Source of the DNA: Histomonas meleagridis 2922-C6/04-290x
Taxonomy: Eukaryota > Protista > Parabasalia
Length of the DNA stretch: 64,000 bases
Assembly (NCBI GenBank): GCA_020184695.1
Contig: JAANOX010000002.1
Coordinates: 248,001-312,000 of the forward strand
Direction: 5' to 3'
The position numbers were made by a program, and so were the translations under genes. The first letter of the stretch is position 1, and every line of letters begins with the position of its first letter. The notes beneath the pieces were generated by a model, which saw only the letters and a program-made list of their open reading frames with translations, was not told the DNA's origin and did not search any database. Below, in pieces: positions 1 through 64,000 of this stretch.

Positions 1-2
1 AA

Positions 3-2780
3 ATATCAATATCACAATTTTGTTGGAATGCTCGTTGGCTTGAGCCTTTTGTTAATACTGGCTGTTTACAAGCTTGTATTACTATATATCAAGGAGCAGC
101 ATTTTCGTTAAATATTGATAAAACATCCAAAACTAACATTACATATATCCTAAAACGTTCTGTTTCTAATCCAGGAACACGATATGCAGCTCGTGGAATA
201 AATTCTAATGTTGATCCTGCTAATGAATGTGAATGTACCTTAATTTTCAAAAACAACGATACTTATTCCTCTTGTTCTTGGAGGCGTGGTAGTTCACCTG
301 TTAAATGGAAAACCATTTTAAACAGCTCATTTAGTTCTGCTAAGCATATAGTTGAAGAAGGTTCGTTCGAACAGACCCCTCAATATTTTTCAAAGCTTTT
401 TGATCGTTTTTCCATAGAAAAAATTCATGTTGTTTCATTACTTCATGATGATCAAGAGCATGGTGAATATGATTTATTAAGTTCATATCGTGAAGGCGTT
501 AAGAAGACGTCTGAAATTATCCAAAACAAGACCATTGAATTTCATCAATTTGATATTAATAAGTATTTAAAAACCGATGAAAAAAATGTATTAAATATTT
601 TTCTTCATGAAATCAAATCGGACATAAATTCCACCACATTTACTATATTAGATACGACCACATATAATATCACGTCGACACAAAACATATTATTTCGCTT
701 TAATTGCGCTGATTCATTAGATCGAACGAACTTAGCGACTTTTTATTATGCGTTAATCATCACATCGAAGTATTCATATGACAACAAACTCTTCCAACGA
801 AATCACACTCAAAATGATTGGACGAATCCGATTGAATATTTATCGCAAAATGTCATTGATTTCCTCGGTAACATATTTATTATCTCTGGCGACATTGTGT
901 CATTATTATACACTAACACATGCGCAATTAAGACGAGTTACATCCGCCAGTTATTAAGTAATAACATCAACAACAAAAACGACATTACGATATCATTACA
1001 AAGGCGTTTTAGTAATGTTTTTTCAGATCCGCAACGACAAAAAGTCATTGAACAATGGACAAATGTTAAGAAGGTCAAAAACAAGTTTATCCTTGATGAC
1101 ATTCATATTATAAGTTTTCCTTGTATATGGACAAACAAATATATTAATGTAATATCGAACTTAAATCAAAAGTTTTTATGTAATAACGAAAAGAATGAGT
1201 TATGTTTAATGTTTGTTGAATATTTTTTGGTTTCTTCTTTGTGTATTTATTTGGTTCCTCAAAAGGATAAAAATGTTTATATATGTTTAACTGTTTATTG
1301 TGGTAATTCATTAAATGAATTGAAGAAGTTCATTAAAATTAAATTACCAAATGTGAATAAAGCAAATTATGTGAAATATGATTTGGATCAATTACGAAAT
1401 GTTTCGTTAATTCCTTTAAATCCTTTTGCATTCGAACCTTGTAAATTTATAAAGTTAAAATTCGAAGCAAATAAAAACGAATTCGGAATTGGTAATGTGA
1501 AAATAGAAGTGAAAAAACCGAATTTAACAAATGATAAATTTAAATTTTATATAAAGAAAAATGATTTAAATGAAAATGTGTTAAAGAAATTGAATGAAAA
1601 AGTTATAAAAAATAATGAAAATATTATGTTAAACAATTTGGAAAAATTGGAATTGTTTAGAATTAAATATGGAATTACTCAAAAGATATTTAATAATATG
1701 TTAATTAACTTAAACTTAAATCCTTATTTCTTTAGTTTAAAGGCTCAATTATTAAGTTATAAGTTAAATAACTCATTATGCCCTTTATGTAATAAACCTT
1801 TTGATGAAAATAACACACGTATATATTATAAATTCCATCCAACATTCCCTAATTTAATCATTAAAGAAGAATTAGAGTCAACAAAAACATTTCCAATTTG
1901 CTCAAATTGCGCTTTTGTTATCGAATCAAACAGCATCAAAGTTACTTCACTAGTGAATAATAACCGTTGTGTCAAAATTAACCGTCGCTTGGAAAAGAGA
2001 GAAGAAAATCGATATCAACATTACAAAGCAGGAGACATTTCTTTGTCTAAATTCGCAAAATTCTTTGATTTCCCTGAAGGGATTCCATGTGAGAAAATTA
2101 ATTCTGTTTTTAGTGAAGTATTTGGATCAATATTAGAATTTAATATTCAAAAAAATCAATGTGCTGAGTTCATTGTTTGTTTCCCTTCATATATATCGCC
2201 AACTGGTTTGACTTTATTGCTAAAAGATCCTGCTGACTTTGAACTTGAAATTATTAATATAGCTAATAAAGCAATACAATCACTTAAGAGAAAAACTCAA
2301 ACTCTCTATGAATATTCACTCGAAAGTGAAAAAACTCAAGTCCTTCTTTTAAGATTTAGAAACTTTGATGATCAAATTACTAAAATGTCAATAAGATTTA
2401 TCGACATCATTGGATGCTTCACAGATCCTCCAATAAATATAACACAAAATCTTAAAGAGTCACCAAATTTAGACATACGACAATTTCCACAATTTAATGA
2501 GACAAAAGGTTACTGGAATTCTGCGAAAAGAGTTCACTCGTTTACATTTGAGACAGATAAAATCCCCAAATTTATGGTCATTAAGACATTATTGCAAAGC
2601 ACGTTAATTGTATCTGATACCAAAAATGGAAAATGCGTTCGCATGACGAATCTGATACTTCCAAAGTGTGAAAGCGAATGTGAAATTGTATATAATTTGG
2701 AAGAGAATGACTTCGATGCTGTCGATTTGTATTATTTGGAAAAAACGCAAACTGAACCAATGAAAATTATGTTTTGTTAA
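3..2780 (+). CDS. SAC-domain phosphoinositide phosphatase, SAC9-like (5' end lies upstream of the window)
   Basis: Frame 3 appears open from the window start into the listed 897..2780 ORF. It encodes the SAC motifs KRSVSNPGTRYAARGIN and WRRGSSPV and the catalytic CX5RT motif FRFNCADSLDRTN (Cys codon 705-707). Confidence 0.85.
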   Translation: MSISQFCWNARWLEPFVNTGCLQACITIYQGAAFSLNIDKTSKTNITYILKRSVSNPGTRYAARGINSNVDPANECECTLIFKNNDTYSSCSWRRGSSPVKWKTILNSSFSSAKHIVEEGSFEQTPQYFSKLFDRFSIEKIHVVSLLHDDQEHGEYDLLSSYREGVKKTSEIIQNKTIEFHQFDINKYLKTDEKNVLNIFLHEIKSDINSTTFTILDTTTYNITSTQNILFRFNCADSLDRTNLATFYYALIITSKYSYDNKLFQRNHTQNDWTNPIEYLSQNVIDFLGNIFIISGDIVSLLYTNTCAIKTSYIRQLLSNNINNKNDITISLQRRFSNVFSDPQRQKVIEQWTNVKKVKNKFILDDIHIISFPCIWTNKYINVISNLNQKFLCNNEKNELCLMFVEYFLVSSLCIYLVPQKDKNVYICLTVYCGNSLNELKKFIKIKLPNVNKANYVKYDLDQLRNVSLIPLNPFAFEPCKFIKLKFEANKNEFGIGNVKIEVKKPNLTNDKFKFYIKKNDLNENVLKKLNEKVIKNNENIMLNNLEKLELFRIKYGITQKIFNNMLINLNLNPYFFSLKAQLLSYKLNNSLCPLCNKPFDENNTRIYYKFHPTFPNLIIKEELESTKTFPICSNCAFVIESNSIKVTSLVNNNRCVKINRRLEKREENRYQHYKAGDISLSKFAKFFDFPEGIPCEKINSVFSEVFGSILEFNIQKNQCAEFIVCFPSYISPTGLTLLLKDPADFELEIINIANKAIQSLKRKTQTLYEYSLESEKTQVLLLRFRNFDDQITKMSIRFIDIIGCFTDPPINITQNLKESPNLDIRQFPQFNETKGYWNSAKRVHSFTFETDKIPKFMVIKTLLQSTLIVSDTKNGKCVRMTNLILPKCESECEIVYNLEENDFDAVDLYYLEKTQTEPMKIMFC

Positions 2781-2862
2781 TAAATAATTTGTTTTTAATG
2801 AAATTGTTTTTATTTAAATAAATTAATAATTATTAATAAAAAAGATATTCATAAACGCTCAT

Positions 2863-3960
2863 TTATACTATAATAGTAAATATGATTCCAACAAGAAACG
2901 AAATTAGGGCAAATGGTGCAACAAGAAATGACCTCATTCCATGACTGGTACTTTCTTCAATTTTAAAATGTAATAAATCATCATCTTCCAATTTGTAATT
3001 AATGTTACTTGGAATGGTTGACACATCGAGGTATGGCTTGTTAACATCAGTTGCAACTAGAGTCAAATTGAAATTTTGGACATTTCCCCAATCACCTTTG
3101 AAAGCAAATTGAAGTGATGACTTTCGATCACACTGATGCCTAAAATAATAGTAGATGTTAAATGAGCCGTTATAAATCTTTTCTGAAAGCATTATACTCG
3201 GATCATCAAAGTAAATTTTGAGCGATTTTGGCTGTGTAACTCCTTCTTGAAGAACCATTTCGATTGTTGTGGATTCATATACATATGGAGTAAGCATAAT
3301 TGAAATTTCATCTGAAATTTGCACTCCGTTTACTTCAACATAATCTTTATTAAATCGAATTTCACCAGTTATGGTGAAAGCACAAAAAATTCTTTTTGTT
3401 GTTTTAATTTGTGGGCTTTGAAGTATTTCTATATTTGGCGTAATAAGGTAATTTGCAATAACTTCACCTTTTGCATCAAGTGTGCACTTAGTAGTTGTAA
3501 AGCATTTCATGACAATTGTATTAAATTTTATGGGAGTCACAAAATTTACATTTGAAGAAATGTAAACATAAGGCAATGACTTAGAAACATCACGTATGCT
3601 TGAATTAATTTGTAAAATATCTCTTTTACTCTCTAACTTTAAAACTTGAATATATGCCTTCGCCAAATCAATATTAATTTTATTTGTATTATTAAAATCT
3701 ATTTCAACTACATTATAATTACTTGAAAGATCAGAGAGAATTTCAAAATTTGCTATTTTTGGATGAAATTCGTACTTGAAATTAGAAACAGCTTTAATTG
3801 CTTCATTACACATTTTTTGGAAATACTGATCATCTGGATAATGTCTTGCAACATCACGAAACATTTGTTCAATTGTTGTAAGAGTTCTGCTTTCTTCTGT
3901 GCCATAATATACTTTTTTATATGAAATACATGTAGAAGCATAAATCAATAATAACAGCAT
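2863..3960 (-). CDS. Hypothetical type I membrane protein
   Basis: 365-aa ORF with a hydrophobic N-terminus (MLLLLIYAST) and a C-terminal hydrophobic helix (FLVAPFALISFLVGIIFTIIV); no family recognised. Confidence 0.7.
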   Translation of the reverse strand: MLLLLIYASTCISYKKVYYGTEESRTLTTIEQMFRDVARHYPDDQYFQKMCNEAIKAVSNFKYEFHPKIANFEILSDLSSNYNVVEIDFNNTNKINIDLAKAYIQVLKLESKRDILQINSSIRDVSKSLPYVYISSNVNFVTPIKFNTIVMKCFTTTKCTLDAKGEVIANYLITPNIEILQSPQIKTTKRIFCAFTITGEIRFNKDYVEVNGVQISDEISIMLTPYVYESTTIEMVLQEGVTQPKSLKIYFDDPSIMLSEKIYNGSFNIYYYFRHQCDRKSSLQFAFKGDWGNVQNFNLTLVATDVNKPYLDVSTIPSNINYKLEDDDLLHFKIEESTSHGMRSFLVAPFALISFLVGIIFTIIV

Positions 3961-4524
3961 GTTAAAAAAATAATAAACATTTTATTAAACAATTAATAAA
4001 TATAAAACTTTACTCAGTAAAATAAACATTAAGTAAACATTTCAAAACTATTTTTTGGTCCATGTCTTTGTATCAGTTTATTAGCTAGCAACTGTTATTT
4101 ATTAAATTAATTTTTTCAATAATAATTCTTATAGTATAAGAAGAGAAAATAACAATTTTAATTCATCATATTCATTAAATCTTAACCATCTTATATAAAC
4201 TGAACACTTTACATAAATTTTAAGAATTATTTTCTATAAGCATTTACATAAATCACAATAATTTTTAATGTTAATCTTTTATTCATATTAACACAATGAA
4301 TTCTTATACAAAGAAAAATGATCTCCAAATCGTGCGAACATTTCCATTAACAATTTATTCAAAATATATAGCGTGGTCCAAAACCTTTTATCCTCATAGT
4401 CTTCTGCATCATGATGCATATTAATATTAAAATATGATTAAATATATATATATATAAATGCAACATTATTCTCATTATTAAATTGCCTTTTAATTTTATT
4501 TTCCTTTAAAAAATATATTTTTAT

Positions 4525-6186
4525 TTATATTGTATAAAATTCGGATTGCAATATCTTTCCATACACATCCGACCCCACCACTCTTTCCAGCGCTCCTTCG
4601 TCGAACTCCGTGAAGTAAAATGTTGCTGTACAATTTCCGGCCAATTCACCAACGAACTGTTGGAAAGTTGGCGGCTGTATGAACACTACTCGCTCTATTT
4701 GCCTGAGTTTCGGCCTATAGTGGAAGTAGAATCTTTCGGTCATCAGCATCACTGCGTTTTTGTCATCTCTGAACGCCCTTTTCATTCGTTTGTTATCTTC
4801 GTCTGTTGATTCGTCCGACAGCTCCAAGAATCCGATCATGTTATCTTCCAACATTTTTCTTGCTTGTAAGAATCGATAAGTCGAAACGAAATATACAATT
4901 GTTCTCTTTGCGACTTCTTCAGGTTCTGATCTCCATTGTTTAATCAAGAAAAATATCTTCTCTCGGAAACATCGTTCGATTGTATCGCCAATATTTTTTA
5001 TGTTTGCGCAACTTAAGCGCTTGAAGTTACGCTCTAATCCTGGTAATAATAATGGTGGATACTTCTTCGGACGTATTAATATTTGCCCGCGAATGTTTTC
5101 GAAGCGTGAAAACATATTATGGATTTCTGGTGTTAATACTGACGAATAAATTATGTTCTGTCGCATTTTATGTTGTTGCTTATCTGTGCAATATAAGCGT
5201 AAGTGTTTCCAATCGGTCTCAGTGACTTTCTGTGGTAATTTGTTGAGCATTGATATCAGTTGTAATAAGCGATCGCTGTTTTGCATCAATAAGACATCCA
5301 ATGAATCTAAAATTAAAACTTCAATGGAACTCATGAAATCCATGTCGTCGTGTAAAAATAACGAAAGTGATGAAGCTATTACAAGTTGTGACCTGGACAT
5401 TTGATGAAATAATTCAATTTTATGTTCGTGAAATCGAATGCCCATTTTAAACTCATTGCTATTATTACCGCCAAATGTTCGCAGCCAATCTTTGGGTTTT
5501 GTGCGTTGAATAAATTGCGGCAGTTCCTCAATAGTATATTCGTTTTGAAGTCGATCTAAATTTTGAATCTCAAACGGAGTACCATCTTCAGTAGTCTTGG
5601 GTAAAAAGTGGATAATGTCATTAATAAATTGATAAGCTTGATAACGCGTGGGACAAATGACTAAAACAGTTGTCATTGTATATGTGGTATCTCGAACATC
5701 GTCACGTGGTCGATGTTTCTTAATATAAAGATCACTATAAATATGATTGATAACATGGAGTACTGATGGATGACGATAATTCTCAAAATCGTCGCCAATA
5801 TAAAAAAAATCTCGATAATCAAAAAGTGAAGGAATGAAATCGTTTTTGAAAAATTCTTCGTTAGAATTTGGTTGAAGAGAATTGAATAGAAGTGGTTTTT
5901 CTTTTGGTATGGTGCTTGATGTTGAAAGTACTATTTTTTGCTCGTGTTGATAAATAACAGGTTCTGGTTTAGGAGCGTTAAAATCATGATTTTCAGCATT
6001 AAACCAGTCATTGAAATTAATGGGTGAACCTGAGAAATTTATATTGGGAAGATTAGAATATACTTCTTCTTCATCTTCAACAATAACATCAGGTTCGTTT
6101 GAAACCCCGCCTTGATCATTAGGTTCCTCGACAACAATTTGACTTAATAATGCTAAAAAATCTGATGCTGTCCTTTTCTTGGTCAT
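4525..6186 (-). CDS. UTP25: U3 snoRNA-associated protein 25 (DEF/DUF1253, inactive DEAD-box-like fold)
   Basis: Motifs RPRDD..YT.TTVLVICPTR, FGGNNSNEFKMGI, SQLVIASSLSL, DFMSSIEVLILD..DVLLMQN and TERFYFHYR match the Utp25 family. Probable start MTKKR at 6186. Confidence 0.85.
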   Translation of the reverse strand: MTKKRTASDFLALLSQIVVEEPNDQGGVSNEPDVIVEDEEEVYSNLPNINFSGSPINFNDWFNAENHDFNAPKPEPVIYQHEQKIVLSTSSTIPKEKPLLFNSLQPNSNEEFFKNDFIPSLFDYRDFFYIGDDFENYRHPSVLHVINHIYSDLYIKKHRPRDDVRDTTYTMTTVLVICPTRYQAYQFINDIIHFLPKTTEDGTPFEIQNLDRLQNEYTIEELPQFIQRTKPKDWLRTFGGNNSNEFKMGIRFHEHKIELFHQMSRSQLVIASSLSLFLHDDMDFMSSIEVLILDSLDVLLMQNSDRLLQLISMLNKLPQKVTETDWKHLRLYCTDKQQHKMRQNIIYSSVLTPEIHNMFSRFENIRGQILIRPKKYPPLLLPGLERNFKRLSCANIKNIGDTIERCFREKIFFLIKQWRSEPEEVAKRTIVYFVSTYRFLQARKMLEDNMIGFLELSDESTDEDNKRMKRAFRDDKNAVMLMTERFYFHYRPKLRQIERVVFIQPPTFQQFVGELAGNCTATFYFTEFDEGALERVVGSDVYGKILQSEFYTI

Positions 6187-6899
6187 ACACAAAATTACAC
6201 ACCAAAATAAACGGTCAAGGATGATTTCTTTATATAATGAATTCTTAATAGCTTCGACCAATAAATGACAATGTGATTTTTCAGATCAGTTGATGTTATA
6301 TGAATAATGAAAAATTTAATTTAAATTTATTTTTATTCTTAATATTTATTATATCAGATTATGAACCAATTAGGTTCCACACAATTGTTAATGCGCTAAT
6401 TTCCAGTGACCAGTCAAAATGTTTTAATCGAAATATCGAAATCGAATCACAACCAGTGATATTAGCAACCCATAATTTTTTCAAGCACACGTGTGTCATC
6501 TTGTCTTGTATTTTTTGTTTTCGAATTATATTCTGATGGCGTATTCTTCAACAACGAGGTTGCACAGTGCATTGATCAATCGCGGTTAATTTTACAGCAT
6601 TCAATTTGATTACAAATATTTCAAATACTAGTCATAATTATTTATATCGTTGTGAAGGCGTAGGTTATCACAGTCAAACTCTACATTGTTTCAGTTTTTT
6701 GAATACCCTATTAATTCGCACGGTGAATTTAAACACAAACAATAACTGTCGTCATAAAAAGACAATAACTATTCAATTTTGATTGAATTTTGTGTCATTC
6801 AATCTGATCGAGTTTTTCACTGAACTGTAAAAATCTGGTGTTGATTTGACATTTTGAACTTACTAATTTGTGATAAACCCCCACAATCTGTCATTTTGA

Positions 6900-9089
6900 A
6901 TGATGTTGTTTTTGATTCTTGTTTCTACAACAATCTCTTCGAGTCAATTCACTTATTTCGGAGGTAATCAAACACTTCAAATAAAAACCGAAATTGGTGA
7001 AATAAATAATTATAAAAAAATCACAAAACACCTTGAAATTCAAAGTGGTGTTAAATTTATTCCAAATTATGGATTTACTCATTGGAATTCACTTACAGAA
7101 GTAAGCATTGGGGATACAGTCAATTTTATTGGGGACTATGCATTCTCTTTTTGTTTTACAATTGTCTAAAGTTGTTCTTGGACTAAATGTCAATCAAATC
7201 GGCAAATATGCATTTTCATCATGTTCTAGTTTCCCTACAGTCCTACTCAGTGAGAACCTCAAACGCTTTGGAGATTTTTCGTAATTGTCCCTTTACTTCA
7301 AACGTCAACGAACAAAATTTCACGTGATTTAATTATTAATTATGATTATTTGCCTCAAGGATTTATTATTTCACATACTCACACCGTTTCTAATACCAAC
7401 TCGCCTTCATATACATTAACGATATCGCCTTCATTAACAGAATCACCAACACATTCAGCATCAATGACACGAGTTCCTGCGAATTCTACGACATATTCAA
7501 GTACATTAATGTCTTCTAACACACATGTCATCACAACTATTTCTACTCCATCAATTACTGTTTCTTTGTCAAATACATTTTCACCTACAAGATCAAGCAC
7601 ATTTTCACCAACGAAATCACCATCACTAACATTAGCACCATCATACACAGATGTAAATTCAAAAACACTTAAAACTTCATATACAACAGTATCTTCATAC
7701 ACAGATTCATATATTTCTGTAACTTCATATACTTCTACACTTACAGTTTCTCAGTCTTTATCACTGAAAGATACACAGACGCCTGTATTAACAGATTCTT
7801 CATATCTAAAAGTTGAAACTGTCACATCAAGCACTATTATCGATTCAATGACATCTGCATTATCACCTGTTTATCACTCTTCGATAACTCAGATCTATAC
7901 ATTGACAGATATACCAATAAGTTCATATAGAACAAAAACAGTAACCGTAACATTAACCAGAACTGGATGGTGGCCTTTTGAAGAAGAAGTCACGAAATCT
8001 AAAACAACTTCAACAGAAGTTATAGTTTATTCACAAACACATGTTTTAGTTAATTCAAACACATTTTCTATTTCCTCAACACTTACACAAACACTTACTA
8101 AAACTGAGTCTCCAACATTATCATTCTCCAGTACTTATATTTCAACAAGTTCCGCAACCATGTCAGACACAAAGACTTACACTATAACATATGTTCCATC
8201 ATCATCTGACACAGCAACAATAGTTTCATCACTAACTTCTTCAATTACATCTGTTAACTCACAAACACTAATGCTCTCTCCGACATTATCATCATCTCTA
8301 ATCGATGTGCCTTCTACAATAATAGTTGATACATTTACACTTGTTTCAACAAATTCACCCACAATTTCTCAAACATACGTAAACTCTCCCACAGTATCTC
8401 CAACTCCATCGTATACACTGTCTATAACGAATTCTTCTTCACCGACATTTTCACTCACTATTGAAAATTCGACATCATTTACACAAACTTTTTCATTGAC
8501 TCTTTCTAACATTTCCACACTTTCGCCTTCGTTAACGATTACGAACTCAAAAACTATATCGCATTCTATCACCGAATCATATTTGCCCACAAATTTAACA
8601 GTATCATTAACATATTCATATCTCATAGTCCTTTCTGAAACCATTCAACAAAGTGTTACATTAATTGGTTCAATCATTGAAACATTAATACAAGAAAACA
8701 TTGATGGAGAAGAAACATATGTCACGACAAAATCTGTTATATATAACACAGCAATTTTTAGAACAAGTTTCGTATGTTTATTCATATTCAAATTATATTT
8801 TTCATTCCATATTTATGAAGCACAAACAGAAGAAGGAAGTAATAACTCCACTACTTATATCATTGTTGGAGTTGTTATTGGCGTCATAGTTATTGCTGCG
8901 ATTGTTGTTGGAGTTACATTATATGTTAAAAAGAGGAATAATAATAAATTGAATGAAAGTAACGACGAACCATTTGAATATGCTAAAGAAGAACCAGAAA
9001 TCGAGAAAGGAACTAACGAAACGACGACTACGAAGAACGAAGTTCAACTGGATGATGACAATAATGATATCGAAGAACTCTTTGTTTAA
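6900..9089 (+). pseudogene. BspA-LRR / Ser-Thr-rich membrane protein, copy 1 (frameshifted)
   Basis: Near-identical to 9881..12124 at both ends, but small indels near 7157, 7282, 7290, 8758 and 8797 break the frame, giving a TAA at 7167-7169. Assembly error is not excluded. Confidence 0.7.
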
Positions 9090-9880
9090 AGGACATCCCT
9101 TTCTCATATCGACACATATTATACCATATTATTTATTATTTAGAAGGTATAAAGTTGATATCATTTTCATTAAGGTGTTTCTTGGTGATATCTTCTTCAT
9201 TGTTGTTAGCCAATAAATTTTCACAGCTGTTCAAATTTAACCGTTAAATTTCATTTCACATTGCACTGTGTTCAACTGGTCGACGGTTTGCTTTTAGGCG
9301 TGTTAAAATTTCAAACCGCCTGCAAATAACGAGTTTCGTATCAAAAAGTGGTGCGAATCCATCGTTTTCTTGCATAGTGCTGTGTTCAGTTTTGATATAC
9401 ACAAAACATAAAAACTCATTTGAGCATTTATTATAGATTCATAAGTATTCAGAGAAGCTATAACTCTGAGTTTTAATCTAAAAGTTAATTTTGATGAAAT
9501 ACTCAAACTCAAAAAGCTTTCGCTACAAACAGAATACAAACTCGAAGATACAATTGCGTGAGCATATTTAATGGCGTTTATTTATAATGATTCAGCTTGA
9601 GAATAATTCCTTTTCGCCTCAACGTTAGGACAAATTCATCGGAACTACTCTTTCAAATTTTGAGAGAAACAAAAGGTTTTTAACCAAACAATACTTAAAT
9701 AAACAATTGAAAAACTCAATTATATGTTATCGGAAGTGTCGGTTTCAGTTTTTCTGGCTCGTTCATAATCGAGTATAGTTCCAAAATTGAAAAAATATCG
9801 ACTTTTTGAACACTCACGAAGGCTAATTGTCAGAAGAAGATGCTTTTGTAATAAACCCCCATAAATTGTCATCCTGACAA

Positions 9881-12124
9881 ATGCTGTTTTCGATCCTTTT
9901 TTCCACAGCAATCTCTTCGAGTCAATTCACTTATTTCGGAGGTAATCAAACACTTCAAATAAAAACCGAAATTGGTGAAATAAATAATTATAAAAAAATC
10001 ACAAAACACCTTGAAATTCAAAGTGGTGTTAAATTTATTCCAAATTATGGATTTACTCATTGGAATTCACTTACAGAAGTAAGCATTGGGGATACAGTCA
10101 ATTTTATTGGGGACTATGCATTCTCTTTTTGTTTAAATTTGTCTAAAGTTGTTCTTGGACTAAATGTCAATCAAATCGGCAAATATGCATTTTCATCATG
10201 TTCTAGTTTATCTACAGTCATACTCAGTGAGAACATCAAACGTTTTGGAGATTTTTCGTTTTTTAATTGTCCTTTACTTCAAACGTCAACGAACAAAATT
10301 TCACGTGATTTAATTATTAATTATGATTATTTGCCTCAAGGATTTATTATTTCACATACTCACACCGTTTCTAATACCAACTCGCCTTCATATACATTAA
10401 CGATATCGCCTTCATTAACAGAATCACCAACACATTCAGCATCAATGACACGAGTTCCTGCGAATTCTACGACATATTCAAGTACATTAGTGTCTTCTAA
10501 CACACATGTCATCACAACAACTATTACCCCATCACTCACACTACCAGAGATAAAAACAGATTCTTATACTCAGGTAAGTTCTATATCTCTCTCAAGCTCG
10601 CAAACATACACCAAATCAAACACAGATACATATTTAAGTTCACTCACATATATTTCATCACAAACGCTTATATCATCAAACACAGTTTCATTTATAAACT
10701 CAGATACTTATTCTTTATCCGACACAACATCTAAAACATCAACAATAAGTCTAACACAGAAATCCACAAAGACCAAAATACCAACTCAAACGATTATATA
10801 TACACAAGTTAAAACTAGCCAAATTACGGACACAACCACACAATCATATACCCAATCAATCACAAACGTTGAAGTTACAGTAAATTCCTGGACACTTTCA
10901 CTTTCACCTACACTTTCACCTTCATTTACACTTTCACCAACAGAGATTCTGATCGAGACAATAACAGACATCGGTGGTCCCCCACAACGCCCAGGAGGAC
11001 AAACAACAATTATTTCAACTTCATATGAAAATTCATTGACATATGTTGTATCATCCATGTGGACAAATAGTAAAACAATATCTGCTTCTTTATCACCTAA
11101 AACGACATCTTCATTAACAGATATTTCAACACAAACTTTAACATCTTTTAGTACAAAAAGTTCTTACCTCTCTTCTACATCGACATATACATCAACATTA
11201 ACAAGTTCAACAACAAAAACAAAAACATACGTTAAAACACAAACATATGAAATATCAACAACTTTATCACTTGTGAGTTCTGTAACATATATATATTCAA
11301 ATACATTTTCACTCTCAGATACATTTTCAACAAGTATAACTCAAACAGATTCACCTACATCAACTATTGTTGACACATATGTTTCTTCATTAACGTACAA
11401 GTATTCTTTTACACAGTCTGAATCATTTACAGTATCTTCAACCCAATCATATTCAATATCTATAACAAATTCTTCTTCACCGACATTTTCACTCACTATT
11501 GAAAATTCGACATCATTTACACAAACTTTTTCATTAACTCTTTCTAACATTTCCACACTTTCGCCTTCGTTAACGATTACGAACTCAAAAACTATATCGC
11601 ATTCTATCACCGAATCATATTTGCCCACAAATTTAACAGTATCATTAACATATTCATATCTCATAGTCCTTTCTGAAACCATTCAACAAAGTGTTACATT
11701 AATTGGTTCAATCATTGAAACATTAATACAAGAAAACATTGATGGAGAAGAAACATATGTCACGACAAAATCTGTTATATATAACACAGCAATTTTAGAA
11801 CAAGTTTCGTATGTTGATTCATATTCAAATTATTTTTCATTCCATATTTATGAAGCACAAACAGAAGAAGGAAGTAATAACTCCACTACTTATATCATTG
11901 TTGGAGTTGTTATTGGCGTCATAGTTATTGCTGCGATTGTTGTTGGAGTTACATTATATGTTAAAAAGAGGAATAATAATAAATTGAATGAAAGTAACGA
12001 CGAACCATTTGAATATGCTAAAGAAGAACCAGAAATCGAGAAAGGAACTAACGAAACGACGACTACGAAGAACGAAGTTCAACTGGATGATGACAATAAT
12101 GATATCGAAGAACTCTTTGTTTAA
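9881..12124 (+). CDS. Surface protein: signal peptide, short BspA-type LRR, long Ser/Thr-rich mucin-like stalk, TM helix, acidic tail (copy 2)
   Basis: 747-aa ORF with LRR_5-like units (VNFIGDYAFSFC, VNQIGKYAFSSC), a T/S-rich stalk and the TM segment YIIVGVVIGVIVIAAIVVGVTLYV followed by KKR. Confidence 0.85.
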   Translation: MLFSILFSTAISSSQFTYFGGNQTLQIKTEIGEINNYKKITKHLEIQSGVKFIPNYGFTHWNSLTEVSIGDTVNFIGDYAFSFCLNLSKVVLGLNVNQIGKYAFSSCSSLSTVILSENIKRFGDFSFFNCPLLQTSTNKISRDLIINYDYLPQGFIISHTHTVSNTNSPSYTLTISPSLTESPTHSASMTRVPANSTTYSSTLVSSNTHVITTTITPSLTLPEIKTDSYTQVSSISLSSSQTYTKSNTDTYLSSLTYISSQTLISSNTVSFINSDTYSLSDTTSKTSTISLTQKSTKTKIPTQTIIYTQVKTSQITDTTTQSYTQSITNVEVTVNSWTLSLSPTLSPSFTLSPTEILIETITDIGGPPQRPGGQTTIISTSYENSLTYVVSSMWTNSKTISASLSPKTTSSLTDISTQTLTSFSTKSSYLSSTSTYTSTLTSSTTKTKTYVKTQTYEISTTLSLVSSVTYIYSNTFSLSDTFSTSITQTDSPTSTIVDTYVSSLTYKYSFTQSESFTVSSTQSYSISITNSSSPTFSLTIENSTSFTQTFSLTLSNISTLSPSLTITNSKTISHSITESYLPTNLTVSLTYSYLIVLSETIQQSVTLIGSIIETLIQENIDGEETYVTTKSVIYNTAILEQVSYVDSYSNYFSFHIYEAQTEEGSNNSTTYIIVGVVIGVIVIAAIVVGVTLYVKKRNNNKLNESNDEPFEYAKEEPEIEKGTNETTTTKNEVQLDDDNNDIEELFV

Positions 12125-12315
12125 ATCTTATTTCGTATTAATAAATACTCTATGAATCTGAAATTTTTGTGCGCACACACACAAGTTCCGCATCTCCCTA
12201 AGTGTTTCGATATTTATTTTTGCATTTGCGATTCGATGTGTTTACTTTACTAACGGTCACTGTTCGGCCGTTTAGAAAATTTTGAACAGTTTATGTTTTA
12301 CAACTTCTTTGGACA

Positions 12316-13917
12316 ATGGGAAGAACAGCAAAAGAAATTTATAATCTGATAATAAATTTGAGAAATTCAGAGGAAAAAATTCAAAATGATTCCATAAAAG
12401 AGGTTCCTGTTATTTCATCAACAATTGGCTCATATCGAACTGTATCTGAATTGATTCCTTATATTGTTGAAACACCAACATTCTCTGAAAATCAATGGAT
12501 ATTAATTCTGAATGTAATTCCAAAAATTGACATAGGAAAATATAATGAAGCAGAATTAAAAATGTTCTTTACTTCATTAATTCCAATTTCAAAATTAGAA
12601 TCCAGAATTATACGGTCTGAATTTGTTAAATGTTGTATGCTACTAGCTAAAAATATCAAAGCTGAACAAATTTCTGAAATATTGAATCCATTTTTAACAA
12701 AAATCTTAGGCAAAAGACCTGTTGTGAGAGCAGCAGGAATTGCAGTTTATGCAAACGTAATCAGTTTAATTTCAACACAATTAAAATCTACTATTTTTGA
12801 ATCTTTAGCAAAGAATATCAATAAAGAACCAATTATTGTTCGACAATCATTTACAGCATCATGTCCATTGATTATTCCATATTTAGATGATAATCAAATT
12901 TCAACATTACTATCAATAATATCAATTATGGCCGAAGATGATTGTTTTTCTGTTTCGTGCGAAATTCCAAATGCTCTAGCAAAGTATTTGGAACAACATT
13001 CTGATATAGAACAAGTATTAAAAATTGGAGATAAATTACTCAACTCAAAAAATTGGAGAGTAAAATGCACATATATTGATTCAGTCTCAGATATCTTTAA
13101 AGGCCATTCTATTGAATTTGGTATGATTTACCCAATTCTCAAAAAAGTTGTTTTTTCTCTTGTTGAAGAAGAAGATGAAGTGAAAACCGCCGCAGCACAA
13201 CAAATGCACTTTTTAAGTACTTTACAAAATGTTGAAGCAAACAAAATCAAAATTCTTTTCAAGAACTTTTTCTCAGCTCATTGTCCTCATATCAAAACAG
13301 CTGCAATTTCTCAACTTCCATATTATGTTGGAATTCTTGACAATGATTATATTATCAATCAATTTAAAGGTCTTGTCAAAGATTCCTCCGAAGAAGTTAA
13401 AATCGCTGCTATTGAAACACTTCAATCAGAACGTATTCCAACTGATATCAAATTACATTGCATAGAAATCTCATCAGATTCTATTCAATGGCGCGAAAAA
13501 GATGAAATTGTTCGACTTCTTCCACAGTTATCTGGAGTTCCAGACAAGAAATTTGACTCATCATTCATGCAGCTTCTGTTTGATGATGCTTTTAACGTCA
13601 GAAAAGCAGCTCTTGAATTACTACCAAATCTAATTTCGCAACGCAAAGAATCGTTTAAATCGATGTTAATGCGACGACTATGGTCTTCAATGGATGGAGA
13701 TGATTACCAACTTCGTCAGACAGCTGTTTTGGCTGTGATAAAGGGAAATCTGTTTGATAAAGATGGAATCGAAATCCTTAAACAGGCGGCAGAGGATGAA
13801 ATTCCGAACGTACGGCTCACACTGGCAATGAACATACCACGAGATGAAAAGTTTGCAGATATAATCGCAAAACTTAAGAAAGATAGTGACGAAGATGTGG
13901 CAAATTGTTTTAATTAA
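12316..13917 (+). CDS. HEAT-repeat protein, PP2A scaffold (A/65 kDa) subunit-like
   Basis: Repeated HEAT signatures (SKNWRVK, DSSEEVKIAA, DDAFNVRKAA, DDYQLRQTA, DEIPNVRLTLA). Confidence 0.75.
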   Translation: MGRTAKEIYNLIINLRNSEEKIQNDSIKEVPVISSTIGSYRTVSELIPYIVETPTFSENQWILILNVIPKIDIGKYNEAELKMFFTSLIPISKLESRIIRSEFVKCCMLLAKNIKAEQISEILNPFLTKILGKRPVVRAAGIAVYANVISLISTQLKSTIFESLAKNINKEPIIVRQSFTASCPLIIPYLDDNQISTLLSIISIMAEDDCFSVSCEIPNALAKYLEQHSDIEQVLKIGDKLLNSKNWRVKCTYIDSVSDIFKGHSIEFGMIYPILKKVVFSLVEEEDEVKTAAAQQMHFLSTLQNVEANKIKILFKNFFSAHCPHIKTAAISQLPYYVGILDNDYIINQFKGLVKDSSEEVKIAAIETLQSERIPTDIKLHCIEISSDSIQWREKDEIVRLLPQLSGVPDKKFDSSFMQLLFDDAFNVRKAALELLPNLISQRKESFKSMLMRRLWSSMDGDDYQLRQTAVLAVIKGNLFDKDGIEILKQAAEDEIPNVRLTLAMNIPRDEKFADIIAKLKKDSDEDVANCFN

Positions 13918-14672
13918 TTAATTCAGAGTAAAAATTATATTTTTTTGGAAATGGTATTGATGACAATCATCGTAATGTTACGACAATACGATATCGCATT
14001 TTTATACGATGAGTAATATTCATTTTTACCAAAATGATTGATTAAATTATGAAATTAGCTTGAAATATTTGTTACTCAAACAATTATGCATGTACGCTTT
14101 GATTAGATAATGTTTGTTGCACTTATTAATAATATTCTATTTGAAAATAATTGCACATGAACAAAATAAATTTAAATAATATTTTATATTTATACTATCA
14201 CAATTTAAGAGATATTATTTTTTAATATGTTGCTTGCCAAAATTGTTTATTGAGAAAGATATTTAAGTTTAGTAGTCAAAAGATTTCATAAATTTATTTT
14301 CATAAAGTATTTAATCAGAAATTTCACAGGAGTCCGTTTATCTTTTGGTCATTTTCCGTGTAAAGTATACAAATAACCGCCGGTGAAATGGTGCTTTAAA
14401 AATTGAAAACCAATTTTATCGTACGATAAAAATAAGCCTCAGTTCAATTTTCTGCTTGACAATTTTATTTTAAAGCCTGAAACATTCAAAGTCCACAACA
14501 ATTCCACTTGGCTTCTCAAACATGTGAGTTCTTGAGAAACAATGAATCAAAATGATTCTGACATGTTTTTTTATGAATCACAATGGAAAGGCAAAACCTT
14601 GAGAGCAAAGCGCCTCACTCTTTTAGACATAAACATTTCGCATTGATGCTTAATTACATAATATAGAAAAAT

Positions 14673-15155
14673 CTAAAATATATCAACAAAATTATCATTG
14701 GCACAAACGTGGGCACCATTCGAAATCTTCCCACGGGCAACTTCAACTGAAAATGTTCGTGGTGATTTTGGAGATGTTGTCCTTTTAAGCGAATCGATAC
14801 TTCCGTTTTCTTTTGCGATACGTGTAATTCGCATTTTTCTGTTGGCTTTAGGCACCACAATTGTGCTTCTGCTTCTTAGAGGTGTAATTGACGTTTTATC
14901 ATTAAAAACGGGAACAGAAACTCTGTAATGGGAATCTAAAGGTAAAAAATTCGCTCTGTTATCGGGCGCTTCATTTTTTTCTTTTTTAATAGTCTCAGAA
15001 TCCCAATTAGATGGATAATCTAAGTCAAGCAAATTGCCCGAATTGATCGGGAGCGAGTTCCCCTTTGGGTGCACATCACTACAAATTTTGTTTCCATTTG
15101 GGATTGTCAAATCATAGAAGAAGAAATCATCAGCGTGAAGGAATTGGGAGCTCAT
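14673..15155 (-). CDS. Hypothetical protein
   Basis: ORF with a probable start MSSQFL at 15155, preceded on the minus strand by an Inr-like TCATTT; no family recognised. Confidence 0.55.
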   Translation of the reverse strand: MSSQFLHADDFFFYDLTIPNGNKICSDVHPKGNSLPINSGNLLDLDYPSNWDSETIKKEKNEAPDNRANFLPLDSHYRVSVPVFNDKTSITPLRSRSTIVVPKANRKMRITRIAKENGSIDSLKRTTSPKSPRTFSVEVARGKISNGAHVCANDNFVDIF

Positions 15156-15549
15156 AGAAATGAAATTTCGGCTCAAAATTGAGAATGTAAAAAGACGATG
15201 GTCCCTCAAACTCGGGGCGCCTCATAAATAACCTGTTGTTGGTAAAAGCCGATGAAAAAAGATTTTTTTCGGAACGTCCTAAGCAAAAAAATATTTTTAT
15301 TTCAATATACAATGTTTCAAACAGTAAAACGAAGTTTAATTTTTCTAGATTTATCATCGAAATTAATATAAAATCACTTGAAAAGATAGAGATCGCGCCC
15401 TTATACGTTATTTGACTCCAGCGGGTGGGCCATAGAGTTACTGAAGTTTACACAAAAATTTTACTCTTAAAAAAATGAGAACAAATTCAAAATTGTGTGA
15501 GCATTAAGCGGTTTTTATTGACCATCTTAACCTCACTTCATTATTTTTA

Positions 15550-15801
15550 ATGTCAACTCTTGATAAAGATTTAAATGGAATATATTCAGACGAAAATTGC
15601 TGCAAGAAAAAACGATTAATTCCAACACCAGATTCTGAATTTCTTACATTACGATGCCCTTTATGCAGAGAAACCACGATAGCTTTTTCAAATTCAAACA
15701 CACCCGTGGTATGTTCTAAGTGTAATTCACCTTTAGCCTTTCCTACAGGTGGAAAGATTCAACTTGCAGAATGTGTTGAAGTTGTAGCAAAAAACAAATA
15801 A
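15550..15801 (+). CDS. RPS27: 40S ribosomal protein S27-like (eS27, zinc ribbon), divergent
   Basis: KKKRLIPTPDSEFL..RCPLC...AFS......CSKC....FPTGGK matches the eS27 pattern with both CxxC pairs. Confidence 0.8.
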   Translation: MSTLDKDLNGIYSDENCCKKKRLIPTPDSEFLTLRCPLCRETTIAFSNSNTPVVCSKCNSPLAFPTGGKIQLAECVEVVAKNK

Positions 15802-16155
15802 ATAAATAATTATTTTTCAAATATTCATAATTATATTTGGAGCACCCCAAATATTTGAAGTTTTTTTTTTAATTCTAAAATCTGAAAATTTCGCTTCACA
15901 TCAATCATATTTTAACTTCAAAATAATGTCTTATTTTTATAAATGTATCATATTATTTTAATTTATGTTAATATCCTATATTATTAAAATTAAAGTCCAA
16001 AATTTTCATTTTTGTTTTGATGACATTTATATCAAAAAGTTGATATAATCCGTTAAGCTATAGGGCACCCCGGAATTTGGTGGTTTTTTCAACAATGGAC
16101 GTTTAAGTTCTTGTCAGAACCGTTATTTTTGGGACAAAAAACTGCCTGGTAATAA

Positions 16156-17649
16156 ATGACTGAAAACCCAGAAGTTCTTGAACTCATTTCCGATGCGATA
16201 GAACCAAATGAAGCATCACAAATAAGATTTGCATCAAACATAAAACAGGTAATTGAAGCTCTTCCTTCAACAATAATTTGTGAACAATTAATTCCTTTTC
16301 TCATTAATTGGATGCCAAGAAATTGTTTTGAAATTACTTCTCCAATAGCAGAAGCTATTCCGCAACTAGCAAAAGTAACTGGAAATATTTCAAGTTTATC
16401 TTCCCTTATTGAAGCTTTACTTTCAAGTGAAGATGAAGAAATAAGCGAAATAATTTTACCAATAATAGAAGAATTCAAGAATGACCCATCTATTGACGAA
16501 TTAATTTCTAATCTTTCATCATCTAAATATGATTTCGTTCGTGTTTTCTGCACAAAGATTATTCTATTTTCAGCCAACAATTCACTCCATCTTAAATTTT
16601 TCCAAAAATTCATTGCAGATGAATCATTTTTGGTAAGGTTTGCATTAGCACAAATCATTCCAAAAGTTGAAATCCAACATGCTAAAGTGATTGCTGTTGA
16701 GTTGTCTAAAGATACTCATAGTCGAATTAGGGCATATATTCCAGTTGCATGTTCTAAAATGGAATTTTTCCTCACTGAAATTCTTCCTACTCTCGTAAAT
16801 GATCCTGATTGGTCTGTTCGTTCATCTCTTGCAACTCATCTTGTTGAAGTTACGAATCATTCTGAAGCATGTGATGTAGCAATTAAATTAATCAATGATT
16901 CTGTATGGCAAGTTAAATACTGTGCTCTTAAATCCCTTACCACACTCCTTAAGGAAGACACATCTTTCGAATTCACTCAGGGAGCGCAAGTGCTTTCACT
17001 CCTCTCAAAGCTGATTAGGTCACCCCAATATCCTCTCAAAATTGCGGTTATCGATAACTTCTTTGCTATCGCAAACCGTTGCAAGGATATACCTATTGAT
17101 CAACTTCAGCCTTTCTCAGATAGTTTAGTATCATTGGAGAAGTCAAATATCAAACTTCATTTCATTGAAGAAGTCGCTAAGTCAGGTAATCGAGAATTTG
17201 CCAAATTGGTTTCAGGAAACATTGACCAAATTGTTAATTCTTTATCCAAAGATGACCAATGGAGAGTACGTCTTGGTATTGCACAACAATTGTGTCCTCT
17301 TTCAAAACTATTATCAGATACAAATTGTAAACCAGAATTCTTTGACACATGTATGAAACTTACCGAAGATGAAGCACACCCGGTAAGAATGGCAGCAATC
17401 CACAACTTGGTTGTGGCATTTCTCATGGACGGACCGAAGATTCCAGAATGCATATCTCAGATGAGCCAAATCAACAGCTTCAGAAGGAGACAAGCAGCGT
17501 TAGAGATACTGTCGGAGATGAGGAAGAACACGGACAATCAAGAGTTCAAGGACACGTTAATGGAGAGCATGAAACCATTTTTGCAGGACAGCTGCAGAAA
17601 TGTTGCACTGTTGGCGAAGAAGCTCATCGAAGAAGCAGAAGCTAAATAA
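16156..17649 (+). CDS. HEAT-repeat protein, PP2A scaffold subunit-like (second paralog)
   Basis: HEAT motifs DESFLVRFALA, DPDWSVRSSLA, DSVWQVKYCA, DDQWRVRLGIA and DEAHPVRMAA. Confidence 0.75.
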   Translation: MTENPEVLELISDAIEPNEASQIRFASNIKQVIEALPSTIICEQLIPFLINWMPRNCFEITSPIAEAIPQLAKVTGNISSLSSLIEALLSSEDEEISEIILPIIEEFKNDPSIDELISNLSSSKYDFVRVFCTKIILFSANNSLHLKFFQKFIADESFLVRFALAQIIPKVEIQHAKVIAVELSKDTHSRIRAYIPVACSKMEFFLTEILPTLVNDPDWSVRSSLATHLVEVTNHSEACDVAIKLINDSVWQVKYCALKSLTTLLKEDTSFEFTQGAQVLSLLSKLIRSPQYPLKIAVIDNFFAIANRCKDIPIDQLQPFSDSLVSLEKSNIKLHFIEEVAKSGNREFAKLVSGNIDQIVNSLSKDDQWRVRLGIAQQLCPLSKLLSDTNCKPEFFDTCMKLTEDEAHPVRMAAIHNLVVAFLMDGPKIPECISQMSQINSFRRRQAALEILSEMRKNTDNQEFKDTLMESMKPFLQDSCRNVALLAKKLIEEAEAK

Positions 17650-17912
17650 AATTTAATTAATATTTTAATTCTAATAAGTATTTACATCTAAATAATTTGT
17701 ATTATATGATTTTGTTATTTAATTTTTATCATGTTTTATTACAATATATATAACACAACATTATCACAATATCTATATGATATTATTATTCCATTTCCAT
17801 ATATAATTCATGAATTTAAATGATATTATTTCTCTTTCATCAATTTGAGCTCAAATGTTCATTAAAATAAATAAATATTGATATTATAAAAATATTTACA
17901 AATATTTATTTA

Positions 17913-20900
17913 TCACCACCAAAGGAATTTTCTTTTTCTTTTCTTGTGTACACTTTCGAATATTGGATAATGTGTTTTACATTTAATATCTCTCGTTGGG
18001 TAGTCGACCACATTTTGGCACTCCGCCATTTCGCCCGGCTGGTACAGCTCCTTTGACACGATTAACTCTCCGAACGAATTCATTTTCACTATTACATTTT
18101 CGTCGATTTCATCTAAATCCTTAATTTTTAATGCGTACAAAAACTGTTCCAAGTCATTAAACCATTTATAAGAAGAGAATGGAATTCGAATTATTTTTCT
18201 TTTATTAATTTTCAAGAACGCCACAATTTTAATGAAATCATTTTTATATTTAAATGCTTTAATAACAATTTTCGTTACTTTCTTTAAAGGAATAACTTTC
18301 ATTAAACCAGTCCAATGTTTTTCAAAAAATATTTTTTTACGTCCGAAAATAATTTGTCTTTTAAATCTACTATCCAATTTATTTCCTTTATTTTTTAATA
18401 AGTATTTCGTTTCATTATAATTAAAGTCATTTATAATACCTTTTTTATTATATTTTATTAAAAATGGCTTATGATTTAATGTTAAGTTTAACATACAAAA
18501 CGATTCATATTCATAGTTACATTCTTTAACGAAAATGAAATTATTATTTTTTATGTTTTCATTAATTTTAAATTCATAAAAATTATTATTCTTTAAATGA
18601 AGTCTTTTAATTTTATTATTATGTATTATACGAGAGATTTGATATTTCGATTTAAAGCGAAGTTTTCTAAAAGGCGTTTTTAAGATATCTTTAATCTTTT
18701 GATAAGGAATATTAATTGTTGCTTTATTATTAGGAATTTCAATGAATTTATTCTTAAAATATGATAAATATTTATAACTTTTATCAGTTTCTTTTGATTG
18801 AAGTAATACACTTTCAATCATCCAATTAGAATTATTATAATAAATTCTTGAAATCATTTTATTACTTATTGAAAAGTTATCAATTTTTTGATATTTTATT
18901 ATGAATTGTTCTGGTTCATTATTAAAGATTTGTTTAATACAACCAGAATAAATATTACTTAATGTATAACCAATGATTGGTTTATTTATTGAACAAAACG
19001 GATCATTTGTATCACTAATTATTATTATATCATATAATTTAATAAAATAATTTTCTATTTGTTTATTATCATTATAACGTCGAAATGGAATATTTATTGA
19101 ATATATATCTTTTGCTACATTAAAAATAGTAATATTATCTTTTAAAGTTATTACATATTCGTTTTCATTTAATAAATGACTGCCTTCATTTAATGGTTGA
19201 AGTCCATTCATTTTAAGTATTATTCCTAATTTAGGTAATGATTCATATGTTAATTTTAATAATATACGAAATGTTCCATAAATTTCTTTTGGTTTCATTT
19301 GAAGTGTAAAATTTATATTTTTATAATTGTTTAAATTTGTTAAATTTAATATAAAAATTCTTGTTAAAATTCCTTTCGAATTCTTTGGTAAATTTCGGAC
19401 ATCCATTACTATTGTCGGAATATATTTTTCTAATATAATATCATATGAAAACATATTATTATTAGTTAATAAATAATCAGTATGTAATATTAATGAATTT
19501 TTGCTAATTTGAAAATTATTTATATATAAAATTTGTTGGAAATTTTCTTTCGAATTTCCATCATCAACTTCGAAATCGATTTTTAAATTTATTTTTTCAT
19601 TTTGTTGATAATTCACACCTAAATAAATTATAGGTTCATAATCATTTAAATTATTATTATCAATTTGATAATATTTTACTTTTAAAGGTTTACAAGAAAA
19701 TTCATTTTCATTTTGACAATATTTTAATAATATTGTAAAACTTTTTATATTATTATTATATTTCAAATAATTTAATTTGATTTTAAAAGGATTTTTACCT
19801 TGATATTCATTATATTGTATATCATTATTATTTAATATAATATCATCGAATATTTGGATTTTGTTTGTATTTAATGTATAAGATTTACCTAAATCATGTG
19901 TAATAATTCCAATGAAATCATTTTCTTTAATATCATCAATATAAGTTAAATAATTTGTATCTTCAGGTTTTTCGAATTCTTCTGATAAATTAACTTTTAT
20001 AGCATCAGAAATCATAGTATTAATACATACTCCAGCTTTAAATATGAATGAATTATCATCACCACAATATTCTTTTAATGAATTCGTATTAAAATGATTA
20101 GGTATAAAACTTAATATATCATTATTAATTATATCTTCTTCATAACCTTCATATTTAAATTTACTATTCATTGATGCATTCGTAATAACAAATAATCGAT
20201 TTAAATATTTAATTTCATTTTGATATAATTCGATTCGTGGTAAATCATAAGATTTAATCGAATGAATTCCATCTTTTAAATAATGTAATTTAAGATAAAA
20301 GATTTCTGGCCCTGAAATATCACCTTGTTTACAATAATCACATAATCGTATCGATTTAGGTTGAACTACATATACATTTTCATTTTTATTATCAATAAAT
20401 TTATGATCAATTGAGTTCTTACTATCAAATATACAAAACTTTCCTGATTTAACCGATTTAATAATTGGAAACTCAAAATTCACTTCTTCAGACCAATCAA
20501 ATAAAGAAAATAATCTTAAGCCACCAAATATTTGAAAAATGAATTTTAAACTTTGTGAAAATTGTCCATATAAATAAGGTAATGTACAACTATTAGTATT
20601 AAATCCAAAATCAAATGGAATTTGATAACGACAAAATAAACGAATTGTTAATTCTCCTTCTGTTTTAATCAGTGATATTCCAGCTTTAATTGTAGCTTTA
20701 ATACCAATATCAACAGTAGGCTTTAATCTTAAATATAATTCATTTAAATCTTCTTTCGTATAATTCGTTTGTTTTTGTTTGTTTTTCTTGGTTTCAAATG
20801 ATGGATTCACCCAATTAATATTCGGCGATTTATCTTTGGAACTATATGAAATATGAATTACATTTCCAAGTTTAGCTCGATAATCATATAATAATGGCTC

Positions 20901-22013
20901 AAGTAAATTATAATTAATGTCAAGAAATGAAAAGCGAATAAATCCATATATACCTAACGCAAAATCAATGCCATACATCTTTAATGCGGGAGTCGCATAG
21001 ATAGGTATAGGTATCTCAAAATCGACGCTTTGGTTTTCCCCTGTCTTTGGTAACTTAAACCCAATTCCTGCAATGGATGTTAACTCAATATCAGCTTCCA
21101 AATGATAACCATCATCTTCTGTCTTGATATCAAATGTGGTATATATTTGCGAATATGCTCCCGCTAATAACTTAATAAATCCAAAGTCCCTTTCGATGGG
21201 ACCGAGCTCAAATGGATCTTCGCCCTCTTTGGGCTTGTTCCAATAATAACGAAACCCTAAATAAGCAGTGGATGAACCAGTCGTTATATCTTTTGGCGTG
21301 ATATTAACTGTAAAGCCAATGTTTCCCGTACTCTCTTCTTCCTCATCCTCTTTTTCATCATTATTTTTACTTTCTTCTTTCATCTTATCATTGTTATTCT
21401 CCATTTCTTCTTCATTATTATTATCATTGTTATTCTCCATTTCTTCTTCATTATTATTATCATTGTTGGTTTCTTCTTCTTCATTATTATTATCATTGTT
21501 AGTTTCTTCTTCTTCATTATTATTATCATTGTTAGTTTCTTCTTCCTCTTTTTCATCATTGTTATCATTATTAGTTTCTTCTTTTGCTATGTACATGTGC
21601 AGATTTTTAAATACTTTTCGTTGATCCAATCTTTTGTATGAATATATTTGCACGTCATTGTCGTCTAAAATCTTTTGCTGTAATTCCAATATTTCTTTTG
21701 TTTTCGGATTCACAAATGCGCCTGTTTTAACATCGGATTCCTCTGATAGTAATTTTGATGGGTTTCTAATCAAAGCGATTTTTTTAGTTTCCTTATTTAT
21801 TGCATAGCCTTTAATACCTTTTGATGTTGAACCCATTAAATTCGTTGTTAAATAGAAATCGATTCCTTCTGCTTTATAAAATCCTTTCTTATGTATAGGC
21901 TCTCTCATTGTTTTGTTCACTCGTTTATTTATTCTCTTCATTGCTTTTTGGATTAATAATGAATACTCATCATTAAGTTTGGCCAAAAAGAAGAAGGAAT
22001 ACAGCAGAAACAT
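17913..22013 (-). CDS. Large hypothetical, probably secreted protein with an acidic Asn/Glu repeat
   Basis: About 1366-aa ORF from MFLLYSFFFLAK (ATG at 22013, Inr-like TCATTC/TCACT upstream); Asn/Ile/Lys-rich; no family recognised. Confidence 0.7.
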   Translation of the reverse strand: MFLLYSFFFLAKLNDEYSLLIQKAMKRINKRVNKTMREPIHKKGFYKAEGIDFYLTTNLMGSTSKGIKGYAINKETKKIALIRNPSKLLSEESDVKTGAFVNPKTKEILELQQKILDDNDVQIYSYKRLDQRKVFKNLHMYIAKEETNNDNNDEKEEEETNNDNNNEEEETNNDNNNEEEETNNDNNNEEEMENNNDNNNEEEMENNNDKMKEESKNNDEKEDEEEESTGNIGFTVNITPKDITTGSSTAYLGFRYYWNKPKEGEDPFELGPIERDFGFIKLLAGAYSQIYTTFDIKTEDDGYHLEADIELTSIAGIGFKLPKTGENQSVDFEIPIPIYATPALKMYGIDFALGIYGFIRFSFLDINYNLLEPLLYDYRAKLGNVIHISYSSKDKSPNINWVNPSFETKKNKQKQTNYTKEDLNELYLRLKPTVDIGIKATIKAGISLIKTEGELTIRLFCRYQIPFDFGFNTNSCTLPYLYGQFSQSLKFIFQIFGGLRLFSLFDWSEEVNFEFPIIKSVKSGKFCIFDSKNSIDHKFIDNKNENVYVVQPKSIRLCDYCKQGDISGPEIFYLKLHYLKDGIHSIKSYDLPRIELYQNEIKYLNRLFVITNASMNSKFKYEGYEEDIINNDILSFIPNHFNTNSLKEYCGDDNSFIFKAGVCINTMISDAIKVNLSEEFEKPEDTNYLTYIDDIKENDFIGIITHDLGKSYTLNTNKIQIFDDIILNNNDIQYNEYQGKNPFKIKLNYLKYNNNIKSFTILLKYCQNENEFSCKPLKVKYYQIDNNNLNDYEPIIYLGVNYQQNEKINLKIDFEVDDGNSKENFQQILYINNFQISKNSLILHTDYLLTNNNMFSYDIILEKYIPTIVMDVRNLPKNSKGILTRIFILNLTNLNNYKNINFTLQMKPKEIYGTFRILLKLTYESLPKLGIILKMNGLQPLNEGSHLLNENEYVITLKDNITIFNVAKDIYSINIPFRRYNDNKQIENYFIKLYDIIIISDTNDPFCSINKPIIGYTLSNIYSGCIKQIFNNEPEQFIIKYQKIDNFSISNKMISRIYYNNSNWMIESVLLQSKETDKSYKYLSYFKNKFIEIPNNKATINIPYQKIKDILKTPFRKLRFKSKYQISRIIHNNKIKRLHLKNNNFYEFKINENIKNNNFIFVKECNYEYESFCMLNLTLNHKPFLIKYNKKGIINDFNYNETKYLLKNKGNKLDSRFKRQIIFGRKKIFFEKHWTGLMKVIPLKKVTKIVIKAFKYKNDFIKIVAFLKINKRKIIRIPFSSYKWFNDLEQFLYALKIKDLDEIDENVIVKMNSFGELIVSKELYQPGEMAECQNVVDYPTRDIKCKTHYPIFESVHKKRKRKFLWW
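21385..21590 (-). repeat. Coding 33-bp minisatellite (TNNDNNNEEEE units)
   Basis: Translation shows about 5-6 imperfect 11-aa units ETNNDNNNEEE / MENNNDNNNEEE. Confidence 0.8.
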
Positions 22014-22807
22014 TTCTTTAGTGAATGATATGATGAAAAGTTTTGTTACTGAATTCACTCTCAGAAAAATTCTTAGCGAAAGTCATCTTATTCAAATTAA
22101 TATTAAAAAACGTAGTGCCATGGATTTTATGATATCGGTTTAGTAAATACAACAAAATCTTTGAGTTCAAAAACTGAAATTGTTCCTATATCAAAAGATG
22201 ATCATCCTTTTCTAAAATGATAATTTTGCATTAATAATATTATTTGCGATTAAGTGAATGTATATAAAAGTTAAAAGAGAAATTGAAAAAAACATATTAT
22301 TATTTATAGCTGCAATTGTTAACAATAAAGCTTTGAGTTCAATTTCAATTAAATATTTTGAAAAATTGTGAATAATTTATAAACCATCTCTAAATTCGGT
22401 TTCTATATAAATGCGTAATCAACTTTCTGTAATGTATGTTTTTCCATATTTTGAGGTATAAATTCAAACATATAATATTTCATGCAATATCTTTTAATAT
22501 TAGATTCCCATGGGAATATCGAAATTCTCAATTCTTTTTCATTTAGAAGTAAATGAGTTTCAAAATCTTATATTACATTGATGATTTGAGGGATGCATTG
22601 TAGTTATTTCTGTTTCCAAAAAAAATATTTCGCGTTGATCATTATGCCCAGTAAACTATTCAATTAAAATCTCTTTGATTTTCTGCGCACCAGTTCCAAA
22701 ACGATCAATTTATATTCATTTTAAGACGATGCATCGTTCTTAATTCAATATAACCGTGACCGATTCAAAATAAATGCGATTTGATCGTTTTGCAAGCCTA
22801 AACCCAT

Positions 22808-23836
22808 ATGAAATCACATAGTCACATAACAGAACTCACAAAAAAATTAGAATCATACGATGGGTATACGCCAATTTCAACAATCGGGATTGGAACATTT
22901 GGCGCTGTTTTTCTTGCAAATGATTCCGAAGGGAACAAAGTTGCCATTAAAAAGGTATACCTCGACCCTAAATACAAAAATAGGGAACTCGACATTGTTT
23001 GTAAGCTTAAACACCCAAATTGCCTTCGATACATAACCCATTATAATACAAAAGAAGGGGTTAATAATTCTGTTTTCCTTCACCTTGTTACTGATTACTT
23101 ACCAGAGTCTTTAACAACGTTTATAAATAGACAACCATTTCCACCACTCTTATTTATCAAGTTATTTGGTTATCAATTATTTTCTGGTCTTTCATATCTT
23201 CATCATCACGGAGTGTGCCACCGTGATATCAAACCTTCTAATGTTTTAGTAGATCCAAAAGATGGCCGCCTTCAAATTTGTGACTTTGGAAGTGCTAAAT
23301 TTCTTATCCCAACAGAAAGCTCAGTTTCTTACATCTCAACAAGATGTTACAGAGCTCCTGAACTCCTTCTTGACTGTCCTAAATATACCACAGCAATTGA
23401 TACATGGGCTGCTGGTTGTGTTTTAGCCGAAATGGTTCTTCATGGCAAACCTTTATTTTGTGGATCTAATAATAGAGATCTTCTCATGAAAATTGTTCAA
23501 GTAATTGGACCACCCCAACAATCTGATCTTGATACATTCATTCATAAGAAACAAACTGGGTTCTTTGGGAACAGAGTAACATCGCTTAAAGCTGTGCTTC
23601 CTAATTATATCCCTGATGATTTTATTGATTTACTTCAAAAGATATTTCTTTATGCGCCAGCTAAAAGATTAACTGCAGATGAGTGTATGAGGCATCCATT
23701 CTTTGCAGAACTGTTTAATGATAATGTAAGAATACCTGGAAGTAATGTGCCATTACCTGAATACTTAAAATTGATGAGAACTCCAGAGGAAATGCTGAAA
23801 AATTTTCCTTGTGGTCCAACGCTATGTAGGAAATAA
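22808..23836 (+). CDS. GSK3: CMGC kinase, GSK3/shaggy-like
   Basis: GIGTFG, VAIKK, HRDIKPSN and DFGSAK are present, with the activation segment SVSYISTRCYRAPEL and KYKNRELDI typical of the GSK3 family. Confidence 0.85.
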   Translation: MKSHSHITELTKKLESYDGYTPISTIGIGTFGAVFLANDSEGNKVAIKKVYLDPKYKNRELDIVCKLKHPNCLRYITHYNTKEGVNNSVFLHLVTDYLPESLTTFINRQPFPPLLFIKLFGYQLFSGLSYLHHHGVCHRDIKPSNVLVDPKDGRLQICDFGSAKFLIPTESSVSYISTRCYRAPELLLDCPKYTTAIDTWAAGCVLAEMVLHGKPLFCGSNNRDLLMKIVQVIGPPQQSDLDTFIHKKQTGFFGNRVTSLKAVLPNYIPDDFIDLLQKIFLYAPAKRLTADECMRHPFFAELFNDNVRIPGSNVPLPEYLKLMRTPEEMLKNFPCGPTLCRK

Positions 23837-24085
23837 AATCATTGGTGTTTGAAAAAAAAACATTTGTTCAATTTATGAAAAGAAAAACAATAATTAAACC
23901 ATATTTCAAGTCACTAAACATTATACGATGAAAAATAAATTATGTATAATATGGAAAAAGGATCATTCTTTCATGGAAAGATTATTTTACGAATGCGAAT
24001 GTGTAAAATATAAACTTGTGATTTTTGGATCGTCATCTCAAAACAGAATTCAATATTTGGGGCGCCCCTTTTCTTAGTAAAGTCC

Positions 24086-24802
24086 ATGTTTTTTGGGGAA
24101 AAAAGGTTCTTTGGAGCTCCTATCTCATTTTTTACTTCTGTTATTGTTTCATGTATTACGATTGCATTTTGTGCAACAGAGTGTCAATTTCCAAAAAGTA
24201 AGTTATTAAAGATTTTTCATTGTATTCTTGGTTATCCAACAATACAAGAATCAATCATTGTCTTATTTATTTCATGGGCATGCCGTAACGTTGAAAGAAT
24301 TTTAGGTACAAAACAATTTTCATTACTTCTTGGAATTAACATTGTATTTTTAGCTATTCTTTTACTTCTTTCATCTTTAATTGTTGGTGTTACTACTAAA
24401 ATCACATTAATGTTATTTTATCCATATACAGTTTTTATTTTTACTCTTGCACATATTCCTGCATCTCCACTTTTCATCTATTTAACAGATAAATTCCTTT
24501 CTTCATTAGTATTTATTCTCTTATTTTTAATAGGATTTCCTAATTCTCTCATTATTCTCTTTTCATCAATCGCTGGAAATATATTTTGGAGTTATGATCT
24601 TTTTCATATCTCAAAATTCATTGAGACTCCAAAGCTACCAGATGAAGAAAATTTAATATCTTCTCATGAACAAGATACAATAACAAATGATCTACAAACT
24701 TTAATAGCTATGGGTTTCGATGAGAAACTTGCTGAACAAGCATTAACAGCTTCAAACAACGATTTAGAAACAGCAATTGCAATTCTTTTAAACGGTCACT
24801 AA
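24086..24802 (+). CDS. Multi-pass membrane protein with C-terminal UBA domain (rhomboid-like/UBAC2-type architecture)
   Basis: Several hydrophobic helices including the motif RNVERILGTKQF; UBA signature LQTLIAMGFDEKLAEQALTASNNDLETAIAILL. Confidence 0.75.
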   Translation: MFFGEKRFFGAPISFFTSVIVSCITIAFCATECQFPKSKLLKIFHCILGYPTIQESIIVLFISWACRNVERILGTKQFSLLLGINIVFLAILLLLSSLIVGVTTKITLMLFYPYTVFIFTLAHIPASPLFIYLTDKFLSSLVFILLFLIGFPNSLIILFSSIAGNIFWSYDLFHISKFIETPKLPDEENLISSHEQDTITNDLQTLIAMGFDEKLAEQALTASNNDLETAIAILLNGH

Positions 24803-24840
24803 ATCGCGAACAGAGTAAGTCAATTTTGTTGGATATGTTA

Positions 24841-24854
24841 ACGGTTTTTCCTTT
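24841..24854 (+). promoter_or_regulatory. M3 (ACGGTT) plus M5 (CCTTT) core promoter of RPL12
   Basis: ACGGTT at 24841-24846 and CCTTT at 24850-24854, just upstream of the ATG at 24872; same arrangement as the Trichomonas vaginalis M3/M5 elements. Confidence 0.7.
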
Positions 24855-24871
24855 GGCCAACCTTCTTCAAT

Positions 24872-25351
24872 ATGTCACAAGAAGTTGTTATTCGCGTTCG
24901 TGTTTGGGGTGGCGAATCAGGTGTTACAGCAAAACTTGCTCCTCGTCTTGGTCCACTTGGTGTTAACTCTGGTCAAGTTGGTCAACAAGTTGCTAAAGCT
25001 ACAGAAGAATATAAAGGATATCGTTGCACAGTTCAAATAACAATTGTAGATCGTCAAGCAACAATCTCAGTTGTACCATCTACTTCAACGCTTATCATTC
25101 ATGCACTTCAAGAACCTCATCGTGATCGTAAGAAGACAAAGAATGTCAAACATACAGGAAGCCTTACACTTGATAATGTTATAGACATTGCTCGTCAGAT
25201 GAGGCACAAGTCAATGTCAAAGACACTTGCCGGAACAGTCAAGGAAGTCCTTGGCACATGTCAAGCTATGGGCGCTCAATGCGAAGGACAGAATGCAAAG
25301 GCTATCCAGAAGAAGATCACTTCTGGTGAAATTTCAATTCCAAATGAATAA
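24872..25351 (+). CDS. RPL12: 60S ribosomal protein L12 (uL11)
   Basis: RVWGGE.G....LAPRLGPLG, VVPSTSTLII.AL.EP.RDRKK.KNVKH.G and GTVKEVLGTC match eukaryotic L12. Confidence 0.97.
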   Translation: MSQEVVIRVRVWGGESGVTAKLAPRLGPLGVNSGQVGQQVAKATEEYKGYRCTVQITIVDRQATISVVPSTSTLIIHALQEPHRDRKKTKNVKHTGSLTLDNVIDIARQMRHKSMSKTLAGTVKEVLGTCQAMGAQCEGQNAKAIQKKITSGEISIPNE

Positions 25352-25587
25352 AAGCAATATAGCATAATTTGAATAGCAAATACATTTTTGTATATTTTTT
25401 ATGTTTTTAAGAGATATTTCAATCCAAACTTTTATTTGCTTCATAAGAAATTTTTCTGCATTTCGCAAAGATAAAGTCATCTTTGGGACATATGTCTTTG
25501 AATATTATTTTATATTCTATTTTCAAATTCCTTTATAAGGAATACATACCTTGAAAAATTGAAAAGATGCTTAAAATGTATTTACTT

Positions 25588-26073
25588 TTACCATGTTTCA
25601 CGGAATGGTGTGAAGCAGACTGCTTTGATTACCTCTGGCTTTACAACATGAGCTTCCTTTGGTTGAGCTGGGAGACGCTTGAGAGCAGACTTATCAAGTT
25701 TGATTCCTTTTTCTTTTGCTTCTTTCTTAAGTTTTTGTGTTTGAGCAACACGGTTCTTGAAATCATCCCTGCACTTTGAGTGTTGGATATGTTCTGTGCG
25801 AACATAAATACGTTTTGGTGCAATATGATTATTAACACGGCGGTAAATCAAAAGACCAACTGCGTGTGGTGAAACGTTCCAAACTGTACCAGTACGGCCA
25901 TTGTAAAGACGGTGAGGCATACCCTTCATGACAGCTGAGTTCACATGAACATCAACAATATCACCGATTCTGAAAGTACGGAGCTGTTGTGATGGTGCTG
26001 GCATTCCGTGCTTCCTGAACTTACGAGCGAAGAGATAACGTGTTCCCCAACGAAGACCAGCTGTGTGACCCAT
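25588..26073 (-). CDS. RPL21: 60S ribosomal protein L21 (eL21)
   Basis: MGHTAGLRWGTRYLFARKFRKHG and KGMPHRLYNGRTG.VWNV motifs; true start at 26073. Confidence 0.97.
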   Translation of the reverse strand: MGHTAGLRWGTRYLFARKFRKHGMPAPSQQLRTFRIGDIVDVHVNSAVMKGMPHRLYNGRTGTVWNVSPHAVGLLIYRRVNNHIAPKRIYVRTEHIQHSKCRDDFKNRVAQTQKLKKEAKEKGIKLDKSALKRLPAQPKEAHVVKPEVIKAVCFTPFRETW

Positions 26074-26078
26074 AGAAC

Positions 26079-26097
26079 AAAGGATAGGCCAAACCGT
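26079..26097 (-). promoter_or_regulatory. M3 plus M5 core promoter of RPL21
   Basis: The minus strand reads ACGGTTTggcctatCCTTTgttctATG. Confidence 0.7.
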
Positions 26098-26633
26098 AAA
26101 AAACGTTAAAATATTAAACGTCACTTTTTATCAAGCCTCAAAAACAAGTTTGTGCGTTTTCTAAAAACTTCATTATTTTTGTATTATTTTAATTTATTTT
26201 TTCTTCTTTTGTTTATGTTGCTTCTAAATAATGGATATATCAGTTGAGCTCCTTTATGTATAAAATGATTAATTCAAATAACCAACAATTAAAATAAATG
26301 TGTACGGGAAATTAAAATTATTTATTTTTGCTGTTTATTCAATTTAAAATTTTCTAAATTAATTAGGAATTTAATTTCGATTTCTTGAAGCACATTTTCA
26401 CCTGCTTTTATATATATATATATATATTTTGTCATTTATCATCATTCATATAGTGAATTAGCAACAAACATGTCTCAATCTAAGAAGAGATCACTTCATG
26501 ACTCCGATTATCAAAGACGGAATTTGGCTTTTTGAACAATGTCAGTGAAAAATTTGAATCGCAGTGGTTTTGCCGACGAGATGTTTTTGTTTTTGTAATT
26601 TCGCCACACCAAATGTATCATTGCAATTTAAAC

Positions 26634-27494
26634 ATGGACAAGGAAAACCAATTGGCAAGTTCAAATCAATCTTGTTCTCAAATTCCAAATATTCAAAATC
26701 CTAATCAGCCTTATTCACAAATCATTCCAAACCTACAAGTCACAAAACAACTGAACCCACAGCCTCTACATCCGCAAGCTTCAAACTCACAAATTTCGTT
26801 TCCTCAAATGCTCAACAAATCTACTTCTAAAGTTTCAAACCAAAGTTTATTACCACCAACACTAATTCAGCCACTTCCACAAGTTTTAAATGTACTAACC
26901 GTATGTTATCCATTTCCGCAGATTCCAAATCAGTCAAGCCCACGGACCTCAAACTCCAAACCTCAGCAAGAACAAATCCCAGTTCAGGCAAGCCCAAGGA
27001 CTTTAAATTCCAAACCTCAACAACAACAAATCCCAAATCAGCCGCATTTACCAGATTCCAAGATAAGAATCATCGAGCAAAAACTCGGTTACACATTTCA
27101 CGACAAGCATCATCTTATCACATCTATTACCCATCGCTCTTACTCTGATAAATTTAATTATGAGAAATACGAATTCTTTGGCGACTCCATTTTGTTGCTT
27201 ATCAGCGCCGATGTCTTATGCGAATTCTTTTTGAAATTGACCAGAGGAGAATTAACATCTCTCCAAAGCAAACTTGTTTGCAACGATACAATCGGGAAAT
27301 TTATGAAGCAGCTAAACATCGGTGAGTACTTATTTACAGTGGGCGGGAAACCAAATGCTGGCTCAAAGGTGTGGGCTGACATATTCGAAGCACTCGTCGC
27401 TGCGATTTATATCGACGGAGGATACGAACGCGCAAAGGAATTTGTGACACCGTTTTTGAGGAGCGAACTTAATAACATTGCAAATAATTTGTGA
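26634..27494 (+). CDS. Stand-alone RNase III domain protein with Gln/Pro-rich N-terminus
   Basis: IEQKLGYTF...ITHRSY, the signature NYEKYEFFGDSIL and ADIFEALVAAIYIDGG. No dsRBD or PAZ domain is evident. Probable start MDKEN at 26634. Confidence 0.85.
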   Translation: MDKENQLASSNQSCSQIPNIQNPNQPYSQIIPNLQVTKQLNPQPLHPQASNSQISFPQMLNKSTSKVSNQSLLPPTLIQPLPQVLNVLTVCYPFPQIPNQSSPRTSNSKPQQEQIPVQASPRTLNSKPQQQQIPNQPHLPDSKIRIIEQKLGYTFHDKHHLITSITHRSYSDKFNYEKYEFFGDSILLLISADVLCEFFLKLTRGELTSLQSKLVCNDTIGKFMKQLNIGEYLFTVGGKPNAGSKVWADIFEALVAAIYIDGGYERAKEFVTPFLRSELNNIANNL

Positions 27495-28098
27495 AATAAA
27501 ATGTAATTTGATTTGTTTTTCATAGTGACTGAGTACAATGTGTAGACGTTTTGGCTGTGTTTCAGCGTAATAAATGTTTGTTAATTTTCAAATGATTTGT
27601 TGAATTGATGCAGAATCGACTATATAGTGCCTGAGTAAAATTTCATGAATATCTTCGAATTGTAATTCCATAAAATGTTCCAATTCAATATAACGTGCAG
27701 TTGCAGAAGATATCGTCATAGCTTTAAAACGTGAAAAACTTCAAAAATTCTATTGACGATAGTTATTTTTGAGGTCAGAAAAATGGTTTTCGATGAAAAA
27801 GAAGTCAAAATTTCAATAAACTTTTGGAATCAGTTGTCGCCTGTCAACATTACAATCGTGTTACGATTATTCTAAAGAGAACGATGAAACCAGAGTTTAA
27901 CATATATGAGCAATAAATTTTAATGAAAGAATCAAACTAAATAAATTTTGTCAGACAAATAAATAAAATAAAATTATTAATAATTATTAATTAATCTCAA
28001 AATAAATTGTTTTCATGAACGTGATATGCAAAATATATTTTGTCAAATCAAACAAAATTTTTATTAAATTTAATCAAACATTGTACCTTTCAAAGATA

Positions 28099-28686
28099 TC
28101 AAACAAAAGACGAGAGCCAATTAAACCCTGATGTGTATCCAAATCTTTGCAACGCGGATGACATATAAAGTTTAATTGGTCTTTTTCCTCTTCCATTTTC
28201 AAAATCGTTCAGTATATTTTCGAGTTGGAAATAGCTGATAACATCTCCACGCGAATAAGATCCTGCAATGTCAACCTTGTTTGCTAAAATTAAAATTGGA
28301 ACATCATCAGATGCATTAAGAAGAGAATTTAGTTCTTCCTTAGATTCTTTAAAACGTTCGCTAGATGAAACGTCAATTACGAAAACGATTCCATTGCAAT
28401 TTGGGTAATAATCTTTCCATTGCGGCCTTAAAGATTGTCGACCGCATAAGTCATAAACACTTGCGCAAACGCTTCCAATTTGAATTTGTTCCACTGCGGC
28501 TTCGTCTGTGTGTCCGGCATTTTCAAATTGATTCGTTTTCAGCGTGTGCAAAATTGTCGATTTGCCGGCGCCATCCAATCCGACAATGACAAACTTCGCA
28601 CGCGTTGACACCTTTTGCTCTTTCCTTCCGAAAATCCGTTTCATCAAATTGAGCACTATGTTCCACAGCCAGCTCAAAATCCACAT
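28099..28686 (-). CDS. Sar1-like (Arf family) small GTPase, divergent
   Basis: P-loop GLDGAGKS, G3 DLCGR, G4 NKVD, an N-terminal amphipathic Trp-rich helix and the C-terminal SSALQRFGY..GFNWLS, all Sar1-like. Confidence 0.8.
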   Translation of the reverse strand: MWILSWLWNIVLNLMKRIFGRKEQKVSTRAKFVIVGLDGAGKSTILHTLKTNQFENAGHTDEAAVEQIQIGSVCASVYDLCGRQSLRPQWKDYYPNCNGIVFVIDVSSSERFKESKEELNSLLNASDDVPILILANKVDIAGSYSRGDVISYFQLENILNDFENGRGKRPIKLYMSSALQRFGYTSGFNWLSSFV

Positions 28687-28959
28687 TTGGAACACTAAAA
28701 AGTATGTCAAATTTAAAATAATGTTAACAAAATAAAATTTGGAGAAAGTTTAGTGTTTACTGATGAGGTGACTTTTGCAGTTATTTCTCCCAATGCAAAC
28801 CATCCGCCAAAAAACGATAACACCATGGCGCCTTTAACTAATTTCGGTTCTTTAATAGATGAAATGTTATCGGTGAAAAAGGCGGGGTTTGTGCCTTTGA
28901 TCACTTTGAAACTTTCAAAAATGAATCATCAAAAGCAATTTCATCATCACCTTCAAATT

Positions 28960-31900
28960 TGAACAAATAACAAAATAAAAAATAACTAAAAGTCAAACAA
29001 AATAACAACTTAACAACACAAATAACAAAAAAATAACAGAATAATAATAACAATAACTGAATAATATGTAATATCTGAATAATAATAATATCTGAATAAT
29101 AATATCTGAATAACATTAATAATAACTGAATAATAATATGTAACAATTGAATAACATTAATATCTGAATAATATGTAATATCTGAATAATAATATCTGAA
29201 TAACATTAATATCTGAATAATATGTAATATCTGAATAATAATATCTGAATAATAATATCTGAATAATATATAATATCTGAATAATATATAATATCTGAAT
29301 AATATGTAATATCTGAATAATAATATCTGAATAATATGTAATATCTGAATAATATGTAATATCTGAATAATATATAATATCTGAATAATATATAATATCT
29401 GAATAATATATAATATCTGAATAATATATAATATCTGAATAATAATATCTGAATAATATGTAATATCTGAATAATATATAATATCTGAATAATAATATCT
29501 GAATAATATATAATATCTGAATAATAATATCTGAATAATATATAATATCTGAATAATATGTAATATCTGAATAATAATATCTGAATAACATTAATAATAA
29601 CTGAATAATAATATGTAACAACACAAATAACAAAAAAATAACAGAATAATAATAACAATAACTGAATAATATGTAATATCTGAATAATAATAATATCTGA
29701 ATAATAATATCTGAATAACATTAATAATAACTGAATAATAATATGTAACAATTGAATAACATTAATATCTGAATAATATGTAATATCTGAATAATAATAA
29801 TATCTGAATAATATGTAATATCTGAATAATATATAATATCTGAATAATATGTAATATCTGAATAATAATATCTGAATAATAATATCTGAATAACATTAAT
29901 ATCTGAATAATATGTAATATCTGAATAATATGTAATATCTGAATAATAATATCTGAATAATATATAATATCTGAATAATATATAATATCTGAATAATATG
30001 TAATATCTGAATAATATGTAATATCTGAATAATAATATCTGAATAATATATAATATCTGAATAATATATAATATCTGAATAATATATAATATCTGAATAA
30101 TATATAATATCTGAATAATAATATCTGAATAATATGTAATATCTGAATAATATATAATATCTGAATAATAATATCTGAATAATATATAATATCTGAATAA
30201 TAATATCTGAATAATATATAATATCTGAATAATATGTAATATCTGAATAATATATAATATCTGAATAATATGTAATATCTGAATAATAATATCTGAATAA
30301 TATATAATATCTGAATAATATGTAATATCTGAATAATATGTAATATCTGAATAATAATATCTGAATAATATATAATATCTGAATAATATATAATATCTGA
30401 ATAATATGTAATATCTGAATAATAATATCTGAATAATATATAATATCTGAATAATATATAATATCTGAATAATATATAATATCTGAATAATATATAATAT
30501 CTGAATAATATGTAATATCTGAATAATATGTAATATCTGAATAACATTAATATCTGAATAATAATATCTGAATAATATATAATATCTGAATAATATGTAA
30601 TATCTGAATAATATGTAATATCTGAATAATATGTAATATCTGAATAATAATATCTGAATAATATATAATATCCGAATAATATATAATATCTGAATAATAT
30701 ATAATATCTGAATAATATGTAATATCTGAATAATATGTAATATCTGAATAATATGTAATATCTGAATAATAATATCTGAATAACATTAATATCTGAATAA
30801 TAATATCTGAATAATATATAATATCTGAATAATATGTAATATCTGAATAATAATATCTGAATAATATGTAATATCTGAATAATAATATCTGAATAATATA
30901 TAATATCTGAATAATAATAATATCTGAATAATAATATCTGAATAATATATAATATCTGAATAATATATAATATCTGAATAATATGTAATATCTGAATAAT
31001 ATGTAATATCTGAATAATAATATCTGAATAACATTAATATCTGAATAATAATATCTGAATAATATATAATATCTGAATAATATATAATATCTGAATAATA
31101 ATATCTGAATAATATGTAATATCTGAATAATAATATCTGAATAATATGTAATATCTGAATAATATGTAATATCTGAATAATATGTAATATCTGAATAATA
31201 ATATCTGAATAATATATAATATCTGAATAATATGTAATATCTGAATAATATGTAATATCTGAATAATAATATCTGAATAATATATAATATCTGAATAATA
31301 ATATCTGAATAATATGTAATATCTGAATAATAATATCTGAATAATATATAATATCTGAATAATAATAATATCTGAATAATAATATCTGAATAATATATAA
31401 TATCTGAATAATATATAATATCTGAATAATATGTAATATCTGAATAATATGTAATATCTGAATAATAATATCTGAATAACATTAATATCTGAATAATAAT
31501 ATCTGAATAATATATAATATCTGAATAATAATAATATCTGAATAATAATATCTGAATAATATATAATATCCGAATAATATGTAATATCTGAATAATAATA
31601 TCTGAATAATATGTAATATCTGAATAATAATAATATCTGAATAATATGTAATATCTGAATAATATATAATATCTGAATAATATGTAATATCTGAATAATA
31701 ATATCTGAATAATAATATCTGAATAACATTAATATCTGAATAATATGTAATATCTGAATAATATGTAATATCTGAATAATATGTAATATCTGAATAATAA
31801 TATCTGAATAATATATAATATCTGAATAATATATAATATCTGAATAATATATAATATCTGAATAATATATAATATCTGAATAATAATATCTGAATAATAT

Positions 31901-34465
31901 GTAATATCTGAATAATATATAATATCTGAATAATAATATCTGAATAATATATAATATCTGAATAATAATATCTGAATAATATATAATATCTGAATAATAT
32001 GTAATATCTGAATAATATATAATATCTGAATAATATGTAATATCTGAATAATAATATCTGAATAATATATAATATCTGAATAATATGTAATATCTGAATA
32101 ATATGTAATATCTGAATAATAATATCTGAATAATATATAATATCTGAATAATATATAATATCTGAATAATATGTAATATCTGAATAATAATATCTGAATA
32201 ATATATAATATCTGAATAATATATAATATCTGAATAATATATAATATCTGAATAATATATAATATCTGAATAATATGTAATATCTGAATAATATGTAATA
32301 TCTGAATAACATTAATATCTGAATAATAATATCTGAATAATATATAATATCTGAATAATATGTAATATCTGAATAATATGTAATATCTGAATAATATGTA
32401 ATATCTGAATAATAATATCTGAATAATATATAATATCCGAATAATATATAATATCTGAATAATATATAATATCTGAATAATATGTAATATCTGAATAATA
32501 TGTAATATCTGAATAATATGTAATATCTGAATAATAATATCTGAATAACATTAATATCTGAATAATAATATCTGAATAATATATAATATCTGAATAATAT
32601 GTAATATCTGAATAATAATATCTGAATAATAATATCTGAATAACATTAATATCTGAATAATATGTAATATCTGAATAATATGTAATATCTGAATAATAAT
32701 ATCTGAATAATATATAATATCTGAATAATATATAATATCTGAATAATATATAATATCTGAATAATATGTAATATCTGAATAATATGTAATATCTGAATAA
32801 TAATATCTGAATAACATTAATATCTGAATAATAATATCTGAATAATATATAATATCTGAATAATATATAATATCTGAATAATAATATCTGAATAATATGT
32901 AATATCTGAATAATAATATCTGAATAATATATAATATCTGAATAATATGTAATATCTGAATAATATGTAATATCTGAATAATAATATCTGAATAATATAT
33001 AATATCTGAATAATATGTAATATCTGAATAATATGTAATATCTGAATAATAATATCTGAATAATATATAATATCTGAATAATAATATCTGAATAATATGT
33101 AATATCTGAATAATAATATCTGAATAATATATAATATCTGAATAATAATAATATCTGAATAATAATATCTGAATAATATATAATATCTGAATAATATATA
33201 ATATCTGAATAATATGTAATATCTGAATAATATGTAATATCTGAATAATAATATCTGAATAACATTAATATCTGAATAATAATATCTGAATAATATATAA
33301 TATCTGAATAATAATAATATCTGAATAATAATATCTGAATAATATATAATATCCGAATAATATGTAATATCTGAATAATAATATCTGAATAATATGTAAT
33401 ATCTGAATAATAATATCTGAATAATATATAATATCTGAATAATATATAATATCTGAATAATAATATCTGAATAATATATAATATCCGAATAATATGTAAT
33501 ATCTGAATAATAATATCTGAATAATATGTAATATCTGAATAATAATATCTGAATAATATATAATATCTGAATAATATATAATATCTGAATAATAATATCT
33601 GAATAATATATAATATCCGAATAATATGTAATATCTGAATAATAATATCTGAATAATATATAATATCTGAATAATATATAATATCTGAATAATATGTAAT
33701 ATCTGAATAATATGTAATATCTGAATAATAATATCTGAATAACATTAATATCTGAATAATAATATCTGAATAATATATAATATCTGAATAATATGTAATA
33801 TCTGAATAATAATATCTGAATAATATGTAATATCTGAATAATATGTAATATCTGAATAATATATAATATCTGAATAATAATAATATCTGAATAATAATAT
33901 CTGAATAATATATAATATCTGAATAATATATAATATCTGAATAATATGTAATATCTGAATAATATGTAATATCTGAATAATATGTAATATCTGAATAATA
34001 TGTAATATCTGAATAATATGTAATATCTGAATAATATGTAATATCTGAATAATAATAACTGAATAACATTAATAATATCTGAATAACATTAATATCTGAA
34101 TAACATTAATATCTGAATAATAATATCTGAATAATATGTAATATCTGAATAATATGTAATATCTGAATAATAATATCTGAATAACATTAATATCTGAATA
34201 ATAATATCTGAATAATATGTAATATCTGAATAATAATATCTGAATAACATTAATATCTGAATAATAATATCTGAATAATATGTAATATCTGAATAACATT
34301 AATAATATCTGAATAACATTAATAATAACTGAATAACATTAATAATATCTGAATAACATTAATAATAACTGAATAACATTAATAATAACTGAATAACATT
34401 AATAATAACTGAATAACATTAATAATAACTGAATAACATTAATAATAACTGAATAATAATATCTG
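28960..34465. repeat. AT-rich satellite array 1: core ATCTGAATAA in 14/17/18/20-bp variant units with higher-order repeats
   Basis: Roughly 300 units such as ATCTGAATAATAAT, ATCTGAATAATATATAAT, ATCTGAATAATATGTAAT and ATCTGAATAACATTAAT. Rare ATCCGAAT variants recur 1765 bp apart (30672/32437) and 1783 bp apart (31570/33353). Confidence 0.97.
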
Positions 34466-35604
34466 TTTAATCTCTTTAAAATTAATAAAATAACCTTCTC
34501 TTGAATATTGTAATAACAATCTTCTCTGTTATTAGAATAATCTTTTCTGTAATATTAGTATAAATAATAACCTCTTCTGTTATGTAATAATCTTCTCTTG
34601 TATACTAACAATATAATCTTCTTTGTAATATTAATGTAATAAATCTTAATTGTAATAATATTTCTCTTTGTAATAATAATGATAATATTATTCTTCTTTG
34701 TAATAATAATCTTCTTTGTAATGTAATAAATCTTCTACGTAATAATATTAATGTAATAATGTAATCTTCTTTGTAATAATAATGATAATAACCTTCTTTG
34801 TAATATTAATGTAATAATGATAATAACTTCTTTGTAATAATAACCTTCTTTGTAATATTAATGTAATAATGTAATCTTTTTTGTAATAATAATGATAATA
34901 ACTTCTTTGTAATAATAATGTGATAATGTAATCTTCTTTGTAATAATAATGATAATAACTTCTTTGTAATAATAATGTGATAATGTAATCTTTTTTGTAA
35001 TAATAATGATAATAACTTCTTTGTAATAATAATAATATTAATGTAATAATGTAATCTTCTTTGTAATAATAATCTTCTTTGTAATATTAATGTAATAATG
35101 ATAATAATCTTCTTTGTAATAATAATGATAATAACTTCTTTGTAATAATAATAATATTAATGTAATAATATAAACTTCTTTGTAATAATAATGATAATAA
35201 CTTCTTTGTAATAATAATGATAATAACTTCTTTGTAATAATAATAATATTAATGTAATAATGTAATCTTCTTTGTAAAAATAATCTTCTTTTGAATAATA
35301 ATCTTCTTTGTAATAATAATGATAATAACTTCTTTGTAATAATAATGTAATAATGTAATCTTCTTTGTAATAATAATCTTCTTTGTAATATTAATGTAAT
35401 AATATAAACTTCTTTGTAATAATAATGATAATAACTTCTTTGTAATGATAATCTTCTTTGTAGTAATAATAATGTAAGAATATAATCTTCTTTGTAATAA
35501 TAATCTTTTTTGTAATAATAATCTTCTTTGTAATGTAATAAATCTTTTATGTAGTAATAATAATGTAATAATATAATCTTCTTTGTAATAATAATAACTT
35601 CTTT
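34466..35604. repeat. AT-rich satellite array 2: degenerate TTCTTTGTAATAAT(AAT) units
   Basis: Dozens of CTTCTTTGTAAT cores separated by variable (AAT)n/GATAAT/GTAAT tracts, directly abutting array 1. Confidence 0.9.
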
Positions 35605-37083
35605 TGAACGTTAACTTTAACGTTCACTTGAATTGCATAATAAGAATTAATTCTATTAAAATTTTATAGAACTATATTTTCTCAATATTTATATATTATG
35701 AGCAAAATAATATTATCATATAATAATTTGAAATATAACATAAGTAAAACACGAAAAAACGTTCAAAAAAAATTAATTCGCTGATTTTGAATGGGAACTG
35801 TCATTTTTCAAACGATCATCAAAAGCACAATAATTGAATGGATTCAACTGTTTTGAAAAAGTTGTCCTTCAAACAAAAGTGGATGAAAGTGAATTAACTT
35901 TACCTGTAATGCATTGAATATTTTAACAATCTTTCGAGTGATTGTTACAATTTCATCAAAATTCATTATTATATGAAAAAATGATTAATTAATCATTTTT
36001 GTTAAAAAAATTTCTATTAGAGTTATAGATTATAATTTAGTGTATAATAAAAGCAAATATGTATTTTTAAAAATAACAATTAAATACAGTAAATTGGGAA
36101 TTCAAAATGAAAGTTTATAATAATTTTTTAACATTCCATATTTATAAATATAAATTATTATGATTATTTGACAGTGTAATGTTATTTATTTACGTGTTGA
36201 TTTACTTATTTGTTTAAAACTTAAATTATTTGAAAATTGTAAAATTTCAAATTTATCAAAAATGTTGTTATTATCTTTCAAAAAATATCTTCATATGAAG
36301 CAATATTGCGTTTCAGCTTCATAATACTTTGATGAACACTTGAAATCAAAGAACTTGAAAACATGATACTGATTTTGAAATGAGTCAAATACCCATATAA
36401 TTTGCATGTGGTTTTTAACATACCTCAAGTTTGCATGTTGAAACAATTATAAAAATTGATTCATATGCGCAAAATTTCAAATTTGATAACAAAGCAAATC
36501 CAAGAGAAAATTACTCTCCAATTCTAGATAAAGAGCTGTAGCAATTGTTTATAGAACATGTGTTTAAGTGAGTTGAGCCAGGTGCATCACCGCAGGAGTC
36601 ACTTTAAAAAATGAAATAAAGTTTTCACACAAACCGTGATTTCGAGTGAAAATTGTGAGAAAATTTTACGGTTGAAGATAATTGAAGGTATAAATGGTCG
36701 AGTCCGTGGTTTTGAATGTAAAATTGAGTTTTTGATGGTTTTTAACTGTTGCATCGTTTTTCTTTTCAGCGCCTTTGTTTGTCCTGACAAATATAAAAGC
36801 TTAATTATCAAATTTCTTTTTAAAAAACATTGATCATGAGCAAAAAAGTATCTGCTAATAACATTGGATTAAAAATCTTTATCTCATTATATCATTTTAT
36901 TATGATATGTTCATAACCAAAATTTCAAATTTTTGTTTATATCATTTTTAAAAACTTTAAAAGTAAGATGATTTTGCAATAAGCAGTATTTGGTTTTCTG
37001 TTTTTAACATACTTGAAAAAAATTTCTTGAGTTTAAACGGTCGAATTCTTAATGTACGTTTAAATTTTGTAAATTCTTTTTTC

Positions 37084-38628
37084 ATGAAAACTTCACTCAG
37101 AGCTTTAATAAAATCAGGTGTTTGCAAAGTTCAAGGAAAATGTTTAAGATGCACAAACAAAGGAATTACTTCGATTACAAATATTCCAGAAGCAGAAAAA
37201 ATTCAACAAATTTTTATGTCAAGTAATTTAATTTCTTCATTAGCAGGAATACAGTACTTTAAAAACCTTAAAGTTTTATCTCTTTCCTTTAATGAAATTC
37301 AAAAAATTAGTGATTTGAAATATCTTAAAGGAATACAACTTCAAACACTAAATCTCGAAGGAAACCCAATTACTCATCTTCCATATTATCAGCACAATGT
37401 AGTTGCTTCAATTGATTCACTTCTTTTATTTGATGGAAAATCTATTACAGATCAGCTCCGTGAGAAAGCAAAGACCACCGTAGAGTATGAAAGAAGCCGC
37501 CTTAGGTTGCTATGCTTAAATGAATATAAAATCAAGGAATTAGAAAATATAATGAATATGAATCAAATGACAAATGAATCAATTTTAAACTTCCAACGAA
37601 TTAGCGAATTAACTGCTGATAGTTTTGAAGATGATGATGAACAATTTGATAATATGCGTTCTGTAGCTGTTGATATTCGAAATGAAAACAAAAATTGTAA
37701 ATGGTCTGACATTTACGATCAAATAGAATCTGTTCAACAAAAAGCCATCTCTAATCTAACCAGCCAAATAAGCACCAGAATACCCCATCAAACTTATGAA
37801 AATGATAATAATCAAACCTTTGATACTTTTGAACATGAAAACGAAGAGTTAACAAATTTTTTGCATTGGAATGATATTCGTATACTTTCAAAATATTTTC
37901 ATCTTTGGCGTAATTTACCTAAATCACGAAATCAACTTCAGCTTCAATTTATTTCATCTTTTGATTTTCCTTTGAAAGAGACCGAAAGCACAAATCATTT
38001 ACTTCTTGAAGAAGCACAATCGATGACTCTCCGTATTTCTTCTCTTGAGTATTCTCTTGACGAAAGTGAGAAAAAGTGCCACGAAATTACAGAACTATTA
38101 AATGAATCGATTCGTAATGAATCTAAGATGAAAAGAGTTATTAGGCATCTAAATAATCAAAAGAAATCTCTTAAACAACAACTTTATGAATCAGAACAAA
38201 GATATGAAAAAGATGTAATACAATTTATGCTTGAGAAGAAATTCGAAAATTCGGATATTTATGAAGAAAATAAAAGACTTAGTGAACAAATTAAACAAAA
38301 CGAAATTGAAAAAGATGCATTAAAAAGATATATCGAAGAGATAAAGAAACAAAGTAATACGACAATTAATGATTTAAGGAAAAAATTAGATTCTGCATTC
38401 GATATAACAAATGAATTAAGAAAAGAAGTTGCGCGTTTAAGAAATTTAAGCGAAATGAAAAAGATAAAATATGTACGAAGATGTTCTTCATCTTCATCAG
38501 AATCTTCATCTTCGCCAATTTTGGATGATGACGAATTCGGAACAAATGAAAAGGCTTCGCATGAAATTGTTGTTGGGAATTCGCCTTTTAAGACAAAAGA
38601 GAAATCAGTAATTCAGTTCATGAAATGA
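37084..38628 (+). CDS. SDS22/U2A'-type LRR plus coiled-coil protein
   Basis: LRRs (LKVLSLSFNEI, LQTLNLEGNPI) with the LRRcap YQHNVVASIDSLLLFDG and a C-terminal heptad-rich region; probable start MKTSL at 37084. Confidence 0.75.
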   Translation: MKTSLRALIKSGVCKVQGKCLRCTNKGITSITNIPEAEKIQQIFMSSNLISSLAGIQYFKNLKVLSLSFNEIQKISDLKYLKGIQLQTLNLEGNPITHLPYYQHNVVASIDSLLLFDGKSITDQLREKAKTTVEYERSRLRLLCLNEYKIKELENIMNMNQMTNESILNFQRISELTADSFEDDDEQFDNMRSVAVDIRNENKNCKWSDIYDQIESVQQKAISNLTSQISTRIPHQTYENDNNQTFDTFEHENEELTNFLHWNDIRILSKYFHLWRNLPKSRNQLQLQFISSFDFPLKETESTNHLLLEEAQSMTLRISSLEYSLDESEKKCHEITELLNESIRNESKMKRVIRHLNNQKKSLKQQLYESEQRYEKDVIQFMLEKKFENSDIYEENKRLSEQIKQNEIEKDALKRYIEEIKKQSNTTINDLRKKLDSAFDITNELRKEVARLRNLSEMKKIKYVRRCSSSSSESSSSPILDDDEFGTNEKASHEIVVGNSPFKTKEKSVIQFMK

Positions 38629-39398
38629 ATTATTAAATGTTTGTAATAAAATGCAATTGTTTACTTCATTAATTTTTTTAATAGCATTTTTTAAGTTGTT
38701 ATTGTCGTTTAACTGTTATTATGAAATCGAAAATAAACTTCTTTTTATTTGATAAACATCGGAATTACTTTAATGTATAAACTTTATGATAAACTTCAAT
38801 GTAAAATAATATGTGATTTAAATGTATATAAATATAACTTTAGTATCAATATAATATTTAAATATTAATGAATTTTTATCATTTAAAAAACCTAGTTTCG
38901 CTCCTTTCTAAGTGTGCAAAATAATAAGAAAATTTTCAAAGTGAATTAAAAAAATTTTAATTATTCATAATACAATTAACTTACAATTAAGAAAAATGTT
39001 TTATTACTCCCTCATGCTATTTATTTAAATTATAAAGTTTTAAAAAAATTATATTTCATTATTGAGATAAAGTAAAGTTTTTGTTATATATTAAAATTAA
39101 GTACTTTTTGTCAAAAACTATCAGATGAAATCCAAAATGATTTTGTTTTTTGATATATATAAAACATTTCCTACATACCATATAAATTTGGTAAAAAATC
39201 TATCGTGGAAATTTTTTTGCCTTTACCTCTGTTTTTTATTAAAATGTGTATGAATTTACTCCTTCGTTTATTTTCCTCACAAATCAGGTCTTTGTGCTTT
39301 TTTGAGTGTAAATGATATTTTGTCATCATAATTTCAATGAAAATATTTATGAAAAAATCTTTCTCATTCAAAACATACGACCATCGATTTAAAATCCA

Positions 39399-42300
39399 AT
39401 GACAAGTTCTGATACTGATATTTTTGCCGCTTATGAATGTCTTAGAAATGACAGAAATCAAAAACGCTTTATACAAATATTAGATCTTGTTAGGTCTTCA
39501 ATTCAAAATCAAGTTAATCAAGGAACACTTTCATTTGACCCATATCCATCAGCTTCTGTATATTTAGGTGCAATCACATCTCTTACAGTTCATAGACTTG
39601 ATAAAAAAGAAATAGATGGTCTTCCTGAACTACTTCGACTTCTTCATATTGCACTTGAATCAGCACCTCTTGATTCAACTATTTCATCACATCTTCTTAG
39701 TTCTCTTGTACCACTTTTTTCCAATTGTTCTACAGAACTTTCAATACCCATGTGTCCAGTTCTTGTTCAATTATCAAAACATTCCTCAATGTCTGACACG
39801 ATGGTTCGAGATGTATGTACAGGGCTTTGCCAACGTTCTCTTAGTGATGACTCTCGACTTCGAAATAGTGCCTCACAAGCAATATATGATTTTACACAAA
39901 TTCATGGAATAGCCTTTAGTTATATGTTTGAAATCATAGATCGAAATCCACTTCGAGCATTAACAGTCATTAATAATATTTCACATGTTGCTAACAGTCA
40001 AATATGGCCCAAATACATTGAAAAAGTTATCCAATATACAGAAAGTCCAAATCATGCTACAAAAGTTAAAGCGATTCAAGTTTTATCAAATGCAGTTCAT
40101 TACATGCCAACTGACACATGCATCAGTATTATTAATAAGTACATTTCATCTAAACCAGAATCAGCAGGAGATATATTATATGCAATATGTGAATTAATAC
40201 AATCATGTGTTACGATGTTAGCGCATTCAGATCTTCAAGTTCTTAAATTTAATTTCCCACGAATATTACATCAATTATTAATATTTTTAACAATGAATGA
40301 CAAAGAATGCGAAACATTAATTAATAACATAATATTATATGGAATTCATGCAACTGTTTCGGATGGCGATTTAAATGCATTTGCACCAATTGTAAATGAA
40401 CTTACACAAACTATGAGTGTACAATTTATTAACATTTGGCCACAAGTATATTCTATATTACAAACAATTCCTGAAAAAACAAGAGAAAATACATTCGAAG
40501 TATTACAAGCTCCAATTACTGCATCACTTGATAAAATGACAAATATTGATTCAACTCATTTCACAATGATTGTTAATTTTATTGTAAGTTGTGCTGAAGC
40601 TATTGGACTTACAGAGTTTTTTGAGAAAGCTCAAGTACCTATTAGTGATTTACATATATTAGAAACAATAGTAATTCCAATATTAAAATCTTATAATGGG
40701 AAAAATCTTAATGATTTAACATTCACATTTAATTATTTATTACCTATTGAAGAAGAAATGTATGAAAACTTACGACAAGATCCATCTCGAATTTTATGGC
40801 AAAACTTATGGAATGTTATACCAAATTGTTGCACAACGAATTTAACTGATATTTCAGGTTTTGTTGACTTAGTATTAAATCGATTTGAAGAATTCAAATT
40901 AGAATTATATCGACCGATTTGTAAAATAATACAAATCATTGCTCCATATACTGATCGACATGAACAAATGTTAATTTCATTAGCTAATGCTTCTGTTGAT
41001 CCATCCACTGCATCATGTGTAATTCCGGCAATATCTGTTGTTGCTTCATTAATGGATCAAAATTCCGTTAATGCATTTTTCGGCTCATTAATTCGTAATA
41101 AGATTTTAGTCTTAGCTGGTGATCCATCACAAATTAACATTGCATGTGCATTAATGGATATCGCATTAGCTTTAATGTCATATATATCAGAAGAATATCG
41201 AAATGTGTTTTATAGAATGTTATTATCATTTATCGAACAAAAAAATAATTTCCAGAAAAAGGCACTTCGTTCATTACGTACATATATCCAAAAGTTTCCA
41301 AATCCTTCAGTTACAACTGAGTTACTTAATGCATTAAATAATACAACAGAAGTTCAATCATCATCAACATTACGTTATCGATTATTATTAATGTTAACAT
41401 TATTACAAATACCAAACACGGAAAATTATGATGAAATGTTAAATAGTTTCTTACCAGAAATTGTTGGAGCATTAAAAGAACATGGAGCAAAAACACGTGA
41501 AGCGGCTAATGAATGTATTAATACTATTGCAAGTGATTTCATAAAACGAGGACAATCATTAACACCATTGTTATTACATATATCTGTTGGTATAGCATCA
41601 AATTCAAGTAATTTTGTAAGTGCTACAATTGATGCTATTGAATGTATCATAAACAAATTTGCAGAAAATATTAACCCTGAAGATCTCGGACAATTTTGTT
41701 TGATATGTTTCAAGGCAACTGATTCTAATCCGACATCAGAAGTATTTCGTAGCGCATTACAATTTTCGAAAACATTAATTTCTCGATTACCGAAATTTGT
41801 TGAATCTTCGCAACTTGGCAACATGATAATACTTGGAATTAACTCTAGTAAAAAGACAAATTGGGAAATTAAAGGAAAAGGACATAAATTAATAGAGAAA
41901 TGCATATCAATGTTTGGCATAGAGAAAGTTACTGAATGTTTCCCACCTAACGAAGAGAAACTTTTACGTAATGCGCGTAAAGAAGTGAATAAGAACTTAA
42001 GGCGTCGAAATAATAAAACAGATGAAACGCAAAGTTTCGATGATAATGACATCGAATTAGACAGTAGATATGACGAAGATGTCCACGATTTAAATGATCC
42101 GCGTGAAACAGTACAACGAATAATGAATCAGCCACAGAACTTAGAGGACGAAGGACTCGAATTCGATAAAAGAGGCCGACTTGTGCTGAAAGAGGCGCCG
42201 AAGAAAAATGAAAAAATGAAAAATGATGACGACGAAAGTGATGAATCAGACGGAGTGAATGAAATAGCAGAACATATTAAGAAGAGAAAATTGAAACAAA

Positions 42301-42503
42301 AAGAACAACAAAAGAAAAGTATCGAAAACGCATTCGTGGCTGAAAGTGGGAAAAGATTTAAGACACAGAACGGTAAAGGCGATAACCAAAAAAGCGGACA
42401 AAGGCCTTTCGCTTTTGCACCTTTATCATCGAAAATTGTTAATAAAAGATATAAAGGACAAATGAAGGCCGCATATAGGAAAATGTTCAGAACTGGTAAA
42501 TAA
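39399..42503 (+). CDS. RRP12: RRP12-like HEAT-repeat ribosome biogenesis protein
   Basis: 1034 aa with QKKALRSL, FLPEIVGALKE...KTREAA and the C-terminal SGKRFK...GKGD.QK.GQRPFAFAPL, characteristic of Rrp12. Confidence 0.8.
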   Translation: MTSSDTDIFAAYECLRNDRNQKRFIQILDLVRSSIQNQVNQGTLSFDPYPSASVYLGAITSLTVHRLDKKEIDGLPELLRLLHIALESAPLDSTISSHLLSSLVPLFSNCSTELSIPMCPVLVQLSKHSSMSDTMVRDVCTGLCQRSLSDDSRLRNSASQAIYDFTQIHGIAFSYMFEIIDRNPLRALTVINNISHVANSQIWPKYIEKVIQYTESPNHATKVKAIQVLSNAVHYMPTDTCISIINKYISSKPESAGDILYAICELIQSCVTMLAHSDLQVLKFNFPRILHQLLIFLTMNDKECETLINNIILYGIHATVSDGDLNAFAPIVNELTQTMSVQFINIWPQVYSILQTIPEKTRENTFEVLQAPITASLDKMTNIDSTHFTMIVNFIVSCAEAIGLTEFFEKAQVPISDLHILETIVIPILKSYNGKNLNDLTFTFNYLLPIEEEMYENLRQDPSRILWQNLWNVIPNCCTTNLTDISGFVDLVLNRFEEFKLELYRPICKIIQIIAPYTDRHEQMLISLANASVDPSTASCVIPAISVVASLMDQNSVNAFFGSLIRNKILVLAGDPSQINIACALMDIALALMSYISEEYRNVFYRMLLSFIEQKNNFQKKALRSLRTYIQKFPNPSVTTELLNALNNTTEVQSSSTLRYRLLLMLTLLQIPNTENYDEMLNSFLPEIVGALKEHGAKTREAANECINTIASDFIKRGQSLTPLLLHISVGIASNSSNFVSATIDAIECIINKFAENINPEDLGQFCLICFKATDSNPTSEVFRSALQFSKTLISRLPKFVESSQLGNMIILGINSSKKTNWEIKGKGHKLIEKCISMFGIEKVTECFPPNEEKLLRNARKEVNKNLRRRNNKTDETQSFDDNDIELDSRYDEDVHDLNDPRETVQRIMNQPQNLEDEGLEFDKRGRLVLKEAPKKNEKMKNDDDESDESDGVNEIAEHIKKRKLKQKEQQKKSIENAFVAESGKRFKTQNGKGDNQKSGQRPFAFAPLSSKIVNKRYKGQMKAAYRKMFRTGK

Positions 42504-42814
42504 ATAAATATATTATCAATCGAAATATTTGAATGAAATCAGAATTTTGATTTATTGTAAATGTTAAAACCAAAATTAATAAAAAGAAAATTTTTAAACA
42601 AATTTATAAAATAAATTGAGGTTTTCAACTTGTTTATACCAATAGAAAAAAAGTGAAGTCTGGTTCATTATTATGAACATTGCAAATATAAAATGAATGC
42701 ATAACTATATTATGTTTATATGTGGAAGAAATAAAAGGTATATAAAAAGTATAAATTTATAGCCACTTTTTTATTCATTTAATCATTTTTTTTAAAACAC
42801 AGAGATTTTTTTAA

Positions 42815-43852
42815 ATGTTTACTAAAACTTACCAGGGGAAAAATTTATTAAATAAAGATAGTAGAGAAATTATACATCAATCCATTGAAATTAAGCTACT
42901 TTTTATGCTCGGACAAATCATATTTAATTTAACTGAAGAAAATCTCGATATATCAACTAAAGAAACGCTAAAAATATTTGATGCTAACAACCCATATTCA
43001 TCTAATTTTGTTATATGTAATATGATTTACTTTTTTTCACGAAAAAATTTTGATGGTATTTGTATAAAATATTCAGAAACAATTCAAGCAAAGGAAGAAA
43101 CAAAAGAAAATACCTCGAAAATTATTACAATATTTTGTGATTATTTAGCAAAAATTGAATCGCAAGAAACATATTATTTAATTGAGAAAATGATTAAGCG
43201 AGATTTAATAAATTCAAATATTACTAAAAAAATTTATTCTGTATAAATGTTTTAAATATTTACTTATGAATGGAGCAAATATCGAAAACACAGGTAAATA
43301 TGCAATTGCAAGTAAAAGTGAAGAAATTATTCATTTATGTGAACAAAATCATTCATCATTTGATGGCGCATATGAAACAGCAATTAAATTCCATAAAAGG
43401 AAGAGGAATCTATATGTGTTATTTTGGTTTTATTTCAATGATTTAATACTTAAATATAATATTTGGGGAAAGTTTGATTTATTTTATACAGCACTTATGT
43501 TAGCATCAACACTTGGACATAAAGAGATCGTAAAATTACTTCTTGATGAAGAAGGAATTGATATTAATGTTAAAACTGATATTTGTTTGTTTTTCAATGA
43601 TTTAATTAAACAAATATGAAATATCAAAATAGCATGTGGAAATTATTTATATCATTTGAAACTGCACTTATTTTAGCAACTCAAATGGGTTACACAGAGA
43701 TAATAAAATTATTTCAAAAAATGATATCAAAAACCAATGACTTTTTTCAAAAAGTCCTTTTTCAAAGTCATAAAATCAAAACCATTTTCATAAAAAATTA
43801 TTTGAAATATAGTTTTATAGAAATATTGTTGTTTTTAAAGAAAGTTTTATAA
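42815..43852 (+). pseudogene. Ankyrin/DUF3447-type gene B, internally deleted and frameshifted, carrying two 80-nt 17+3 cassettes
   Basis: The N-terminus is homologous to 59088..59489 (QIIFNL.EEN...STKE). A SVKCFKYLLMNG-like segment is out of frame. Ankyrin halves TAL...DINVKTD are separated by cassettes at 43408-43487 and 43581-43660. Confidence 0.7.
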
Positions 43853-45051
43853 TGAAAAGGAAGGAAGGATATCTCTGGAAGAGAGATATAGGCAGACTAA
43901 ACAGTTGGAAAAAATTATGGTTTAAAATAGAAAAGAGCCAAATTACATTTTGGGATAAAGTTAAAAAATGTAAAACGGGATTAATTTTATTTAAAAATAT
44001 TATAAATATTACAGATTCAATAAACTCTAAGAGAAAATTCACATTTACTATCGTAACAAAAGATAGAAAATATGACCTTTCAGCATTTTGTGAAGAAGAT
44101 AAAGAAGATTGGATACATTCCTTAAATGATAATATTTTTCCAACAAAAAAAATTATTAGTTTATCAAATTGTAAAATTCTTTGTACAAAATATGATTGTG
44201 GTTTATATCAACTTAAATGTATATGTCAAGAGCAGTTTTCGAAACAAAATACAATAATTTGCATGAATAATGAACTATTTATTGATACAGAAAAATCTTT
44301 ATTAATATTAAAAGAATTATTTGAAAATAAAGAAAAATGTAAATATTTTATACAACCCATAAATATTGAAGTTAATGATAATTCATTTAACATTATTTGT
44401 AAACCTTTTTCAAGCCAAAATATCTTTAACATGATTCAAAGTAATGGAAAATTTGATCCAATTCTTACAATAACTTATTCAGCACAAATAATTTCAGCAT
44501 TTGAATTTCTTCATAAGCAAAATCTTTTTTATACAGTTCTTCCTCCTCATAATATACACATTGATAAAAAAGGTAGAATTCAAATAGCTTCAATTGACAT
44601 TATTTCCTTAGAAAAAGATTATAGAGTTATTAATAATAATTTATTATATGCAGAATATACAGCACCAGAAATCATTACAGAATCAGAGTTTTGTCAAATG
44701 TCGAATTGGTGGAACTTAGGGATTATAATTTATGAAATGCTTAATGGATATCCACCATTTTATGGGGATACATTAGAAGAAATAACAGATAAAATATTAA
44801 ATGAGGAAATAATTTTCCAAAGCACTAACATTAACAAAGACGCAATGGATCTTATATTAAAATTATTAAACAAAAACCCTAAAATGAGAATTGGTGTGAA
44901 TGGTATTCAAGAAATTAAAGATCATCCATTTTTTGCTTCTATCAATTGGGATGAAATAAAAAGTATGTCAACAAACTCCAGATTTTTCCCAGAGCCTGGT
45001 GAGAGAAATGTTGATTTTATTCCAATGAGAACAATCATAACAAAAGAGTAA
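43852..45051 (+). CDS. PH domain plus AGC-kinase-like pseudokinase
   Basis: PH domain (KEGYLWKR...WKKLWF...WIHSL). The kinase C-lobe motifs YTAPE, WWNLG..IYEML.GYPPF and IKDHPFF are kept, but GxGxxG, VAIK, HRD and DFG are lost. Confidence 0.8.
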   Translation: MKRKEGYLWKRDIGRLNSWKKLWFKIEKSQITFWDKVKKCKTGLILFKNIINITDSINSKRKFTFTIVTKDRKYDLSAFCEEDKEDWIHSLNDNIFPTKKIISLSNCKILCTKYDCGLYQLKCICQEQFSKQNTIICMNNELFIDTEKSLLILKELFENKEKCKYFIQPINIEVNDNSFNIICKPFSSQNIFNMIQSNGKFDPILTITYSAQIISAFEFLHKQNLFYTVLPPHNIHIDKKGRIQIASIDIISLEKDYRVINNNLLYAEYTAPEIITESEFCQMSNWWNLGIIIYEMLNGYPPFYGDTLEEITDKILNEEIIFQSTNINKDAMDLILKLLNKNPKMRIGVNGIQEIKDHPFFASINWDEIKSMSTNSRFFPEPGERNVDFIPMRTIITKE

Positions 45052-45153
45052 AAATTAAACACTTTTTAACATTTTGATTTTTATCGTTTACATTAACCTC
45101 CCAAGAGAATAACCGCATAATTCATTCAAAAAGTCAACCATACAAACTCTTCG

Positions 45154-48108
45154 ATGCTTTCTCTTTTTTGGGCGATATTTTTTACATATTCTTTTTCTAC
45201 AGTTACTGTCACAATTAACAACAAGTTTGATGGTAGTGGTGATGACCTTGAAAGCGCAATTCAAGATGCAGCTAGCCGTCAACAAGGTGAAATTATTAAT
45301 TTATCAATTAATTCAGGAGAGATAATAGGAAACATGGGGCAAATAATTCAGAGTTTATGTAAAAATGTCACAAACTTTTATATTCAAAAAGAGGCACATC
45401 TTCCAAATAATATTTTACCAACTTATTCATTTGCAAATCATAAAAATTTAAGAACAGTTTACATTGCTTCAGGAGTAAATATTTCATTAGGAGATTATGC
45501 ATTTTTATTATGTCAAAATTTGGAATCAGTAATAATTGAAAACTTAATAACGATTGGAAATCACACATTTCATGGTTGCATGAAGCTTAGCTCATTCGTT
45601 TCTTTTCCTAGTGTTACAACCATTGGTGAATATTGTTTTATGAATTCAAGCATTGTTAGTGCAAGCTTTCCTTTACTCAAAAAACTTCCTAAAGGAGCAT
45701 TTTGTATATGTGTGAGTCTCACAACAATTGATACGCCAAATGTTGAGTCTATTGAAAGTTTAGTATTTTCTACTACAAATCTACAAGATATCGAAATTGA
45801 AAGTGTGAAGACCATTTCAGCTGATGCTTTTCAGAACTGCCACAACTTAAATAGGATTGTCTTTAAGAATCTTCTCGAAATCCCAAGCGCTTTGTCCATT
45901 CCAAGCGCCCAAATCATCGATTTTGGGGCAGCCCGAACTTTATCCAATTCCACTTTTTCATACCAACGTCGGATCGTTCAATTGAATTTATCATCGGTAA
46001 CCGAAGTTCCATCATCATCATTTATCTTTTGTACCTCCCTTCAATCTGTATCATTATTATCAGCGACTTATATTGGTGACTCAGCGTTTCAATTCTGCAC
46101 CTCGTTATTATATTTAGAATTACCCAAAGTTGAAACCGTTGGTAGAAATTCATTTTCATCATGTATATCATTAGATTACATATATTTACTTAATGTAAAA
46201 TCTATAGCAGATAGTGCATTTTCTGATTGTCTTAATCTAATAACATTAGACATATTATATTGTAATAAATTAGGAGGCGAAGTATTTTCAGGTTGTACGA
46301 ATTTACATGAAATTCATTTACGGAATTTAATGAGCATTAATAACACAGTATTTAAAGGTTTGGTCAACATCGAATATGTCGAGTTATTAGGCATCAAAGT
46401 GATATCAACAAATTTATTTGCGAATTTAACAAAACTAAAAACAGTACATATAAATGATGCAACTGTTGTAAGTAGTAATAGTTTCGATGGCTGCGTTTCA
46501 TTGTCTGAAGTCATTATGCCGAATGTTGTCGAGATTCATGAAAGAGCATTTCAGAACTGTGAAAACTTGGCATTTCCGAATCAAACATGGGAGAAACTAT
46601 TGACATGTGATTCGAATGCTTTCAAGAACTGTTACAAATTTGTCGAAATTAATTTTCCGGTATTAAATTCATTGGGAAGCGAAGTCTTCAAAAACATTCC
46701 AATCAAACATATTCAAATTCCGAACTTAGAAAGTACCGGAGATTCATTTTTGGCTGATATTCAAATTGAATTGGATTATTCCCCTTTTGATAACTTGAAA
46801 TACATTGGCAAAAATTGCTTCAAAAATAACTCTTTACTGAAGGAAATTCGACTCCCAAATTTGATCGAAACCGATACGGGAACTTTTTCTGATTGTGTTA
46901 ACCTTCTCAAAGTTGAATTGCCGATGCTAACAAACGTTTCAAGTTCGTCTTTTGAAAATTGTATTTCAATTGAAAACTTCTCGTCTGATTCAATTACCTC
47001 AATTGGTTCAAAGGGGTTTTACGGCTGTAAGTCATTGAAAAACATTGAATTTCCAAACTTGAGAAGGATTTCATCGAAAACGTTTTCAAATTGCGTATCG
47101 TTGAAATCAATCGAATTCCCAAAATTAATTATTACTGAAACAAATTGTTTTGAAAAATGTACAAGTTTGGAATCTATTAGTCTTCCAATTATTGTTGATG
47201 TAGCCCAAGAAGCATTTAGTTATTGTACAAGTCTTAAACATGTGAACTTACCAAACCTTTCATCACCATCAAGAGCAAGCTTTCAATATTGTACGTCACT
47301 TGAAACAATAAATTTACCAAAAGGTACACCTTCATGTGATTATTTATTTTTGGGTTGCGTTAAACTTGTCAATTTTTCATTTTGTTATATCGACTTCATA
47401 GCCGAAGGGTCTTTTAAAGACTGTATTTCCTTAGAAGCAATTAATTTTTCCACTAATTTTATAAATGCACTTGCATTTGATAATTGTACCAGTCTTAAGA
47501 GCGTTTCTTTACCTACGGCTACGTCAATTGATAGCTATGCTTTTAGGTATTGCTTATCTTTGGTTGAAATCAATATCTCAACAGTGGTTACATTTTATGG
47601 CGATGGCCAATTTTACGGTTGTAAGAATTTGACAACGGTTACATTGGGTTCTTTACAAAAAGTGCCAGAGAGATCGTTAGATATCTTTTATGGATGCAGT
47701 TCCTTAAAAAGAATTGACCTTAATTCAAGTGAGCCTGGGACATTTAATGATTATTTCTTGAATAATTCTGGTATTGAGAAAATTGTTGTTCATCAAAAAC
47801 TCGTTTTTAATGCAACTTTATGTCTTCCTCATAGAAGTGATTACGCTCAATATAAGTCACACGATAGGGTTTGGAAACAGCTGAACGCTGAAACCCCAAA
47901 TGAAAATGATTATTTAGAAATTTGTATTTATACACTTGATGAAAAAACTAAGGATACTCCAGTAATGGAAATTGCACTTGGAGTTGTTGGAGGTGTTTTG
48001 TTGATCGCTTTAGTGCCAACTGTTGTAGTTTTAATATTGAAATATAGAAGAAATAAGAGAGAAAGAGAAAAGGCACTTTATTTGGCAATATCGGCCATTG
48101 ATGACTGA
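45154..48108 (+). CDS. BspA-like (TpLRR/LRR_5) surface protein
   Basis: Signal peptide, more than 25 units of the type IGxxAFxxCxSLxxIxLP, and a C-terminal TM helix IALGVVGGVLLIALVPTVVVLIL followed by KYRR. Confidence 0.92.
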   Translation: MLSLFWAIFFTYSFSTVTVTINNKFDGSGDDLESAIQDAASRQQGEIINLSINSGEIIGNMGQIIQSLCKNVTNFYIQKEAHLPNNILPTYSFANHKNLRTVYIASGVNISLGDYAFLLCQNLESVIIENLITIGNHTFHGCMKLSSFVSFPSVTTIGEYCFMNSSIVSASFPLLKKLPKGAFCICVSLTTIDTPNVESIESLVFSTTNLQDIEIESVKTISADAFQNCHNLNRIVFKNLLEIPSALSIPSAQIIDFGAARTLSNSTFSYQRRIVQLNLSSVTEVPSSSFIFCTSLQSVSLLSATYIGDSAFQFCTSLLYLELPKVETVGRNSFSSCISLDYIYLLNVKSIADSAFSDCLNLITLDILYCNKLGGEVFSGCTNLHEIHLRNLMSINNTVFKGLVNIEYVELLGIKVISTNLFANLTKLKTVHINDATVVSSNSFDGCVSLSEVIMPNVVEIHERAFQNCENLAFPNQTWEKLLTCDSNAFKNCYKFVEINFPVLNSLGSEVFKNIPIKHIQIPNLESTGDSFLADIQIELDYSPFDNLKYIGKNCFKNNSLLKEIRLPNLIETDTGTFSDCVNLLKVELPMLTNVSSSSFENCISIENFSSDSITSIGSKGFYGCKSLKNIEFPNLRRISSKTFSNCVSLKSIEFPKLIITETNCFEKCTSLESISLPIIVDVAQEAFSYCTSLKHVNLPNLSSPSRASFQYCTSLETINLPKGTPSCDYLFLGCVKLVNFSFCYIDFIAEGSFKDCISLEAINFSTNFINALAFDNCTSLKSVSLPTATSIDSYAFRYCLSLVEINISTVVTFYGDGQFYGCKNLTTVTLGSLQKVPERSLDIFYGCSSLKRIDLNSSEPGTFNDYFLNNSGIEKIVVHQKLVFNATLCLPHRSDYAQYKSHDRVWKQLNAETPNENDYLEICIYTLDEKTKDTPVMEIALGVVGGVLLIALVPTVVVLILKYRRNKREREKALYLAISAIDD

Positions 48109-48401
48109 GGAAATTTGTGTTGAAATAAAATTAGTCTTATAGAAAATATTTGGTTACAATGTAATGTTCGAACAAATGTATTTTTCTTGAATAAGTCATT
48201 TTGATGAGATCAATGAAACTTGTCCTCTGATATTATCCTTTGCTAATTTCATTCTTTAATAACATGTTTTATGCAGAATTTGGAGATTTTGATTTCGAAG
48301 AATTTGAAATTTTGCAGTGTCACTTTTTTATCTTCTGGTTGAAACTTATAAAAGATGAAATAATTTGTAGAACCACACATAATATGTTTACTTATTATGA
48401 A

Positions 48402-49289
48402 TCACACCATTCCGAGCTTTTGCATGAGCTTCTTCCTTAACTCCTCTTCAGATGCCTTTGGAGGAGGTCTTGCATGAGGTTTATGTGGCTTAACTGGCTC
48501 AATGAAAAGCTTCGGATACTCCTTTTGCATGAAAGATTCAGCCGAATTTTCGTTCGGATTCGATTCGTTCCATCGCATCTTATCGCGCGCAGAAATACGT
48601 GATACACGTGCAACTTGGATATCGGTGTCTAAACAAAGAAGAGGATACCTCGAATTTAGATATTCTTGTTCATAATCAAATCCTATTGATCGGATATCAG
48701 ATGTTAAAATTCGCATTAAAATACGAATTGGTGGGCTGTAAGCTTTTCTCTGATCAGTTACTTCACAAACCAGTCCACCATCGTACCACGCAAGACTAAG
48801 ATTTTTGACTTGATCAAGAATTTTGGGTGGAAGGAAGCCATTTGAAATATGGTATAGAATACTGTCCATGCCATCTGTGATCTTGCCTGTAATCTCTATT
48901 CCTGGAACAGTAGTCGAAAATGTAAAATAATCTGAATAAAAAATTAAGCGTAAAGATACAGTGAATGTGGAAAATGAACTACACGGAAGCCTACCATTTG
49001 CAATGGAATCTGTTCCAAAAATCTTTTGTTGAAAATTTGATTGTTGATGAATTTTTTTGAATATTTCTTCTCGATATTTGGAAAATGAAGAAGGATCTGT
49101 ATGGTTTAAATAGTAATGTATATTTTTATGATATTGCTTGAGAAGTGATGAACCTGTTCCATTTAACCTTGGTGGAAGATCTGATGCTTGCATATCTTCC
49201 TCAAAATCTGTAAAAAAATTAACATCAGTTTGCGTTGCTGCTTCATATTGTGAGGATGTAAAAGTAAATAGTGGAGGACTGTTTTCCAT
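48402..49289 (-). CDS. Spt20-like SAGA subunit domain protein
   Basis: ISNGFLPPKIL, WYDGGLVCEVTDQR and PLLCLD resemble Spt20 family motifs (FY.GC...EV.DYR; PL.LDP). Confidence 0.6.
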   Translation of the reverse strand: MENSPPLFTFTSSQYEAATQTDVNFFTDFEEDMQASDLPPRLNGTGSSLLKQYHKNIHYYLNHTDPSSFSKYREEIFKKIHQQSNFQQKIFGTDSIANGRLPCSSFSTFTVSLRLIFYSDYFTFSTTVPGIEITGKITDGMDSILYHISNGFLPPKILDQVKNLSLAWYDGGLVCEVTDQRKAYSPPIRILMRILTSDIRSIGFDYEQEYLNSRYPLLCLDTDIQVARVSRISARDKMRWNESNPNENSAESFMQKEYPKLFIEPVKPHKPHARPPPKASEEELRKKLMQKLGMV

Positions 49290-49539
49290 CCTCTTTTCCT
49301 GATCCTGACATGTGATGTGAAAAATATTAAGGTTGTAAAACTTAAAAAAAGAAAAACTTAAAGAATGAACAATATTAACATATTATTCCATTTAAAGCAA
49401 ATCTTAAAATGCATTGTAATATCACTTTAAATACATAGGGGTAGGAATAAAAATATTCGAAAATTTAATTTGGTTCATTCACAATAACGAAAGAAACAAT
49501 AAAAAAAAATGATAATAAATAATTATTGATATATTGTTT

Positions 49540-49962
49540 TTAGAAAACTGCTGGAGCAACAGAAGCAATCTTTGGCCAAAGTTCTGCGCATTCCTTAGCA
49601 ACTGGACCTGTGATTGCAGAACCTTTCATTTCACCTTTATCGTTGATAACAACACCTGCGTTATCTTCGAAGCCGATGACAACGCCATCCTTACGACGCC
49701 ATAATCTCTTTTGACGAACGATAACTGCGCACATAACCTTCTTACGAAGTGTTGGCTTACCCTTCTTGATGGTAACAACAATAAGGTCAGAAACTGTTGC
49801 AGCAGGGAGTCTGTTAAGCCTTCCTTTATGACCACGCTTTGAAATAACAAACATTGTTTTGGCACCCGAGTTATCAGCGCATTGCACGACTGCACCAACT
49901 GGAAGAGCAAGTGTCATTGCGAATTTGGTGCCTTGTTGACCTGTACGTCCTCTCTTGGACAT
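49540..49962 (-). CDS. RPL23: 60S ribosomal protein L23 (uL14)
   Basis: [30 protein letters not shown] and [30 protein letters not shown] motifs; true start at 49962. Confidence 0.97.
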
Positions 49963-49968
49963 TCTCGA

Positions 49969-50005
49969 AAAGGAAACGGTTTTGCCAGCCATAACAGCGA
50001 CCGTT
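49969..50005 (-). promoter_or_regulatory. M3-like plus M5 core promoter of RPL23
   Basis: The minus strand reads AACGGTc...ttCCTTTTcgagaATG. Confidence 0.6.
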
Positions 50006-50290
50006 AAGATATCATCAAATAAAATTTGAGATTGCAATTCCATTTTTCTCAACGAATAATCAATATTTTGATTATATCAATCTTTATCATAATGACAGCT
50101 AGTTTGGTTATTACAAGAAATATTATTTTTTATGATAGTTGATAAAATATTAATTTTTTGAAATTATAACTTCAACTTTATTTTATAAAATTTTATAAAA
50201 TTTTTATTAAGCAAATTTGATTTTATAATGCTCATATCCTAAGCAATATAGAGTTAATTTAAAAGTAAGAGCAAAATATTATTTTATGAA

Positions 50291-51514
50291 CTATTTATTA
50301 TGTAATTTTTTAATTTCCTCTATAGCTTTTCCGACGGTCATTTCAGGAGGGAAATTCCTCATGAAGTATCCCACAGCTTTATTAATTTTATTTGCATCCT
50401 CATCCGATAGCGCAGTTGGCGAATACTGAAATCGATTTGTTATAATATTTTTCCCATTTCCTGTTTTGGAAAAGCTCGACAACGTCACAGTGTTCTCGCA
50501 CATTTTGCTGTGCATATTTTGCAGGAGGCAAATGTCTTCGATTGGCTTCCGAATGTTAAACTGTCCAATGTTCGAAACCCAAACAATTGCATTTTTATCA
50601 TCAACGCAACCATAACTTGTGCTTTGTTTTAATGCATTAAAAATTTCGCCATTAAATACTTTATTGTTGAATTTGTTTCGTAATTGTTTGCCAGCTTCAT
50701 ACAGTGTCATTTTATCATCGATCTTATCAAGAACAACACTAACTGATGCAAAGTTATTACCAACAAAATCAATTTTCGATTTTTGTTGTGGGGAAACAAA
50801 AGAACGCAAATCAACGCATGTTAAACACCCAATGTTCAGTGGGCGTTTGACTCGTTGCATTGTTTCGGTTGCAATTGCAATGGAGAGCCATAATGACTCG
50901 GTGAGGCCGTTAAGCTTATTGGTAGATTTGTTATACCACTTGTGATTTTCAATGGGAAAACTATCCATGATGTTGCGTCGGTGAAGTGTGGATGGCGTTT
51001 CTGGATGTGAATAAGTTATTGGCATTCGTGATACTTTTAATTCATCTTCTTCTAAATGTGGATAAGGCTTTGCCGTTTTGAGCTCATTTGAAAAGAGTTC
51101 ACCAACTGTTAGTGGAAGCCCATTAACTTCTTGAATATTGTCATCAAGAAGAACTGGCGTAAGTTTCCTGTAAAATCCGCCATCTGTAATGCCATGGCAT
51201 GAACAAACAGAAACAAAGGTATCATTTGCTGCTATAGTTGCTAGGACTTTGGAAAAATCTGGCCAATAATGTTCACTAACATATAATGCTGCTTCATATG
51301 CTGTTTTGATTGAATTTGGAAGTGAATGAACTGTTCTACTGGTTGGGCGCGTTATAAAATTTTCTCCATCTGTTTTGAGACGAAATCCAATTATTGATTT
51401 ACGAATATTATCGATAATTTTTGGTATCACGTTTGGGTTTCCCACCCCAACTGAATACATAAGTATTTCGTGTGCAGCTATGAATCTTTTTTCGAACTGA
51501 GAAAGTTTCCTCAT
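50291..51514 (-). CDS. CoA-dependent acyltransferase / condensation-fold protein (HxxxD)
   Basis: CSCHGITDGG matches the HxxxD(G) catalytic motif; VDLR and SNIGQF segments resemble this fold. Confidence 0.55.
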   Translation of the reverse strand: MRKLSQFEKRFIAAHEILMYSVGVGNPNVIPKIIDNIRKSIIGFRLKTDGENFITRPTSRTVHSLPNSIKTAYEAALYVSEHYWPDFSKVLATIAANDTFVSVCSCHGITDGGFYRKLTPVLLDDNIQEVNGLPLTVGELFSNELKTAKPYPHLEEDELKVSRMPITYSHPETPSTLHRRNIMDSFPIENHKWYNKSTNKLNGLTESLWLSIAIATETMQRVKRPLNIGCLTCVDLRSFVSPQQKSKIDFVGNNFASVSVVLDKIDDKMTLYEAGKQLRNKFNNKVFNGEIFNALKQSTSYGCVDDKNAIVWVSNIGQFNIRKPIEDICLLQNMHSKMCENTVTLSSFSKTGNGKNIITNRFQYSPTALSDEDANKINKAVGYFMRNFPPEMTVGKAIEEIKKLHNK

Positions 51515-51646
51515 TTCAAATGTCGATACATGAATTCAATGGTAAAGTATTCAATTTCATTTGACAAACAGAGTCTCTAAATTTCGACTTCACAACTGTT
51601 ATTGTAACTCAGGAAGTTGACTCAAACTTTTAATAAACTTTGGTTT

Positions 51647-53115
51647 TTACTCTTTTCCTTCACATTTTTGGATATCAGTACAAATTTCTTGATTTTTGCC
51701 TTCAAGTATTTGAATAATGTCTTCTCGTTTGTGTTCTTGTGCAATTTTAAGTGCTGTCTTATGTTATCATAATAATTTCCAAACATTATTTTGAAATACC
51801 AAATTATTATATTAAATTTTAAATGATATAATTTAATATCTTGAGCATTGATATCTATTCCTTTTTGTTCAACAAGTAATTTCACAATTTCTTTATGACC
51901 ATTTTTAGAAGCTACCATAAGAGCCGTATGAAATTATTTAAATAAAATCCAAATAATATATTGGAATTTCAATATATTAAAATAGATATTCAATAATATA
52001 TGCAAATATCTTTAACATTAATATCAATTTCTTTTTGGTCTAGAAGTAATTTAACTATATTTGTATAACCTTTTTCAGATGCATAAATTAATACCGTAAA
52101 AAATATTCTAAATTATCGCCGAATATTACTTTGAAATTTTAAATTATTGAAACATATTTTAAATAAAGCAAATTAATATCTTTAGCATTAATATCTATTC
52201 CTTCTTGTTTGAGAAGTAATCTAATCGTTTCTTCTTGTTTTCTAATAGATGCTTTCATTAGTGCCGTATTAAATAATTTATATAATTTTGAAGTAATATT
52301 ATGAAATGCAAAATCATTAGTTGAAATAACTAATAAAATGAATAAATATCCTTAGCATTAATATCAATTCCGTCATATTCTAAAAGTATTTTCGTTATTT
52401 CATTAAAGCACTGAAATGATGCCTTCATAAGTGCTGTTTCAAATAATTTATATCATTTTGAAGTAATGTTTCAAAATCCCAAATTAGGAAATTAAACACG
52501 TAATAAAACAAATAAATATTTTTAGCATTGATGTCGATTTCTTTTTGTTCAAGAAGTAGTTTAACTATTTCTGTATGACCACGTTGAGACGCCAATATAA
52601 GTGCTGTATTAAAAATCGAATATAATCTCCAAATATATTTATGAAATCATAAATTTTGTAAAGGAATATGATATAAAAGTAACAAAAATCTTTGGCATTA
52701 ATATCAGTTCCTTCTTGTTCAAGAAGTAATTTAACCATTTCAATATTACCACAAAAAGATGCAATAATAAGTGCTGTTCGGAATAATTTAAGTAATTTCC
52801 ATAATTTATTTTAGAATATCGAAAAATTAGAATAAATATAAAATATAGTAGATTAATATCTTTAGCATTAACATCAATTCCTTTCTGTTCAAGAAGAATC
52901 TTTACTAATTCAATATAGCAATGACGAGATGCCCAATGAAGAGCTGTTTCAATAAATTTTGATTAACACCAAATTCTTCTTTTTCCGTTTGAAATAATAA
53001 AATGAACTATCAAATATTACACAGGAACATATTTCTTATTGATATCTAAGATTTTGTTTTGGATTTCCCATTGAACAAATTCAGCCAATTCGTGGGTAGC
53101 CTGACTTTCGCACAT
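51647..53115 (-). CDS. Ankyrin-repeat gene A interrupted by 32 non-canonical ~17-nt elements (8 cassettes); decoded product 307 aa
   Basis: Seven full 30-codon TAL...KD blocks and a terminal partial repeat recur with an exact 170-bp period. Removing 31x17 + 1x18 nt gives a 924-nt ORF from ATG 53115 to TAA 51649-51647 with no internal stop. Confidence 0.8.
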
Positions 53116-53466
53116 TTGAAACTGGGGTTATTGAGGCATTTTTGAATTCAAAAACTGTCGCATTGAAATTTAAATTCGAAAACCGAAAATCTACCTCTCA
53201 AAATTAAAAAAAACAAGTTGTGGCATTTTAAAGTCAGTGGCACGTGTCACTTTTTCAAAATTTTTCAAGTTCGACTTTTTGTGAGCATGCTCCTGAACGT
53301 TCAGAACAAACTTCTCCAAAAATGAGATGCGAGAGAGCATTCGAAGAGTGGTCCTTTATGATGGTGCGCCAATCGATTTTTTATTCATAAAAATCCCATT
53401 CACAAAAAGTGTAACACGTGAGAATCAATAATTTGAAGAGGCCATTTTCTTAATATTTTTATTTAT

Positions 53467-55482
53467 TTACGCTAATTCTTTATATTCATTTCTGTCAGAT
53501 GAAATTACTATTAATTTCTTTTCAAGAACTATCTCTCGTGAAGATTTCCCAATTAACACTTTGTAATTTCCTGTTACTGACAAAAACTTTTTATATTTTG
53601 GATAATACAACGCGAATGACCTTTTATCCAATGACATTTCGACCATTTTCTTTTCGCCAGGTTCCAATGATATCTTTTTGAATCCCTTTAATTCCTTTAT
53701 TGGTCTGTTTAGACCTCTTCTTGGGCCTTCTATATACATTTGCGCGACTTCCTTTCCGAAACATTCGCCAACATTTTTTATTTCGAATTTCACAATTATT
53801 TTCTTATTATCAAAAGTCTTTTTCCCAACTGATAAATTTAAGTTTGAATATTCAAACGAAGTATAACTTAACCCAAAACCAAAAGGAAACAAAACGTTCA
53901 TTTTCTTCATGTCATAATATCGATAACCTATAAAAATACTTTCGTGATAAATCGTTTGATTTCGTTCACCAAAATCAAGAAATGATGGATTATCTTCCAT
54001 TCTTAATGGAAATGTTTCTGCAATTTTTCCCGATGGGTTAACTTCGCCAAATAATATCTTCGCTAATGCTTCAGAACCTGCTTGTCCACAATAATATGGA
54101 AACACAATCGATTTCGGCTTATTTACCCACGGCATTTCTACAGGAGAACCTGCATAAACAACAACTATAACATTTTCTTGATAATTACATATTGTGTTAA
54201 TAAGTTCATTTTGTTCATCACTTAATGACATTGTTTTCCGATCTTTTGATTCTCGTTCACTTTTATCTGGTACTCCAACAAATATAATTGTTACATCCGA
54301 ATTTTGAGCAGCTTCAATTGCTTCATCAAGATAATTTTCATCGTTTTCATCTCTTAATAATTTATATCCTTTAGAATATTGTATTTGTTCAATAAATTCT
54401 TCAATTGATTCATACGCAGTTTTTGGTGTAATCGAACACTTCACTCGTGAACTCCCCCATCCTTGTGCGCGAACATTTTTTGCTTCTTGTCCGATAATTG
54501 ATATTTTACTATTTCGTTTTAATGGTAATAAGTTTCCTTCGTTCTTGAGTAAGACAATACATTCTTCAGCGACTTCGCGTGAAAGTTGATGATGTGCATT
54601 TTGATCAAATGTAATATTTTTCTTTTGTGAATTCGCTTTAAGAACAAATTCTAAAACACGTTTTACACAGTTATCAACTGACTCAATTTGAAGTAAACCA
54701 TTTTTAACATCATCTATGACCATTTTAATCGAATCAATTTCGGGTTTGGGCATTTCAAGATCAAGGCCAGCGGCACAAGATTTGGATCTGTTATGAACTG
54801 CAGACCAATCAGAAACAATAAAGCCATCAAACCCAAATTCATTTTTTAAAATGTCTGTTAACATTCTTTTGTTTTCAGCAAGAAATTCCCCATTTAATGA
54901 GTTATATGAACACATTATACTCCATGGATGTGCATGTTTTACAATCATTTCAAACGCAGGTAAATAAATCTCATAAAGTGCCCTTTCATCAACAATCATA
55001 TCTCCATGCATTCGATTCCCTTCAGAATTATTACATGCATAATGTTTAACGCATGCGCCAACGCCTTGGCTTTGGAGGCCTTCAACATAAGAAATTCCGA
55101 GTTTTCCGCATAAATAAGGATCTTCAGTGAAATATTCAAATGAACGACCGCATAACGGTGATCGTTTCATGTTGATGGCTGGGCCAAGAAGTAAACTAAC
55201 ACCATAATGTTGACATTCTTCACCAAGTGCTTCACCCATTTTTCTTATTAAATCCTCATTAAAACATGCACCCAAAGCAGAAGAAGTTGGAAAACAAGTT
55301 GAAGGATATACAGTTCTGTCGTTTGCTTCACATCTGAGTCCATGAGGACCATCTGATATTTTAACAGAAGAAATTTCAAGTCTTGGAATTGGAGCTGTAT
55401 TCCAAAGATCTGAACCTACGATGAGTGTTGCTTTTTCTTCGAGTGTTAATTCTTGGAGAAGTTGTTCTATTTTGCTTTGCAT
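53467..55482 (-). CDS. Glycoside hydrolase family 3 beta-glucosidase (bacterial-type, no signal peptide)
   Basis: SDGPHGLR, GRSFEYFTEDP, KHYACN, the nucleophile motif FDGFIVSDW, GIFIGYRYY-like YHESIFIGYRYYD, FPFGFGLSYT and a C-terminal Fn3-like domain. Confidence 0.95.
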   Translation of the reverse strand: MQSKIEQLLQELTLEEKATLIVGSDLWNTAPIPRLEISSVKISDGPHGLRCEANDRTVYPSTCFPTSSALGACFNEDLIRKMGEALGEECQHYGVSLLLGPAINMKRSPLCGRSFEYFTEDPYLCGKLGISYVEGLQSQGVGACVKHYACNNSEGNRMHGDMIVDERALYEIYLPAFEMIVKHAHPWSIMCSYNSLNGEFLAENKRMLTDILKNEFGFDGFIVSDWSAVHNRSKSCAAGLDLEMPKPEIDSIKMVIDDVKNGLLQIESVDNCVKRVLEFVLKANSQKKNITFDQNAHHQLSREVAEECIVLLKNEGNLLPLKRNSKISIIGQEAKNVRAQGWGSSRVKCSITPKTAYESIEEFIEQIQYSKGYKLLRDENDENYLDEAIEAAQNSDVTIIFVGVPDKSERESKDRKTMSLSDEQNELINTICNYQENVIVVVYAGSPVEMPWVNKPKSIVFPYYCGQAGSEALAKILFGEVNPSGKIAETFPLRMEDNPSFLDFGERNQTIYHESIFIGYRYYDMKKMNVLFPFGFGLSYTSFEYSNLNLSVGKKTFDNKKIIVKFEIKNVGECFGKEVAQMYIEGPRRGLNRPIKELKGFKKISLEPGEKKMVEMSLDKRSFALYYPKYKKFLSVTGNYKVLIGKSSREIVLEKKLIVISSDRNEYKELA

Positions 55483-55909
55483 TGTGAGATGATCTCACTG
55501 AGATCAAGTTTGAAAGCAAAATTTGCCGATATCAAAATAAACCATTTAATATTTTGTTGGGCACTTTTTGTAATAGTACCTAATTTGAAATCTCAAAATA
55601 ACAATTGGTAATTATTTTAATTATATATGTCTGCACTCATTTGGGCATTTGAAAATGGTGGCGTCAAAATAAATGAATTCTTAAAGCATAATTATTTGAT
55701 TTGATCTTCGATGTTTCAATATCTTTAATTTGTTGGTATACATTTTCCATATCTTTTTCTTTGATTTTTCTGGATTCTTTTGGATAATTTATTTTTCCGA
55801 AATTGCTTAGTGCTTCTTCATTTTTCATAAATTTGTTATTGAATTCAAATTTGAATTTTTTGTAGAAGAATTATTATTATAAATAATGTTGTATTATATA
55901 AATCATCTA

Positions 55910-55982
55910 GCCTGCGTAGCATAGTGGTTATTGCGTTCGCCTTGTAAGCGAAAGGTCGGCGGTCCGACTCCGCTCGCAGGCA
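55910..55982 (+). tRNA. tRNA-Thr: tRNA-Thr(UGU)
   Basis: Acceptor stem GCCTGCG/CGCAGGC, anticodon arm TTCGC-CT-TGT-AA-GCGAA, T arm GCGG-TCCGACT-CCGC, and a downstream oligo-T terminator. Confidence 0.92.
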
Positions 55983-56247
55983 AATTTTTTTATTTTATAT
56001 AGGATCTCAGTTCGTCAAATTACTCGAACAAAAAGCAATTAATTGCTTAAATTTTAAAAATAATGAAATTTATTTTCATTATTTGTAAATTTAAACATAA
56101 CATTTCAAAATAAAATTGTTATATGCTTTAGAAACAAAAAACCTAATCATTTGTTCGATTTTGGCTTTAAAATATGCTTCACATTATAAAATAAACACAA
56201 TTCATTTCTAACTAACGAACTGAGATCCTATATAAAATAAAAAAATT

Positions 56248-56320
56248 TGCCTGCGAGCGGAGTCGGACCGCCGACCTTTCGCTTACAAGGCGAACGCAAT
56301 AACCACTATGCTACGCAGGC
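56248..56320 (-). tRNA. tRNA-Thr: tRNA-Thr(UGU), identical inverted copy
   Basis: Exact reverse complement of 55910-55982. Confidence 0.9.
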
Positions 56321-56401
56321 TAGATGATTTATATAATACAACATTATTTATAATAATAATTCTTCTACAAAAAATTCAAATTTGAATTCAATAACAAATT
56401 T

Positions 56402-57721
56402 ATGAAAAATGAAGAAGCACTAAGCAATTTCGGAAAAATAAATTATCCAAAAGAATCCAGAAAAATCAAAGAAAAAGATATGGAAAATGTATACCAACAA
56501 ATTAAAGATATTGAAACATCGAAGATCAAATCAAATAATTATGCTTTACCAGAATTTGTTGATAGACTTTTAACCAGTCAAACAAAAACTCGTTTGCACA
56601 CACAAATTTCTAAAAATAAGCATTCCCCAAAAAAACAGAAATCTAAAGATATAAAAATTGTTCAAAAGCGAATAGACAATCAACCAAATTCAACACAATA
56701 CTCTCCCAATTTTGATGCTATTTTAACACGAAGTCCTAAACATGAATTTAATAAAGCCGAAATTCAAACTAATAAACCAACTAATCTTTCTATGGCATCA
56801 ATGAGCGAGATGATTACCCAATTCAATACCCAACTACGAAGTATAAATTTTGTTAATGACACCAATTCTATTTCATCAATTTCTTCATCAACCAATTCTT
56901 ATTGTCCACACACTAATAATGCTCCTGGCATTATCTCATCTAATGCAGATCGTGATGGATTTTTAAAGAAAGAACCTACACCATCACCAACAGATTATAA
57001 TGTTGGTACCAATTTTATTACACGCAAAGCAGTTCCATTTAATAAACAATCTTCGCGTCCAACATATGACACTAGTTTATATCATGCTTATCGAGATATT
57101 GGTCCAAGCATTGATTCCACATTACCAAAATCAGGCCGTTGTATTCCATTTAATAAACAATCCTCACGTAATCTTATTCCTAAATCCGAAGACCCCATTT
57201 GGAAGTCTCTTGAAGAAGAGCAAAAACGTATAATTGAGCATTTACGACCCGAGAACGAAACCAATTCAAAAAATAATAAACGTAAAAAATCAACTTTTGA
57301 ATTACAGACGCCACAAGTTTTGAATCCGTTTCAACATATCATGCGAAAAGAGATTGAGCCTAAAGTCCCATATAACGTTGAAGAAAATAAAAAATCACTT
57401 GATCGCCCTATAAATTCTTTTGATATTAGTCAGCCTTCATTTAAGAATGATAGAACGATTTATAACGTAACTGAAGCGCCTGATATATTTTATGATTATA
57501 TGGAACAATTTAATAATACAATCCCGAGTGTTAAGGTCCCCGATTTAAATAAGATGCAGAAAAGAAAATCGCCGTATTATTATATGCCAAAAACTTGTGG
57601 AAAAGGAAAATTAATGAAACAAAAATCAAAATTGAATTTGAAAAATACTTTGGACTTTAAGAGAATGAGTGAAAGAAAGTTTTTGATGGAAACGCCTGGT
57701 GCTTTTAAAAGAAATAAGTAA
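56402..57721 (+). CDS. Hypothetical low-complexity protein
   Basis: 439-aa ORF with an internal repeat AVPFNKQSSR / CIPFNKQSSR; no family recognised. Confidence 0.7.
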   Translation: MKNEEALSNFGKINYPKESRKIKEKDMENVYQQIKDIETSKIKSNNYALPEFVDRLLTSQTKTRLHTQISKNKHSPKKQKSKDIKIVQKRIDNQPNSTQYSPNFDAILTRSPKHEFNKAEIQTNKPTNLSMASMSEMITQFNTQLRSINFVNDTNSISSISSSTNSYCPHTNNAPGIISSNADRDGFLKKEPTPSPTDYNVGTNFITRKAVPFNKQSSRPTYDTSLYHAYRDIGPSIDSTLPKSGRCIPFNKQSSRNLIPKSEDPIWKSLEEEQKRIIEHLRPENETNSKNNKRKKSTFELQTPQVLNPFQHIMRKEIEPKVPYNVEENKKSLDRPINSFDISQPSFKNDRTIYNVTEAPDIFYDYMEQFNNTIPSVKVPDLNKMQKRKSPYYYMPKTCGKGKLMKQKSKLNLKNTLDFKRMSERKFLMETPGAFKRNK

Positions 57722-57820
57722 ATATTTGTATATTTTTTTCTCATATATATTTTTTAATTATTTGTTTCTTAATGTAGAACATAACTAAAAAAAAAAAAAA
57801 CTTTTTTATTGATGATTTCT

Positions 57821-59489
57821 TCATTCATTCAAGTTTGTATTAACTGTTGAAAATAATATAAATAATTACCAAATATTATTTATAAACATAAAATTATTGA
57901 ATTAAATTTTGGATAAAATAAAATAATATCTTTAACAGTTATATCAATGTTTTCTTGTTCAAGAAGTAATTTAACTATTTCTGTGTTTTCATTCATAGAT
58001 GCTATATAAATTGCTGACTGAATTTTTTTAATCAAATATAAGATGATATCAAATAATTAAAAATTATTCAAATGGATATTAAAAAAAATACAAAAAAACA
58101 TTTTTAGCATTAATATCAATTCCCTTTAGTTCAAGAAGTAATTTAACTATTTCTATATAACCATTTTCAGATGCAATCATAAGTGCTGTTCCATATAAAT
58201 CAAATAATTATTAAAAATTGTTTTGAAATCCAAAATTATTAAAATAAGTACCAAATAAAACAAATTAATATTTTGAGCATTAACATCAATTCCTTTTTGT
58301 TCAAGAAGTAATTTAACTATTTCTGTATTATTATTTCCAAGATGCTTTCATAGGTGCTGTTTCAAATAATTTGAATAATTTCCAAATATTATTTTAAAAT
58401 ATAAAATTACTAAAACATAATTTAAATAACATCTCTAGAATTAACATCAATACCTTTTTGATTTAATATATATCTAACGAGTTCAATATTCTCTGATTCC
58501 GCTGAAAAAACTAAAATACCATAAGGAAGATTACAAGAATAATCTTCTTCATTTTTAGAAAGTTCATAAAAATATTTTATGAGAAATATATTTCCTGTTA
58601 TTGCCATTTCATTTAAAATATCATCATTAATTATCATCTGTCTATCTTGTAAATACCCAAGAATTTCATAGTTATGAAATATAACACATTTCTTTCCTAA
58701 AATTTCCAATTTTTTGATTTCTTCTAATTTGTTTTCATAAATATATTTAAATATATCATTTTGATGAAATTCAATTGCTGCTTCATATGCACCTTCAAAC
58801 GATGAATGATTTTGTTCACATAAATGAATGATTTCTATATTTCCACCTGCAACTGCAAATTTACCTGTATTATCTATTTTCGAACCATTAATAAGTAAAT
58901 ATTTAAAACATTTAACAGAAGAAAAAAATGCTGCATAATCAATTAATGAAACAGTTAGTTTGTCAATAAATGAATATATTTTACAATCACGTTGTTCAAT
59001 TGTTTGATTAAAATTAAAATTTGTTTGTGATGATATTTCTTGAAGTTTTTCGATTTCATCATTTTGTATAATTTTTGCAATGTCATTTTAATTAACAACT
59101 TTATTAAGTTTCGTTGCTATATTTTCCCCATTTTCTGAGTTAATTGTGTTAATTTTATGCAGAAAATAATATGATTCTTGTGTATTTGTTTTTTTAGAAT
59201 ATTTTATGAATGTATTAAATAATTTAGAATTATAACCACTATTTTCTTCATATTTTTCTATTTCTTTAATAAAATTCATACATTTTTCAAAATCATTCGT
59301 TTTATTATTTGAAACAAGTCTTGTGTATATTATTTGGCTTATAATCATGTTAAAAGATATTTGGAGATTTTTATTAAATTTACTAATTACTTCTTTTGTT
59401 GATTGGATAATGTTTTCTTTGTTTAAATTAAAAATTATCTGCGTGATTGATTTAAGCATTTCGAGTTCATTCATGGGAGATGTTGACAA
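57821..59489 (-). pseudogene. Ankyrin/DUF3447-type gene C, decayed, with four 17+3 cassettes
   Basis: The reading continues in frame past TAA 59088-59090 into LIDYAAFFSSVKCFKYLLING..AVAGGNIEIIHLCEQ. Cassettes lie at 58361-58430 (70 nt), 58190-58269 (80), 58018-58099 (82) and 57848-57927 (80). There is a +1 indel near 58340. Confidence 0.75.
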
Positions 59490-59546
59490 AAAATCAGTTA
59501 TTTGAATTGGAAAAATACGTTAACCATCGAAAAGTGACACAAAAAA

Positions 59547-62500
59547 ATGGAAAACGAAAAGATCAAACCTTTACTTGAAGAATTAGAAAAATATAATAAT
59601 TTTCAAATTCCTGGAACAGTTCGTGCAATTAACATTCAAGCATTAAATTTTATTAAAAAAAAGGATTTTACAATCCCAATTTCCACAACAGTTTCACCAG
59701 TAATGTATTTTCTTCATACTGTTTTTACCAACCCCAAACTTATTCGTCTTTCTCCTTCATTTATTCCATGTATTCTACGTTGTATTCAAAATGATGTTTT
59801 TTCAAATGATATATTTCAAAATGTACTCAATAACATAGTAAATGTTGTTGGTGATTTAGATTCTAGTTGTGCCTTAAATTTTATTCAATTATCGACTGAA
59901 AATATCCAATATAAATTTCCTTGCATAAATGGATTACAAACATTTTTTACTATTCTTATTGGTTTAATTTCACATAGTGATACCATCATATCATCTGCTG
60001 CACAAGCATCTTTTCCACAAATTTTGGAATGTTTAATTGATTCAATTCAAAATTCCAAACATGAAGGCGAAAATTATGATAATTATATCCAGCATTGCAA
60101 AGACATCTCAACCACGATATTTCCATTTGAGCGCTTTTCTAATCCACTAAATTACATCATTTTTTTACTTTTCAATGACTTGGTTTCAATTTCATTGAAT
60201 CAGTCTGTGAAATGGATTTTAATTAAGGACATTAAATCTATAGATGTTTATGATATCCTTGAATATATTATTAATTCCTACACTGGGCTTTTAGTCGATG
60301 TTCCTGATCTTTTATGTTTATTCGAAGGTGCTGTAATACAATTAATGAATGAAAGAAAAGCCATCAAATTCATACTTACATTTATTGAACAATTTTGTTC
60401 AAATCATCAAACTTTATGCTCTTCAATATTAACTGATTTCCTACAAAGGATTCCAACGAAAGATAAATATATTTCATTATATTTCTTTCGAAACATTTCG
60501 ATAAGTTTAAGTGGTTTTCCATTAAAACTTTATATTTCATGTGATGATGAGAACACTTTAATATTTTATACATTAATTAATTCATTATTAAACTTAATCA
60601 AAAAAAATATAATCGAAAAACAAATGGATATAACATTACAATATATAAAATTAACAGAAGATGAAAATGATCAAAAATATTTTTGCGAAATTTCACCATA
60701 TGAAATTATATTTGGATTACTTCGTTCATTTAATAAAACGAAAGACATAAAGTTAAAATCATTAATAGAGAAAACATATGAAATATTTTATAATATAATC
60801 CTTAAATCATCCGAACATATAACAAATAATTCATTTCATATTTGTTGTTCATCATTTTTAAATCTCATTGATTTATTACATTTCATTGAACTGAATGAAC
60901 AACTTATAACATTAATACAACAATTTTGTTATTATGCAAATGAACATTGGATTGAAAATGAACATAAACAACGAACGCTTCAAAAGTTCTTTTTGAAGTT
61001 TATACAAATTCGTGTTAAATATTGTGAAAATAATTGGAAATACATATTACCATTCATATTAACATTACCATATCAATTACCAAATGAATTTGGAACGAAT
61101 TATACTAATGAACAAATGATACATTTAATCGAAAACTCATTAGAACTTCATCCAATACCATATGAATTCATTGATAACATATTAATTACAAATAACTTTC
61201 GATTTAATTTATTATTTCCTTATGTAAAAAGTCATTATGATAATATCTTAAATAATAACTTTAATAAGGAAATCATTAAATCGTTTTTATACTTATTAAA
61301 GAATATAACTAAAGAAAATAAAGACACATTATTAAACTTAACAATTGATTTCTTAAAGAATGACTCTAAGTTACCTCCTAAATATAAAGCAAAAATATTA
61401 ATACAAATTAGACATTTAATCACTGAAAACGTGTTAACAATGGACAATTGTTGGGATTATATATTCCCGATATTAAATCCGTCCAACTTTAATAATGATA
61501 TCGATTTAATACAATCTTCTTTCCATATTTTAAATTACATTTGTAACGACTGTATCGAAGCTGTGCCAAATGATTTCATGGATTCTTCAATAAATTTAAT
61601 TTTCGAATTCGCTCTTTCAGATATCGATATAAACCTTTCATTATCATCGTTTGATTTATATTGGAACTTAATACGAAAAATGGAAAATAACGTTAACAAT
61701 TGGAAGTTATTGTTATCTAAGGTGTCATTACTGATTAAAGATAAAAGAAGAGATATATCTCAATGCGCAATTAGAACGTTGTTCAATTTGATCAGCTCAA
61801 ATTTCAAACAGGTCCCTAAAAAAGTCATCGAATTCTTAGCAACTGAAAAATTTATAGAAATTTTGAATGAAATCGACTCAGAAAAAAATATTTCAATATT
61901 TTCACTTTATGTGCAAGAATTGGCTCATCATATAGCAACGTTTTGGGACGTGTTCTCAGAGTTCGATGAGTTTGGTAAGAATTTGGTGCCACAGTTAGTT
62001 CTAAAAACAAAAACGTTTTGTATTGATTGCCCAAATGTTGAAACTGTTTCAAAAACATTTCAATTTTATGATTACATATACCAATGTCAATCACTTGACC
62101 AAGAAACAGAAACATTACTTAGGGATTCTTTGGATGAAATGGCTGATAATTATTCAAAGATTACTGATAGTTCTTCTATGGTATTTGCTTGTTATGGAAG
62201 GCTTGTACAGAAAGCTTTAAAGAGTTTAAAGGCAAGGAACAAATTAAATACTTTTCCATTATGGATTCCGATTATTAAGAAAATTGTTCATAAGTTCTTG
62301 GCAACAGGTTTCGTTCATATTACAGCACAGAGAACTATTGACGTGATACCATTTCTTTTCCCATTTGATGATGAAGATACAACGAAAAAAACAATTGACA
62401 TGTTAGTTGATTTGATTTTAAGCTCTAATAATGATGTTCAAGTATCTATTGTCCAAGCAATTCTTTCTATATATACTAATGAGATCCAAAACGAGTTCAA

Positions 62501-63065
62501 AGAACTTTTATTTATACAATGTAATCCAATATTAGAATTAAAAGTATCTGAACCACTTGTTAAAGTGTTTCTCAAAAATCCCGAATTTGATCTTACGAAA
62601 GATAATGTCTTTGAATGTTTTTCTCGAATGATAAAATTTTGGCCGTCATACACCAAAAGTGCCAACGATATAATCATTCAAAATTTTGACAAATTGTCAG
62701 ACGATAAGCGCTGTCACTTTTTGGAAGCTAATAATGATAATTTCGATTCAATATCAAATATTTGGTCAATATATTTGTCACCTAAAAGTGATAAGTTTAA
62801 TGAAGATGTATATGATAAGAATAGTTCCATAATTTTGGAAAATATAAAAAATATTTTACATAATGGAAAAAATGCATTTGAGGTAATGAGTTATTTGGAA
62901 TCTGCAGAATTAAAAGAAAAGAAAATCGGTGAAAATGAAACAAAGCAATGGTTCTTAGTTCGTTTGATGCCGGAAATTGTCGAATTGTTATCAAGCGAAA
63001 ATGAAGAAAAAATAGCGAAAAAACTTTTGTCGATTGTATCGCCAATACTATCAAAAATTGTTTAA
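59547..63065 (+). CDS. Large HEAT/ARM protein, MON2-like
   Basis: 1172 aa, helical; DINLSLSSFDLYW and DKRRDISQCAIRTLFNLIS resemble Mon2 C-terminal motifs. Confidence 0.6.
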   Translation: MENEKIKPLLEELEKYNNFQIPGTVRAINIQALNFIKKKDFTIPISTTVSPVMYFLHTVFTNPKLIRLSPSFIPCILRCIQNDVFSNDIFQNVLNNIVNVVGDLDSSCALNFIQLSTENIQYKFPCINGLQTFFTILIGLISHSDTIISSAAQASFPQILECLIDSIQNSKHEGENYDNYIQHCKDISTTIFPFERFSNPLNYIIFLLFNDLVSISLNQSVKWILIKDIKSIDVYDILEYIINSYTGLLVDVPDLLCLFEGAVIQLMNERKAIKFILTFIEQFCSNHQTLCSSILTDFLQRIPTKDKYISLYFFRNISISLSGFPLKLYISCDDENTLIFYTLINSLLNLIKKNIIEKQMDITLQYIKLTEDENDQKYFCEISPYEIIFGLLRSFNKTKDIKLKSLIEKTYEIFYNIILKSSEHITNNSFHICCSSFLNLIDLLHFIELNEQLITLIQQFCYYANEHWIENEHKQRTLQKFFLKFIQIRVKYCENNWKYILPFILTLPYQLPNEFGTNYTNEQMIHLIENSLELHPIPYEFIDNILITNNFRFNLLFPYVKSHYDNILNNNFNKEIIKSFLYLLKNITKENKDTLLNLTIDFLKNDSKLPPKYKAKILIQIRHLITENVLTMDNCWDYIFPILNPSNFNNDIDLIQSSFHILNYICNDCIEAVPNDFMDSSINLIFEFALSDIDINLSLSSFDLYWNLIRKMENNVNNWKLLLSKVSLLIKDKRRDISQCAIRTLFNLISSNFKQVPKKVIEFLATEKFIEILNEIDSEKNISIFSLYVQELAHHIATFWDVFSEFDEFGKNLVPQLVLKTKTFCIDCPNVETVSKTFQFYDYIYQCQSLDQETETLLRDSLDEMADNYSKITDSSSMVFACYGRLVQKALKSLKARNKLNTFPLWIPIIKKIVHKFLATGFVHITAQRTIDVIPFLFPFDDEDTTKKTIDMLVDLILSSNNDVQVSIVQAILSIYTNEIQNEFKELLFIQCNPILELKVSEPLVKVFLKNPEFDLTKDNVFECFSRMIKFWPSYTKSANDIIIQNFDKLSDDKRCHFLEANNDNFDSISNIWSIYLSPKSDKFNEDVYDKNSSIILENIKNILHNGKNAFEVMSYLESAELKEKKIGENETKQWFLVRLMPEIVELLSSENEEKIAKKLLSIVSPILSKIV

Positions 63066-63624
63066 ATAGTAAATAAATATAAATATGTGTTTAGTATTTT
63101 TATGCATTTATTTTGCTGTATGAAATTTTTCTACATGTTGTTATGTAAGAACTTCATCTATCAATATTGATTTTGGTGAAATATTGATTCTATTCATTCA
63201 TCGTTTGATGCTTTAAAGTTCATAGTAGTTATTTATTTATTGTTATTATTTATTACATCAAAATATGTTACTTTATTTTTAATAAAAAATATAATTCAAA
63301 ATTTATAATATCTCCTAAACGATATGGAAAATTATTCAACCTTAAATGATAATATTTGATTAAGTTTTCATTTCAAAAATATGTGTAGATTTAATCTCAA
63401 AGATCAATATCATATAATAATATTTTTGAAATTCAAGTTTAAAATTTTATTGAAACATTGTCTTTTGTTTTTCTGGGGACAAATCAATACCCAGCGTTAT
63501 TTGTATTCAAATTTCCGTCCGACGGTGTCGACATTTTTAATAAGAGCCGTCGACTAATTTCAATTTCTATACCCACAGCGCTGAATAATTTGTGAATAAA
63601 CAAAAAACTTCACAGAAAAAAAAA

Positions 63625-64000
63625 ATGTTTCTCATGTTGCTTTACCTTTGTTTTGCTTCTAATAACTTTAAATATTTAACTTCTATGGGAAAGAAAATTA
63701 CATTCGATTCAAGTAATCAAAAAAGAATACTATCAGATCAAAGTGCATGGGCTTATGTTCGCTTTAATGAAAATTCAAATTTTGATGAAATAAAGGCAAA
63801 GGGAATTAATTTATGTAGAAATGCTCTTGTATATAAGAATGTTTATAAGCTTTATTTAAATGCATCTCAAATATCTTATCTTAAAAGTTTAGCAATGATA
63901 AATATAATACAGCCAAAAGATAAAATTTTTGATAATAATGATATTAATACTGCAAAATACTTATATGCACAAGGTTTGTTTGCTGAAAATGAAATACCTA
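63625..64000 (+). CDS. Hypothetical secreted protein, 3' truncated by window end
   Basis: ATG at 63625 (MFLMLLYLCFAS, signal-like), open to the end of the window, with an Inr-like TCAC upstream. Confidence 0.6.
   Translation, partial: MFLMLLYLCFASNNFKYLTSMGKKITFDSSNQKRILSDQSAWAYVRFNENSNFDEIKAKGINLCRNALVYKNVYKLYLNASQISYLKSLAMINIIQPKDKIFDNNDINTAKYLYAQGLFAENEIP

Follow-up and report, generated by a model that had tools for sequence, protein, structure and literature searches.

A Histomonas meleagridis ankyrin-repeat gene with gaps that parse into 17-nt non-GT-AG inserts and single codons

Histomonas meleagridis is a poultry parasite, and an interrupted family of ankyrin genes is present in it and in a close relative. 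The window, which is the whole stretch of 64,000 nt analysed here, was placed in the H. meleagridis assembly GCA_020186115.1, contig WSYJ01000030.1. The focal gene occupies the minus strand from 53115 to 51647 and contains nine stop-free ankyrin exons of 87 nt, seven times 90 nt and 111 nt, all open in their own frame (Table 1). The exons are separated by one gap of 81 nt and seven gaps of exactly 80 nt; the exon and gap coordinates given in an earlier note on this DNA were reproduced exactly. Each of the seven 90-nt exons reads T[AV]L...NA[KQ][DN]. Read-through translation of the unprocessed gene stops after 32 aa, as the earlier note had claimed. An Rfam scan of the window found two tRNA genes and nothing else, and a comparison of promoter motifs between the focal gene and its neighbouring genes was uninformative.

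Table 1. Exons, gaps and slot codons of the focal gene, and two further family members; positions are those of the window
Feature	Position	Strand	Slot codons	Remarks
Exon 1, 87 nt	53029..53115	-		ATG start; N-terminal capping half-repeat, ends ...ILDINKKY; stop-free in frame
Gap 1, 81 nt	52948..53028	-	53011-53009 GAT, 52990-52988 AAA, 52970-52968 GGT, 52950-52948 GAA = DKGE	Elements 53028-53012 (17), 53008-52991 (18), 52987-52971, 52967-52951
Exon 2, 90 nt	52858..52947	-		TALHWAS...VNAKD; profile score 59.7 bits (window copy), 62.5 (identical locus L002)
Gap 2, 80 nt	52778..52857	-	52840-52838 TAT, 52820-52818 GAT, 52800-52798 GGA, 52780-52778 CGA = YDGR	Four times 17-nt element plus codon
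Exon 3, 90 nt	52688..52777	-		Stop-free; exon-profile match
Gap 3, 80 nt	52608..52687	-	52670-52668 CAT, 52650-52648 ATG, 52630-52628 GGA, 52610-52608 AAT = HMGN	
Exon 4, 90 nt	52518..52607	-		Stop-free; exon-profile match
Gap 4, 80 nt	52438..52517	-	52500-52498 CGT, 52480-52478 GGG, 52460-52458 CAA, 52440-52438 GAA = RGQE	
Exon 5, 90 nt	52348..52437	-		Stop-free; exon-profile match
Gap 5, 80 nt	52268..52347	-	52330-52328 GTT, 52310-52308 TGC, 52290-52288 CAA, 52270-52268 AAT = VCQN	
Exon 6, 90 nt	52178..52267	-		Stop-free; exon-profile match
Gap 6, 80 nt	52098..52177	-	52160-52158 AAA, 52140-52138 AAA, 52120-52118 GGC, 52100-52098 TTT = KKGF	
Exon 7, 90 nt	52008..52097	-		Stop-free; exon-profile match
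Gap 7, 80 nt	51928..52007	-	51990-51988 AAT, 51970-51968 GAA, 51950-51948 GGA, 51930-51928 CAT = NEGH	
Exon 8, 90 nt	51838..51927	-		Stop-free; exon-profile match
Gap 8, 80 nt	51758..51837	-	51820-51818 AAA, 51800-51798 GGT, 51780-51778 GGA, 51760-51758 AAG = KGGK	
Exon 9, 111 nt	51647..51757	-		C-terminal capping repeat with TAA stop; last exon of L035, a complete relative gene, is also 111 nt
Locus B, second family member, pseudogene	57821..59489	-		DUF3447-type N-terminal domain, in-frame stop 59088-59090
Locus C, third family member, truncated or decayed	43240..43760	+		Ankyrin exons 43488-43580 and 43661-43750 after 80-nt-type gaps

The exon alignment (A2) displays the ankyrin core motif T-[AP]-L...A-[AS]..G[HY]..[IV]V..LL. 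With a profile derived from the exons, about 127,000 proteins are found at E <= 0.001, and the six top-scoring ones, which were inspected, are ankyrin proteins. The pN/pS of the focal exons is 0.57 in frame, versus 0.74 and 1.05 in the wrong frames, and the exons are under purifying selection. The ankyrin period of about 33 residues, with a beta-hairpin D-x-x-G-x before T-[AP]-L, is reached (30 + 4 = 34) only if the four slot codons of each gap are decoded; neither the unprocessed sequence nor the sequence with the whole gap deleted attains it. Ordinary ankyrin relatives have the same 30-residue unit followed by a hairpin of 4 or 5 residues (e.g. ...NAKN-PHGN-TAL). The ordinary parabasalid proteins that combine DUF3447 with ankyrin repeats, such as TRFO_25020 (P0255) of Tritrichomonas foetus, carry the N-terminal domain found in locus B and in paralogues from ENA metagenomes, and their 30-residue repeat core is common with the gapped family. 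On the other hand, the repeats of ordinary ankyrin proteins in other organisms are uninterrupted and their 4-5 hairpin codons are contiguous.

The two further family members in the window are less well preserved. The ankyrin gaps of locus B measure 70, 80, 82 and 80 nt, an exon at about 58360-58270 carries a 1-nt frameshift, and the last gap parses as KYGS. In this locus exon integrity and gap regularity were lost together. In locus C one slot is TGA and the N-terminal domain is frameshifted.

The earlier note had divided each gap into four 17-nt inserts, each followed by a single codon (17+3), and this division is borne out by register tests and by related loci that differ by whole modules. 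Aligned in register, the seven 80-nt gaps are homologous, with 61% identity that drops to 33-41% when they are slid by 1-4 nt. They contain no indel, and their length is exact despite 39% divergence. A 3-nt slot with a 20-nt period can be placed in 20 registers. Among these, the 17+3 register has the highest slot divergence (0.607) and a G+C content of 0.38, compared with about 0.05-0.25 elsewhere, and it holds no stop codon in the slots of the focal gene, versus 8 in a neighbouring register. When likeness to ordinary ankyrin hairpins was scored, the 17+3 register obtained +6.2 bits per hairpin in the focal gene (one other register reached +0.3 and the remaining 18 were negative) and +6.4 bits with the relatives pooled (19 of 19 others negative), the bulk of the score being contributed by one conserved Gly triplet. 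The linkers listed in Table 1, with Gly in slot 3 in six of eight, agree with those read earlier, provided that one element in the DKGE gap is 18 nt long.

Several other parses were tried and performed worse than 17+3. AT-AC termini lead to the wrong frame, and GT..AG with shifted borders fails in three gaps that end in ACGG. Treating 68 nt as one intron, with 6+6 nt retained, produces loops of the INFR type, and a 51+17 nt parse gives KVGI in the relatives. Routes through the gaps by frameshifting were also rejected, as several gaps have stops in all three frames.

Of 39 gaps examined, the 31 well-formed ones, which fit the fixed 17+3 parse, were kept for a pooled element matrix. Slot 3 encodes Gly in 24 of the 31 gaps (GGA, GGG, GGT or GGC) and slot 2 Asn or Asp in 16, while slots 1 and 4 favour K/N/D/E and E/R/W/K/N/Q, respectively. 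A stop codon occurs once in 124 pooled slots, and 75 read-through inserts give the same picture. The slots are hypervariable, G+C-richer than the elements, and in the relative's loci they spell canonical ankyrin hairpins such as xNGW, KDGE and DNGR. They coincide with the variable positions on the binding face of ankyrin repeats, as known from designed ankyrin repeat proteins. The elements read R-T-T-T at positions 1-4 and A-T-T-T at positions 14-17. Their entropy is 0.47 bit, compared to 0.81 at third positions of the exons and 1.0 in the slots, and the pairwise distances within the focal gene follow the same order (elements 0.355, exon pS 0.453, slots at the value given above). The elements are thus under constraint and evolve more slowly than synonymous sites.

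The insert length, which had been described as constant, is 17 nt as a rule. The exceptions are elements of 18 nt in gap 1 and in loci L003/L004 and of 19 nt in L021, and these rare variants coincide with homopolymer runs. L024/L025 are 1 nt short around slot 1 and element 2, which may reflect an element of 16 nt, and in two cases (window 43578-43660 and positions 25-104 of L003) slot 1 escapes a stop only with a 15+19 or 16+18 split. Gap 1 is the most divergent of the focal gene, and its element 3 begins with CGGA instead of RTTT. The ending (A)TT(T), also described before, applies well to the relative and loosely to the divergent genes.

The second species is an uncultured parabasalid known from ENA metagenomes, in which dozens of loci belong to the same gene family. 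Its uL14 protein is identical to that of Histomonas, with about 12% nucleotide divergence placed almost entirely at third codon positions. Gap-bearing loci were found in seven independent metagenome assemblies. The gaps of this relative measure 63 nt (3 elements + 4 codons), 43 nt (2 + 3), 66 nt (3 + 5, one codon extra) or 80 nt (4 + 4; loci L003, L004 and L035). The 63-nt type equals 80-17, with element 1 alone missing, and 43 nt equals 63-20; a 43-nt gap of L023 reads 3+17+3+17+3. Locus L035 is a complete gene with a 345-aa N-terminal ORF (P0249), gaps of 83, 80, 80, 80 and 80 nt, four 90-nt exons and the last exon, and its slots spell DLGN, SDGR, NDGC and NNGK. Seven further ENA paralogues have intact N-terminal ORFs of 262-385 aa with a start codon and terminate close to the first gap, five of them one codon beyond the exon end, one without entering the gap and one after eleven further codons. 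The N-terminal domains of the paralogues are only about 50% identical, yet the interrupted architecture is kept. Complete genes of this kind, in which a long N-terminal ORF is intact, need the gaps to be bypassed. The read-through ORFs of the relatives match PF00023, PF12796 and PF13637. A scan of JGI metagenomes for the pattern element 3 - GGN - element 4 gave 14 matches, none beside ankyrin exons and all attributable to chance.

The whole-module length differences in another species, the conserved 17-mers, the hypervariable codon-like triplets, the selection on the exons and the genes with N-terminal ORFs together give strong support to a structure of four 17-nt non-GT-AG inserts per gap, split by single real hairpin codons.

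These inserts differ from the intervening sequences known so far. Validated trichomonad introns (Trichomonas vaginalis and T. stableri) are of type A (56-196 nt) or type B (23-28 nt), and all have GT/AG ends, a 7-nt 5' motif, a 12-nt 3' motif with an ACTAA branch site and at least 23 nt (PMC12316389). The Histomonas elements belong to the same phylum and are likewise short T-rich sequences in an intron-poor genome, and a few T. vaginalis ankyrin genes carry introns. The trichomonad introns number at most two per gene, whereas the Histomonas elements occur four per repeat, one codon apart. With 17 nt, the elements are shorter than the two obligatory trichomonad motifs combined (19 nt), and neither these motifs nor ACTAA are found in them. 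Of the 107 pooled elements 26 begin with G, and each of the last three positions holds T in 93-98 of them, and so the lack of GT..AG and of the trichomonad splice motif, pointed out in the earlier note, extends to the pooled set. Other ultra-short introns are those of Stentor (15-16 nt), the Bigelowiella nucleomorph (18-21 nt) and Paramecium (20-30 nt). The elements resemble them in the very small size and narrow length distribution, which imply a length constraint, but those introns are GT-AG spliceosomal and lie between normal exons, while the exons here would be 3 nt long. Non-GT-AG removal is known for the nonconventional introns of euglenids and for the BHB introns cut by the tRNA endonuclease, the latter as short as about 11-20 nt. 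Both need base-paired ends or exons; conserved pairing was not found for the Histomonas elements, and variable 3-nt exons are unable to supply the helix for a BHB-type cut. Since the elements match no known intron type, an undescribed form of removal or skipping is probably required to make the protein.

The chances are about even that the focal locus is a functional ankyrin-repeat gene in which four hairpin codons are each preceded by a fixed-length 17-nt element. In such a gene, the A/T-rich elements would stand before each codon of the hairpin loop (x-x-G-x, between ...NAKD and TAL...), the 3-nt pieces would be codons, and skipping of all 32 elements would restore the normal 34-residue period. 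Most likely, a machinery would recognise the 5' end of the element (R-T-T-T) and cut at a fixed distance, like a ruler, which would remove the element from the transcript without the GT/AG spliceosomal signals known in trichomonads. From the sequence we infer all three of expression, RNA-level removal and the ruler. Excision of fixed-length elements from RNA is the best guess, and we give it one chance in two. We know of no machinery that removes 17-nt elements with such ends, nor of a precedent for four one-codon exons in a row. The earlier note had put forward micro-introns outside the spliceosome, deletion RNA editing, ribosomal bypassing and IES-like excision of DNA. Bypassing has lost support through the lack of matching take-off and landing codons, IES-like excision through the lack of direct repeats at the boundaries, and classical splicing through the missing GT/AG and branch motif and the size of the elements.

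The mature, element-free protein was not found with the exon profile against 1.84 billion representatives or with word-based searches (98-aa focal ORF, P0001), which returned read-through ORFs and ordinary giant ankyrin proteins and nothing else. A look-up of uL14 matched two genome assemblies and one metagenome alone, and no Histomonas transcript contigs. The literature check asked for in the earlier note, made in open-access papers and bioRxiv preprints, yielded no description of the architecture.

A single unconventional intron could instead span each whole gap, of 80 nt in the focal gene and 63 nt in the relatives, and the protein would then have hairpin-less repeats of 30 residues; this is unlikely, and so is the accompanying idea that the periodic triplets belong to intron signals or were left behind by an internal 20-nt tandem duplication. 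Within a gap the four elements are alike (12/17 identical between types), which makes growth by 20-nt duplication conceivable, the total gap length is better kept than the element length in the two cases with 15+19 or 16+18 splits, and the purine-rich slots would by themselves give K/N/D/E/G/R. However, such an intron would have the hypervariable slots 1 and 4 at its ends and hence no conserved splice junction. Unconstrained spacers should drift towards A+T, whereas the slots hold 38% G+C, Gly and Asn/Asp codons and few stops. A single element, located between the exon end and slot 1, makes up the exact difference between the 63- and 80-nt types, and all ordinary relatives have 30 + 4 or 5 residues.

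Alternatively, the elements may be kept in the mRNA while the ribosome hops serially and decodes one codon between hops. Such bypassing is known from phage T4 gene 60 and the byp elements of Magnusiomyces capitatus mitochondria, where gaps of 27-55 nt with matching take-off and landing codons are kept in the mRNA. The likeness lies in non-coding inserts that interrupt an ORF and need skipping, in many copies that were possibly spread by duplication; the fixed skip length could mirror ribosome geometry. Nevertheless, hopping is improbable here. The elements are only 17 nt long and the codons before them are variable, whereas the 3' triplet of the element is nearly always TTT or ATT, so that neither this triplet nor the next slot forms a take-off/landing pair. 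RNAalifold on 14 aligned gaps found no consensus pairs that could act as a stimulatory structure, and single-sequence z-scores ranged from -2.6 to +2.1, centred on 0. Each protein would demand 32 successive hops, in groups of four that lie one codon apart.

It is somewhat less probable still that the focal locus and its family have no function and are relic pseudogene arrays, spread by tandem duplication, whose triplets are fossils. Of the three family members in the window, two show clear decay, an in-frame TAG or frameshifts occur in some loci of the relative (L001, L005/L006 and L024/L025), and the focal locus has no gene call in the gene table for its GenBank assembly. The decayed copies display relaxed selection and the focal gene is unlike them: its repeats, all already gap-bearing, diverged at the in-frame pN/pS given above without a stop or an indel in nine exons. 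Locus L035 retains its long ORF and five exact exons. The slow evolution of the elements, and the persistence of the architecture in two species and in paralogues with such divergent N-terminal domains, also speak against relics.

Translation of the inserts has very little chance of being right. The 63-nt relatives would encode a 21-residue loop, x-VYFNNL-x-FQNNIWNFFKLF-x, within a new 51-residue repeat, and the 80-nt type of Histomonas would, just as improbably, be a frameshifted derivative. In the relative's gaps 63 nt preserves the frame and the consensus is open in it, which leaves straight translation conceivable there; dozens of ORFs run through several gaps, and the peptide might fold into a long hairpin. 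For the focal gene this is impossible, because 80 nt shifts the frame and stops occur in the upstream frame in 4 of 8 gaps, in the downstream frame in 6 of the 7 80-nt gaps and in the exon frame in the frame-neutral gap 1. The 43-nt gap also breaks the frame, the variable positions group into consecutive triplets whose phase at slots 2 and 3 differs from that of the frame, and AlphaFold2 with the family alignment predicts long helices with no ankyrin stack or hairpin (pLDDT 63.8, pTM 0.33). Equally remote is the excision of the elements from DNA, in the nuclei or at the locus expressing the gene. As in ciliate germline genomes, the inserts are short, A/T-rich, precisely delimited interruptions of coding sequence with quantised length classes. 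Ciliate IES, however, have TA or pointer repeats at their borders and are eliminated from the DNA of the somatic nucleus, whereas the nucleotides next to the Histomonas elements have no repeat in common with the element ends, and we know of no nuclear dimorphism or programmed elimination in parabasalids. The elements are also present in the long- and short-read assemblies of bulk cultures of two Histomonas strains (platforms: PMC8529796) and in the seven metagenome assemblies.

The boldest reading, to which we give an even chance, is that Histomonas and its close relatives have an undescribed system that removes or skips 17-nt A/U-rich elements by means of a 5' motif and a ruler, leaving single-codon exons and placing exactly the hypervariable residues that form the binding loop of each ankyrin repeat between the elements. 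If the slots are decoded, these would be the first serial one-codon exons and the first non-GT/AG intervening elements below the size range in which any described spliceosome works. This would mean either radically altered splicing in one parabasalid lineage or new machinery for RNA excision or decoding. Current gene callers overlook an entire gene family in a poultry pathogen and a common gut relative, and the position of the elements beside the target-binding residues suggests that their processing is linked to the diversification of the loops.

The focal gene consists of nine ankyrin pieces separated by one gap of 81 nt and seven gaps of exactly 80 nt. The gaps are T-rich (84% A+T), and the seven 80-nt gaps aligned in register share 61% identity with no indel, a value that falls to 33-41% when they are slid by 1-4 nt. 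The earlier note had read each gap as four 17-nt elements, each followed by a single codon (slots 1 to 4, from 5' to 3'), with the four codons spelling the ankyrin hairpin. Its coordinates and decoded linkers were recovered when pieces and gaps were re-derived from the sequence, and straight read-through ends after 32 residues, as it had stated. The ankyrin/17+3 pattern is genuine and not a product of chance. Through a neighbouring 407-aa protein the window maps to contig WSYJ01000030.1 of assembly GCA_020186115.1, listed in a published table as Histomonas meleagridis 2922-C6/04-10x (PMC13735942); the gene table of this assembly has no gene call at the ankyrin locus. The window contains long uninterrupted ORFs (BspA-type LRR, GH3, Spt20, RRP12 and kinases), in agreement with the published description of a 43-Mb, 28% G+C genome with scarce introns, at most one per gene (PMC8529796).

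Features of the window and of contigs from the related loci
Feature	Position	Strand	Description
Focal gene	53115-51647	minus	nine stop-free ankyrin pieces
Focal exon 1		minus	87 nt; begins ATG
Focal exons 2-8		minus	seven of exactly 90 nt, each T-A/V-L ... N-A-K/Q-D/N
Focal last exon		minus	111 nt; terminates in TAA
Locus B	57821-59489	minus	DUF3447-type N-terminal domain with in-frame stop; 1-nt frameshift in one exon; gaps of 70, 80, 82 and 80 nt
Locus C	about 43240-43760	plus	truncated; TGA in one slot
uL14 gene	49543-49962		next to the focal locus
Flanking gene	50291-51514	minus	PapA_C-like acyltransferase, bacterial in type
Flanking gene	53467-55482	minus	GH3 beta-glucosidase with Fn3-like domain, bacterial in type
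tRNA-Thr(TGT)	55910-55982	plus	one of two identical, inverted genes
tRNA-Thr(TGT)	56248-56320	minus	the other of the two
Minisatellite	29700-34100		about 4.4 kb; 14% G+C; units of roughly 18-21 nt, TAATATCTGAATAATAT-like
Exon in L001 (locus of the relative)	257-346		in-frame TAG (TALI*ASENGH), where the gene caller had put Q
L005; L006	873-1751; 646-1524		family-bearing contig of the relative, encoding a BACON-domain protein, a PFK fragment and a metallo-beta-lactamase-fold protein

The sole sizeable ORF of the focal locus, in which exon 8 continues into gap 8, retrieved a single relative, P0001, from an ENA metagenome contig of 710 nt. A search with P0001 returned about 60 more family ORFs, all in ENA metagenome assemblies, seven of which supplied the contigs that were fetched. 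The uL14 protein encoded there is identical to that of Histomonas and its gene differs by about 12% of nucleotides, nearly all at third codon positions; judged from the sequences, the source organism is closely related to Histomonas but distinct from it. The P0001 locus has 90-nt exons as in the focal gene, but its gaps are of 63 nt. Aligned by their 3' ends, these correspond in register to the final 63 nt of the Histomonas gaps, and the missing 17 nt are exactly element 1, directly after the exon. With a codon-17-codon-17-codon-17-codon reading, the linkers of its four gaps are RDGE, KSGY, KDGE and NKGR. Most of the relative's loci have such 63-nt gaps (three elements and four codons), a length over-represented by retrieval through read-through ORFs. 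Several have 66 nt (three elements and five codons), L023 has 43 nt (3+17+3+17+3), and L003, L004 and L035 have 80 nt (four elements and four codons). As far as these loci indicate, gap lengths in the family vary by whole 17- or 20-nt modules, so the parse gains backing from an independent species. Departures are an 81-nt gap with one 18-nt element (L003/L004), a 65-nt gap in L021, where one element reaches 19 nt at an A9 run, and a 65-nt gap in L024/L025, 1 nt less than the frame requires. Irregular lengths (81 and 83 nt) are seen in the first gaps of genes, and two gaps have a stop in slot 1 under a strict 17+3 parse, which is avoided if the adjoining elements measure 15+19 or 16+18 nt.

Elements and slots behave differently in the 31 well-formed gaps of both species, parsed from their 3' ends; eight irregular ones, most of them first gaps or gaps of pseudogenes, were set aside. 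Element position 1 is A or G in 99 of 107 elements, positions 2-4 are T in 90-102, position 14 is A in 93 and positions 15-17 are T in 93-98. Slot 3 is a Gly codon in 24/31 gaps (GGA 19, GGG 2, GGT 2, GGC 1) and slot 2 encodes Asn or Asp in 16; slot 1 is mostly K/N/E/D and slot 4 mostly E/R/W/N/K/Q, with one stop codon among 124 slots. The same slot pattern holds for 75 inserts inferred from read-through ORFs. Mean entropy in the relative is 0.47 bit for elements, 1.0 bit for slots and 0.81 bit for exon third positions, and the corresponding pairwise distances in the focal gene are 0.355, 0.607 and, for exon synonymous sites, 0.453. The elements thus change at a lower rate than synonymous sites, which shows constraint on their nucleotide sequence. 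Change is fastest in the slots, which nevertheless have 38% G+C and retain the Gly and Asn/Asp codons.

Among the 20 possible registers, only that of the earlier note joins maximal divergence, maximal G+C and absence of stops. It alone gives a positive hairpin score (+6.4 bits per hairpin, both species pooled) against a matrix of hairpins from ordinary ankyrin proteins of the same searches, most of the score coming from Gly. In these ordinary relatives an identical core of 30 residues precedes a hairpin of 4 or 5 residues (...NAKN-PHGN-TAL, ...NQKD-KDGK-TAL), so that with the four slots decoded the repeat regains its textbook length of 34 residues. The variable binding face of designed ankyrin repeat proteins includes the hairpin positions x-x-G-x, which agrees with hypervariable slots 1, 2 and 4.

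The focal exons carry no stop and no indel (9/9), and pN/pS between repeats is 0.57 in frame versus 0.74 and 1.05 in the wrong frames. The gap is present in all focal repeats and is therefore older than their divergence. The decayed copies (loci B and C, two further family members) have lost intact exons and regular gaps alike, which suggests that both are held by selection in the focal gene. Seven paralogues of the relative have intact N-terminal ORFs of 262-385 aa with start codons; five end one codon past the first ankyrin half-repeat, one ends before the gap and one continues for eleven more codons. An eighth, P0249 (345 aa), is the N-terminal ORF of L035, a complete, rather divergent gene in which a first gap of 83 nt is followed by four of 80 nt. 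Four of its exons measure exactly 90 nt and the final one 111 nt, the lengths seen in the focal gene; the slots read DLGN, SDGR, NDGC and NNGK, and its elements have drifted much in sequence and kept their length. The TAG in L001 may mark a pseudogene or a sequencing error, and beyond it no other sign of a variant genetic code was seen.

It is fairly probable, given these sequence patterns, that the focal gene is expressed with all 32 elements skipped and the slots decoded, by whatever mechanism. The chief rival, in which every gap is taken out entire as a single unconventional intron, is unlikely. Variation by whole modules is predicted by an element-plus-codon structure and not by an ordinary intron or a translated insert. 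Translation of the 63-nt inserts in the relative, which are in frame and open, is conceivable but improbable: the model that AlphaFold2 built with the family alignment was poor, with pLDDT 63.8, pTM 0.33 and no ankyrin stack, and the 43-nt gap breaks that frame. In Histomonas, translation or frameshifting through the gaps was rejected, since 80 nt shifts the frame and several gaps have stops in every frame. Two mechanisms offered in the earlier note also lost support: ribosomal bypassing, as the final triplet of an element and the codon preceding that element do not match, and IES-like DNA excision, as no direct repeat brackets the elements. No consensus pair was found in 14 aligned gaps (RNAalifold), and single-sequence z-scores centred on zero, which speaks against pairing of the ends as in euglenid introns, against bulge-helix-bulge introns and against a hairpin that stimulates bypassing. 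Validated trichomonad introns all have GT/AG ends, a 7-nt 5' motif, a 12-nt 3' motif with an ACTAA branch site and at least 23 nt (PMC12316389); the elements, at 17 nt, are too short to hold both motifs and have neither of them.

The neighbourhood has features of its own. The uL14 gene has at least five copies with identical protein (L026-L032; Histomonas contigs WSYJ01000001, 09, 30 and 157), all five in different neighbourhoods; four copies sharing the query nucleotides at a given site differ from the relative's gene at different third positions. Lateral gene transfer is common in parabasalids, and the two flanking genes are possible lateral transfers. The flanks of the tRNA pair are also inverted repeats, around an A/T-rich spacer of about 265 nt, and long 'ORFs' in the minisatellite (YYSDIT... 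repeats) are artefacts of it.

Removal of the elements from RNA seems likelier than ribosomal hopping or DNA excision. The elements would be recognised by their 5' end and cut at a measured distance, a proposal based on a 17-nt length that is kept much more tightly than the 3' sequence, above all in L035, and on 5' R-T-T-T being the best-conserved element feature. Taken as a whole, this explanation, a functional ankyrin gene with elements cut from its RNA, stands at about an even chance. A mature element-free protein was not found in searches with the focal ORF, with P0001 and with an exon profile against 1.84 billion representatives, and the architecture was not described in the open-access papers and bioRxiv preprints searched. 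With two more members, both decayed, in the same 64 kb, the family of interrupted ankyrin genes is probably large in the Histomonas genome.

Follow-up and report, generated by a model that had tools for sequence, protein, structure and literature searches.

Seventeen-nucleotide inserts in ankyrin-repeat genes of Histomonas meleagridis: a probable family of non-canonical micro-introns

Short interruptions of coding sequence in other systems

Ultra-short spliceosomal introns are known from several protists, measuring 15-16 nt in Stentor, 18-21 nt in chlorarachniophyte nucleomorphs and 23-25 nt in the type B introns of Trichomonas vaginalis (PMC12316389). The shortest introns of Trichomonas (23 nt) have GT...AG ends and a CTAA branch site, the branch-site motif of parabasalids being ACTAAC/CTAA (PMC12316389). 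The 17-nt inserts described here, which interrupt the loops of ankyrin repeats in Histomonas meleagridis, share several features with these introns: both are removed from transcripts, keep within a narrow range of lengths close to the physical minimum, have an interior rich in A/T or T, and can be lost precisely from the genome one unit at a time. However, ultra-short protist introns have not given up the GT...AG ends or the branch motif, which is CTAA in Trichomonas, whereas none of the 460 family inserts in which ends and motifs were examined had the GT..AG ends of U2-type introns, and the U2-type branch motif CTAA occurred in only six. Also unlike these introns, the 17-mers stand up to four in series, with 3-nt exons between them, and belong to one gene family. 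Literature on parabasalids yielded nothing comparable to 17-nt loop inserts.

Like the 17-mers, the nonconventional introns of euglenids and the non-GT-AG introns of the appendicularians Fritillaria and Oikopleura have no GT-AG ends and are present in large numbers in a single lineage. Euglenid nonconventional introns pair their ends into a stem, whereas the ends of our inserts (ATTT... and ...ATTT) are not complementary and form no structure. The appendicularian introns are of ordinary length, reside in all genes and derive from transposons, and neither group is known to have a fixed 17-nt length or exons of a single codon. Small size, a fixed cut distance and independence of GT-AG ends also characterise the bulge-helix-bulge introns of tRNAs and archaea and the IRE1-cleaved introns of HAC1/XBP1. 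Such endonuclease-ligase introns require defined stems and loops (IRE1 loops contain G), whereas our spacers, i.e. the 80-nt intervals formed by four inserts and four single codons, are unstructured. Spacers with their flanks folded no better than shuffled sequences (mean z +0.19, n=60), their RNAalifold consensus was devoid of any pair, and no covarying column pairs were detected in them. Neither the two 3-nt bulges and 4-bp helix of bulge-helix-bulge introns nor, in inserts with about 2.5% G, the twin stem-loops with G-containing 7-nt loops of the IRE1 type were found. This lack of stable or conserved structure argues against recognition of the bulge-helix-bulge, IRE1 or euglenid type.

Two further comparisons concern the codons between the inserts and the interruption of the frame itself. 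Like these codons, the 3-nt micro-exons of animals are single-codon exons altering a protein surface loop, but they are regulated and lie between long canonical introns, whereas the codons considered here lie between 17-nt inserts, with no alternative use seen in contigs. Ciliate IESs and the byps of Magnusiomyces mitochondria are, like the 17-mers, short A/T-rich coding interruptions, and the frame is open only if they are disregarded. IESs leave the DNA, whereas the 17-mers stay in contigs of a DNA run, and interrupted cassettes prevail in the assembly (3,349 against two), contrary to DNA elimination of the ciliate type. Byps stay in the mRNA, whereas the 17-mers are absent both from the contig specific to our locus and from RNA-like contigs of its paralogues, contrary to a translational bypass or frameshift element.

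The interrupted gene and its family

The ankyrin-repeat gene model of locus A occupies positions 51647-53030 on the minus strand of the window, which is the whole 64,000-nucleotide stretch of DNA analysed. It consists of an ATG, an N-terminal loop, eight blocks, seven interrupted loops, a C-terminal tail and a stop codon, all on the minus strand. The eight 90-nt blocks (T-A-L ... N-A-K-D) are open frames without interruption, their first bases (52947, 52777, 52607, 52437, 52267, 52097, 51927 and 51757) are always spaced by 170 nt, and the frame shifts by one between consecutive blocks. They fit the ankyrin motif T-x-L-x-x-A ... G-x-x-x-V-x-L-L ... D-x-N, and related ORFs carry ankyrin families of Pfam (Ank_2 / Ank). 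Each spacer between them can be read as 4 x (17 nt + 1 codon). Its four slot codons supply an ankyrin-like x-x-G-x loop, giving 34 residues per repeat, in agreement with the 33-34 residues and D-x-x-G-x loop of ankyrin repeats.

The candidate start codon ATG (53028-53030) occupies the place held by the Asp codon in later repeats and is tentative, because none of the other arrays sampled had an ATG-led first cassette. The following N-terminal 80 nt (52948-53027) fit the 4 x (17+3) grid with codons ATA, AAA, GGT and GAA, and have atypical, GC-richer inserts. Block 1 (52858-52947; 30 unbroken codons) precedes spacer 1 (52778-52857), in which the inserts at 52857-52841, 52837-52821, 52817-52801 and 52797-52781 set off the codons TAT, GAT, GGA and CGA (YDGR). 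Block 2 (52688-52777) is followed by spacer 2 (52608-52687), with four inserts of 17 nt and codons CAT, ATG, GGA and AAT (HMGN), and block 3 (52518-52607) by spacer 3 (52438-52517) with CGT, GGG, CAA and GAA (RGQE). Then come block 4 (52348-52437) and spacer 4 (52268-52347; GTT, TGC, CAA, AAT; VCQN), block 5 (52178-52267) and spacer 5 (52098-52177; AAA, AAA, GGC, TTT; KKGF), block 6 (52008-52097) and spacer 6 (51928-52007; AAT, GAA, GGA, CAT; NEGH), and block 7 (51838-51927) and spacer 7 (51758-51837; AAA, GGT, GGA, AAG; KGGK). The gene ends with block 8 and a unique C-terminal tail (51650-51757), which has only a 79% relative elsewhere in the genome, and, in the assembly frame, with the stop codon TAA (51647-51649). 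The last 288 nt of the locus, comprising the two last blocks and their spacer, are the sole 100% copy in the genome. One A within the A5 run 51693-51697 (at 51693) is missing from a contig of run X3; this would shift the frame of the tail and relocate the stop, and either the nanopore-based assembly has a homopolymer error here or the strains differ.

No stops occur among the slot codons of spacers 1-7, and slot 3 encodes Gly in five of the seven loops. All 28 inserts of these spacers are exactly 17 nt long, none ends in AG, and 21% of their positions deviate from the family consensus; their ends vary (TTG, TTC, CAT) despite the constant length. Judging from the usual ratio of indels to substitutions, several indels would be expected for about 100 substitutions in neutral A/T-rich DNA. 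As locus A accumulated about 100 substitutions in its inserts without any indel, insert length appears to be constrained. The sequence-only reading had confined all 32 elements to the D-x-x-G-x loop; for the gene of locus A this holds for the 28 exact inserts, and not in the same way for the first four (53027-52948), which fit the grid but are atypical.

Searching the H. meleagridis assembly for the interrupted cassette as GGA-N20-ACAGCACTTAT gave 3,349 matches, so that the cassette total, as a lower bound, is at least 3,349. Its insert-free counterpart, GGA-NNN-ACAGCACTTAT, matched twice, in neither case with AAA as the variable codon. In contrast to the interrupted genes, ankyrin genes of the T-P-L-H type represent other subfamilies of the genome and are unbroken. 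From 115 distinct 80-nt spacers of 30 loci, we derived the consensus 17-mers ATTTATTTGTTTTATTT for slot 1, ATTTATTTTAATAATTT for slot 2, ATTTCAAAATAATATTT for slot 3 and AATTATTTAAATTATTT for slot 4, with per-position conservation mostly of about 90-97%. Common to them are A(T/A)TT at the 5' side and ATTT at the 3' side. The exact slot-3 17-mer alone matched 2,427 genomic sites, 2,019 of them with GGA next to it. Four ENA metagenome scaffolds (L045-L048; samples SAMEA6814352/57/64/68), approximately 78% identical to H. meleagridis, share the 4 x (17+3) layout and near-identical slot sequences, their inserts often starting with GT and those of slot 1 ending in C. The slot-specific consensus proposed earlier is thus confirmed, and recurs in another organism. 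A scan of JGI metagenomes for the slot-3 17-mer followed by GGA returned 37 single matches, none with the expected downstream cassette pattern, and we treated these as chance matches.

The 17-mers, with a minor-allele fraction of 6.5%, are about as variable as synonymous sites, for which the third positions of conserved four-fold codons gave 5.2%. Their conservation consequently needs nothing beyond recent common descent of the 170-bp unit, which fits the earlier proposal that the inserts were inherited with one ancestral unit of this size. The slot codons, on the other hand, behave as codons. Among 123 distinct family units, no stops were found in 492 slot codons, whereas 41 were expected from the insert composition. 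The retained pieces are whole codons, as had been claimed. Slot 3 encodes Gly in 101 of the 123 units, the strongest mutual information falls within slot 4, and it is low between codons of different slots.

That slots 1, 2 and 4 are hypervariable surface positions was borne out by summed codon entropies (123 units) of 3.1-4.3, as opposed to 1.5 for the Gly slot. Codons 4, 5, 8, 9, 11 and 12 of the uninterrupted blocks are likewise hypervariable, up to 5.0 (4.3-5.0 for codons 5 and 8); codons 8 and 9 correspond to positions of helix 1 that are randomised in designed ankyrin proteins. The Gly slot stays conserved between similar flanks and helix codons are variable without such flanks, so the flanking inserts are neither necessary nor sufficient for variability. 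Selection on the predicted binding surface of the protein produces a pattern of this kind.

Variants of the spacer indicate that each 17-mer is a unit of its own. Spacers of 63 nt in otherwise intact arrays precisely lack the slot 1 insert, those of 60 nt lack one 20-nt module, those of 83 nt have an added codon or a two-codon exon, and spacers of 100 nt also occur. Some cassettes have broken spacer lengths (79, 81 or 82 nt) or a shortened fourth insert. A recurrent variant with the fourth insert cut to 8 nt (AATTATTT) was found on the plus strand at about 1820 and 1985 of L006 and at L014:2525, and probably arose by deletion between internal repeats of the insert.

Further cassettes are present in the window. 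Two with the 17+3 layout belong to another ankyrin gene on the plus strand (locus B, 43408-43660), and locus C (57848-58430, minus strand) is a partly decayed array of the 170-nt unit with one intact cassette, the rest having broken lengths. In locus B, one cassette (43560-43660, plus strand) has TGA on the 17+3 grid, and a split into 18 nt and 16 nt gives GAT instead, which makes it a natural test of a length ruler against end recognition. A lone cassette fragment (55590-55650, plus strand), composed of a slot-3-like 17-mer, GGT, a slot-4-like 17-mer and S-A-L-I-W-A, adjoins two inverted tRNA-Thr(TGT) genes (55910-55982, plus strand; 56248-56320, minus strand). A loose scan of the window for 17-mers in non-ankyrin hosts (at most 4 mismatches) was too noisy in DNA of 28% GC. 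Elsewhere in the window lie a 5.4-kb satellite (29043-34458) with about 319 copies of an 18-nt unit and nested periods of 32 and 50 nt, and after it a second array of about 1 kb (34582-35595) with 18/26/57-nt period; in this satellite region GC falls to 14%. A plus-strand ORF (26532-27494) encodes an RNase III domain (Pfam Ribonuclease_3). We rejected a ciliate genetic code or a giant-virus origin, because the window has long ORFs in the standard code with housekeeping domains of eukaryotes (UTP25, RRP12, Spt20), together with genes for BspA-type LRR proteins.

Removal of the inserts from transcripts

We compared positions 50200-56199 with contigs from one DNA run and three RNA-like runs. The label RNA is a guess, supported in two of the runs by contig ends coinciding with gene ends: both yielded identical contigs that share the limits of the adjacent gene (50279-51501), and coverage was patchy, as for transcripts. 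The only locus-specific contig (run X3, record 10; 232 nt, depth 3.3) matches locus A with no mismatches, block 7 included. Its positions 14-107 align on 51837-51930 and 116-232 on 51643-51760, and 8 letters separate the two parts. In place of the 80 nt of spacer 7 there are 1+8+3 = 12 letters, the middle eight known by count rather than identity, so that 68 nt are missing at locus A itself. The 13 letters upstream of 51930 comprise 4 nt of block 6 and 9 nt of slot codons. The total equals the length predicted for full removal of the inserts of spacers 6 and 7 (4+12+90+12+115, minus a 1-nt gap), and from this length, removal in spacer 6 can be inferred as well.

The 12 retained letters are contiguous with neither flank, which excludes a single contiguous removal. 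Together with the genomic variants lacking exactly one 17-mer or one 20-nt module, this upholds the earlier claim of four separate removals rather than one cut of 68-77 nt. The inserts tested are removed from transcripts as separate micro-introns; the evidence comprises this one low-depth contig at locus A plus contigs of the family, from runs whose RNA nature is guessed.

As for the family, paralogue contigs in the RNA-like runs read D-x-x-G-x-T without inserts, and loose contig ends there continue after the Asp codon with AAA TAT GGA AAA ACA GCA CTT, i.e. the four-slot consensus followed by T-A-L. Such insert-free contigs came from two separate studies, of 2013 and 2023. Loose ends of contigs from the DNA run show instead the end of a 17-mer, one codon and T-A-L, the inserts being kept, and the Illumina contigs of this run (records 1-5) span spacers with no mismatches to the assembly. 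Since insert-free copies are nearly absent from the genome (the two matches above, neither with AAA), the transcripts must arise by insert removal. For the N-terminal modules of locus A, the sole RNA-like contig (record 12 of run X3, 52908-53183) follows the genome colinearly, inserts included, starting inside block 1 and extending 150 nt upstream of the modules; it could stem from precursor RNA before splicing, from transcription running on out of the GH3 gene upstream, or from carried-over DNA. A protein word search for transcript-derived peptides of locus A gave five candidates, none of them from Histomonas RNA, and revealed the metagenome relatives. No alternative isoform was seen among the contigs, which hide rare forms, and we infer that removal of the inserts is constitutive.

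Competing explanations, excision machinery and meaning

We favour, with a probability of roughly 75%, an account in which the 17-mers are removed individually as micro-introns, their restriction to the loop is a matter of descent, loop diversity is genomic, and the inserts are constitutive passengers. According to this account, the 17-mers would form a very large family of ultra-short introns with non-canonical ends (approximately RTTT...ATTT), and individual excision of each would leave 3-nt micro-exons spelling the x-x-G-x of every repeat. One ancestral 170-bp unit, a repeat with four inserts, would have been amplified to at least 3,349 copies, and descent from it explains both the loop restriction and the slot-specific sequences. 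Selection at the protein level would keep slots 1, 2 and 4 and the classical helix surface codons variable, whereas the inserts would be passengers whose excision is needed for an open frame. An RNA-level diversifier or switch, in which micro-exon skipping or a 1-nt border shift lets one gene give rise to combinatorial loop variants or to on/off states, seems improbable to us. Skipping of a slot would indeed keep the frame, as 37 nt instead of 34 would be removed and one codon lost, three-residue loops are encoded in genomic cassettes, so shorter loops are tolerated, and one paralogue contig has just 6 letters between two blocks. But the length of the locus-specific contig corresponds to retention of all codons, and four of the 12 between-letter strings shown in the contig table have 12 letters, only one of these four replacing a single spacer. 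Loop diversity is, besides, hard-coded in thousands of genomic cassettes, which makes an RNA-level diversifier role unnecessary, and the Gly slot is conserved with identical flanks whereas helix surface codons vary equally without any.

Diversification could alternatively act on DNA, with the 17-mers as homology handles at which short-patch gene conversion would exchange individual loop codons among thousands of cassettes. Near-identical 17-nt flanks around variable codons and low mutual information among codons of different slots would suit this possibility, which we nevertheless regard as quite unlikely: conservation of the 17-mers does not exceed that of synonymous sites, the Gly slot is unshuffled, block codons 4, 5, 8 and 9 are as variable without handles, and no conversion tract has been demonstrated. 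We give hardly any credence to a decayed pseudogene or satellite with junk spacers, whose 17+3 parse would be an accident of a recently amplified unit. While the frame is shifted by every spacer, cassettes of 79, 81 or 82 nt and shortened fourth inserts exist and locus C is decayed, the RNA-like contigs lack inserts, slot codons are free of stops, exact 17-nt length persists at 21% divergence, and another species, with only 78% identity, has preserved the layout. Equally far-fetched is a library or assembly artefact, with deletions mimicked by template switching of reverse transcriptase or by mis-assembly. The sequence is A/T-rich and repetitive, and one-T microhomology is possible at many borders, yet insert-free paralogue contigs recur in the two separate studies, every removal is in frame and yields the consensus loop of ankyrin repeats, and Illumina DNA contigs reproduce the assembly through the spacers.

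As for the machinery that would excise the micro-introns, no canonical intron can be drawn, since GT and AG are nearly absent from the spacers. A single canonical or AT-AC intron per spacer was rejected: GT and AG are scarce, and AT...AC gives the wrong frame and no ankyrin loop. Of the 460 inserts, 313 start with AT and 115 with AA, and 427 end in TT. The U12-type 5' motif ATATCC and the motif CCTTAA were both absent from these inserts, AT..AC ends occurred once, and the expected combination of 5' ATATCC with branch TCCTTAAC was not found. The genome contains one canonical U6 with an ACAGAGA box, so spliceosomal machinery exists. A variant U6 or U1 was discarded as an explanation of the odd splice sites, given the one ordinary U6 and a weak second match (21 bits) also having ACAGAGA; the Rfam U1 model had no match in the genome, an absence that is uninformative.

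Minimal spliceosomal introns, for example those of Stentor, typically have a strictly peaked length distribution. The first and last nucleotides of our inserts form the pairs A...T, G...T or A...C in 446 of 460 cases (97%), and slot 1 inserts of the metagenome relative have G...C ends, all four combinations being pairable. Peaked length and pairable end nucleotides slightly incline us towards an unusual use of the spliceosome, and intron definition at near-minimal length is our working guess, at about even odds. A dedicated length-measuring endonuclease with a ligase is a serious contender, with the odds somewhat against it. More tentatively, spliceosome-independent machinery measuring 17 nt between A/U-rich ends, and dedicated to this ankyrin family, might represent a new class of nuclear mRNA introns.

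The published annotation of H. meleagridis lists 573-638 introns and leaves ankyrin unmentioned (PMC8529796). The cassettes described here imply well over 10,000 tiny introns beyond the approximately 600 annotated in the 43-Mb genome (PMC8529796). A further implication is a large ankyrin family whose predicted binding surface is hypervariable and whose genes ordinary gene finders should fragment. Standard RNA-seq aligners, by default, treat gaps below about 20 nt as deletions. Introns with no canonical end signal, a fixed length of 17 nt and single codons between them provide a natural case in which minimal requirements of intron recognition are testable. Since a gene has an open frame only once all of its approximately 30 inserts are out, machinery measuring 17 nt, if it exists, could also serve the cell as a gate on the expression of individual members of this huge family of variant surface-binding proteins. 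The finding exposes a diversifying protein family in H. meleagridis, a poultry pathogen against which there is no available treatment or prophylaxis (PMC8529796).
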